A stretch of DNA of 64,000 nucleotides from Haliotis cracherodii (lineage: Eukaryota). Below the pieces are notes generated by a model. That model was not told the origin of the DNA and ran no database searches. It saw only the letters and a program-made list of their open reading frames with translations. Each line of letters begins with the position of its first letter. Position 1 is the stretch's first letter. The position numbers were made by a program, and so were the translations under genes. Shown in pieces: positions 1-64,000 of this stretch. The DNA lies in the NCBI RefSeq assembly GCF_022045235.1, contig NW_027266319.1:65596001-65660000 (forward strand), read 5' to 3'.

Positions 1-138
1 TGCCCGGATGGGTTTTTCACCTTTGCCAACCAGGAAGGTGACGTCAGAGTTGTGTTCCGAGGTCAGCATGTGGCGGTTACACTCAACCACGGAGCTTCTG
101 CTCTGCCAGTTCTTCACGAATCCAGATCCTGCTGCCAT
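1..138 (-). CDS. BTB/POZ-BACK protein (BTBD3/6-like), first coding exon, running off the window edge
   Basis: ATG at 138; MAAGSGFVKNWQSRSSVVECNRHMLTSEHNSDVTFLVGKGEKPIRA is near-identical to the exon at 12934-13193; the NWQ...SDVTFxVG pattern is typical of this family. Confidence 0.8.
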   Translation of the reverse strand, partial: MAAGSGFVKNWQSRSSVVECNRHMLTSEHNSDVTFLVGKGEKPIRA

Positions 139-1513
139 GTCTGTATGTCAGCTAATATGAGAATAAAAGCCAATTTTAAGGAATTCTGCCTTCAAAAGTA
201 AAGACACCACTGTTGATGTGAGTTTAGTCCTCTACAGTTCTCTGCATAAAAACATCGACATATCTTTTTCAATGGCTTACTGCAGCCTGGCCTTTTTTAA
301 AAATACCTGGGATCACCTCAGCTAAACTGATAGGGTTACTTATAATTTTTTTAATTATTTCATAAATAATGTAATAATTTATTATTATAATATAGTATTA
401 CTAAATTCTGTCTATGTTCTACGGAACACGCAAACACCTACTTCATTACTACCAAGTCTCGAACTTGAAAAACCGCCTTGACAGTTTAAGAAACGCTAAA
501 CTATCTAAGAGTTGCTTCCCCTTAATATATATATTTCAATTATTGCACCTTTCTTTTCAAACTGAAACTATCGTCCATAGAACGAACGAATTAATGAATG
601 TACATGAACACCCTTAATGCTATATACATAGTTACTCATTATGGACACCACACAACATTGATTTAGACTGAAATGTTGCTTATATAGTTCACTAAATCGA
701 AAGAGGAAGTTGATGGAAACATAACATAAACATTTAACGTCTTGTCATTGTCTGGTTAATATGGTATAGGATTATCACATGTACAATATCCACAAATATA
801 TCTCAATTCCGTTATTTTCTGATAAAAACAGTTCTGACTCACATGACAACGTAATCCACCGCCTGACAGTACGTGTGATATCCTCACTTGTGAACGCGCT
901 CAATAAATCAGTCACGTGATTATCTCGACCGTACATTGAATGGTACACTGCCAATTGTTAATTTTGGCTTAGCTATATAATAACTCATGAATATACTTTA
1001 TTCACAAACAGTATATTACATTGTGGCTAAGGAGAATTGCAGTCGCCAACACATATCTCCAAACATATATCTAGCATGGCTATATAAATAAGAACGTGTC
1101 GGTGGTATGTATTCAATAAAGATATACAACATATTTATTTCAAAGGAGTGAGTAACCTATGCGTAGAGCCGAAGTAAACAATATTGCAACTCTATCGCGA
1201 CTACCTGTTAAATTGTATAATCGAGTATTGGACAGAGAAACCATTTACAGAATGCATGAAGAACGACCCACACCGTCGGGGCACGATGACACGTCACGCC
1301 CCAAAGCCTCCAATGCCCTAAAGTCGGCGATAACGACAGGCTGGGAGGTATTCTTCCTGCAGGGTAGTTACTGAAAATGAAGTCTAGCGTTGGACTGAAG
1401 CCGTGAACAATTAGATTTATACAGTAGAATCTCGTTAATTCGAACTCCATTATCTCGACACATTCTTGAGACGATATCATTATATTAATCCTTGCAGAAA
1501 TGAGGTATAACCA

Positions 1514-1582
1514 GACACTTCGCTTCACTCGAAGGGCGGTATATGTGACACATATACCGCCCTTCGAGTGAAGCGAAGTGTC
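1514..1582. repeat. Perfect fold-back palindrome, 34-bp arms with a 1-nt loop
   Basis: gacacttcgcttcactcgaagggcggtatatgtg-a-cacatataccgcccttcgagtgaagcgaagtgtc; the paralog at ~27276-27310 has only one arm. Confidence 0.95.
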
Positions 1583-2379
1583 ACTGTTCTAACTATTTCA
1601 CGTTGACGATATGTTACTGTAATTATGTTTTAAATGATGCAGATTTCATGCATGTTGTTTTCATCTGTTACATTGTAACATTTTGATATTATCTCTGTCT
1701 TTGTCTTGCATCGCCGAAATACATGAAACCCATTTATCTTGTTAAATTGCAGAATCAGTTATACTGAGAAATTAGTGAACATCCATATGTTATATGTTAG
1801 TTTGGTGTAAATTGGTGAAAAACTTATTGTTTGAAATCGTATAATGCCGGAAAATGATGTTACTGAATTCAAAGTGGAGCGACAATATATTATCATTTAC
1901 TTAATACACCGGTGAATAAATGGTTTTATTATGATTGATTAAAATTAATGTTCATTTTAATATGTTTTTGAAAATGTACATTAATACATTACACATGATG
2001 GTTAAAAAACAATTAATTATATTCAAGACTAATCTGAAATTAACGTTAACAGAGAAAATGATATCAGATTATATAACCGATTTACAGAAGACATTCTAAA
2101 TTGTATCATTATATTATACCAATTTTGAGAACTGTGCATACTTACTTCTTAAAAGGGCCAATCTCAATGGGATGACTGCTACAATGGCAGTTTTGGTAGG
2201 GGATGGGATCAAGGATGTGATAAAGACATCCATTGTTACCTTCGCTGTAACCCAGGCTAGTGCATCGATGACACACCTGACACACAGCCACACCTGCAGT
2301 TATAACTGTTTGGTAAGAATATATCATGACAGACAGTGTACTCACGGGTTCAAAGCAGGGCATTATGGCAACAGTTATA

Positions 2380-2905
2380 AGGTGGAGGACGTCAAGGATG
2401 TCAGGGTGGTTGTGTGGAGGACGTTATGGTAGTCAGGGTGGTAGTGTGGGGGGCGTAAAGGTAGTCAGGGTGGTTGTGTGGGGGCGTAAAGGTAGTCAGG
2501 GTGGTAGTGTGGGGCACGTAAAGGTAGTCAGGGTGGTAGTGTGGGGCACGTAATGGTAGTCAGGGTTGTAGTGTGGGGGACGTAAAGGTCGTTAGTGTTA
2601 TTGTTGAGGACGTAAAGGTACTCAGGGTGGTAGTGTGGGGCACGTAAAGGTTGTCAGGGTGGTAGTGTCGGGGACGTAAAGGTTGTCAGGGTGGTTGTGT
2701 GGGGGACGTAAAGGTTGTCAGGGTGGTTGTGTGGGGGACGTAAATGTTGTCACGGTGGTTGTCTGGGGGACGTAAAGGTTGTCAGGGTGGTGGTTTGGAG
2801 GACGTCATTATTGCCAGGGTGGTAGTGTGGAGGACGTAAATTTAGTCATGGGTGGTGATGTTGATTACGTCAGGGTATTCAGTGAGGTGGAGTGGAGGAC
2901 GTATA
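2380..2905 (+). repeat. G-rich minisatellite, ~30-bp unit (aaggtwgtcagggtggtwgtgtgggggacgta)
   Basis: Roughly 17 degenerate tandem units visible. Confidence 0.95.
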
Positions 2906-3485
2906 AATTAAACTGTCGGTGTGGTGAACATTTGGTGAAGATATTAAACTGACAATTACTCAGGTGTTGATAAATCCCTAATCACTAAATCATATAATTC
3001 TATATTGCAAGTTAGGGGTAGTATCACCATGATCGAACGCAACTATTAATGAAAAATGTTGAGTTGCGAGATCTAAATGCCTATTTCCCACAAAGGGTCC
3101 TATGTGGATCGATTCATCTTGGCAATCGACACATACAATCGTCACTCCCTGCTACACTTGTTTTTGTTTCTTGCTGTTACCAATACAAATCTTCATGTCT
3201 GATGAAATTAACCATGTTTTATCAAATCTGTATCTATGTAATTGGAACTATGTATATATGTACATGTATATGTATAGTTCTAGTCTGGTTACTCCATCAC
3301 ATAGACTCTGTCCTTCGTGGAGCTGACAGTATGCAGTCATTCCTTGTGCAAGCTCTGCTGATCGCGCTCTGCGTTATACACGCTGGTGAGTATTTACTAT
3401 TTCAGAATCTATATTTCTGCAAACCATTGGCTCTAGGGCTTGTTTATTGTCACCTTGTGGATTGAGGGAACACTACATGCAATAA

Positions 3486-3840
3486 GACCGCCTCCGTGGT
3501 CTTGTGGTAGAGCGTCCGCCCGGAGAGCGGAAGGTCCAGGGTTCGATCCCGGGCCGCGTCATACAAAAAGACGTTAAAAGATTGTACTTGTTGTTACCCT
3601 GTCTGGCGCTCGGCATTAAGGGGCTAAAACAAGGACTGGTCGGCTCGGAGTCAGTATACTGTGTCTGAGTGGGGTATTCATGTTAAACTGCGGCATGGTA
3701 TCTCAGTGAGCTAGCACTATAAATCGGCATCAGTCCGGACTAGTACAAGCAGCCACACACACACATACACGCGCATGCACGTCGCTATATAAGTGCAATA
3801 ATCTTGGACGCGACGTTAAACCCAATTTCACCTCACCTCA
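3486..3840 (+). mobile_element. tRNA-derived SINE, family A (Meta/MESC-like central domain)
   Basis: A/B-box-like head (gtggtagagcg...ggttcgatccc), (cacct)n tail, TSD catgcaataa at 3476-3485 and 3841-3850. Confidence 0.85.
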
Positions 3841-4114
3841 CATGCAATAATATTGTACAATACATATATGAAGTTATATATGTTGGTGTATAATGGAATT
3901 GAACCGTGTGTGCAATTGGTACATACAATCATATCTAAAATATGGTTCATATGTTTGAAGAAATGAAACTGTGCTTCAAAGCTTATCAATTACTAGGTTT
4001 ATTGAGTGAACAATATGTGAAATTCTTGACTTCCTCAAAGATAACTTCAGTGTGAACTTTGAGGATAATTCATGTGTCAGGTATATAAATGACCTGACAT
4101 TTCATAATGGTCAG

Positions 4115-4461
4115 GACCGCCTCCGTGGTCTAGTGGTAGAGCGTCCGCTCAGTGCGGAAGATTCGAGGTTCGATCCCCGGCCGCGTCATACCAAAAGACG
4201 TTAAAAGATGGTATTTGTTGTTACCCTGTCTGGCGCTCGGCATTAAGGGGCTGAAACAAGGACTGGTCGGCTCGGAGTCAGTATACTGTGTCTGAGTGGG
4301 GTATTTATGTTAAACTGCGGCATGGTATTTCAGTGGACTAGCACTATAAATCGGCATCAGTCCGGACTAGTACAAGCAGCCACAAACACAAACATGCACG
4401 TCGCTATATAAGTGCAATAATCTTTGACGTGACGTTAAGCCCCATTTCACCTCACCTCACC
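4115..4461 (+). mobile_element. tRNA-derived SINE, family A (second copy)
   Basis: Highly similar to 3486-3840; flanked by tcataatggtcag / tcataatggccag. Confidence 0.85.
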
Positions 4462-4474
4462 TCATAATGGCCAG

Positions 4475-4755
4475 AGGGGCAGGGGTGGCCCAGTCGTCTA
4501 AGGCGCCGCGATTCGCTGTGCAGAGTTGCGTCCCCTGGACGGGCCAAAAACCTATGATTGTGGGTTCGAATCCCGGTTCGCCCCGATTATGTTTCTAGGT
4601 TTGTCAGCACCATACCCGTGCTCGTGGGTTTCACCGAAGTGGTAAACGTCCGAGACCTGCATCACTTCGGGCTTTCCTCCCACATTAAGCTGACACGCCG
4701 CGATATAACTGGAATATTGTTAAAAAGCGGTGTTAAACCCAACTCACTCACTCAC
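4475..4755 (+). mobile_element. tRNA-derived SINE, family B
   Basis: Head ggtggcccagtcgtctaaggcg...gggttcgaatccc, (actc)n tail, same 13-bp TSD. Other copies at ~8780-9000(-), ~9288-9537(-), ~31595-31862, ~43905-44170, ~56205-56470, ~60530-60801(-). Confidence 0.85.
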
Positions 4756-5243
4756 TCATAATGGTCAGTAGCTAATTCCCTTCCACTGATTTACCCACAA
4801 AGTAGACCAGTGTCTCATTTTTAGAACTATGCTTACAGATTCCGAGGGACAAAGAGCTCTTCACAAGACGTCTTTAGAGGGATGACTTCAACGTCACCAA
4901 AGAAAGATTTTCCGCTGTGGAACTCTCATCCAGCAGCTTCAGATCTGTCTTTATTTGAACAGGGTTAAAACAGGCCTCAGGAAAGCTTTCGAAATCTTTT
5001 ATGGTAAATATGTACAGGGCATTTCCAATTTTGCGCATCAGTGGCCAAAAGTACCTATTTTGACTTGTACCACGTGTTCCCGTTTTTTTTACAATTGACT
5101 TGCCTTTGCATGTGCTTGTGATGGGAACCACCGGTGAGGCAGGATATGCTCATCTTTTCGCGAACACTTGGTATCATTACTATTCAATAGTGTGAAACAC
5201 TTTCTCATTAAAGTACAGATTCTCGTACTGTTTAAGGTTGAGT

Positions 5244-5338
5244 CCCCTCCCGGATTCGAACCCACACTGCCAGAGTGAGGCACCTAATAGACAGCACACA
5301 AAGTCAGCGATCTGACCAACTCAGCCACTGAGGCTTCC
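5244..5338 (-). mobile_element. tRNA-like SINE head fragment
   Basis: gtggctgagttggtc A-box and gggttcgaatcc B-box on the minus strand, with a non-tRNA spacer between them. Confidence 0.5.
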
Positions 5339-6114
5339 ACAAAAATGAAAGTCCGACAACTGGTAGTCAAGATCACATACCTTGAGTGTCCCGGAAGGGA
5401 CTCAACCCCCCAAAAGGATGCAAATCTGTACTTTACTAAGAAAGTGTTATCCCAAATATAACATCTGTTACATTTGACCACTTTCTAAATGGCATTGTGT
5501 ATTCATAGCTCATGCCGTGCCATTTTACACTCAAAGTACGTGATCTAGACTTCTACTTTTTATGAAAGCCTCGATGGCCTTTTAGACTTGACTTTGTGTT
5601 GACCGATTTTCTCCGAATATCAACAAAACTATATCAATTTAATTACATATTCCGTTATTGGATAACACATCAAATCACGTGAGCCTTCGTTCCAGAGTGT
5701 GGAGGAATTAGGACGCCATGCGACTTTAGTTCGCGATCATCCAGCCTGTCTACAGAAGCAGGTTTGTCTGCTAATGAACAAATGAGGATGGATGAAGGAT
5801 GAGGATGAAATACTTCAACTGTTATAATATCAAAAATGTGTAGTCTTACCAGGACCTTCCCGTTCAATGTGTAATGATAATTACAGTGTTTATATGTGTT
5901 GATAAATGATGAAATGCCGCATCAAATAAATACGTTTAACTCAGGAGAGCGACGTGCGACTCAAGCGACACCTATCGGACAGCTGATGGCACGTGACATA
6001 ACGTGGACAATTCGGAATGGGGAGCTGCTGGTACTCAACTCACCAGGTGGCTGGAACCTGTCTATGCCGATGGTTTGTTTATTTTTCCATATTTCTGTAA
6101 ATAATATCTGAGGA

Positions 6115-6280
6115 GTGAGTGAGTGAGTATGGTTTTACGCCGCTTTTAGCAATATTCCAGCAATATCACGGCGGGGGACACCAGAAATGGGCTTCACACA
6201 TTGTGCCCATGTCGGGAATCGAACCCGGGTCTTCGGCGTGACGAGCGAACGCTTTAACCACTAGGCTACCCGACCGCCCC
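6115..6280 (-). mobile_element. Short tRNA-derived SINE, family C
   Basis: Head gtagcctagtggttaaagcg...gggttcgattccc, (actc)n tail, TSD taatatctgagga; absent from the paralogous introns. Confidence 0.9.
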
Positions 6281-6439
6281 TAATATCTGAGGAACGATAA
6301 TAACTGCTTAAAAGGAATTAAACGTCACAACAATATCTACGTAGCTAATGAAAACCGTTTTTCATTCAAAATAAAAATAATAAAAATATCGCTTGGTGAG
6401 AGGGTGAGTATAGTGTTACGACACATGACCAAGCATTAA

Positions 6440-6600
6440 CTTCTTTGAGAGGCATTTAGAAGATGGAATACTAAGTAAGGATACACATTTATGGATGACT
6501 AACTTCTTTATTACAATTAGGAGCGACGTTTCGGTGTAGGTTCTAACACCGTTATCAAGCAAGTCATTTACAGAGTGTGGCTGGCAAGTATATATACAAG
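6440..6600 (-). mobile_element. Penelope-like terminal repeat fragment with a hammerhead-like core (6521-6563)
   Basis: Minus strand reads TTGATAA-c-ggtgt/acacc-GAAACGTC; same family as 33901-34134. Confidence 0.55.
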
Positions 6601-6979
6601 TAGGAGGCAATGTAGGAGGCAATTTTTATACGGTAGAGTAGATTTTGTTATACTGGAGTAGAGAAGCCTGTTATGTACACACAAGGGTAGTGATGACAAT
6701 CATCGGTGAAGTCATTGACATAAACAAAGGATGAAGCCAGTAATTTAAACAACGGGATTATCGCTGATACGGTACATAACAATGCTAAATATACGAAGTG
6801 TACACTCCCCAGCTTTTACACTCTCCCTCCAACCCTCTCCATCATACACGGGGGAACCGTTTTCTAAATTTACATAAATGCAATACCTCGTATTTCCTTT
6901 AATAGCCACTGGAGTATCCAGGCGATATATTTGGTATGAAAATCGTCCAGCATCTTTTCTCAACGTGATAAAGTATATT

Positions 6980-8322
6980 CATCGCGTGACGTGTGGCCCT
7001 CTCCAATAATGCTTGTGTTCCTTTCCACCTCCATACAGACAGATGCTGTGCAGTGTCATATCGTGGGAACAAGAAAAGCAGATACTTTCATATATTGCGT
7101 TTTTTGTTCTGACATCAGCGAAGAGTTTGTGTCCATCGTAGAGCCTTGAACATCGTAACACCTTGAAATGATTTTGGAAAAAAATGGGATGGTTCATTAG
7201 AACTCCGGGAGAATGGAGACGGGTCTTTCTCAGGACACAGGAAACATGACATAATTTTGACGTTTTCCGCATCTGTCAAAATCCCTCTCGGCACAACGTT
7301 GTCAATGTAATAGTCCTTCTCCATACTGATGAAGGGAATCCCGTAGACTGTTTCGCCCAAGATCGATCTGAGGTTCTTGGGACTGTTCTCCCTTCCTTTT
7401 CGCCCACTTTCGGACTCTGCCCAAGCTGTGGCTGCTTTGAATGCGTTTTCAGGCTGGATAATGAGATCACCTGACTTCATTACGTTATCAAAGCAATCAT
7501 GTCTGAAACTGTCAGTCGCAAAACAAATATCTCCATGTTGAAGAACGATGTTGTAAGCTTTGTCACAGAGATCCTTTTCATCAAACCTGTGCGCATGCTC
7601 GAGGATGAGACAGGCATTTTCAGGTGACAGGCAATCCTCCGGGTAGGTGAGACACAGAGTCTCTAGACCCCCAATGGCGTACTTCTTGGCCAGGTACAGC
7701 AACCCAGTCACGTTCCCAGGTGTGACAGTCGCGTCATCTGTGTACAAGTACCTGTAGGAAACAAACTACATGTGTAGGCTACACTTATTTGTTAGATTTT
7801 AGTATAAACAGTGACATAAACATGTAAGTATTATGCTGTCACAATGCATTTCTTATGAATTTAAAAGTAACCTTGTTTTTCAATAAGAACCAACAATTCT
7901 CAATCATACTGCCATGTGATGATTGTGACCGACACAACATCCCATTTACGCTGTTCTGTAGTTTTGTAGACGGGCTCTGTGGCCGTGCGCATTATCATCC
8001 TGGAAAGTGTAATTTTCCCCGGGAAATGTGAGAATCGAAAAACATCATTATATGTTTGAACAAATGTTGTTTCGATCATCTACAGTCAATACAACAAGAA
8101 CTGGTCGGCTCGGAGTCAGAGTGTCTGAGTGGGGTATCCCTGTTAAACTGTGGTATGGTATCTAAGTGGGCTACCACTATACAACTGGTATAAATCACGC
8201 ACACGCATGTTGCATGTAGTACTCAAAGTTGTGTTCCGAGGTCAGCATGTGGCGGTTACACTCAACCACGGACCTCCGCTCTGCCAGTTCTTCACGGATC
8301 CAGATTCTGCTGCCACGTCTGT
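6980..8322 (-). pseudogene. Decayed BTB-BACK-(PHR) gene copy
   Basis: Exon 1 remnant ~8226-8318 has ATG>GTG and is cut by a SINE fragment; exon 2 from 7751 (YLYTDD...LLYLAKKY...BACK) has a 9-nt deletion relative to the 10951-12001 copy; PHR-like ESICFSCSHDMTLHSICLYGG lies in a shifted frame. Confidence 0.8.
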
Positions 8323-10842
8323 CGGCGAAAATGAGAATTTAACCCAAGAGCAAGGAATGTGTCACAATGGTGATGTTTAAAGTCAATGGCATAACAAAGC
8401 CATATATTGTTAACGTAATATTAGTTCTCCACACCGTTCTCTGTAAATTAAAAATGGACTTTTATTCTCTTTGTTTGTTGTTCACTCAGCAATATCACAG
8501 CTGTGTGACGGTTGTGCCATCTTATATATCTCCAGGCAGATCTCGAGAACCACAGCAATGGATCCAGGGGTTAGAGTACAGTAGGTTTACCAAAATGCCA
8601 GCCCTGGAGATAGTTGATGCAGCTGTTTATAACAAAAATAATCTGGACAAGTCAACCAAGTGATTGACATCATGAGCATCGATCTACGCACTGGGGGAAC
8701 GATAACATGCCTCAACCAAATAAGCGAGACTGACCACCCGATTCTGGTAGTTGCCACTTACAACTGGCATGTGTTGCTGAGTGAGTGAGTGAGTGAGCTG
8801 GGTTTAACGCCACTTTTAACAGTATTCCAGTTATATCACAGCGTATCAGCTAAATGTGTGAGGAAAGCCCGAAGTGATGCAGGTCTCAGACGTTTACCAC
8901 TTCGGTGAAACCCACGAGCACCGATATGGTCCTGACAAACCTAGAAACATAATCGGGGCGAACCGGGATTCGAGCCCACAATCATAGGTTTTTGGCGCGC
9001 CAACATGAGTTGCTGAAGACCAATTCTCTTCTGGCTTGCGGCCAGTTACAGCCTCCACTTCGTTATACCGCCCTTGATCGTGATTCATTTTACTTTTGCT
9101 CGTTTTCAGCTGGAATGGATTTCTATTTTTTCTGAATTTAAAGATAGAAAATTGTCTAAATATAAAAGAATTGAAAATACACCAGATAAGATTATCATGA
9201 TCAATTGAATATTTTAATTTGATGACAGAGAGAATAGAAATCATTTGTGAACCCAAGAAATGAGTGTGATTAAACGAGAGTGAAACAGTGAGTGAGTGAG
9301 TTGTGTTTAACGCTGCTTTTAACAGTATACCAATTATATCGCAGCGTGTCAACTTAATGTGTGAGGAAAGCCCGAAGTGATGCAGGTCTCAGACGTTTAC
9401 CACTTCGGTGAAACCCACGAGCATGGGCATGGTGCTGACAAACCTAGAAACATAATTCGGGCGACCGGGATTCGAGCCCATGATCATAGGTTTCTGGCGA
9501 ATCGCGGCGCCTTAGACGACTGGGCCACCCGGGCCCCGTAAACGAAGGTGATAACTGCTATCATTGCACACTGCCGATGGTATGCCGACAGCCAAGGATG
9601 TCAACAGTGGGTATCACGGCGAGGCGGTCTGTCAAACTATTGAAAGTGTGCGCTAACCACACATACTCAGATGGCTGTGTGGTAACTTCAGTCATGGCGA
9701 GTTCGGCGACCCAAATGACTGAAATAAGAGCATTTGCTCATAGTTTCTAAAAAATCCAAACTAATAGTACAGTAAACTTTCATTTCTGAATATTACGGAA
9801 AGTGGGAACATACCTATAATGGTGATAGTTGCTGGAAGTATATAAGTATGGATTAATTATATTAAAGACAGTATTATGCACGTGCGTGTATCAAACTTAT
9901 TTTACGAAAAGATATTTTGAGCTGGACTATACTGCACGGGGGTGATCGAACGAACGAACGCACTAACACATGCAGACATAAATTGGTAGAGCTGATTATT
10001 AATTTCAAGTTTTGAGTTAAATCCTGTAATAGCGTGTTATAATAAATATGTTCAGCACATTTCTGACTCTCGTTCGTTCGTGAGTGAGTGAGTCAGTGAG
10101 TCAGGGAGGGAGGGAGGGAGGGGGGAGGGAGGATGAAGGCTTGGGACATATGGACAACTCTGTGAGAGCAAGGAATAAAACCAGACATCCCCTCTGTGTG
10201 TACAAGGATCTTGGCTTGGGACATATGGACAACTCTGTGAGACAGTTTTTTGTGGTAGATATCAGTAAGCAGTAAATATCTAAGATTTGCATGAAGCTGC
10301 CAAAGTCAGAAACGGATGGGGACAGCACCATATCCTAACCCAACACCTGCCCACGCAGCCACACAGTGTATGTTTGAACTCACGCGCATTGCTTTTACGT
10401 TTGTTTCCATGACAACAATGCTGTATGAGCCGTGTACTGTCAATACTTAAATGGGTTTCTTATAGTATTAAATAAAACAACAATCAAAATATAGAATACA
10501 AGAAGATGTTTATTCATTATTAGCAACTACATTGATAGTAAACAATTTAAAGAATAGAATGTGCTTTTTTATCAAATAACCTGTTTATCTCATGTGGTAT
10601 CAAGGCAAACTTGTTATTCACATGAGTAGATAACTGAATCTCGGAATCTGCGACCAGCTCAGGTATGTACAATCTCAGTAACTCGGACATTCCGTACTGG
10701 TCACACAAGAATCCGGTGCTGTTCGGGAGCAATTCAAAACTTCGGTGTAGAATCGAAACCTTTATTCTTTATGCATCGGGGAAGGGATAAACTAGTCGAT
10801 ACGTTTTTATGGAATAGGTGCGTTTTGGTACGTTTGTGGGAG

Positions 10843-11390
10843 TTAGGGATTTAGTACGTTCTGATTATTAGGGAAAACATGCGGTACGATTTGGGGAATG
10901 GGTCGACCGGTCTGTTCGTTTTGACTAATAGGGAAGCCATGTGGGACGGTTTAGGGATTGGGTCGACCAGACTGTTCGTTTTGACGAATAGGGAAACCAT
11001 GCTGGACGGTTTGAAGTAAAGGACTCGGTACGAATATGGAAGGTCGTCGACCAGGCTGTACTTTTTCCTTTTTAACGGAACCAAGAAAATTGTCGGATTG
11101 GGGGATGGGTTGACGAGACTGTTCGTTTTGACGAATAGGGAAACCATGCTGGACGGTTTGAAGAAAAGGACTCGGTACGAATATGGAAGGTCGTCGACCA
11201 GGCTGTACTTTTTCATTTTTAACGGAACCAAGAAAATTGTCGGATTGGGGGATGGGTTGACGAGACTGTTCGTTTTGACGAATAGGGAAACCATGCGGGA
11301 CGGTTTGGGAAGTGATTTGACGAGACTGTTCGATTTGACGAATAGGGAAACCATGCGGGACGGTTTGGGGGGTGGGTTGACGAGACTGAG
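10843..11390 (-). repeat. Coding tandem repeat: 60-bp units plus a 147-bp higher-order duplication
   Basis: Unit QTVPHGFPIRQNEQSRQPIP; the block QSDNFLGSVKxEKVQPGRRPSIFVPSP occurs twice. Confidence 0.9.
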
Positions 11391-13193
11391 AGGGACACAA
11401 AAGGCTGTAACTAGGCTGTACAGGTTGATACATCGGTATTTTTCTTCCACCAATAGGAGACGGGTCCTTTTCAGGACACAGGAAACATGACATAATCTTC
11501 ACGTTTTCCGCATCTGTCAAAATCCCTCTCGGCACAACGTTTTTAACGTAATAGTCCTTCTCCATACTGATGAAGGGAATCCCGTAGACTGTTTCACCCA
11601 AGATCGATCTGAGGTTCTTGGGAGTGATCTCCCTTCCTTTTCGGCCACATTCGGCCTCAGCCCATACTGTGGCTGCTTTGAATGCGTTTTGGGGCTGGAC
11701 AGTGAGATCACCTGATTTCAGTACGTTATCAAAGCAATCATGACATAGATTTTTGAAACTTTCAGTTGCAAAACAAGTATCTCCATGTTGAAGAACAACT
11801 TTACAAGCCTTGTCGTAGAGATCCTCTTCATCAAACCTGTGCGCATGCTCGAGGATGAGACAGGCATTTTCAGGTGACAGACAGTTCTCTAGGTGGGTGA
11901 GGCACAGAGTCACAAGACCCCCAATGGCGTACTTCTTGGCCAGGTACAGCAACCCAGTCACGTTCCCAGGTGTGACAGTCGCGTCATCTGTGTACAAGTA
12001 CCTGTAGGAAACAAACAACACGTGTAGGTTATTCTTTTGACATTGATAGGACAAATGATGGAATTGCCAGAATATGTTGTTTGGAAAACATGTTACGTTT
12101 ATTCTAAATATAATATAATATACCATTGCTAAGGTGTTGCCAATATAATACACATTTGAGCAATTGCAGCCATCTAAATACTTTCCTAAACTTACATATG
12201 TTTTTGACGGCTGTCGCAGGTGTAAAAGTGTATCTTCAATATATGCAGCCTTGAAAGACAGGCTGTACGACAATCCCTCGCTTCAGTGGAAGAAACAATT
12301 GAAACAGAAGCCGGAAAATGTTGCATAGCCCATGAGAAAATCTGCATACAATCTCAGCCATCTCTAAGACATTCCAGATTTTTCTTCAGTTTTCGAAGTT
12401 TGTCAAAATAGTATCCTAAGCGAAGTCTGGAATGATAGTCGCCATTTTAAAACTTGTGCCGTAAGGCTTGAGAAAGCTACTTTCTGATTGGTTAACGCTA
12501 CCGTGACAGAACTCACAGACACGTATCCTGCCACGTGACCGTCACTATAAACGGCCTCGTTATCGATCGGTATCATATGAAGTATGCCTATTTTTATAAT
12601 ATTAACATTTCTTACCGATCTACAAATGAATATGGTAACCTGTTGTACCTGACACAAACATTTATATCCAACTTATGTTGTTGTTATTATCGACAAAATG
12701 GTTATTAACTTTTTAATTATGTAACTTATAAATTAGCCTTTAAGAAATTTACCCCCAACATCTAAAAACTAATCCTTAAAATTATTCATGCAGCAGAAAT
12801 AATCGCTAAAAGAATCTATTTGAAACATTTATCTCAAAACGCCTATTCAACAAATTCCGGTTCTGGTGTCAAGTAGCGGTAGTACCATGGATACTTAATA
12901 CGATATATTTAGGGTCCATATGGTAGTACTCACACCAACATATCCGAGAATATGTCTGCCTCGACGTCAGACATCTTGATGTCATCTTTCTCCGCCTGGG
13001 GGCCACACAGCATTGCATCAAAGACACAGCTTCGGCTTTTGAGCACATAGCGATGTGTCCGGATGGGCTTTTCACCTTTGCCAACCCGGAAGGTGACGTC
13101 AGAGTTGTGTTCTGAGGTCAGCATGTGGCGGTTACACTCAACCACGGACCTCCCGCTCTGCCAGTTATCCACGAATCCAGATCTTGCTGCCAT
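10951..13193 (-). CDS. BTB/POZ-BACK domain protein (BTBD3/6-like) with a repetitive Q/P/S/R-rich tail, ~436 aa, exons 13193-12934 and 12001-10951
   Basis: GT-AG intron joins in frame (DMLV|YLYTD); motifs SDVTFRVG, HRYVLKSRSCVFDAML, LYLAKKY, NACLILEHA, IPFISM. Confidence 0.85.
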
Positions 13194-13520
13194 GTCTGTC
13201 TGTCGGCTAAAATGAGAATAAAAGCCAATTTTAAGGAATTCTGCCTTCAAAAGTAAAGACACCACTGTTGATGTGAGTAAAGTTATCCAGAGAACTCTTT
13301 ATAAAAACATCGACATTACGTCTTCAATGGCTTACTACAGCCTGGCCATGCTTTTTAAAAAAAACCTTTTGATCAGCTTAGTTAAACTGGAATGGGTTAC
13401 TTATTAATTTTAAATTATTTCATAAATCCTGTAATAAGGTGTCATAATAATATAGTATTACTAAATTCTGTCTATGAGTTAGAACACGCAAACACATACT
13501 TCATTACTACCAAGTCTCGA

Positions 13521-13571
13521 ACTTGAAAAACCACCTTGACACTAACTTAGTGTCAAGGCGGTTTTTCAAGT
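13521..13571. repeat. Fold-back palindrome (25-bp arms, 1-nt loop, 1 mismatch) at the left junction of the large transposon
   Basis: acttgaaaaaccaccttgacactaa-c-ttagtgtcaaggcggtttttcaagt; only one arm at the empty site (~463-483). Confidence 0.95.
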
Positions 13572-15802
13572 CCGCACTCAGCAACCACCACTGATTTTTT
13601 GTTTGTATATTTACTTTTTTCTAACATTTTTTATATCATCTTTGATATGTCCTGAATGAATAACCACAATTGTTTTATGTGTATTTTGAGTTTGAATGCA
13701 TTTGGCCATGTTGTAAGATGAGATCTCAGAAGACCAAAAACGGACCCAATTTTCGATGTTGAACAAAAAGTATCCCAATGACACATGAAATATATTTTAC
13801 ACACAAGACACAAAATCCGTATATAATATTAATCCTTAGGCATTTATTTACAACATACAATGACAAAAATTGAGATGAGAAGAAAATTCAGTCTCAAGAC
13901 AGCTCTCAACAGGGGTACCCACAGCCGTTTGAAGGAAAGACAAGCCTGAAAGAGAGCAAAATGTAGAAATAAGAATTATTTTGAAATATTTTAGTATAAT
14001 ATTTCATAAATATCTCGAAATTCATATCCTAAAGCTATTATCATTTTTTAACATCAATGTATTTTAAGAAATAATAAATATAATAATATACTTACAACTG
14101 CGTCTTACCAAATGAAGCACTACTGGGTTGGACTGATCTGGGGAATATCCTCATATGCAAGAAAACTGAAAACAATACAAATAAACCTCAAATAAGCATT
14201 TGTAAATAGTTTAAAAAATACATAATACATATCATGATGATACATATTACTGCATCAAAATTGTTTTTAAAATAATGCTTTAGAATAATATTCATTGTGG
14301 CTTGAGGAAATTCATATGGTGCCCCTATTATTTATTAAACTGAAATAATTTGAAGAAACAAATAAACATAATACTTACATTAGTTACAAACACATCTGAC
14401 CACATAATGCACTACTCTCATGGACGTGTATGGGGGAGTATCCTCAGTCACACAAAAAGGGTCAAGTGTAACTGAAAACAATACAAATAAACAAACATTT
14501 TAATATGTAACCAAAATTAATTATATTTTTTACTAGGATGCATCAGAAATCTTAAATTGATACTTCAACAACATAACAAAGTTTTAACCTGCATTATTCA
14601 AACTTGAGAAATCTTTTGTCATTAGGAAGTTTCATACATATTTATCATCAGTTAATGCAACAAATATTCAGACCTACCAAAAACATTTTGGTGTGTTCAA
14701 TTATTATATATTATTCATGCTGTATATAACAAACAAAATCTTAGTCAATGTTAGTAGATTACATGCAAACTTATTAGTAAACAAACAATGTGAACAAATA
14801 TTTCTAAAAAGTTATTTTCATTAAATAAGAAATAAAATCAAACTTGTAAATTCAACACAAACTGATCAACAAATGAAAATAATACTGAATTCAAACATAA
14901 CAGGTTTGTAAATGAACTAAAATCTAACCAACAAATCAATTTCAACTGTATATAGGCAACTTAAATTACCTCTACCGCAACTATAGCAGCTGGAAACAAA
15001 AACTAAGTATCTAATGCCAGCTGTTCGACTCCCTTATTGTCCACTGTCCACACTTTGACTATGAGGTTTAACAACGATTTTCAAATCCCCCTTCTCAAAG
15101 TCCTCACACAGGTTGTAGGCATGTACTGCTTCATCATTTTCATACTGTACATTGAACCACTTGGGAAATCCAGGAACTACAGAAATCACAAATCCTTTGT
15201 AGACTCCATCATCAAATTTGTGTTCCACATGTTTTCCAACGAAGAGAGGAATTCCTTCCTGATGCTGCCCTGTTGTCACCATGGCCATGGTTTCTCTGAT
15301 CAAAGTCATCAGTTCTGTCTCAAATCCAGAATGGAATGTTTGACATACATTCCAGCTTGATTCTTTTTGGAAAAGGAGAACACCTTGGGGTCCTTGTATT
15401 TTTGTTTGAGGACTGTTTTTCGGAATTTCAGCTGGGATTCTATGGCTTTTCTCTGATCAATTGCCGAAAGTCTTGTCAAACCTTCATTAACTTGCTCCTC
15501 ACTCTGCCATAAACCATAATAGCAGACATCATTTGTCAAGTTTTCTGCGGCTTTCAAACGCTTCTTCTCCTTTTCTTCAAGATCCTTCTGTCTTTTCGTC
15601 TGCTGTGCAAGACGTCTCTCTTCAATTTCATCCAGACGGGTCTTGAAAGTTTTCCATATTTTAGCCCCACCCTTTCTGGAGTTCATGAGAAGCTTGTTTC
15701 GGGCACTGTCTTCAAGATTGTCAAGCCATTCACAAGTTATGTTGTGTGAATACATGAGAAAAGCTTCATTTGTAAGAAGCGAAGAATTTGGCCTGTATCT
15801 TA

Positions 15803-18800
15803 TAGTCTAGTAGCTAAAAGCAATTTTCAATGCTAACCTTGCATTTGAGGTCCCACAGTGTTTTATTGCTGATTTTATAAGCTAAAGATATGTAGATCAA
15901 GAAACAACTGGATGCCAACTTGGCACCCTTGAGGATTTTAATTAAAATGTGTTTTAAAATATACCCTTGGAATCTCAAGCGCCAGCAGAGGACCGTATGG
16001 AGGCAAAATAAGTTGTTCGGTAAGTAGCACAAAATGGAGTACTTCCTGTACAGACTGTTTACATTAGTTACTCATTTTCTACCTCATTTTCACAAATAAT
16101 ATGGCACAATGGTAAGTTATTTTTGTTGTCCAACTGATTTATGACATAGACATTGCAATTATGCAGAGTAAATGAATGAGAGATAAGTGGGAAAAATAAT
16201 TCAGATCAAAATGCAAACTAGTGAAGTGTCGTCTGCTAGGCTATGCATACCAATGCTATCAAAAGCTGCATTAAACTTTATTTGTTGTTGAAATATATAA
16301 CAACTATTTATATATGCATCAATATATTCATGTTTGCAAACTGTATGCACAATATCTCATGGAAATAATGTCTCCATTCACTTGAATTGATAGTTTGATG
16401 AAAACTGTATATACTACTTTCCAAACCACTTATCATACTGCCATAGGGTCTCTATTGACTATGCAAGTAAGGAAGAGATTTTATTTTATATTTGTCTCTA
16501 AAATGATTACTAAAATAAATTGAAAGGGTTTGATTTGTAGATACTATTTTCCTGAGAACTATTATGTTTGATATCAACCTACAAAGGAAAAAAAAAGACG
16601 TATTTGGCAATATAAGCCCTAAATGATTCAAATGAAATGTTACATAATTTTCATCAAATGCAATATTGATTATTGGTACAGGTACACTGGAAATATGTTA
16701 AATAATTGATGTATGTCTGTCAGTGGCTACAATTTCATAAATCAATTTCATATTTATTTGAATTTTAAACTTTTTGAAACATTATTGTTAATATTTTGCT
16801 ATTCAACTACCTTTCAATATATCATTAATATTTTTTTATATTTTAAGAGAAATAATGAATCCTTTCTTTCTTCAATTTCAGTCGGGGGTTGAATGTTTAT
16901 TCCAGCTGATTGGCTGTTGTAATAACCCAAATCAGAAGCTGACAGCTAATTCAACTAGTCAACGTATCATATCTATCATTGATGCTAGCAAGACCAGACA
17001 GGATGGCCTACATTTACTAATTGAAAAAAATAAATCTTCTTCTGATGTTAATGAATTATTTTACCACAAAAACTGTGTTTCTACTTACACATCAAAGACC
17101 CACCTTAAAAGACTTTCAAAATCTTGTTCAGATAAATGCCTGCCAGAACCATCCAAAAAGAGAAGGCGTCGTTCAGTTTCAAGCACTGACTTTAACTTTC
17201 TAAAACATTGCTTATTCTGTGGGAACCCATGTGAAATTGAAAAAGACTCTAGAAATCCTGGACGATGGAAGAGATCTCTTCTTTGCAGAACTGCAGATGA
17301 TGGCCAAAGATCATTCAAGAATATAATGACGGTGAGATCAAAAACAACATCAGTTTACACGCCTTTGATAGACATGAAACCGGCTGACCCTGACACCATT
17401 TTAACTGCTCTGAAGGAAGCTGACAGATTAACTAAACAAGTTGGACAAGATATTGTTGTTTTCACATGTGACCAACAACTGTACAGGGTGGCAGTTCACA
17501 TTTCATGGGCATACCCAGAAAGATTTCACAATTTCTTTCTGCGTCTTGGAGGAATGCATTTCCTTATGAACTTTATTGGATGTGTTGGCACACTGATGGC
17601 TGGAAGTAGATTGTCAGACATTCTTGAGAGCTCTTTCGGAAGTGTAGCAAACATGATGTCAGGAAAAAGATACCTTCAAAACTTACGAGCGTTAAGAATT
17701 CTTGTTGAAGAGCTGTTAAGGAATGTGATAACAGAAGTATCCAAGACAGAAGACTTATTGAACATCTTGGAAGGCAGAGCAAGACATGCCAGAACAACGC
17801 GACTGTGGTTGGATATGCTAATCAAACCAGTTTTGCTGATGCTACAGTTTGTCCGAGCTGAAAAAGAGGCTGATTGGCCACTCCATTTGCTTGCAGTGAA
17901 ACTGATGATGCCATATTTCTTTGCTGTTGGACATCAGAACTATGCTCGTTATGGCCTCTATTATCTTAGAACAGCAGAAGATCTAAATCCAGGACTACTT
18001 GAGAAGTTTCTCAAAGGGGAACACGTCACATGTCATACACCTGGTACTTGGAATGGAATATGGACAGACATGATGATTGAAACTACTTTCATGAAATATG
18101 GAAAGGTCCAGATGGCATCATTGGCATCACCTTAAAGCCAAACACTCTGAAGATATGGGCCTTGAGTCTTCATATTTGCAGTGTTTTGTCAAATGATGTC
18201 TATGACATGACAAACCAGGACAAATCAACAAATCAAGTTCATAAAGAAGAAATGAAAGGCCGAATTGCAGCAGATGCAAAAGATCGGGAAAACATTCGAC
18301 AGAAGCTGCAAGAGTCAAGTGATCCACTAGACGTGTCGCAACTCCTTACTGATAAACTTTGGCAGGTTGTGAGTGGCAGATTTGCAGACAGTACTGTGAA
18401 TGTTCATAAGGCATTGGCAGGGGTCAGAAAGAAATGGAGAAATTTGAAAGGTCATGGCCAGATGGATTTCATAGGCCCTTGTCAAAGAAGATAAAGACTA
18501 TGGCTGTCTTGAAGAATCAATGTTCAGATTGGATCTGCCACGTTATATGACACAAATCTGATCTACTCCAGAATCATTGGACTTCAGGCCTCAGGAAGAG
18601 TCATAAACATTTCTGAGGTCTTAAAGTTTGAGTTGGCACCAGTGCCTACTTCTATGTTTACAGATGCAGGTGTCATGAGAACAGCCACAAACAAAGCTAC
18701 TTTGAGGAATCAATTGCAGGTTGAATTGTCAGAAAGCCTCCCAAAAAGCGGACCAAAAAAGCATTATCATTGATGGTTCTGCAATGCTATGGGTGGTTCA

Positions 18801-20866
18801 CTGGCCGAAAGATGGAAAAGTAAAAGATTTCATTGACAATGTTGCTTCATATGTAATGAGGAAACTGAAAGACGCTGATGTGTACCTTGTATTTGACAGG
18901 TACTTTGGATACAGCATCAAAGGTGTCACAAGATCATCACGGGACAAAGAAGCCAACCGACAACACAAGATTTCTCTGTCCATGCCCCTCCCACCACAGA
19001 AGATTCTACTCACAGTTACTTCAAACAAAGTTCAACTGATAGATCTAGTAGTAGATTATCTGCAAGAGATGAGAGAATCGTTGAAAGTCTGCTCACACAA
19101 GCTAGTATTAACTGGAAGTTCCTCGGTACCTGTGGAGGTCAACAATGGTTTACTGATTCATCGACAAGATCTCAAGACAACCCATGAAGAGGCTGATGTT
19201 ATTATCATTCAGCAGGTGATATCTGTTGCAGAGTCAGTTGCTAATGCATCTATCACAGTGGTGTGTGACAACACTGATGTGTTTGTGCTGCTACTGCATT
19301 TCTACCTATACCAACAATTAACGTGTCAGCTATGCATGGAGTCAACATCATCTGTCAACAAGAAGTGCATTGACATCAAAGCCACAGTTGAGAAACACTC
19401 TGCTATTGTTCCCAAAATTCTTGCAGCTCATGCTCTCACAGGCTGTGACACAGTGGCTCAGTGCTGGGGTGTTGGAAAATCTACTGCTGTCAAATTGTTG
19501 AAAGGTAATTGTAATCTTCATCATGTTGGGGACCTGTCTGCGTCCTCTAAAGAAATAACAGAAGAATCCATGTTATTTCTGTCATCATGTTATGGTCACA
19601 CTGCATCTACAATGCATGAGGTACGTTTCAAAGTATGGAAATCAAAAGTTGGAAGAAGAAATGATCTCTCATCTATGAAGATCATGTCATTGCCACCTAC
19701 TCAGGAGGCATGTGAACAGAATGCATTGAGGGCTGATATGCAAACCTGCATCTGGAAACATGCTTTAGATAAAGACCCTCCGACTCTAGATCCTCTCAAG
19801 CATGGCTGGATGAAAGACACCCTCAACCAGATTTTGCTTCCAGTGCTGCTGCCACCAGGAACGCCATCAGCTCCTGACTACATTCTCAAACTGTTGAAAT
19901 GTAGCTGTGAAAACTGCGCCTCTGCAAAGTGTTGATGTGCTGTTGCTCGACTTCCATGTGCAATATTCTGTGAATGTGAAGGATGTGATGATTGTTATAA
20001 CCAGCACACCAGAACTACACAGTGTGTGTTAGATGAAAGTGACTGATGTGACTGATCTGATGTGTCAATAGACTCAAACAGACTTTGGCTATGACTCTCT
20101 CATGAATATTGTGACTTAAATTGATTCAAGAATGGGACCTGACTGATTATCCTTGATAAGGATTTGTATGATGCATGTTCTTCATCTGATAGTATTGTAA
20201 GTAACATACAATCAATAAATCAAACAATTCAGTCATGGGTTTATGTTATTTCCAACTCATGCATATAGTTATATATTCATTGAAACAATGAGTTAAAATA
20301 CTTTTATGGATATTGTCAAAGCACTCTTTTATCCATACTATTTATTAGTAAACATCTGAAAGGTCTCTAAAAAAGGTTTACTTATCCTATTTTCAAGATA
20401 TAAATCAAAGTAATTATAACTTAATTCATATTAGAAATTTCAAAATCAAATAATTTTTTTTAATCTACTGTAATACATTGATATTTCACAATTCATCAGT
20501 AACATGGTATGGATTACATTTCGTCTGGATAAAAGAGGTTTAGAAAATCATAAATCCCTATGTTTTAATACTTAAAAGAACTTCTACCACATGTCTGACC
20601 AAAACTTTTAACATATATGTTGTATATCAAGTGTATTTAACATCTATATACTCTGAAAAGTTCATTATGTGTTTCTTTCTGACTACAAAAATGATGCCGA
20701 ATATGAAAATTGGGCCAATTTTTTTAAATCTTTTTTTTCAAAACCCTCAAGGGTGCCAAAGTGGCATCCATTAGTTTATTCATATGTAGTGTCTGAACAA
20801 ATGAAATCATGCAAAAACAACTGTGGGACCTAAATTGCAAGGTCATGTCAACATTCTGCCGGACTA
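15803..20866 (+). mobile_element. Academ (AcademX-type) DNA transposon nested in the outer transposase
   Basis: TAGTC...GACTA termini with ~140-bp imperfect TIRs; 3-bp TSD TTA (15800-15802, 20867-20869); removing it restores the host frame DQLL-RYRPNSS. Confidence 0.85.
16882..20046 (+). pseudogene. Academ transposase + XPG/FEN1-like nuclease + Cys-rich zinc finger (disrupted)
   Basis: VFTCDQQLY, RLGGMH, YFFAVGHQNYARYG, WTDMMIE; nuclease motifs IIDG, LVFDRY, HEEAD, DNTDV, LTGCDT, GVGK; C-terminal CSC..C...C*C....PC..FCEC; frameshifts in ~18100-18750 and TGA at 19933. Confidence 0.8.
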
Positions 20867-21672
20867 TTAGAAGTTGGTCCAACTGACCAAATACAAACTC
20901 TGGCAGTTTGTTATGTTTCATGGCTGACTTTGTTTCCTCCACTACTTAAGCTGCAGGATTCCAGAATTTTCCTCCAGGCAGGTGATCTGTGACCATTCTA
21001 GAGATCAGTTGGTGGATCGTCTTGAACTGTGCCTGCAACACTGGGCATAGGATTGGGTCCACAGATGGGGATACCGTTGTGAGAAGGGGTAAAACCTTGT
21101 CATCCTCATCTAGTGGCGTGTCAAATGGTGTAGTTTTACCTCTCATGAACTCGGTCATGACTTCCACTTCAAGGAAACCTTTGTCCAAAAACTTCACAAG
21201 CGTTTCAAAATGCTTGTTCATCTCTAGGATGTGGCCTTTCATTTCCAGCAATTTCCACAAAGGACCGGAGACAAATTTGGAAATCAAACTAAGCGCTCTT
21301 GCTCCTGCAAGGTACAGCTTTTCTTTGATGTCATGTGAGACTGCTTTCAGTAGGCTGTTTGCTGTTAGGTGAACGGTGTCAAGAAATGTTGAAATGTCTT
21401 CATGATGGATATAGACTGCATGACCCAAGGAGAACACAAGGTTGAAGCGATTGTGCTAAAAGCGAACAAAACGATTGCGTTCCCCTGATTCACTCTTCAA
21501 GTATGTCTTCCATGCCATGCTGACACCATTTTTTTCATCTTCACCCACTGCAACGGCCTTGCAACAAGTTCTGATTACACGTAGTGTGCCACTCTCACTC
21601 TTATGGAATAACTTTAGTTCAGGAAACTTTGCAGATCCAATAGTCTTTCCTTGAAGGAATGAATGTTCAAAA

Positions 21673-22452
21673 GTCTTGAGCAAGTAACTGAACTATGCAA
21701 ACTGAAAGAAGAAGAGAAAGATCAACAGATCACAATTGATTATTTGCGATCCTTACTAGATGACAGCAGAGAGCTTGAACTATTTGACAAAGATTTCCGT
21801 TCTTACACACCGGTAACTGTACAGTGTGTGACAAACTTGACTAATTTGAAAGTGGCCACATAAAAGGTAGGCAGTGTTATTAGAGAGGTTGCATCTCTTT
21901 GTGGGAAGACAACAAATGCTTTACCTTCTGCCTCAACAGTCAACAGTATTGTCCATGCAAAATGTGCAGTTGCACAAAAATGCAGTTACACGATGTCCTG
22001 AAGATTAAGAAGGATACAACTCTGTACACAGATGAGACCAGAAAATATGGAAAGACAGTGGAGACATATGTTGTCACTGATGAATCCCAGACATCATATA
22101 TTTTGGGTCTCCGAGAAATGGCCAACAAAAGTAGTCAGACTACAATTGACACCTTTAGGAAGATTCTTGAAGACATCAACGGCCACTGCCATAACGAGGA
22201 GAAGGAAGGAGAAATGCATGAATATCGAATTCTAGCAAATATTCGAGACACAATGTCCGATAGAGCCTCAGCAGAGAAGACATTCAACAGGCTTCTAGAA
22301 CAATTCAGAGCAACTATTTTGCCGCAAGTTGTTGATGGGTGGGCAGACATGGATGAGAAAGAGAAGTCCATGTGTACAAAAATGAACACCTTTTTTTGTG
22401 GACTCCACCTACTTTGTGGAATGGCTGATTCTTGTGAACAAACTTTGAAGAC
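21673..22452 (+). other. Internal inversion within the outer transposase
   Basis: This segment codes on + while its flanks code on -; the + segment ends CEQTLKT and the minus strand resumes KTFEHS in frame; AAGAC/GTCTT inverted microhomology. Confidence 0.85.
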
Positions 22453-25400
22453 ATCAAAGAAAAGCTGTACCTTGTCTGCTGCTTGCTTGTTTGCATTAGA
22501 AGCAATTTTCTGACGAAGACCTTTCACAGCTCTGTTGCTTTCAAAATACATCTTCATATACTTGTCTCCTTTTCTCTTGAAATGGGATGCTCTCTTTTCA
22601 AGTTGTTGTAGCTTCTTCTGTTTTGCTTTAGTATCTTTTTGTAAGCCAACAGATTCCTTTTCAATTTTCAGTCTCTTCTCCTTAGTCGATGCTTCCTTTT
22701 CAACTAATCTTTCATATTTTCTTTTTATCTGTTTCCTTTCATCTTGCAATTTCTGCGTTCTTTAAGCTGTTGCTTGGTCTTGTCCAATTCTGTTGCATGT
22801 GTCTTCTGTTCAGGTTGCTTAGGCAAGATGAAAGTTGATGAAACAGATGTACTTGTAGACTGTGGAATGACAAATTGCTTTTGAAGAATGTCCAACTTAC
22901 TTTGACCCCTCTTATTCTTCAGTGATGTCAGTACCCTGTGAATCTTAGCTATGACAGCTGGTGCATTTATGCATTCAACATCTAATCCACAAATCCTTGA
23001 AATCCAATTTTGCAGAGAATGTCCAACTTCAAGACCTAATGTCCTTGACAAAGTATACAAATCAAATAGTACTCCATGTGTCACTTGTCTGTCCGTAATT
23101 TGGGGAAAGTTCAGAGGTATTATCTATCAATTTACTTTGGGAAATTCCAAGTTGATCCAAATACGTCATGGCTGAATAATTAATTAACAAACAAATGGTT
23201 GCTGAAAGTCAAGATGGTTCTGCTTGAAATTGTCTCGGTTGACTTGTCGTTTTGAAAGACTTCCACCAAGTCACCTGCTAAAAGTCCTGTTGAATTTGTG
23301 TAACAGTCCCCACTACAGACTGTCTGAGACTCAACTGATTGCTTTCTTTCAATCGACTTACTTGTACGTCTCTTCTTCAGAATGATTGACTGGGATTCCT
23401 CGTCCGAACTAGAGATGTATTGTACAGAAGCCTCATAACTAGTGCTTTGTTTTGGTGAGGGTCCTACATCACTGGTGACCGCCTGCGAGGTTGGGATAGT
23501 TGCATCACTGTCTACAGCCTGTCAGAGAATAAAATAATATGTAAAAGTTGCAAAGTGTTATTAAATAAATGACATAGAAACTATTATTTATTGTTATTCA
23601 TACTCACAAAGAATAGTTTTATTACTCCCCGACAGAGTTAAGACGGATATAGTATGCCAAATATGATCCAACGCTTTGCTGCAGTAAAATGTCCTGTGCT
23701 TTTAGCATGATGCAGGTGGTGTTGATTTTAGCACTATAGAAGTTGACTATTATTATTTACTAATAATATATAAAATTATTTAGGAGTAGTATGAATTTAT
23801 AGTTATACAATCTTATCACCTGAGTATCTGTGAAAGTTAGACTCCCATATCTGTACTGGGAATATTCATCCGAACTCGGCAATGGCTGGCTATCAAATGT
23901 GAGGCTGTTGTCAGGCTCATTCATGGTAACTGAAACATACATACAAAGTGATCATGTGAAATTAACAAAGTCTTTGCCTTAGTACTAAAGGGGCCAAAAA
24001 CCTATTTCCAAAGCATATACAATTTGCATTGCAAAAAGGAGTACTTAAAAAATACAAAAAATTCTGTTTGATGCTTTTATATACAAGAATGTGGGGATGT
24101 TTTGCACAGATTATAAATAGAATACACTTGCTTAAACAGTACATACTCAATAACACAGGTAATAATTACTGTGTTATGCAAAGGTGTGTATAAAATAGAT
24201 GTAAAAGCACGATGAATGCTGTAAGTACAAATATTCACCCTAGCCATTTTCAATTTAACTTAAGTGTTTTATTAGCAACAGTGAATATGGCATGCAATAA
24301 TTAACAATCTGACTCACCAACCAATCACAAAACTAAAGTATGAATCTTGCAAAAGTATGTCTTCCAGTCCCCCCTTGAAAACGAAAAGTTTAAATTATGT
24401 CATGTAATTGAAGAGATAAATCACATTACAACAGATTACAACAATTTGAATATCTAATATTTTGTATTTCTTATTATATCATTTGATAATTAATCAAGTT
24501 ACCCCAATCTGCTTTTAAATTGCTTACATATAATTTCTCATATTCTCAGGTAAAAAATAGAAATGTAATCCAATAAAAACGTGGTGTGCTTATGTTAGAC
24601 GTATTTTTATTGATAATGTTATTACTTTTGATTAATAACTACAGTGTATGCTTTACTTCATTTAATAATGTAACAGTTTTCCAGTTGGAAAAGTAATCAA
24701 ATTAAATGAAATCTTACTTAATCGAACACGTTTAGGCTAGAGTCACTTTGTTCTTGAAAATATTTTAAAATAAATCCAACTAGATATGAATATATTAATA
24801 GTCATGATCTGAATAGTAATTATTAATATATAGATCAGGACTTTATTAATTTATTTATTTAATAGTCTTATTAATAGTAATAATACTCTTAATATATCTT
24901 AGTTTCAAGGAAATCCCCGAACTAAAAATAGAAATGTAACATCTATCGCGCGATTGTACCAGCGCGATTGTCTCCCGAGTTACCTCCCTTTGGAAAATTG
25001 AGTCCCATCGCTTGAAGACAATTTAAGCTATATCTACGCTAAAATACTAATGGAATCACGATGGAAGTTATTTCTATGAAGTCTAGAAGTCAAGAAACAA
25101 CCGTTACCTATTGCGTATATGGATGTCAAGGGTCCATTCATGTCCAAATTTCCGTTTCCAGCGCTGACAAATCTTCGCTTGACCTCACTTGAAAAAACAA
25201 TGGCGATTTACGGTTAATTTATTCATGTAAGCTTTGATATATCACCTTTGCCAAGGTCGAGGTCGTAGGAATTTTCCACAGCAGAGCGTATGAAATTGCT
25301 TGGTCTGCCAGGTCAGCTTGAACCCGGAGGCAAGAGATAGGTTACGCGCGCCCCCTAGCAGCGGTGGTGGTTGCCGGGCAGAAATTTCTTATTTAATTTA

Positions 25401-25513
25401 ATATAATTTAATGACAGTTTAAGAAACGCTACACTATCAAAGAGTTGCTTCCGCTTAACTATTGCACCTTTCTTTTCAAACCGAAACTATCGTCCATAGA
25501 ACGAACGAATTAA

Positions 25514-26392
25514 GGATTTGAGAAAACACGCTCACGAGGTTTTGGTAGACAGAGCATGCCCTGGGGAGAGGGAAAAACCAGGGGGGCGAAGCCCCCGCGG
25601 TTTTTCCCGACCCCCAGGGCATGCTCTGTCTACTAAAACCGAGGGAGAGTGTTTTTCCATACTTTTAAACCGTCTAAATTGATTAAATGTTATAACGAGC
25701 ATCTATAAATGAGGCGCTTCATTATAGCGCTTCCTTGAAGACATGATATCATAACTTGCACGTGAAATTCGCTGACTTGCCAGACGGTCAAGAGCACTTG
25801 GATGTGTCAACAACAAAACACAACTAAAATACTTACTTTTAAATGAAAGTGAAATCTTCGGTCTCTAAATGTTTGTGTTGCAATATTCCACTTCTTTTAA
25901 ACTTTTCAAAACGAAAATTTCGCAAATTTAAAAGGTGTCTTTTGCTTTACAAGATTTACGACTTTAAACAATCCAACTGTTACGTAGAGGTAGTTGTGAC
26001 CTAACGGCTAGCAGTTACTTCCCGTGCTTATTGTGCAGCATTGAGAAGCACTTGTTTAAAAGCACGTGTTGTGAAACCTTGCTGTCCTTTCACCAGAGAC
26101 TCTGAAGTGGAAAGATGAGCGACGAAGACTTTCATTTTGTTACCCAGTCTTCATTCACTGTACACATGCCATTCAATTTTAATTGAATTAAAATTTTGAA
26201 TTGCTACTTGTAGTCATTTTTTCAGTTACTTGGTTAAATCTGGGATTTTAGGTTTTACATTCAAAGTAAAACTTCCAGAACGAAAATATAACCTCATAAT
26301 AGGTTTTACTTTGAAAGTAAAACCTCACAATAGGTTTTAATGCCTATAGAAAGAACTCTCTTACTTAATAGAGATCCCAATTAATAGGTTTA
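25514..26392. mobile_element. Non-autonomous insertion with a long subterminal hairpin (~25537-25643) centred on GCGAAGC
   Basis: Absent from the paralog (gaattaatgaatg at ~588-600); flanked by TAA/TAA; no TIRs seen. Superfamily uncertain (Crypton-like is a guess). Confidence 0.7.
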
Positions 26393-29002
26393 TAATGAAT
26401 GTACATGAACACCCTGAATGCTTTATACATAGTTACTCCTTATAGACATCACACAACATTGATTTAGACTGAAATATTGCTAATAGTTCACTAAAACGAA
26501 AGTGAAAGTAGATGCAAACATATGACATAAACGTTTAACGTCTTGTCATTGTTTGGTTAATATGGTATAGGATTATCACATGTACAATATCCACAAATAT
26601 AATTTAATTCCGTTATTTTCTGATAAAAACAATTCTGACTCACATGACAACGTAATGCACCGCCTTACAGTCCGTGTTCTTCCCTCACTGGTGAAAGCGC
26701 GCAATACCTCAGTCACGTGACTATCTCGACCGTACATTGACGCTAATCAATAACATCCGATATTCACAAACAGTGTTTTGTATTGTTGCTATGGAGAGTT
26801 GCAGTAGCCAACACATATCTCCAAACATATACCCAGCATGGCTATGTAAATAAGAAAGTGTCGGTGGTATATATTCAATAAAGCCACATAACATATTTAT
26901 TTCACTGGAGTGAGTAAATCATGCGGAGAGCCGAAGTCAACAATATTGAAACTGTATCGCGATGACCAGTAAAGTTGTATAATCGAGTATTGGACAGAGA
27001 AACCATTGACAGAATGCATGAAGAACGATCCACACCGTCGGGGCACGATGACACGTCACGCCCCAAAGCCTCCGATGCCCTTACGGCTATTATGACAGGC
27101 TGGGAGGTATTCTTCCTGCAGGGTAGTTCCTGTAAGTGAAGTCTAGCGTTGTGCTGAAGCCGTGAACAACTAGATGTATACAGTAGAATCTCGTCAACTC
27201 GAACTTCATTATCTCGACACATATCTTAAGACGATGTCATTTTATTATTCCTTGCAGAAAATGTAGTATAACCAAGACACTTCGCTTCACTGGAAGGACA
27301 TATGTTTCACTGTTCTTACTATTTCACGTTGACGATATGTTTGTGTAATTATGTTTAAAATGATGCAGTTTTCATGCATGTTGTTTTCATCTATAAATTG
27401 TAACATTTTGATATTATCTCTGTCTTATTCTCGCATCGCCGAAATACATGAAACCCAGTTATCTTGTTAAAATGGAGAATCAGTTAAATTAGAGAACCAT
27501 CCATGTTTTCTTTCATCAATTTAATGGCATCACAAACTCAATAGAAGAATTTTCAGATTTTATCAGTTAGTTTGGTGTAAATTGGTGAAAAACTTGTTGT
27601 TTGAAATCGTATCTTGCCGGAAAATGATGTTACTGAATTCAAAGTGAAGTGACAATATATTCTCATTTACTTAATACACCGGTGAATAAATGGTTTTATT
27701 ATGATTGATTAAAAATAATTTTCATTTTAATATGTTATAGAAAATGTACTTTAATACATTACAAATGATGGTTATAAAACAATTAATTATATTGAAGACT
27801 AATCTGAAATTAACGTTAACAGAGAAAATGACATCAGAAAATATAACCGATTTACAAAAGACATCCTAAATTGCATTGAATAATATCCCAACAGGTATTA
27901 GAAATATATATTTCTGCATGAGAATAATAAACCAGAGAACCATACGATTTTAATCCAGTTCAAACAAAATTATTAGTACTTCGAGTTTGTATCATGTAAC
28001 TTCCTGTTTCCAAAACACTTCTACTGCATTTGACTCAAAGGATCTAACAAAATCATGTGGTCAGGCTCGTTGTGTCGGTAAATACATATCATCGTATCCC
28101 AATTGCGCAGATTTATGCTCATGGTGTCAATAACTGCATTTCTGGTCCAGACTCGGCTTTTTACAGGCCGCCGTCAGAAAGATGGAATAGTGTGTGCCCT
28201 GAATCAACCTTCAACACCAAAATCAAAGAGCACAAATCTGCAACCGTTAAATCATAAAATAAATCCGCCATCTCGGCCAATATCAGCATCTGCCCCAATG
28301 AAAACACCAATTGGGGCAATATCTACATCCACTAGGGGCAACCGCCCTTGACGTTACTACAAAAAGGTTTGTCGAAGCAATCCAGATTAGTCGCCACAAG
28401 CCAGTATCTATTTTGATCAGGTCACACTTGGATGAGCACAATAGTTCAGTAGGTAGTTTATGTGGATGAATGACTCTCTGGCTTACTATTCCTCAGGGTA
28501 CACACTGGTCCCCCTGTGCCAGCGTTTAGCCACATATGTATCGTCAACTTCTTCGACGGTGCAGACACACATACAGGCGACCACATGTAATCAGGAGGTC
28601 AGACTCAGTTACTTGGTTGACTGTACGTCACTCTGTCGTGAGATGCTGCTCACATCCACTGATGGAGTTTTCAGAAGAGATTATGAAAAGTGAGTAACAG
28701 AACTGACATCTGTTTTATGTATTCATCTTTATGTGTCCCAAGGCCAGCAACATTAGCATTCGTTAAAATCAACTATCTAAAATGACACGCATCCAGAGTG
28801 ATGGATGTTTGTTTATTTGTTTGTTTGTTTGTCGTTTAACGCCACACTCGGAAATATTCCAGCTTTATGACTGCGGTACACAAACTGCTAAGGATATTGG
28901 AAGATCCGTGTAGAGACATATGACTAAGACATAGTGATCAAGTTGATGTCTTTATTAACAGTACTGATACAACGTGGTAAGGGAAAGGCCACATGTTGGG
29001 GG

Positions 29003-32000
29003 TTACTCCTGCCATCTGCGAAGCCTCACTTCCTTCAGGGTAGAGCAGCTCACCTCCGGGTTTCTAATAACGAAAAAAGGAGCATTAGACAAGTTCAAAG
29101 TTATGTTACGTGTGTCCATCATTTGTGTTATATTTTGCAAGAATAATCATTTTGCTAGAGGCCCTTTTTAATGTAAACGTATTATTTGCACTTCCTAAGT
29201 TTCTATGTGTCACAAGATACACTGGACTCAGCATTTGGTTATTGAATTCATTTTCATTAACTGTTCAATTCTACCATTTACACATGTAAAACAGCATTAT
29301 AATTCAGCATACCCAGATCCATCGGTGCCTATGTTAGCATTCAGGAAGGCTGACCGCTGGATGGTGCTGACATTGTCGGCATTGTCACAGATGATACGAG
29401 CCAATGACGCTTTTTCCAGCTGCGTTATTTGATCTGAATTCAAACAAAGAAACATTGTAAAGATATATGTACTTCACTATTCGAAACAAAGAAATTGACA
29501 TCAATCCCTATTCACAAATTAACGTATATCGTTAATACACCAACCAAGGAAAGAGGTGTATGTATTTACCAGAAGTAAAACCAGTGACAGAGTCTGTAGA
29601 TTCGAACCAGAACCTGTCCCCATCCCTCAATTTCTTGAACTGTTCTCCGATCAGACAGATGTAGGTTCTTCCCACTGCTGCTACATCAAACGGGACTTCA
29701 GCAACACCTCCACTGTACAGATCAATGTCGTCCACGCTGTTACTGAAAGAGTCAAGTAACATGTTATATATGTAATTTAAACCTTTGGAACAACAGAAGT
29801 GTTAAATTATATTGAACAAATATGAAAAGATATTTTTGAAGGTGATTGGTTGTGAATCATAGCTAATCGATTGCGGAGAACAATTTTGTCTAAAATTCTG
29901 ATTAACATAAACACTTACTATATATCCTCAAGATCGCGACCTTGAATGATTCCGAAATCATTATCAGATGTGAAGGAGGTGATTTTGTCGAGACCACAGT
30001 ATTCTCTCCAGGCGTTGTAAGGAGGGAGACCATGTTCTCTTCCTCGCTGAATGTTCAGACTCACAATGTCAAATCCGTCCTTCATGGCGGAATCCTCCTC
30101 AAACATCCTCTGCCTCATGCCATCGACATACCACGCATCAACACGTTCACCTGCAGCGCCCAGAAAACTACTGATGACGTCGTCCAGGCTGTTGATGACG
30201 TATTTGGTTCTCTTGAAAAGGTCACCAGTGTCCACGACCTCGCTTCCTATTGTAAGGTTTTCTGGCACCATCGAATGGCCAAATCGGAAAGCTGCGGTTG
30301 AGAAGACGTTACTGAGAGTTGGGTCGAGGCTGGAATTGTAGTTGTAGTTGCCCAGTTCCAGGCTGTAGTTTGCAACCCCGTCGTCACTAAGGATTTGAGG
30401 CAGCCACTCGTTGTATGTGATCACCTGGTGATATATACGACGTACATCAGGTCTCTGTTCATCTTCATCATATGTTTGATATGAATGCCGTTACAAAATA
30501 CTTGTTAGAACATGTCATTACTTTACTAATAATATCAGGAAAAAACAGTTGTTATCGTAGATGCACAGATAGTATTTATATGTGCGGGGATTTATAATTT
30601 GTATCCACCTGTGTTCAACCGAATTGAAGCCTAACCTGTAATTCAGCAATAACTATTCGTCTTGCTTCTTGGAAGAGTTTCTCGTCATCCCAACCACTGT
30701 TATAGCCTTTGAGTTCTGTTGCAACACGGTTGTGTTCTCTCATGAACAGAGTGTGTAGAGCACTCAGTCCAGGGAAGACATTGACTCTCGAGTCACCTGC
30801 AGTAAAATGGGAAACATTTGTGTATGTTTTATTTGATATGTTGTATAATGACTTGTTTTAAATACCATATATTATATTCATCTTTTATACAGGAAAAACG
30901 AATGTCCATTAAAATGTTAAGAACCATTTTATCACCAACGTTGCTAGCGAACACATCTTACACACATAGTTTAAAAGAATGAAATTGCTGTGAAATATTG
31001 ATTTCTCCTGTTTGTAACGACCTGCTTTGAAACAGTAGTTGCTTGAATCAGAAGTATCAAGAAAGCAATCATCAGAATCTCCTTCCGGCAGAAGATTGTT
31101 TGTTCCCACTTTCAACAATCCGGCTGGAAAATAACAGAGAGACGAATAACGAAACATGTACAGTGCACATAACTTATCATGAAATATAGGAATACTATAA
31201 ACTGAATAGCAAATCAAGGTCTTTCGTGTGATTGTTATCATCTCACAAACTGATACTTATCACAGAAAATCATGGAGAAATCAGGAGGACATGCAACCTA
31301 CATCCAGAGTCAATGTCTCTGAGCTCGGCCGTCTCCGAGTCTGAAATGCCGTAGATGTGGGAACCGTCTATAAAGGCGGACAGTTCATTGTACTGTTGTC
31401 GTGGATCTGGTAGGAGAGAAATCAGGAATGAGTTTACCGTGAAAGTTTTTTTGTTTAAGGATGTTTAAGTATGAGGTTACATTGTGTCCATCTCCGAAAT
31501 ATAATCTTGGTAAATAATTTGAGATGCAATCTCGTCTGTTTCAGGTATGGGAATGAATCATGAATGTGATTATACTTTGAATGGGATCATGGGCAGTTGC
31601 CTAGTCGTCAAAAGCGCCGCTATTGTGCAGAGTTGCGTCCCTTGGGCACGCCAGAAACCTACATTTGGTTTGTAGGTTCGAATCCCAGTTATCCCCGAGT
31701 ATGCGTCCAGGTTTAACAGCACCATACCCGTGCTTGTGGGTTTCACCAAACTGGTAAACATCTTGAAACTACATCACTTCAGGCTTTCCTCTTATATTAA
31801 GCAAACACGCGCTGATATAACTGGAGTGCTTTTCGCAGTACCCTTAAATCTAACTCACTCAATCTCTCAATTTGGATATAACTCTTCAATAGGTATTGAA
31901 ATGCAATCCAATGGACACTTTAATCTTTAAAGAAAGTAGAATAGCTAAATATTTCAAAATGTAATTGGGGAGAATGAGCGAACTTCCAGGCCATATCATG

Positions 32001-35000
32001 GTAGCCGTTTAAGATTGTGTCAGATAACCCATTAAGTTGACAAACAATCAACCAGGTCCCACACTCATTATTTGACGTTTACGTCAAGCATATTCGTGGG
32101 GAATAGCCTACTCAGGAAGGACCAAGGGGAGAAATATGTATTGGGATTTGTATATAAGTGTTCATCCTTACTGGAGGAATCTGTGCCTGTTCCTGAAACC
32201 GCCTCCGATCTCACCAGGTTCATACATTTGCCATCGCCAAAGTAGAAGTCACCATCAGGAAGGGTGATCGGGAAACATGGAGAGTCCGTGCTGATGAAAG
32301 GAAGACAATATTTGATATTTCTGATACATTTTGCATGATCTGTATATAGTATATCAACCATTTTATCATATTTTGAAATATGAATAGTATGGTGTAGTGT
32401 AATCAGACTTGTTCATTGTTGTGTCATATGATACAGTGACAGTATAGTAAGGGATCAAAAGTAGTTTATTGCTATGAAAATCGTACTTAGAAATGAATAT
32501 TCTTGATAGGTAACAGTGTAAACTTACTCGCTTGGAACAGAATCTGTTCTGTCACAACATTCAATATCACTTCCATTATCTGTAAAGAAGAAAGTACATG
32601 CATGTCGATGTTTTGAAGATGAAGAGACATCCACAACAAAGCATGCCCTTCGAAATATAAATATAAAAATTAGAAATGAATACATTATGCGATCGTGCTA
32701 CAATATGCTGTATTTCTGACATGAATAGTGTCAACATTGCGAAAGATAGAAGCAATCTACAAACAACAAGCATGACATACTCATATCCCCCGCCAATGTG
32801 ACATGTCCGGTTGTGTGCAATGCATTAGCTCCTGTGAACTATGTTCGTGAATGGCCTAATTGCAAGCACTAAAAGGTTATTACTGGTGTTGTTTTGCTTT
32901 CTGCAGTTTATGATAGAATATGTAACTGTAGTGAGTTATGTTATTACTTGAACAATAATCAGAGAAATAAGGGAGTTCTGCTCCAGAAACGAGGACTACC
33001 GCCATTTTTAATCTAAGCCAAAGTCGTTGCATGGGAAACTCGAAAAATAATTTTCTTAAAAATCCCATAGTATCCAAACGCAACAGTTTTCCATTAGACC
33101 TATCTATGTGCCAAATTTGGTTAAGATATCGGTCATGTTTTAGTTCTACTCCGGAAACCAAACGTGACGGAACGAACAGACGGGCGGAAGGACGGATGGA
33201 CAGCACTCAGTTCTATATCCCCCTTCCACTTCGTGGCGGGGATAATAATTACTCTTGACAAGGTAAGTATGGGAAAACTCAGACCTTCTGACCCGATCCC
33301 GTCTGCGGTCAGACCACATCACGGACTTACAAAGTAATTTAGCTGCGAACCGTGAAATGCTCGTACCAGACGCCATCATGTTTTGTAGCATACGAGTCAA
33401 TATTCAGGTCAATACAGATCATGTGACGAGTCAATATTCGAGGACAGTAATAGTCACATGATTTCGGGGTTTACATTGAAATGCATTGTTTCGTCACATG
33501 GTACGGATTAACCAATGGAATTGCAAGATTCTTAGGAGATGTATAACGATATCAAATCATTACCTGTAACCACCGGCGTCCCCGTGATGTCATGGTCAAT
33601 AAACTGACCCCACTGCATCAGCATGACGGAGTTTTTGACGGACAGAAAACTCAGCTCAAAGTGAACATGGTTGCTGATGCTTCTTGGGTTAGGCAGGTCT
33701 GATCCATCTGTAGCCAGAGCCCTGGGGTTTCCCATTGCTGTAATGTACAACAGAAATGTTTGTTCGTTGATTTGTCATATTGTTACATGCAGTATACTGG
33801 ATATCCCTTGCCTAATATTCTGTCGGATGTAAACTAATGCTTATTTAAACTTATTTTTTTTATTTTGAATGTAAAACGGTTTTCATTAGATAGGTATATA
33901 TTTTCTTTGAGAGGCATTACGAAGCTGGAGTACTAAGTAAGGATACGATTTATGGATGAACAACTTCCTTATTACAATTAGGAGCGACGTTTCGGTGCAG
34001 GTTCTAACACTGATATCAATCAATCTGTACATCACTTGCTTGATAACAGTGTTAGAACCTACACCGAAACGTTGCTCCTAATTGTAATAAAGAAGCTGTT
34101 CATCCATAAATCTTATCCTTACTCAGGTAATGAGTGTTGTGACGTTTAGTTATTTATAATCAGTTGGTATCGTTCCTCAGATATTTTTTACAGAAATATG
34201 GAAAAATAAACAAACCGTCGGCATAGACAGGTTCCAGCCACCTGGCCAGTTGAGCACCAGCAGCTCCCCATTCCGAATTGTCCACGTTATTGCACGTGCC
34301 ATCAGCTGTCCGATAGGTGTCACTTGAGTCGCAGGTGGCTCTCCTGAGTTAAACGCATTTGTGTGATAAGACATTGAATCCCTTTCATGAACACTATAAA
34401 CACTCTAACTTAGCATTACACATTGAACATGGACGTCCCGGGAAGACTACACATTCTTCAAGTTATAACAGCTGAGGTATTTAATCCTCCAAGATTAATA
34501 CATTATTTTCATTGTTGGATTATATATTTTTGAAAATATTTACTTGTGGTTAAGCGCCGATATGGGTGTACACTTGCATTACAGCAGAACAGGTACATAT
34601 TTACATAAGGGTTTAAGAAACATTATGTCTTCACTACTGTTTAGATTTACATGTCCAGTTTTTCATATCAGACAAACCTGCTTCTGTAGACAGGCTCCAT
34701 GTGTCTTTTACTCTTGGATGATCGCGAACTAAAGGCGCATGGCGTCCTGCTTCCTCCACACTCTGGAACGAAGGCTCACGTGATTTGATGTGTTATCCAA
34801 AAACGGAATATATAATTAAGTTAATACCGTGTTGTTATTATTCTGAGAATAAAATTCTAAATTTAGGCCACATTTATACACCATCTGTACAAATCTGATG
34901 ATACCTTCACCTACTCAAAGTGTTATAGTTCTGCATTCGCGATGATCGAACGCTTCAACCACGAGGGTACCCAATTATCGCGACGATTTGGAAGTTCAAG

Positions 35001-35872
35001 TCATCCCTCAAAATGTTTATGCATAGTTCTCAGTATGAAACAGGTGAGGCAATGTCTCTATTGTTTCAAGTTAAGGTTGGTAGTTCAGTGGAAAAGAATT
35101 GGCTATGGACCATTATTGAAAGATTTCAGATCTTTGATATACCCGACACAGGAGTTACACTTCTTTGTCAAATTACCTTGTTACTTTAGATTTCAGCATT
35201 CCAAGCATTCCTCCCGAATTGTATGCATAGGGAAACACATGAGCTGGAGGGGGACACATTTATGTCTTACCTAAATGTCTTATCCCCAAAGTTCGCACAA
35301 AGTTTTCAATGAGGAAGTCAAGCATTTCACATATCGTTCAACAGCCAGCGAGCCTGAACACCCGATCCCGTTAGAGATCGGGTGGTCAGGCTCGCCGGCT
35401 TTGTGGATACATATCATCGTATCCAAATTACGTAGATGGATGCTCATGATGTCAATCATTGGATTGTCTGGCCGGACTCGATTATTTACAGACCGCTGTC
35501 ATATAGCTGGAAATTTTGCTTAGTGCGGCGTTTAACAACAAACAAACATGCAAACATATATAACTAAGTTCTTGATATGTTTTGAAGAACAGATTCAAAT
35601 GTTCAAATATATGAACTATATTTTTAGATATGACTGCATGTACCAAATACACACGGTTCAATACCATTATACACCAATATAAAATGTACAATATAAAATA
35701 TAATCTTTATAAGTTGCTTATTGCATGTAGCGTTTCTTCAATCCACGAGTTGATAATGAGCAAACCCAACTGCCAATATTTCGCAGGAATATAGATTCTG
35801 AAATAGTTAATACTCACCAGCGTGTATAACGCAGAGCGCGATCAGTAGAGCTTGCACAAGGAATGACTGCAT
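29003..35872 (-). CDS. Secreted animal heme peroxidase (peroxidase-cyclooxygenase superfamily), copy 1, 13 exons, 613 aa
   Basis: Exons 35872-35818, 34762-34678, 34343-34216, 33737-33564, 32579-32528, 32290-32172, 31406-31302, 31123-31022, 30796-30636, 30424-29919, 29742-29570, 29433-29313, 29063-29003; all GT-AG and phase-compatible (1842 nt). Motifs [61 protein letters not shown]. Confidence 0.93.
32765..33250 (+). mobile_element. Helentron-like non-autonomous element in peroxidase intron 4 (longer versions at ~45075-46140 and ~57380-58283)
   Basis: Subterminal inverted motif tatcccccgcca / tggcggggata, (ggac)n-like microsatellite, 3' short hairpin, variable internal tandem units. Confidence 0.55.
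33901..34134. mobile_element. Penelope-like inverted terminal-repeat pair (~90-bp arms) in peroxidase intron 3; also at ~58897-59130; absent from copy 2
   Basis: agtaaggata...ggagcgacgtttcggtg...tatcaa / ttgataa...caccgaaacgttgctcc...tatccttact. Confidence 0.6.
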
Positions 35873-36257
35873 ACTGTCAGCTTCACGAAGGACAGAGTCT
35901 ATGTGATGGAGTCATCAGACTGGCACTATATATATATATTCACACAATACCAATAACATAGTGATAAACTTGATAACACATCATTACTTTTATCAGATGT
36001 GATGATTTGTATTGGTAACAGCAAGAAACAAATCTAGTTACAGCAGGGGGCGACGATTGTATGTGTTGATTGCCAAGATGAATCGATCAACATGGGATCC
36101 CATGTGGGAAATAGGCATTTGGATCTCTCAACTCAACATGTTTCATTAATAGTTGTGTTCGATCGTGGAGATACTACCCTTGACTTGCAATATAGAATTA
36201 TATGATGTACTGATTACGAACTAATCAACAGCTGAATCCTAATTGACAGTTCTAATT

Positions 36258-36490
36258 GAAAATCCGGGGTAGAAAAGGTCTTCAGCAACCCATGCTTGCC
36301 ATAAAAGGCGTCTATGCTGGTCGTAAAAGGCGACTAACGGGATCGGGTGGTCAGACTCGCTGACTTGGTTAACGCTTGTCATCATATCCTATTTGCGTTG
36401 ATCGATGTTCATAATGACAATCACTGAATTGTCTGGTCCAGACTCGATTATTTATAGACCGCCGTCTTATAGCTGGGATATTGCTGAAAG
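36258..36490 (+). mobile_element. Abundant SINE-like dispersed repeat, family D (representative copy)
   Basis: cttcagcaacccatgcttgcc...gggatcgggtggtcag...ccagactcgattattta...gctggaatattgct. Copies near 8480-8780, 28060, 35340, 37970, 38750, 47880, 48810, 50510, 51020, 61100, 62030. Confidence 0.75.
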
Positions 36491-39400
36491 AGAGAAAGAA
36501 AAGACAGTTTTATAGCTTGTTTGTCACCACACCCTGACGACCTTGACGTTCATCACACAGACGACTTACGTTACACGTTCTCAACATATATACGCTGACG
36601 CTCATTTGTTAGCTTTGCAACAATTTGATATGTATTTGAGTACTAGTTTATTTCCTATCTATCTCGAAAACTTGACCACTGTCGCTGCTGAGTGAATATA
36701 TACTATTATCTCTGACTTTTGCTATCACCACTGTATTTTTGTATATGGTACTGACTGCATCCATCATATAATATATTGTCATTGAATATTGTTCTGCCAC
36801 TCTATTGTTTACTGCAATTGTAATTGCTATGCAGTAATTTCTGTTGATTTCTTAACTTAGTGACTTTTGTAATACATTTGTTGATTGTATACAACTTGTT
36901 GATGTTTCTTTAACGAATAGATTTCTGGGTTAACATATTGTTTAAATTTGTAAATCGACACGTAAACAATGAAATATTAATTGTCCTTCATATTGTTGGT
37001 AAAAAAACATAAAAAGTCAGCCTGCAAAATTACTTTGTTGCAATGTGTGTGTTCTAAAAATACTTAGCTCATAGTTTAAAGTAACAAAAAATATGTGGTT
37101 CTGCAGATTCAGATGACAAAATGTCTGGTCTCAATGCAAAATACCAAAAGTATCTGCGCGTGTCGTTTTCAAAACAGATTAAACTGCTGTGTAGTCAGTA
37201 TTGCATTATAAGACAGTTATATGAGTGAGTAGGTTGGGTTTGACGCAGTTTTGAACAGTATTCCTGTTATATCACGGTATGTCAGCTTAAAGTTAGTGGT
37301 TGTGAAACCTGGAGAGGAACTACAAGAAACAACACAAAAGGGCTACATGTGTTAAAATGTGATTTGTATAACTAATCTGATAAGACATGATTTGGATGGT
37401 GTTTCACCTTGGAAGTCAGGATGGGTGAAAAAAAGAATGACACACGACAAACGTGAAAGATCAGTTGTGGCAATGAACCACATCCGTTCCACTTATAACC
37501 TCGTGTAGATCCAGGTCAGAATCGTCGTAAGAGGCGGTTAGTGAGGATCACTGACATTGTTAATTCAAATCATCGAATCCCAATTGCATACATCGATGCA
37601 GATGTCAATTTCTGAATTGTCTCGTCCAAGCTCAATTATTTTCAGACCGCCGTCATCTAGCTGGTATATCGCTAATTCCGGCGTAAACAACAAACAAAAA
37701 ATGTTTTCTTTTTTTGTAAAATTGTAAAATGACAATCCTCAATAAAAAAAATAAATTTCTGGAATAACCGTGTTTACATGGGCAGATTTCTCCAATAATA
37801 ACAAAATAATATTGACTCTATTTAAGAATGAAAATACATTTAATGCCAGTTGGTAAATAAATTTTGTTTTGTTTATTATCTATCAAAATCTAAACACACA
37901 CAAAAAAACAATTGAAGGTGTTAAAAGCTGACTAAGTTGCGTCGAATATTCAATGTCTTAACACGTCGTGAAGATCCGGGGTAAAATAGGTCTTCAGCAA
38001 CCCATGCTTGCCGTAAATAGCGACTGTGCTTGTGGTAAGAGGATATAACGGGTTAGAATGGACAGACTTGCTGACTTGATTGATGCATGTCATCGTATCC
38101 CAAATGCGTGGATCGATACTCATGATGTCCATCAGTGGACTGTCTGGTCGATTATTTACAGACCGCCGTCATACAGCTGGCATATTGCTAAGTGCGGTGT
38201 TAATCAACAAATAAATAAACAAACAAATACAAGAGCCATCAATAATTTGCAGATTGTAAGTGGGCATATTTTAAGGTTTAGGGTTTCAATTTGTCACGGG
38301 TTACGGATGGAAAGACTTAAATAAAATATATACAAATAAAACTGTTCACTCCAAGGATTAGTCGGCGAGGTGATACTTTGACGAACGACGTGCAGCGTGA
38401 CAAACAATATTTTGTAATTTCTCCAGATTGTAAGTTGACTGAACTCCATTTCCCCATATAAACTATTGACACCAAGGTTTTGTTTCTTTGTTGTTTAACG
38501 CTGCATTCAGCAATATTCTAGCTATATGACCTTTTAACGGTTTTGGGTTACACCTACAATTTGCTGCAGGTTACAGATGAAAAGACTTAAATAAAATATA
38601 TACAAAGAAAACTGTTCACTTCAGGGATAAGTTGGCGAATTAATATTCGGACGAACGACGTGCAGCGTGACTAACGACATATCATAATTTCTCCAGATTG
38701 TAATTTGATTAAAATCCATTTCCGCATGTGAACTATTGACAAAGTTTTGTTTGTTTGTTTGTTGTTTTCCGCCGCGCTCAGCAATATTCCAATTATATGA
38801 GGGCGGTCTGTAAGAAATCGAGTCTGGACCAAACAATCCAGAGATTGACAACATCGAGCTTCGATCCACGCAGTTGGGATCGATGAAATTCATCAACCAA
38901 GTCAGCGAGCCTGTCCACCCGACCACGTAAGTCGCCTCTTACGACAAGCATAGTCAACTTTTACGGCAAGCATGGGTAACTGACAACATATTCTACGGGC
39001 CTATTAAGTGCATGTCATCGTATCCCAATTGCGGTTGTATTGACAAAGTGCTTTTTTAGCTGCAATTAAAAGTCATTGGCCTCCTTCAATTTGCGTAATT
39101 CGTACGCCGTTATTTGTGTAGTGTATTTTCGCTGTAACAATCTTCTTCTTAGACATTATGACAAAATGTCAGAAATTGAGTCTATTTAAAGTTCTCTGAC
39201 ATGCGCAGTCGGCAAAGGGAATAAAAGCTCATGATCATGAGAATACTGGTGATTGGGTTAGGTTTGACGCCACTCTGGACAATATTTCAGTTATATCAGG
39301 GCATGTCAGCTTGGTGTTGGAGGAAAGCCCGATGTGATGCTGGTCTTATAATTGTGTTTGCCGCGTTGGAACCCACGATCAAGGGACGCAACTCTGCAAA

Positions 39401-40405
39401 ACGAACTTTGCACCTTAGGAGTCATAGCCACCTGCTCCTATTCAGTGAATAAAACTTAGAATAGTCCAATTTATGCTATTTCTGTTTAATGCTGCTCATA
39501 ATGAATTCCGATACTATTTGGAGAAATGTCAAGTACATTGTTTGCAATGTTAACGGTTCGGACTGTTGTATTTTGCCTTGTTCAAATTCCACATCATTTC
39601 TTTTTAGTTTTTCGAAAGTTTCAAATTAATGATGGTATCAATGTACTTGTATTCATAAAAAATGCTCATATCCTTATAGTGTCTGTAATCAGTCACGTGA
39701 CAGCTAGACATAAATGTGTCTGCAAAGGGCTGGTGTGTTTCATTGCACCCTCATCTGGTTCCACAGACTCGATCCATGCAGCTGGTTCTTCAATCTCATC
39801 CAAATCAGACCTTTTACTCCGACAAGACACCACTCTGTGAAGTCTGACATTTCCGCCCACCAGTGGAGACTCCATGTGTAACATATAAAAGTTGAATGGT
39901 GGAAATACTTCCACGAACACAATACTTGAGAATCATAGGTGCTCCTCAGTAACTGTTTGGTGAACATTTAAGGAGACAAATGTCAACATATTGCAGTTAA
40001 TATTTGTTACCTTCAAAACTTTAAGCAAAAGTGTGATTATTTTTTTATCAAAGACGCAAAGCTAAACAATTTTACAATTACATATTTATCGTGTGTAGTA
40101 CATGAGATTAAAGCATTAAAACAAAGAGGAAGCCGTAAAATTAGGCCCACAACTCCTGCAAAACCCCATTAATCCAAAAGTACACAAATCTGAGTCAATG
40201 CATTGATAAAAGACAATAATTCTCAACTCCGGACTTTCGTTAATCCAAAAGGTTTCACAGGGCAATGTTCCGTTCGGATTAACGAGAATTCACTGTATCT
40301 GATGTCCAGCCTCGTATTCCTTTTCTAAACTTACAGACGATAGCATGTAATATAGCATGGTATTTCGCCTCCCATCTTTGTTCTTGGTTATCACAGGTGT
40401 TTATT

Positions 40406-40842
40406 TTATATACCAATTACCAAGTCACGGGTTATATTTATGTGGCCGCTGGAATACACTATATCAACCAGCTTGTGGACGGTACATTGCTCCACCGCTA
40501 TACTCTCAACAACGTCTCTTGGGTCCCCTTCATGTGTAGGGGCAACTCCTTCCATTTCGATGTATTTGAAATCCTGGGTATTTCGCTTGAAAAATCTGGT
40601 TTCACGAAGCCAGTATTGGAAAATGTTATGCTTTCCCGATGGTTTTGTCTTGGCTGAAAAAAAATGTCTCAAGATAAAGTTTGTTGCCCGATCACAGATT
40701 CTGATGTGATAGACTATTTCTTTATTCTAGTCGTGTCCATATAAGGAGACGCCATACAGAATGACGTCATGGGAACAGGAAACATCAGTTCTTCTTCAAA
40801 ATATCCTTGTCTGGGTCATCCTCCGATGGTCTTTATAAAACA
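40406..40842 (-). pseudogene. PHR-like C-terminal fragment of a BTBD-family gene
   Basis: TDVSCSHDVILYGVSLYGHD*NKEIVYHIRIC...YIEMEGVAPTHEG resembles SCSHDMTLHSICLYG at ~7030-7080; internal TAG. Confidence 0.55.
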
Positions 40843-41332
40843 CAACTTCTTCGACGGTGCAGACACACCCACAGGCGACCACATGTAATCAGGAGGTCAG
40901 ACTAAGTGACTTGGTTGACTGTACGTCACTCTGTCGTGAGATGCTGCTCACAACATCCACTGATTGAGTTTTCAGAAGAGATTATTCAAAGTGAGTAACA
41001 GAACTCACATCTGTTTTATGTATTCATATTTATGTCTCCCAAGGCCAGCAACATAAGCATTCGCTAGAAATCAACTATCTAAAATGACACGCATCCAGAG
41101 TGTTAGAGGTTTGTTTATTTGTTTGTTTGTTTGTTTGTTTGTTTGTTTGTTTGTTTGTTTGTCGTTTAACGCCGCACTCGGAGATATCCCTGTTATATGA
41201 CTGTGGTACACAAACTGCTAAGGATATTGTAAGATCCGTGTAGAGACATATGACTAAGACAAAGTGATCAAGTTAATGTCTTTATTAACAGTACTGACAC
41301 AACGTGGTAAGGACAGGGCCACGTGTTGATGG

Positions 41333-44300
41333 TTACTCCTGCCATCTGCGAAGCCTCACTTCCTTCAGGGCAGAGCAGCTCACCTCCGGGTTTCTGATGA
41401 CGAGGTAAAGCAGTTCAAAACTTCTGTTACATGTGTCAATCATTTGTGTTATATTTTGCAAGAAAATAATCATTTTGCTACAAGCACTGTTTTAATGGAA
41501 ATGTATTATTTGCATTTCCTAAGTTTCTCTGTATCACAAGATAAACTAGACACAGCATTTGGTTATTGAATTCATTTTCATTAACTGTTCAATTCTACTG
41601 CTTACACCTGTAAAACAACATTATAATTCAGCATACCCAGATCCATTGGTGCCAATGTTAGTATTCAGGAAAGCTGACCGCTGGATGGTGTTGACATTGT
41701 CGGCATTGTCACAGATGATACGAGCCAATGACGCTTTTTTCAGCTGCGTTATTTGATCTGAATTCAAACAAAGAAACATTGTAAAGAGATATGTACATCA
41801 CTATTCCAAACAAAGAAATTGACATCAATCCCTGTTCACAAATTAATGTATATCGTTAATACACCAACCAAGAAAAGAGGTGTATGTATTTACCAGAGGA
41901 AAAACCAGTGACAGAGTCTGTAGATTCGAACCAGAACCTGTCACCATCCCTCAATTTCTTGAACTGTTCTCCGATCAGACAGATGTAGGTTCTTCCCACT
42001 GCTGCTACATCAAATGGGACTTCAGCAACACCTCCACTGTACAGATCAATGTCGTCCACGCTGTTACTGAAAGAGTCAAGTAACATGTTATATATGTAAT
42101 TTAGACCTTTGAAACAACAGAAGTGTTAAATTATATTGGACAAAGATGAAAAAATATTTATTGAAGGTGATTGGTTGTGAATCATAGCTAATCGATTGCG
42201 GAGATCAATTTTCTCTAAAATACTTATCAGCATGAACACTTACTATATATCCTCAAGATCGCGACCTTGAATGATTCCGAAATCATTATCAGATGTGAAG
42301 GAGGTGATTTTGTCGAGACCACAGTATTCTCTCCAGGCGTTGTAAGGAGGGAGACCGTGTTCTCTTCCTCGCTGAATGTTCAGACTGACAATGTCAAATC
42401 CGTCCTTTGTGGCGGAATCCTCCTCAAACATCCTCTGCCTCATGCCATCGACATACCACGCATCAACACGTTCACCTGCAGCGCCCAGAAAACTACTGAT
42501 GACGTCGTCCAGGCTGTTGATGACGTATTTGGTTCTCTTGAAAAGGTCACCAGTGTCCACCACTTCGCTTCCTATTGTGAGGTTTTCTGGCACCATCGAA
42601 TGGCCAAATCGGAAAGCTGCGGTTGAGAAGACGTTACTGAGAGTTGGGTCGAGGCTGGAATTGTAGTTGTAGTTGCCCAGTTCCAGACTGTAGTTTGCAA
42701 CCCCGTCGTCACTAAGGATTTGAGGCAGCCACTCGTTGTATGTGATCACCTGGTGATATATACGACGTCCATCAGGCTCTGTTCATCTTCATCATATGTT
42801 TGATATGAATGCCGTTACAAAATACTTGCAACATGTCATTACTTTACTATTAATAACAGGAAAAAAAAAGTTGTTATCGTAGATGCACAGATAGTATTTA
42901 TATGTGCGGGGATTTATAATTTGTATCCACCTGTGTTCAACCAAATTGAAGCCTAACCTGTAATTCAGCAATAACTATTCGTCTTGCTTCTTGGAAGAGT
43001 TTCTCGTCATCCCAACCACTGTTATAGCCTTTGAGTTCTGTTGCAACACGGTTGTGTTCTCTCATGAAAAGAGTGTGTAGAGCACTCAGTCCAGGGAAGA
43101 CATTGACTCTCGAGTCACCTGCAGTAAAACGGGAAATAATTTTGTTTGTTTTATTTGATATGTAGTATAATGACTTGTTTAAATACCATATATTATATTC
43201 ATCTTATTTACAGGAAAAATGAATACTCATAAAAATGTTAAGAACCATTTTATCACCAACGTTGCTAGTGAGCACATCTTACACATAGTTTAAAAGAATG
43301 AAATTGCTGTGAAATATTATTGTTTGTAACGACCTGCTTTGAAACAGTAGTTGCTTGAATCAGAAGTATCAAGAAAGCAATCGTCAGAATCTCCTTCCGG
43401 CAGAAGATTGTTTGTTCCCACTTTCAACAATCCGGCTGGAAAATAACGGAGAGACGAATAATGAAACATGTACAGTTCACATAACTTATCATGAAATATA
43501 GAAATAACATAAACTGAATAGCAAATCAAGGTCTGTCGTGTGATTGTTATCATCTCACAAACTGATACTTATCACAGAAAATCATGGAGAAATCAGGAGG
43601 ACATGCAACCTACATCCAGAGTCAGTGTCTCTGAGCTCGGCCGTCTCCGAGTCTGATATACCGTAGATGTGAGAACCGTCTATGAAGGCGGACAGTTCAT
43701 TGTACTGTTATCGTGGATCTGGTAGGAGAGAAATCGGGAATGAGTTTACCGTGAAAGTTTATTTGTTTAAGGATGTTTAAGTATGAGGTTACATTGTGTC
43801 CTTCTCCGAAATATAATCTTGGTAAATAAATGCAATCTCGTCTGTTTCAGGTATGGGAATGCATCATGAATGTGGTTATACTTTGGATGGGATCATAGGC
43901 AGTTGCCCAGTCGTCAAAAGCGCCGCTATTGTGCAGAGTTGCGTCCCTTGGGCACGCCAGAAACCTACATGTGGTTTGTGGGTTCGAATCCCAGTTCTCC
44001 CCGAGTATGCGTCTAGGTTTGACAGCACCATACCCGTGCTTGTGGGTTTCACCAAACTGGTAAACATCTTGAAACTACATCACTTCGGGCTTTCCTCTTA
44101 TATTAAGCAAACATGCGCTGATATAACTGGAGTACTTTTCGCAGTACCCTTAAATCTAACTCACCCAATCCCTCAATTTGGATATAACTCTTCAATAGGT
44201 ATTGAAATGCAATCCAATGGACACTTCAATCTTTAAAGAAAGTAGAATAGCTAAATATTATTTCAAAATGTAATTGGGGAGAATGAGCGAACTTCCAGGC

Positions 44301-47300
44301 CATATCATAGGTCACCGTTTAAAATTGCGTCAGATAATCCTTTAGGTTGACAGACAATCAACCAGGTCCCACACTCATTATTTGACGTTTACGTCAAGCA
44401 TATTCGTGGGGAATAGCCTACTCAGGAAGGACCAAGGGGAGAAATATGTATTGGGATTTGTATATAAGTGTTCATCCTTACTGGAGGAATCTGTGCCTGT
44501 TCCTGAAACCGCCTCCGATCTCACCAGGTTCATACATTTGCCATCGCCAAAGTAGAAGTCACCATCAGGAAGGGTGATCGGGAAACATGGAGAGTCCGTG
44601 CTGATGAAAGGAAGACAATATTTGATATTTCTGATACTTTTTGCATGATCTGTATATAGTACATCAACCATTTTATCATATTTTGAAATATGAATAGTAT
44701 GGTGTAGTGTAATCAGACTTGTTCATTGTTGTGTCATGTGATATAGTGACAGCATAGTAAGGGATCAAAAGTAGTTTATTGTTATGAAAATCGTACTTAG
44801 AAATGAATATTCTTGATATGTAACAGTGTAAACTTACTCGCTTGGAACAGAATCGGTTCTGTCACAACATTCAATATCACTTCCATTATCTGTAAAGAAG
44901 AAAGTACATGTATGTCGATGTTTTGAAGATAAAGAGACATCCACAACAAACCATGCCCTTCAAAATATAAATATAAAAATTAGAAATGAATACATTATGC
45001 GATCGTGCTACAATATGCTGTATTTCTGACATGAATAGTGTCAACATTGCGAAAGATAGAAGCAATTTAAAAACAACAAGCATGACATACTCATATCCCC
45101 CGCCAATGTGACATGTCCGGTTGTGTGCAATGCATTAGCTCCTGTGAACTATGTTCGTGAATGGCCTAATTGCAAGCACTAAAAGGTTATTACTGGTCTT
45201 GTTTTGCCTTCTGCAGTTTATGACAGAATATGTAATTGTAGTGAGTTATGATATTACTTGAACAATAATCAGAAAAATAAGGGAGTTCTAACTTTACTTA
45301 GAGATCATTGAGAGCAGGGTCCACCATGAGGGGTACTGAGAAGTACAGCACCAATCATCTGATGATCTGATAAGTAGACTCGAGTCTGGAATGCTACAGC
45401 ACTGGCATGATCAACCCCGCGTAGATGTTTTTGTAGAATGTGTAAACGGTTTCCGAGTTATGCTCTGGCTACGGAAATGTTTGTTAAAACTCACAAACCA
45501 TCAAAAGTCACCAGTGTACCACTAGACCTATTTATATGCCAAGTTTGGTGGAGAAATATGATATGGTTTTCAATATCTGTGCCAAGTTTGGTAATTTTCA
45601 GTCTAATTCAAAGTCGTTTCCAGGGAAACTCGAAAGATAATATTTTTTTAAATCCCAAACTATCAAAGGGCACCAGTTTTTAACAACATCCATTTAAGTG
45701 CCAGCTTTGGTGATGACATATTGTACGGAGATATGCTCCGGAAACGAGGACTACCGTCGTTTTTAGTCTAAGCCAAAGTCGTTACCAGGGAAACTCGAAA
45801 AATAATTTTCTAAAAAATCCCAAAGTAATAATAAAGTCACCAGTTTACCACTAGACCTATTTATGAAGAAATATTGTATGGTTTTCAATATCTGTGCAAA
45901 GTTTGGTAATTTTCAGTCTAATTCAAGGTCGTTTCCAGGGAAACTCGAAAAATACATTTTTGAAAAATCCCAAATTATCAAATGGCACCAGTTCCACTAG
46001 ACCTAGTTTGGTTGAGATATCAGTCATGTTTTAGTTCTACTCCGGAAACCAAACGTGACGGAAGGAACAGACAGGCGGAAGGACGGGCGGGCAGCACTCA
46101 GTTCTATTTCCCCTTTCCACTTCGGGGCGGGGGATAGTAATTACTCTTGACGAGGTTAGTATGATAAAACTCAAACCTTCGGACCTGACTCCGTCTGCGG
46201 TCAGACCACATCACGGACTTACAAAGTGACTTAGCTGCGAACCGTGAAATGCTACTACCAGACGCCATCATGTTTTGTAGCAGACGAGTCAATATTCATC
46301 ATGTGACAGGTCAATACAGATCATGTGACGAGTCAATATTCGAGGACAGTTATAGTCACATGATTTCGGGGTTTACATTGAAATGCATTGTTTCGTCACA
46401 TGGTACGGATTAACCAATGGAATTGCAAGATTGTTACTAGAGGTACAACGATATCAGATCATTACCTGTAACCACCGGCGTTCCCGTGATGTCGTGGTCA
46501 ATAAACTGACCCCACTGCATCAGCATGACGGAGTTTTTGACAGACAGAAAACTCAGCTCAAAGTGAACATGGTTGCTGATGCTTCTTGGGTTAGGCAGGT
46601 CTGATCCATCTGTAGCCAGAGCTCTGGGGTTTCCCATTGCTGAAATATACATTGATCTATATGTTGATTTGTATGTATTGTTATGACGTTTAATTTCTTT
46701 TAAGCAGTTGGTATCGTTCCTCAGATATTATTTACAGAAATATGGAAAAATAAACAAACCGTCAGCATAGACAGGTTCCAGCCACCTGGTGAGTTGAGCA
46801 CCAGCAGCTCCCCATTCCGAATTGTCCAAGTTATTGCACGTGCCATCGGCTGTCCGATAGGTGTCACTTGAGTCGCAGGTGGCTCTCCTGAGTTAAACGT
46901 GTTTGTGTGATAAGACATTGAATCCCTTTCATCAACACATATAACACTCTAACTTAGCATGACACGTTGAACATGGACGTCCCGGGAAGACTACACTTTC
47001 TTCATGTTATAACAGCTGAGGTATTTAATCCTCCAAGATTAATAAATTATTTTCATTCTTGGATATTATATTTTTGAAAATATTTACTTGTAGTTAGGCG
47101 CGGATATGGGTGTACACTTGCAATAGTGCAGAACAGGTACATATTTACATAAGGGTTTAAGAAACATGTTGTCTTCACTACTGTTTAGATTCACATGTCC
47201 AGTTTTTCATGTCAGACAAACCTGCTTCTGTAGACAGGCTCCATGTGTCTTTTACTCTTGGATGATCGCGAACTAAAGGCGCATGGCGTCCTGCTTCCTC

Positions 47301-48416
47301 CACACTCTGGAACGAAGGCTCACGTGATTTGATGTGTTATCCAAAAACGGAATATATAATTAAGTTAATACCGTGTTGTTATTATTCTGAGAATAAAATT
47401 CTAAATTTAGGCCACATTTATACACCATCTGTACAAATCTGATGATACCTTCACCTACTCAAAGTGTTATAGTTCTGCATTCGCGATGATCGAACGCTTC
47501 AACCACGAGGCTACCCAATTATCGCGACGATTTGGAAGTTCAAGTCATCCCTCAAAATATTTATGCATAGTTCTCAGTATGAAACAGGTGAGGCAATGTC
47601 TCTATTGTTTCAAGTTAAGGTTGGTAGTTCAGTGGAAAAGAATTGGCTATGGACCATTATTGAAAGATTTCAGATCTTTGATATACCCGACACAGGAGTC
47701 ACACTTCTTTGTCAAATTACCTTGTTACTTTAGATTTCAGCATTCCAAGCATTCCTCCCGAATTGTATGCACAGGGAAACACATGAGCTGGAGGGGGACA
47801 CATGTTAGTCTTATCTAAATGTCTTATCCCCAAAGTTCACACAAAGTTTTCAATGAGGAAGTCAAGCATTTCACATATCGTTCAACAGCCAGCGAGCCTG
47901 AACACCCGATCCCGTTAGAGATCGGGTGGTCAGGCTCGCCGGCTTTGTGGATACATAACATCGTATCCAAATTACGTAGATGGATGCTCATGATGTCAAT
48001 CATTGGATTGTCTGGCCGGACTCGATTATTTACAGACTGCTGTCATATAGCTGGAAATTTTGCTAAGTGCGGCGTTTAACAACAAACAAACATGCAAACA
48101 TATATAACTAAGTTCTTGATATGTTTTGAAGAACAGATTCAAATGTTCAAATATATGAACTATATTTTTAGATATGACTGCATGTACCAACTACATACGG
48201 TTCAATACCATTATACACCAATATAAAATGTACAATATCAAATATAATCTTTATAAGTTGCTTATTGCATGTAGCGTTTCTTCAATCCACGAGTTGATAA
48301 TGAACAAACCCAACTGCCAATATTTCGCAGGAATATAGATTCTGAAATAGTTAATACTCACCAGCGTGTATAACGCAGAGCGCGATCAGTAGAGCTTGCA
48401 CAAGGAATGACTGCAT
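41333..48416 (-). pseudogene. Heme peroxidase copy 2 with a premature stop in exon 7
   Basis: Same 13-exon layout, but CCA CGA TAA CAG at 43708-43710 where copies 1 and 3 have CAA. Confidence 0.85.
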
Positions 48417-51400
48417 ACTGTCAGCTTCACGAAGGACTGAATCTATGTGCTGGAGTCATCAGACTGGCACTATATATATATATATTCACACAATACCAAT
48501 AACATAGTGATAAACTTGATAACACATCATTACTTTTATCAGATGTGATGATTTGTATTGGTAACAGCAAGAAACAAATCTAGTTACAGCAGGGGGCGAC
48601 GATTGTATGTGTTGATTGCCAAGATGAATCGATCAACATGGGATCCCATGTGGGAAATAGGCATTTAGATCTCGCAACTCAACATGTTTCATTAATAGTT
48701 GTGTTCGATCGTGGAGATACTACCCTTGACTTGCAATATAGAATTATATGATGTACTGATTACGAACTAATCAACAGCTGAGAATCCTATTTGACAGTTT
48801 GAATTGAAAATCCGGGGTAGAAAAGGTCTTCAGCAACCCATGCTTGCCATACAAGGCGTCTATGCTGGTCGTAAAAGGCGACTTACGGGATCAGTCGGGT
48901 GGTCAGACTCGCCGACTTGGTTAACGCTTGTCATCATATCCTATTTGCGTTGATCGATGGTCATGATGACAATCACTGAATTGTCTGGTCCAGACTCGAT
49001 TATTTATAGACCGCCGTCTTATAGCTGGGATATTGCTGAAAGAGAGAAAGAAAAGACAGTTTTATAGCTTGTTTGTCACCACACCCTGACGACCTTGACG
49101 TTCACAACACAGACGACTTAGGTTACACGTTCTCAACACATATACGCTGACGCTCTCTTCTTAGCTTTGCCACAATTTGATATTTATTTGAGTACTAGTT
49201 TATTTCCTATCTATCTCGAAAACTTGACCACTGTCGCTGCTGAGTGAATATATACTATTATCTCTGACTTTTGCTATCACCACTGTATTTTTGTATATGG
49301 TACTGACCGCATCCATCATATTATATATTGTCATTGAATATTGTTCCGCCACTCTATTGTTGACTGCAATTGTAATTGCTATGCAGTAATTTCTGTTGAT
49401 TTCGTAACTTAGTGACTTTTGTAATACATTTGTTGATTGTATACAACTAACGTATAGATTTCTGGGTTAACATATTGTTTAAATTTGTAAATCGACACGT
49501 AAACAATGAAAAATATTAATTGTTCTTCATATTGTTGGTCAAAAAACATAAAAAGTCAGCCTGCAAAATTACTTTGTTGCAATGTGTGTGTTCTAAAAAT
49601 ACTTAGCTCATAGTTTAAATTAACAAAAAATATGTGGTTTTGCAGATTCATATGACAAAATGTCTGGTCTCAATGCAAAATACCAAAATTATCTGCGCGT
49701 GTCGTTTTCAAAACAGATTAAACTGCTGTGTAGACAGTATTTGCATTATAAGACAGTTATATGAGTGAGTAGGTTGGGTTTAACGCAGTTTTGAACAGTA
49801 TTCCTGTTATATCACGGCATGTCAGCTTATAGTTAGTTGTTATGAAACCTGGAGAGGAACTACAAGAAACAACACAAAAGGGCTACATGTGTTAAAATGT
49901 GATTTTTATGACTAATCTGATAAGACATAATTTGGATGGTGTTTCACCTTGGAAGTCAGGATGGGTGAAAAAAAGAATGACACATGACAAACGTGAAAGA
50001 TCAGTTGTGGCAATGAACCACATCCGTTCCACTTATAACCTCGTGTAGATCCAGGTCAGAATGGTCGTAAGAGGCGGTTGGTGAGGATCACTGACATTGT
50101 TAATTCAAATCATCGAATCCCAATTGCATACATCGATGCAGATGTCAATTTCTGAATTGTCTCGTCCAAGCTCAATCATTTTCAGACCGCCGTCAACTAG
50201 TTGGTATATCGCTAATTGCGGCGTAAACAACAAACAAAAAATGTTTTCTTTTTTGGTAAAATTGTAAAATGACAATCCTCAATAAAAAAAAATATTTTCT
50301 GGAATAACCGTGTTTACATGGGCAGATTTCTCCTATAATAACAAAATAATATTGACTCTATTTAAGAATGAAAATACATTTAATGCCAGTTGGTAAATAA
50401 ATTTTGTTTTGTTTATTATCTATCAAAATCTAAACACACACACACAAAAACAATTGAAGGTGTTAAAAGCTGACTAACTTGCGTCAAATATTCAATGTCT
50501 TAACACGTCGTGAAGATCCGGGGTAAAATAGGTCTTCAGCAACCCATGCTTGCCGTAAATAGCGACTGTGCTTGTGGTAAGAGAATATAACGGGTTAGAA
50601 TGGACAGACTTGCTGACTTGATTGATGCATGCGTGGATCGATACTCATGATGTCCATCAGTGGGCTGTCTGGTCGATTATTTACAGACCGCCGTAAATAC
50701 AGCTAGCATATTGCTAAGTGCGGTGTTAATCAACACACAAATAAACAAACAAATACAAGAGCAATCAATCATTTGCAGATTGTAAGTGGGCTTATTTTAA
50801 GGTTTAGGGTTTCAATTTGTCACGGGTTACAGATGGAAAGACTTAAATAACATATATACAAAGAAAACTGTTCACTTCAGGGATAAGGTGGCGAATTAAT
50901 ATTTGGACTACGACGTGCAGCGTGACTAACGACATATCATAATTTCTCCAGATTGTAATCTGATTAAAATCCATTTCCCCATGTGAACTATTGACAAAGT
51001 TTTGTTTGTTTTTTTGTTTGTTTTTTTTCCGCCGCGCTCAGCAATATTCCAATTATATGAGGGCGGTCTGTAAGTAATCGAGTCTGGACCAAACAATCAA
51101 GAGAATGACAACATCGAGCTTCGGTCCACGCAATTGGGATCTATGAAATTCATCAACCAAGTCAGCGAGCCTGTCCACCCGATCACGTAAGTCGCCTCTT
51201 ACGACAAGCATAGTCGGCTTTTACGGCAAGCATGGGTAACTGACAACATATTCTACGGGCCTATTAAGTGCATGTCATCGTATCCCAGTTGCGGGTGTAT
51301 TGACAAAGTGCTTTTTTTGCTGCAATTAAACGTCATTGGCCTCCTTCAATTTGCGTAATTCGTACGCCGTTATTTGTGTAGTGTATTTTCGCTGTAACAA

Positions 51401-52712
51401 TCTTCTTCTTAGACATTATGACAAATTGTCAGAAATTGACGGCTTTCCGCCTCGTGTCAATTGGCGGATGTGGCTGAAAAAACTAAAGAGAGTCTATTTA
51501 AAGTTCTCTGACATGCGCAGTCGACAAAGTGAATAAAAGCTCATGATCATGAGAATACGGGTGATTGGGTTAGGTTTGACGCCACTCTGGACAATATTTC
51601 AGTTATATCAGGGCATGTCAGCTTGGTGTGGGAGGAAAGCCTGATGTGATGCTGGTCTTATAATTATATGTTTGCCGCGTTGGAACCCACGATCAAGGGA
51701 CGCAACTCTGCAAAACGAACTTTGCACCTTAGGAGTCATAGCCACCTGCTCCTATTCAGTGAATAAAACTTAGAACAGTCCGTTTTATGCTATTTCTGTG
51801 TAATGCTGCTCATAATGAATTCCGATACTATTTGGAGAGATGTCAAGTACATTGTTTGCAATGTTAACGGTTCGGACTGTTGTATTTTGCCTTGTTCAAA
51901 TTCCACATCATTTCTTTTTAGTTTTTCGAAAGTTTCAAATTAATGATGGTATCAATGTACTTTTATTCATAAAAAAATGCTCATATCCTTATAGTGTCTG
52001 TGATCAGTCTCGTGACAGCTAGACATAAATGTGTCTGCAAAGGGCTGGTGTGTTTCATTGCACCCTCATCTGGTTCCACAGACTCGATCCATGCAGCTGA
52101 TTCTACAATCTCATCCAAATCAGACCTTTTACTCCGACAAGACACCACTCTGTGAAGTCTGACAACTCCGCCCAACAGTGGAGACTCCGTGTGTAACATA
52201 TAAAAGTTGAATGGTGGAAATACTTCTACGAACACAATACTTGAGATGCTCCTCAGTAACTGTTTGGTGAACATTTAAGGAGACAAATGTCAACATATTG
52301 CAGTTAATATTTGTTACCTTCAAAACATTAAGCAAAAGTGTGATTATTCTTTTATCAAAGACGCAAAGCTAAACAATTCTACAATTACATCTTTATCGTG
52401 TGTATAACATGAGATTAAAGCATTAAAACAAAGAGGAAGCCGTAAAATTAGGCCCACAACTCCTGCAAAACCCCATTAATCCAAAAGTACACAAATCTGA
52501 GTCAATGCATTGATAAAAGACAATAATTCTCAACTCCGCACTTTCGTTAATCCAAAAGGTTTCACAGGGCAATGTTCCGTTCGGATTAACGAGAATTCAC
52601 TGTATCTGATGTCCAGCCTCGTATACCTTTTCTAAACTTACAGACGATAGCATGTAGTATAGCATGGTATTTCGCCTCCCATCTTTGTTCTTGGTTATCA
52701 CAGGTGTTTATT

Positions 52713-53154
52713 TTATATACCAATTACCAAGTCGCGGGTTATATTTATGTGGCCGCTGGAATACACTATATCACCCAGCTTGTGGACGGTACATTGCTCC
52801 ACCGCTATACTCTCAACAACGTCTCTTGGGTCCCCTTCATGTGTAGGGGCAACTCCTTCCATTTCGATGTATATGAAATACTGGGTATTTCGCTTGAAAA
52901 ATCTGGTTTCACGAAGCCAGTATTGGAAATTGTTATGCTTTCCCGATGGTTTTGTCTTGGCTGAAAAAAATGTCTCACGATAAAGTTTGTTGCCCAATCA
53001 CAGATTCTGATGTGATAGACTATTTCTTTATTCTGGTCGTGTCCATATAAGGAGACGCCATACAGAATGACGTCATGGGAACAGGAAACATCAGTTCTTC
53101 TTCAAAATGTCCGCTTCCTTGTCTGGGTCATCCTCCGATGGTCTTTAAAAAACA
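52713..53154 (-). pseudogene. Second copy of the PHR-like BTBD fragment
   Basis: Paralog of 40406-40842; CAG instead of TAG, but frameshifted in an A-run near 52965-52970. Confidence 0.55.
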
Positions 53155-53620
53155 CAACTTCTTCGACAGTGCAGACACACCCACAGGCGACCACATGTAA
53201 TCAAGAGGTCAGACTCAGTGACTTGGTTGACTGTACGTCACTCTGTCGTGAGATGCTGCTCACATCATCCACTGATTGAGTTTTCAGAAGAGATTATTCA
53301 AAGTGAGTAACAGAACTCACATCTGTTTTATGTATTCATCTTTATGTGTCCCAAGGCCAGCAACATAAGCATTCGTTAGAAATCAACTATCTAAAATGAC
53401 ACGCATCCAGAGTGTTAGAGGTTTGTTTATTTGTTTGTTTGTTTGTTTGTCGTTTAACGCCGCACTCGGAGATATTCCTGTTATATGACTGTGGTACACA
53501 AACTGCTAAGGATATTGTAAGATCCGTGTAGAGACATATGACTAAGACAAAGTGATCAAGTTAATGTCTTTATTAACAGTACTGACACAACGTGGTAAGG
53601 ACAGGGCCACGTGTTGATGG

Positions 53621-56600
53621 TTACTCCTGCCATCTGCGAAGCCTCACTTCCTTCAGGGCAGAGCAGCTCACCTCCGGGTTTCTGATGACGAGGTAAAGCA
53701 GTTCAAAACTTCTGTTACATGTGTCAATCATTTGTGTTATATTTTGCAAGAAAATAATCATTTTGCTACAAGCACTGTTTTAATGGAAATGTATTATTTG
53801 CATTTCCTAAGTTTCTCTGTATCACAAGATAAACTAGACACAGCATTTGGTTATTGAATTCATTTTCATTAACTGTTCAATTCTACTGCTTACACCTGTA
53901 AAACAACATTATAATTCAGCATACCCAGATCCATTGGTGCCAATGTTAGTATTCAGGAAAGCTGACCGCTGGATGGTGTTGACATTGTCGGCATTGTCAC
54001 AGATGATACGAGCCAATGACGCTTTTTTCAGCTGCGTTATTTGATCTGAATTCAAACAAAGAAACATTGTAAAGATATATGTACATCACTATTTAAAACA
54101 AAGAAATTGACATCAATCCCTGTTCACAAATTAATGTATATCGTTAATACACCAACCAAGAAAAGAGGTGTATGTATTTACCAGAGGTAAAACCAGTGAC
54201 AGAGTCTGTAGATTCGAACCAGAACCTGTCACCATCCCTCAATTTCTTGAACTGTTCTCCGATCAGACAGATGTAGGTTCTTCCCATTGCTGCAACATCA
54301 AACGGGACTTCAGCAACACCTCCACTGTACAGATCAATGTCGTCCACGCTGTTACTGAAAGAGTCAAGTAACATATTATATATGTAATTTAGACCTTTGA
54401 AACAACAGAAGTGTTAAATTATATTGGACAAAGATGAAAAAATATTTATTGAAGATGATTGGTTGTGAATCATAGCTAATCGATTGCGGAGATCAATTTT
54501 CTCTAAAATACTAATCAGCATGAACACTTACTATATATCCTCAAGATCGCGACCTTGAATGATTCCGAAATCATTATCAGATGTGAAGGAGGTGATTTTG
54601 TCGAGACCACAGTATTCTCTCCAGGCGTTGTAAGGAGGGAGACCGTGTTCTCTTCCTCGCTGAATGTTCAGACTCACAATGTCAAATCCGTCCTTCGTGG
54701 CGGAATCCTCCTCAAACATCCTCTGCCTCATGCCATCGACATACCACGCATCAACACGTTCACCTGCAGCGCCCAGAAAACTAGTGATGACGTCGTCCAG
54801 GCTGTTGATGACGTATTTGGTTCTCTTGAAAAGGTCACCAGTGTCCACCACTTCGCTTCCTATTGTGAGGTTTTCTGGCACCATCGAATGGCCAAATCGG
54901 AAAGCTGCGGTTGAGAAGACGTTACTGAGAGTTGGGTCGAGGCTGGAATTGTAGTTGTAGTTGCCCAGTTCCAGACTGTAGTTTGCAACCCCGTCGTCAC
55001 TAAGGATTTGAGGCAGCCACTCGTTGTATGTGATCACCTGGTGATATATACGACGTACATCAGGCTCTGTTCATCTTCATCATATGTTTGATATGAATGC
55101 CGTTACAAAATACTTGCAACATGTCATTACTTTACTAATAATATCAGGAAAAAACAGTTGTTATCGTAGATGCACAGGTAGTATTTATATGTGCGGGGAT
55201 TTATAATTTGTATCCACCTGTGTTCAACCGAATTGAAGCCTAACCTGTAATTCAGCAATAACTACTCGTCTTGCTTCTTGGAAGAGTTTCTCGTCATCCC
55301 AACCACTGTTATAGCCTTTGAGTTCTGTTGCAACACGGTTGTGTTCTCTCATGAAAAGAGTGTGTAGAGCACTCAGTCCAGGGAAGACATTGACTCTCGA
55401 GTCACCTGCAGTAAAACGGGAAATATTTTTGTATGTTTTATTTGATATGTAGTATAATAACTTGTTTTAAATACCATATATTATATTCATCTTATTTACA
55501 GGAAAATTGAATATTCATTAAAATGTTAAGAACCATTTTATCACCAACGTAAATAGTGAGCACATCTTACACACATAGTTTATAAGGATGTAATTGCTAT
55601 GAAATATTGATTTCTCCTGTTTGTAACGACCTGCTTTGAAACAGTAGTTGCTTGAATCAGAAGTATCAAGAAAGCAATCATCAGAATCTCCTTCCGGCAG
55701 AAGATTGTTTGTTCCCACTTTCAACAATCCGGCTGGAAAATAACAGAGAGACGAATAACGAAACATGTACAGTTCACATAACTTATCATGAAATATAGAA
55801 ATAACATAAACTGAATAGCAAATCAAGGTCTGTCGTGTGATTGTTATCATCTCACAAACTGATACTTATCACAGAAAATCATCGAGAAATCAGGAGGACA
55901 TGCAACCTACATCCAGAGTCAGTGTCTCTGAGCTCGGCCGTCTCCGAGTCTGAAATGCCGTAGATGTGGGAACCGTCTATAAAGGCGGACAGTTCATTGT
56001 ACTGTTGTCGTGGATCTGGTAGGAGAGAAATCAGGAATGAGTTTACCATGAAAGTTTATTTGTTTAAGGATGTTAAAGTATGAGGTTACATTGTGTCTTT
56101 CTCCGAAATATAATCTTGAAATAAATAAACTTGAAATGCAATCTCGTCTGTTTCAGGTATGGGAATGCATCATGAATGTGGTTATACTTTGGATGGGATC
56201 ATAGGCAGTTGCCCAGTCGTCAAAAGCGCCGCTATTGTGCAGAGTTGCGTCCCTTGGGCACGCCAGAAACCTACATGTGGTTTGTGGGTTCGAATCCCAG
56301 TTCTCCCGAGTATGAGTCTATGTTTGACAGCACCATACCCGTGCTTGTGGGTTTCACCAAACTGGTAAACATCTTGAAACTACATCACTTCGGGCTTTCC
56401 TCTTATATTAAGCAAACACTCGCTGATATAACTGGAGTACTTTTCGCAGTACCCTTAAATCCAACTCACTCAATCCCTCAATTTGGATATAACTCTTAAA
56501 TAGGTATTGAAATGCAATCCAATGGACACTTCAATCTTTAAAGAAAGTAGAATAGCTAAATATTATTTCAAAATGTAATTGGGGAGAATGAGCGAACTTC

Positions 56601-59600
56601 CAGGCCATATCATAGGTCACCGTTTAAAATTGCGTCAGATAACCCTTTAGGTTGACAAACCATCAACCAGGTCCCACACTCATTATTTGACGTTTACGTC
56701 AAGCATATTCGTGGGGAATAGCCTACTCAGGAAGGACCAAGGGGAGAAATATGTATTGGGAGTTGTATATAAGTGTTCATCCTTACTGGAGGAATCTGTG
56801 CCTGTTCCTGAAACCGCCTCCGATCTCACCAGGTTCATACATTTGCCATCGCCAAAGTAGAAGTCACCATCAGGAAGGGTGATCGGGAAACATGGAGAGT
56901 CCGTGCTGATGAAAGGAAGACAATATTTGATATTTCTGATACATTTTGCATGATCTGTATATAGTACATCAACCATTTTATCATATTTTGAAATATGAAT
57001 AGTATGGTGTAGTGTAATCAGACTTGTTCATTGTTGTGTCATATGATATAGTGACAGTATAGTAAGGGATCACAAGTAGTTTATTGTTATGAAAATCGTA
57101 CTTAGAAATGAATATTCTTGACAGGTAACAGTGTAAACTTACTCGCTTGGAACAGAATCGGTTCTGTCACAACATTCAATATCACTTCCATTATCTGTAA
57201 AGAAGAAAGTACATGTATGTCGATGTTTTGAAGATGAAGAGACATCCACAACAAACCATGCCCTTCGAAATATAAATATAAAAATTAGAAATGAATACAT
57301 TATGCGATCGTGCTACAATATGCTGTATTTCTGACATGAATAGTGTCAACATTGCGAAAGATAGAAGCAATTTACAAAAAACAAGCATGAAATACTCATA
57401 TCCCCCGCCAATGTGACATGTCCGGTTGTGTGCAATGCATTAGCTCCTGTGAACTATGTTCGTGAATGGCCTAATTACAAGCACTAAAAGGTTATTACTG
57501 GTGTTGTTTTGCTTTCTGCAGTTTATGATAGAATATGTAACTGTAGTGAGTTATGTTATTACTTGAACAATAATCAGAGAAATAAGGGAGTTCTAACTTT
57601 ACTTAGAGATCATTGAGAGCAGGGGCCACCATGAGGTGTACTGAGAAGTACAGCACCAATCATCTGATGATTTGATAAGTAGACTGGAGTCTGGAATGCT
57701 ACAGCACTGGCATGATCAACCCTGCGTAGATGTTTTTGTGGAATGTGTAAACGGTTTCCGAGTTATGCTCTGGCTACGGAAATGTTTGTTAAAACTCACA
57801 AACTATCAAACGTCACCAGTGTACCACTAGACCTATTTATATGCCAAGTTTGGTGGAACAGTATGATATGGGTTTCAATATCTGTGCCAAGTTTGGTTAT
57901 TTTCAGTCTAATTCAAAGTCGTTTCCAGGGAAACTCGAAAGACAATATTTTTAAATCCCCAACTATCAAAGGGCACCAGTTTACAACAACACCCATTTAA
58001 GTGCCAGCTTTGGTGATGATATATTGTACGGAGATATGCTCCAGAAACGAGGACTACCGCCATTTTTAGTCTAAGCCAAAGTCGTTGCCAGGGAAACTCG
58101 AAAAATAATTTTCTTAAAAATCCCAAAGTATCCAAACGCAACAGTTTTCCACTAGACCTATCTATGTGCCAAATTTGGTTAAGATATCGGTCATGTTTTA
58201 GTTCTATTCCGAAAACGAAACGTGACGGAACGAACAGACGGGCGGAAGGACGGATGGACAGCACTCAGTTCTATATCCCCCCACCTTCTGACCCGATCCC
58301 GTCTGTGGTCAGACCACATCACAGACTTACAAAGTAATTTAGCTGCGAACCGTGAAATGCTCGTACCAGACGCCATCATGTTTTGTAGCAGACGAGTCAA
58401 TATTCAAGTCAATACAGATCATGTGACGAGTCAATATTCGAGGACAGTAATAGTCACATGATTTCGGGGTTTACATTGAAATGTACGGATTAACCAATGG
58501 AATTGCAAGATTCTTAGGAGAGGTATAACGATATCAAATCATTACCTGTAACCACCGGTGTTCCCGTGATGTCGTGGTCAATAAACTGACCCCACTGCAT
58601 CAGCATGACGGAGTTTCTGACGGAAAGAAAACTCAGCTCAAAGTGAACATGGTTGCTGATGCTTCTTGGGTTAGGCAGGTCTGATCCATCTGTAGCCAGA
58701 GCTCTGGGGTTTCCCATTGCTGTAATATACAACAGAAATGTTTGTTCGTTGATTTGTCATATTGTTACATGCAGTTGGAAACTATTTAATACTGGATATC
58801 CCTTGCCTAATATTCTGTCGGATGTAAACTAGTGCTTATTTAAACTCTTTTTTTTATGTTGAATGTAAAACGGTTTTCATTAGATAGGTATATATTTTCT
58901 TTGAGAGGCATTAAGAAGTTGGAGTACTAAGTAAGGATAAGATTTATGGATGAACAACTTCCTTTTTACAATTAGGAGCGACGTTTCGGTGCAAGTTCTA
59001 ACACTGATATCAATCAATCTGTACATTACTTGCTTGATAACAGTGTTAGAACCTACACCGAAACGTTGCTCCTAATTGTAATAAAGAAGCTGTTCATCCA
59101 TAAATCTTATCCTTACTCAGGTATTGAGTGTTGTGACGTTTAGTTATTTATAATCAGTTGGTATCGTTCCTCAGATATTATTTACAGAAATATGGCAAAA
59201 TGAACAAACCGTCGGCATAGACAGGTTCCAGCCACCTGGTGAGTTGAGCACCAGCAGCTCCCCATTCCGAATTATCTACGTTATTGCACGTGCCATCAGC
59301 TGTCCGATAGGTGTCACTTGAGTCGCAGGTGGCTCTCCTGAGTTAAACGTATTTGTGAGATAAGACATTGAATCCCTTTCATCAACACATATAACACTCT
59401 AACTTAGCATGACACATTGAACAGGGACGTCCCGGGAAGACTACACATTCTTCAAGTTATAACAGCTGAGGTATTTAATCCTCCAAGATTAATACATTAT
59501 TTTCATTGTTGGATTATATATTTTGGAAAATATTTACTTGTAGTTAGGCGCCGATATGGGTGTACACTTGCAATACAGCAGAACAGGTACATATTTACAT

Positions 59601-61644
59601 AAGGGTTTAAGAAACATGTTGTCTTCACTACTGTTTAGATTCACATGTCCAGTTTTTCATGTCAGACAAACCTGCTTCTGTAGACAGGCTCCATGTGTCT
59701 TTTACTCTTGGATGATCGCGAACTGAAGGCGCATGGCGTCCTGCTTCCTCCACACTCTGGAACGAAGGCTCACGTGATTTCATGTGTTATCCACAAACGG
59801 AATATATATTAAAGTTAATACCATGTTGTTATTATTCTGAGAATAAAATTTAAATGTATGCCACATTTATACCCCATCTGTATAAATCTGATTATACCTT
59901 CACCTACTCAAAGTGTTATATATTTTCATATTCCAAATATGTATTTAGGAGTAAAACAATACATAAAGTTTAAATAAAAGCGGCAATAACTATTTCCATA
60001 ATAATAGAAAGCGATTCGACACTATGTTTATGAATCAATATGAAATGACACCAGATGTTCGCGAAAAGGTGTGCATATCCTGTCCCACTGCTGACATCCG
60101 TCACAAACACATGCAAAGGCAAATGAACTGTTCACCTGAAAAAAGCGACAAACTCCTTTTCATTGCCAGGAGCTAAAAGCATAGTCAGTTTGCGATTCTA
60201 ACGGTATCGTCTGCATTTGATTATAAATCACTATTGAATAGTGATGATACCAGGTGTTCACGAAACGATGAACACACCCTGCCCGACCGGTGGTACCCGT
60301 CACAAGCACATGCAAAGTCAAGTCAATTGTAATGACAACACGGGAACCTAATTATGGTTCAAGTCAAAATAAGTAATTGCATCAGATACTGATGCGCAAA
60401 TTTGGAAATGTCCTCTACGTATCTCATATAAAACATTTTGAAAGTTTTACTCAGGCCTTGACTGTTAAAATAACGTTTGAGTCGTGTCAAATCTTCGGAT
60501 ACTTGATTGTACCTGAAAGGTTGTGAAATGTGATTTGGGTTTAACGCCGCTTTTATCAGTATTCCAGTGATATCGTGGCGCGTCAGCTTCATGTGGGAGG
60601 AAAGCCCGAAGTGATGCAGGTCTCAGACGTTTACCACTTTGGTGAAACTCACGAGCACAGGTATGGTGCTGACAAACCTAGAAACATAATCGGGGCGAAC
60701 CGGGATTCGAACCCACAATCATAGGTTACTGGCATGCCCAAGGGACGCAACTCTGCACAGCGAATCGCGGTGCCTTAGACGACTAGGCCACTCGTGCCCC
60801 CATAGTTCAATGGAAAGGAATTGGCTACAGGCCATTATTGAAAAATGTCAGATGTTTGATATACCCGAAACAGGAGTTAAACTTCTTTGCCAAACTACTT
60901 TGTTACTTTAGATTTTAGCATTCCAAGCATTCCTCCCGAATTCTTTGCATAGGGACACAGATGAGCTGGAGGCGGACATAATTGGTGCACTGTGGGTGCC
61001 TGTAGTTACATGTACGTCTTGTCTAAATGTCTTATCCCCAAAGTTCACACTGAAGTTTTCAATGAGGAAGTCAAGCATTTCACATTTCGTTCAACAGCCC
61101 GCAAGCCTGAACATCCGATCCGGTATGATGCGACTAACGGGATCGGGTGGTCAGGCTCGCTGGCTTTGTGGATGCATGTCATCGTATCCAAATTATGTAG
61201 ATCGATGCTCATTATGTCAATCATTGGAGTGTCTGGCCGGGACTCGAATATTTACAGACCGCTGCCATATAGCTGGAATATTGCTTAGGGCGGCAAACAA
61301 ACCAACAAACATATGTAACCAAGTTATTGATAAGCTTTGAAGAACAGTTTCAAATGTTCTAATATATGAACCATATTTTTAGATAGGACTACATGTACCA
61401 ACTGCACACACGGTTCAATTCCATTATATACCAATATGTATAACTTCATATAGGTGTTGTACAGTATCAAAGATAATCCTTATAAGTTGCTTATTGCATG
61501 TAGTGTTCCCTCAATCCACAAGGTGACAATAAACAAGCCCTAGAGCCAATGGTTTGCAGAAATATAGATTCTGAATAGTAAATACTCACCAGCGTGTATA
61601 ACGCAGAGCGCGATCAGTAGAGCTTGCACAAGGAATGACTGCAT
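53621..61644 (-). CDS. Secreted animal heme peroxidase, copy 3 (apparently intact)
   Basis: ATG at 61644, stop at 53621; all 13 exons and catalytic motifs present; no stop seen in the exons I compared; intron 1 is longer. Confidence 0.85.
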
Positions 61645-64000
61645 ACTGTCAGCTTCACGAAGGACTGAGTCTATGTGATGGAGTCATCAGACTGGCACTA
61701 TATATATACACACAATTCCAATAACATAGTGATAGACTGGATAAAACATCATTACTTTTATCAGATATGATGAGTTGCATTGGTAACAGCAAGAAACAAA
61801 TCTACTTACAGCAGGGGGCGACGATTGTATCCGTCCATTGCCAAGATAAATCGATCTACATGGGATCCCGTGTGGAAAATGGCCATTTATATCTCGCAAC
61901 TCAACATTTTTCATTAATAGTTGTGTTCGATCGCGGTGATACTGCCGTTCACTTGCAATATAGAATTATATGATGTACTGATTATGGACTTATCAACAGC
62001 TGAGTTCCAAAGTGACAGTTCTATAGCCCGGTGGAAATCCGGGGTGGAACAGGTCTTCAGCAACCATTGCTTGCAATAAAAGGCGACTATGCTGGTCGTA
62101 AAAGGCGACTAACGGGATCGGGTGGTCAGACTCACTGACTTGGTTAACGCTTGCGTGGATCGATGTTCATGATGTCAATCACTGGATTGTCTGGTCCAGA
62201 CTCGATTATTTACAGATCGCCGTCATATAACTGAAATATTGCTGAGTGCGGCGTTAAACAAAGAAAGAGAGAAAGAAACAACAGTTTTATAGTTTGTTTG
62301 TCACCATACCCTGACGATCTTGACGTTCACCGCACCAACGACTTAAGTTACACGTCCCAACACACATGCTCTGACGCTCTATTGTTAGCTTTGCAACATA
62401 TTTGATATGTATTTGAGTACTAGTTTCATTTCTATACATCTCGGAAGCTTACCCACTGTCGCCGCTGGGTGAATATATACCAATTTTACTGACTTTTGAT
62501 ATCACCACTGTATTTTTGTGTGTGATATTAACCGCTGCCATCATATTATATATATTGAAATTGAATATTGTTCTACCACTCTATTGTTTACTGCTATTGT
62601 TATTGCTATGCAGTAATTTCTATTGATTTGTAAACTTAGTGAATTTTGTGATACATTTGTTGATTGTATACCACTCGTTGGTTGTTTCTCGGTTTCACGC
62701 TAAGTTCTATAACTTAGAGATATTTGTTGGGTTAACATATGGTTTCAGTTTGGAAATCGATACGTAAACAATGGAAAAGATTAATTGTCACTGAAAGTTT
62801 TGGAAAATATAATTGTGGTTCATGATCATGTTGTTGGTAAAACAATATAAAAAGTCTGCAACTAAAATTACATTGTTGCAATGTGTGTGTTCTAAAAATA
62901 CTTAGGCTCATAGTTTTAATTATATCTGGTTTGCAGATGGAGCTGAAACAATATCTGGTCTCAATACAAAATACCAAAATTATCTGCGCGTGTCGTTTTC
63001 AGAACAGTTTAATTTCTATTGCGACTACTTGAAAGTCAGTATTTGCATTACAAGACAGTTTTATGAGTGAGTGAGTTGGGTTTAACGCCGCTTTGAATAG
63101 TATTCCCGTTATATAACGGCATGTCAGTTTAAAGTTAGTGGAAAGCTCGTTACCAATTATGAACCTGAAGAGGAACTACAAGAAACAACACAAAAGGTCT
63201 ACATGTGTTGAAATGGGATTCGTTTAGCTAATCTGATAAGAAATGATTTGGATGGTTTTTCACCTTGGAAGTCAGGATGGGTGAAAAAAGATTGACACAT
63301 GACTAACGTGAAAGATCAATTTTGCCCATGGACCACATCCGTTAAACCTATGACCTCGTGCAGATCCGGGTCAGAATTGGTCTTTGCTTGTCGTAAGAGG
63401 CGGTTGGTGAGCATCGTTGACGGTGTTGATTCAAATCATCGTATAAGTTGCACAGATCGATGCAGATGTCAGTTAGTGAATTGCCTGATCCAAGTTTAAT
63501 TGTTTTCAGGCTGCCGTCATATAACTTGAATATCGCTGATTGCGGCGTAAACAACAAACAAAATACGAACAACACGTAAAAGCTACGAACCAGATTCAGT
63601 TGCATAACATTCGTTTTTCGTAAAATTGTAAAATGCCGATCCTCAATAAAAACAGTTTATATTCTGGAATAACCGTGTTTACATGGACAGATTTCTCCAA
63701 TAATAACAAACTAATGTTGCTTTTATTTAAGAATGAAAATACATTTAATGTCAGTTTATGATATTTTCAAACACACACAAAGTAACAATTGAAGGTGTTA
63801 AAAGCTGACTAAGTTGTAACGAAGAATGCGCCGAATGTACAATGTCCTAAACATGTGTAAAAACTTTTATCCAGCAGAGCTCACTGCTGCGGACATCGCA
63901 AAACTGTTTCGTGGGTTCGTAAATATTCATGAGGTGTTCCTATCATGGAACATGTCCCGGAAGGCTTGAGGTGATGGGCTTGCTTGTCTTATATCTGAGC

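Follow-up and report, generated by a model that had tools for sequence, protein, structure and literature searches.

The locus described here raises the question of whether a cut-and-paste DNA transposon may carry, on its own transposase, a domain that reads histones, and whether such a domain could influence where the element lands. The window analysed is a stretch of 64,000 nt from Haliotis cracherodii (contig NW_027266319.1, positions 65,596,001 to 65,660,000 of the forward strand), and coordinates given without a locus name refer to it. The reading that we favour, and consider rather probable, is that the window holds a decayed cut-and-paste hAT-like transposon, the transposase of which bore a histone-reading C-terminal spindlin repeat that would bias insertion. 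The parts of this reading carry different weight: that there is a hAT-like transposase lineage ending in a spindlin-type repeat we hold with high confidence, and the histone-reading or targeting mechanism is put forward tentatively, as a serious possibility.

The minus-strand ORF at 15034..15309 encodes 91 residues, has its stop codon at 15034-15036 and contains exactly the peptide that a first-pass annotation of this DNA had quoted as a spindlin-type C-terminus. Pfam Spin-Ssty (PF02513) matches residues 24-67 of the ORF (window ~15109-15240) with an E value of 1.9e-8 and 34.4 bits, above the curated cut-off of 25 bits for this model, and besides it the ORF has a single weak Tudor-type Pfam match. 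An AlphaFold2 model of 75 window residues, for which family members served as the alignment, has a mean pLDDT of 86.2; its best 44 matches in the PDB by Foldseek (E <= 0.001) are all spindlins, with TMq of 0.68-0.76, 33-37% identity and, for most of them, an rmsd of 1.1-2.3 Å, and the best match outside the spindlins is the Tudor domain of PHF1 (E 0.02). Profile search and structure prediction, both of which had been suggested as checks, agree that the stretch 15034-15309 encodes a real Spin/Ssty domain, far beyond chance. The frameshift that had been placed at ~15309 is likewise borne out, the upstream coding piece lying in another frame: the frame 15806-15312 ends in a TGA at 15309-15311, which overlaps the ATG of the Spin ORF, in the stop-to-stop map no stop interrupts the Spin frame as far back as 15456, and comparison within the family puts the shift within ~15 nt of 15312, i.e. 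near 15312-15325.

The Spin ORF is one piece of a larger outer element, a decayed copy that can be followed on the minus strand from ~14138 to at least 23123. In the following list of its parts, L003 is a copy of the element on C7 and L015 a paralogue of the window's copy.

14138..15036, minus strand: 3' untranslated or terminal part of the outer element, its end being the limit of homology to L003
15037..15309, minus strand: C-terminal piece of the transposase, a single Spin/Ssty Tudor-like repeat (Pfam; AlphaFold2 model and Foldseek)
15312..15802, minus strand: helical/coiled-coil region with the motifs LWQS..V and LKFRK.VL, which precedes the Spin repeat in the family
15803..20866, plus strand: nested, unrelated TIR transposon of 5,064 bp, absent from L015 and from the C7 copy
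20867..21692, minus strand: all-alpha insertion domain and candidate catalytic Glu helix (LPEFVFGQLD), with two in-frame stops
21899..22513, plus strand: RNase H-like core (LYTDET..., TMSDRA..., FFCGLHLL), inverted with respect to the rest of the element
22515..23123, minus strand: N-terminal helical domain and start of a long coiled coil, in the pieces 23123-22728 and 22761-22138

Three further pieces upstream belong to the same protein (20867-21692 and 22515-23123 on the minus strand and the inverted core, 21899-22513, on the plus strand), and no Pfam transposase domain was matched in them. Their identity is given by relatives. In a tblastn-type search, 15312..15802 matches residues 298-449 of the protein of L013, a copy on C67 of the same genome, and 20867..21692 (pieces 21692-21459, 21455-20949 and 20945 onwards) matches its residues 59-299, with one TAG and one TAA; 22515..23123 corresponds to the N-terminal helices and coiled coil in the model of the full-length relative P0006, described below. 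Inversion of the core is common to both C56 copies (the window's and L015) and absent from L003, and a 25-nt perfect inverted repeat (21308-21332 / 22450-22474) lies at the edge of the inverted core. The nested transposon interrupts the outer ORF directly behind the catalytic-E motif. It has a TTA TSD, termini TAGTC...GACTA, ~150-bp imperfect subterminal inverted repeats, ORFs at 16855-18135 and 18721-19935 and a weak DUF6589 Pfam match; its junctions and the empty site support an insertion, and it inserted later than the outer element.

The ends of the outer element are less sharp than those of the nested one. By blastn, window 14152-15566 aligns with L003 at 81%, the local alignment beginning near 14138; on the 5' side, window 22500-25500 matches only the paralogue and no edge was found. 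Neither a blast search with the left end for a partner in inverted orientation nor a repeat search of the window gave a convincing TIR pair, and the TIR of the L013 type has 4 matches in the window against 8.4 expected. A 12-nt inverted pair in a further copy, L014, was considered as termini and rejected, as it has no TSD and is within chance expectation. From the frameshift and the two in-frame stops it follows that the window copy is long dead; it is a fossil without present function and says little about targeting.

That the domain is truly fused to the transposase is established by other copies, and by full-length proteins of other species, in which the two are in frame. Within this genome, L014 (on C3) has a 540-aa ORF with the Spin repeat as its in-frame C-terminus, and in L013 a frame of 1,071 aa, interrupted by one TAG, likewise ends in the repeat. 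Used as a database query, the C-terminal half of L013 returned 49 proteins, most of them 900-990 aa long and none functionally named, from Haliotis, Ruditapes, Mercenaria, Patella, Argopecten, Mytilus, Saccostrea, amphioxus and a sturgeon. The full-length relatives P0006, P0010 and P0003 carry the repeat in frame at the C-terminus (Pfam Spin-Ssty E 2.6e-12, 1.5e-8 and 1.1e-7, respectively; 1e-12 to 1e-7 across full-length relatives), and family proteins with a C-terminal Spin repeat, found in molluscs and other animals, measure ~950-1,080 aa. We also built a Spin-only profile from seven copies of this genome and ran it against 1.84 billion cluster representatives; 448 clusters matched with E <= 0.001, and for 149 of these the value was 1e-10 or lower. 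Of the 148 top matches that were new, every one of the 18 representatives of at least 380 aa is a homologue of this transposase (BLASTP against P0006, down to E 0), with the repeat C-terminal in nearly all; 79 of the 148 reach into the transposase region, and the remainder comprises 56 short domain-only fragments and ~13-15 multi-repeat spindlins. A homology search with the Spin part of P0006 alone found two proteins, a figure that reflects the word index and not rarity. The fusion thus occurs across several animal phyla, in a family the members of which are elsewhere only ~24-40% identical.

The first-pass annotation had called the protein a transposase, and this stands on three grounds: a Hermes-like fold, the invariance of the candidate D/D/E and CxxH residues, and the TIRs and TSDs of a sister subfamily. 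In the AlphaFold2 model of P0006 (979 aa, 41-sequence alignment, mean pLDDT 85.8), residues 330-476 show the beta1-beta2-beta3-alpha-beta4-alpha-beta5 pattern of an RNase H-like fold, followed by an all-helical region. Its best ten Foldseek matches in the PDB are all Hermes chains (E 2.5e-7 to 1.4e-5), and VIA alignment of residues 293-761 with Hermes 135-609 gave Z 18.3 and an rmsd of 3.5 Å over 341 residues, ISCth4 (Z 11) and then retroviral integrase cores (Z ~10) coming next. In the ESM Atlas the nearest named neighbours are the hAT families Dimer_Tnp_hAT, DUF659 and DUF4371 (TM 0.65-0.70 over ~400 residues), ranked after three unnamed clusters of ~970-1,000 aa mostly labelled Porifera, Mollusca and Basidiomycota. 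Residues D335, D408, C453, H456 and E723 are invariant in all sequences that cover them (33-39 sequences), and the model places the candidate D/D/E residues in beta-1, after beta-4 and in the helix after the insertion domain. Together with CxxH, D335, D408 and E723 fit the usual D, D, CxxH, E layout, and we infer a catalytic role for them.

At the level of sequence, the window pieces, L013, L014 and the full-length relatives gave neither a match to a hAT-related Pfam model (E <= 1 or <= 0.01) nor a BED finger. A profile search of PDB sequences yielded spindlins and coiled coils only and no transposase, so that the link to hAT rests on structure. As modelled, the ~1,000-aa transposase is composed, in this order, of an N-terminal helical domain, a long coiled coil, the DDE core with its all-alpha insertion, a second long helix, a flexible linker and the Spin repeat, the linker before the repeat being predicted as disordered (pLDDT < 50 at 907-915 of P0006).

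Evidence for mobility comes from the L013 subfamily. Copies of this type on C67 (two), C6 and C7 have common sharp boundaries (L013:1635 and 7703), which delimit a unit of 6,069 bp with 89-99% identity between copies and unrelated flanks. All four full copies have perfect 11-bp TIRs (TAGGGATTCCG); 7-bp TSDs flank the C6 copy (ATATTAT) and the C7 copy (CTAAAGA), and both C67 copies, i.e. two of the four, are without a matching TSD. This subfamily is younger than that of the window and is or was mobile. The 1.18-Gb genome holds ~15-20 loci, mostly decayed, and since few can be dated, insertion-site statistics are impossible in this genome. Two probable RNA runs from a related species gave contigs that lie on the L013 element at 95-99% identity and cover the ORF including its Spin-coding part (L013 2519-2745). 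One contig per run has four junctions, and the skipped parts (5861-6121, 6202-6368, 6449-6621 and 6686-7456 in L013) are bounded by CT..AC on the plus strand, which reads GT..AG on the coding strand. That these runs are RNA is the tool's guess, in favour of which the splice-like junctions speak; the contig sequences indicate that the L013-type element in the related species has a spliced 5' leader. None of the RNA runs from the source organism held the element, which is no proof of silence.

The neighbourhood of the window copy had been taken as a hint of targeting, in that the copy seemed to sit ~380 bp upstream of the ATG of a BTB gene, a promoter-proximal position thought to fit attraction to H3K4me3. 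The adjacent gene encodes BTB and BACK domains and has its ATG at 13193. However, homology to L003, the only independent copy of the window's subfamily, stops at ~14138-14152, roughly 0.95 kb upstream of that ATG, and from the stop codon of the Spin ORF, further upstream, the distance to the ATG is 1.84 kb; the shorter distance of ~380 bp may go back to a 28-nt palindrome at 13518-13574 that was taken as the element's end. Moreover, the paralogue L015 lies on the same chromosome, 39-44 kb upstream, and window segments 12650-15802 and 20867-24286 are collinear with it at 97.3% and 99.6% identity, respectively, the similarity running on into the BTB gene at 90-96%. Given this collinearity through the gene, the transposon remnant and the BTB gene were copied together by segmental duplication, and the promoter-side position therefore counts as one event at most. 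With a distance of ~0.95 kb, a single duplicated site and a long-dead copy, the fit to H3K4me3 targeting is weak. Hermes reportedly prefers nucleosome-free DNA without any reader domain, so that a reader is not needed for insertion on the promoter side.

What the domain itself can tell about histone binding was approached through its aromatic cage. Positions F141, W151, Y170, Y177 and D184 of SPIN1 were transferred to the family via a HMMER alignment; the first four form the H3K4me3 cage of repeat 2, and PDB titles are consistent with this. The residues are as follows.

SPIN1 F141-equivalent: F in 19, W in 2 and Y in 1 of 30 family members; F in the window
SPIN1 W151-equivalent: Y in 19 and F in 11 of 30; Y in the window
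SPIN1 Y170-equivalent: Y in 21 of 23; Y in the window
SPIN1 Y177-equivalent: Y in 12, W in 4 and F in 2 of 24; H in the window
SPIN1 D184-equivalent: D in 21 and E in 1 of 22; D in the window

This mapping gives the same assignment, F, Y, Y, H plus D, as had been made by manual alignment in the first-pass annotation. Its statement that the cage is largely retained holds across the family; the window copy departs from it with a His at the Y177-equivalent, which is aromatic in 18 of the 24 members. At the F141-equivalent, 8 of 30 members have a non-aromatic residue (C, I, Q or A), so that methyl-lysine binding may be absent in some members; the residue equivalent to E142 varies across the family and the GDL motif is kept.

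By profile and structure the domain comes closest to the second repeat of the spindlins (SPIN1-4, Ssty), which belong to the same Pfam family. Against PDB sequences the whole-family profile finds SPIN1/3/4 at E 7e-23 to 1e-20, its best stretch lies on repeat 2 (48 bits, versus 20 for repeat 1 and 13 for repeat 3), and residues 914-979 of the P0006 model superpose on SPIN1 128-194 with Z 12.1 and an rmsd of 1.6 Å over 66 residues. Identity to spindlin repeat 2 is 32-37%, with an rmsd of 1.1-1.6 Å in the best superpositions, and its cage positions and D184/GDL are kept in most transposon-borne members. The architectures differ: spindlins are proteins of ~230-340 aa with three tandem repeats (the true spindlins among the Spin-profile matches show three stretches), whereas the transposases have one C-terminal repeat (two in a few) on ~1,000 aa.

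We propose that the conserved aromatic cage and acidic residues of the Spin repeat would bind a methylated histone tail. The ligand that we would guess first is H3K4me3, the sole basis for this being that the repeat is closest to SPIN1 repeat 2; PDB titles list spindlin repeats also with H3K9me3, H4K20me3 and methyl-arginine. Binding of this kind could tether the transposase or the transpososome to marked chromatin, and the tether may in turn bias where the element lands, by analogy with what chromodomains do for chromovirus integrases. The repeat might instead be a protein-protein or nucleic-acid module that reads no histone mark and has no effect on target choice, recruiting perhaps a host factor with a methylated or aromatic-binding motif, or aiding transpososome assembly. 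There is a single repeat here against three in spindlins, the F141-equivalent is non-aromatic in several members and the E142-equivalent varies, and the repeats of SPIN1 also bind the non-histone partners SPINDOC and HBx, with which PDB titles name SPIN1 complexes, all of which would suit such a module. We nevertheless regard it as rather unlikely, given that conservation is strong at D184/GDL and at three of the four cage positions despite the low identity within the family (~24-40%), as expected if the cage is used, and that repeat 2 of SPIN1, the closest relative with a solved structure, binds methyl-lysine.

Two further readings were weighed. One is counter-silencing, in which the reader would occupy a histone mark, be it at the element's own locus or at other sites, and so hinder repression by the host. 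It has no direct support, and the evidence on domain and cage agrees with it too; we consider it highly unlikely, since the reader is covalently attached to the catalytic transposase through the flexible linker, the usual layout of a tether, and no separate ORF or isoform for the reader alone was seen. The other would see in the family host genes and no mobile element, each a transposase that was domesticated together with its reader, the window copy being a pseudogene. Low copy number in this genome and RefSeq gene models in several molluscs would accord with it, and the sturgeon and Mytilus members with two Tudor-like repeats could be domesticated; near-identical 6.07-kb units on different chromosomes with perfect TIRs and TSDs, the many decayed copies, the invariance of the candidate catalytic residues and a patchy taxonomic spread over many clusters make it extremely improbable as an account of the family. 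Our preferred reading therefore remains that of a mobile hAT-like element, the transposase of which carries a putative histone reader that may bias insertion.

Where the repeat came from is a related question. In a quick maximum-likelihood tree (35 transposon-borne and 35 spindlin repeats, 71 columns, SH-aLRT only, unrooted), a single branch (SH-aLRT 96) sets the transposon-borne repeats apart from all spindlin repeats, and each spindlin repeat class is on one side of its own branch, the transposon-borne repeats not being nested in repeat 2. Being unrooted, the tree is compatible with transfer in either direction between spindlins and transposon. In this genome Spin/Ssty Pfam matches above threshold are found only in transposon copies; no host spindlin was detected with the Pfam model, although exon splitting could hide one, and among public data the nearest Spin-like clusters are for the most part transposon-borne. 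Spindlins and the transposase module might share an origin in which spindlins arose by domestication and triplication of a transposon reader, not by capture of a host repeat into the transposon; we judge this scenario distinctly unlikely. The family also bears on the origin of the spindlin fold.

Finally, the family can be set against known systems. With hAT elements (Hermes, Ac, hobo) it shares the RNase H-like DDE core split by an all-alpha insertion domain, a CxxH motif after the second Asp and, in the L013 subfamily, short TIRs that begin with TAGGG and fit YARNG; the first seven TIR bases are identical to the Ac terminus, TAGGGAT, and the family's Glu lies in an S/PE..F motif that resembles the C-terminal ER.F motif of hAT transposases. 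It differs in its TSD (7 bp in two clear cases, versus the usual 8 bp of hAT) and, unlike hAT, has an N-terminal coiled coil of ~150 residues, a second long C-terminal helix and a terminal Spin/Ssty domain. The 7-bp TSD raised an assignment to Dada, elements with 6-7-bp TSDs and a DDE core distantly like those of hAT, P, MuDR and Kolobok, which occur in molluscs and fish (PMC3706591); the TSD length, the DDE core and the occurrence in molluscs and fish are indeed points of likeness. Dada has DxxH, lacks TIRs, bears zinc fingers at both ends of its protein and uses snRNA/tRNA genes as insertion sites (PMC3706591); in the family described here CxxH is invariant, the TIRs are perfect and the flanks are mutually unrelated, and we reject the assignment.

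Transposable elements that carry chromatin readers are the clearest natural cases of mark-guided integration, and so far they have mostly been retroelement integrases with chromodomains, or PHD and Chromo fusions. A full-text search of the literature for spindlin or Spin-Ssty in connection with transposase, DNA transposon or transposable elements found nothing relevant. In the survey of Grau-Bove et al. (10.1101/2021.11.30.470311), fusions of chromatin domains with transposons are mainly of Chromo and PHD type and include a hAT with Chromo readers in a sponge, and its text has no mention of spindlin or Spin/Ssty; MAGGY-type chromodomains, as cited in the same paper, are reported to target H3K9me chromatin. 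The transposase core here is without a Pfam domain, so that a survey of domain co-occurrence would miss the fusion. The family thus represents a whole cut-and-paste transposase lineage, spread over several animal phyla and invisible to Pfam surveys, with a spindlin-type reader; if the domain binds H3K4me3 or another methyl mark, this would be a case of a histone mark directing a DNA transposase to active promoters, and of interest to the field of transposon targeting. Like the chromodomain integrases of chromoviruses, hAT elements with Chromo and transposable elements with PHD domains, it joins the enzyme of a mobile element to a small methyl-lysine reader (predicted as such here), and it differs from the Chromo and PHD fusions in the type of reader, which is Spin/Ssty. 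A mobile-element enzyme with its own chromatin reader is therefore of a known kind, and a Spin reader on an uncatalogued hAT-like lineage appears to be undescribed.

The analyses presented here place the insertion of a second transposon into the outer element, the decayed hAT-like transposon whose transposase ends in a Spin/Ssty repeat, after a local segmental duplication:

15803-20866, nested TIR transposon, 5,064 bp, TSD TTA, termini TAGTC...GACTA

This transposon carries imperfect subterminal inverted repeats of ~150 bp and two ORFs, both on the plus strand, encoding 426 aa (with a weak, below-cut-off Pfam match to DUF6589; E 3.6e-5) and 404 aa (with no match in the Pfam search). The outer element itself lies within a segmental duplication, in which window 12650-24286 and beyond matches G000:C56:65569434-65578215 at 97-99.6% identity; the duplicated segment takes in the 5' part of the BTB/BACK gene together with the transposon remnant, and reaches at least window 26500, where identity is 99%. 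Since the nested transposon is missing both from this paralogue and from the independent copy of the outer element's subfamily on C7, it inserted later than the local segmental duplication.

Within the outer element, a perfect 25-nt inverted repeat (21308-21332 and 22450-22474) sits at the edge of the inverted core segment. Considering that this repeat encodes the peptide DIKEKLYL identically on both strands, the rearrangement of the core is an inverted duplication and not a plain inversion.

Several neighbouring features were also seen. A palindrome (13518-13574; 28-nt arms, 93% complementary, 1-nt loop) is located ~330-380 bp upstream of the start codon (ATG) of the BTB gene, and the C-terminal coding region of this gene (10851-11500) holds tandem peptide repeats with units like ...QNEQSRQPIPQSDNFLGSVK... 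Further along, an ~890-bp repeat with ~140-bp internal inverted ends (25510-26396), present in at least 40 copies of 83-95% identity spread over many chromosomes, looks like a non-autonomous DNA element.

In the younger sister subfamily, L013 and L051, two full-length copies 21 kb apart on G000:C67, are 99% identical and have perfect TIRs; comparison of their flanks revealed no matching target-site duplication and no flanking DNA in common. Within L013:5861-7456 (G000:C67), contigs from two probable RNA runs of one related species show four coding-strand junctions of the GT..AG type. In L013, the leader would be spliced, while the ORF is intronless. Several database relatives end directly after ...KVISQV, within the Spin repeat, which suggests that in other species an intron lies inside the repeat at this point.
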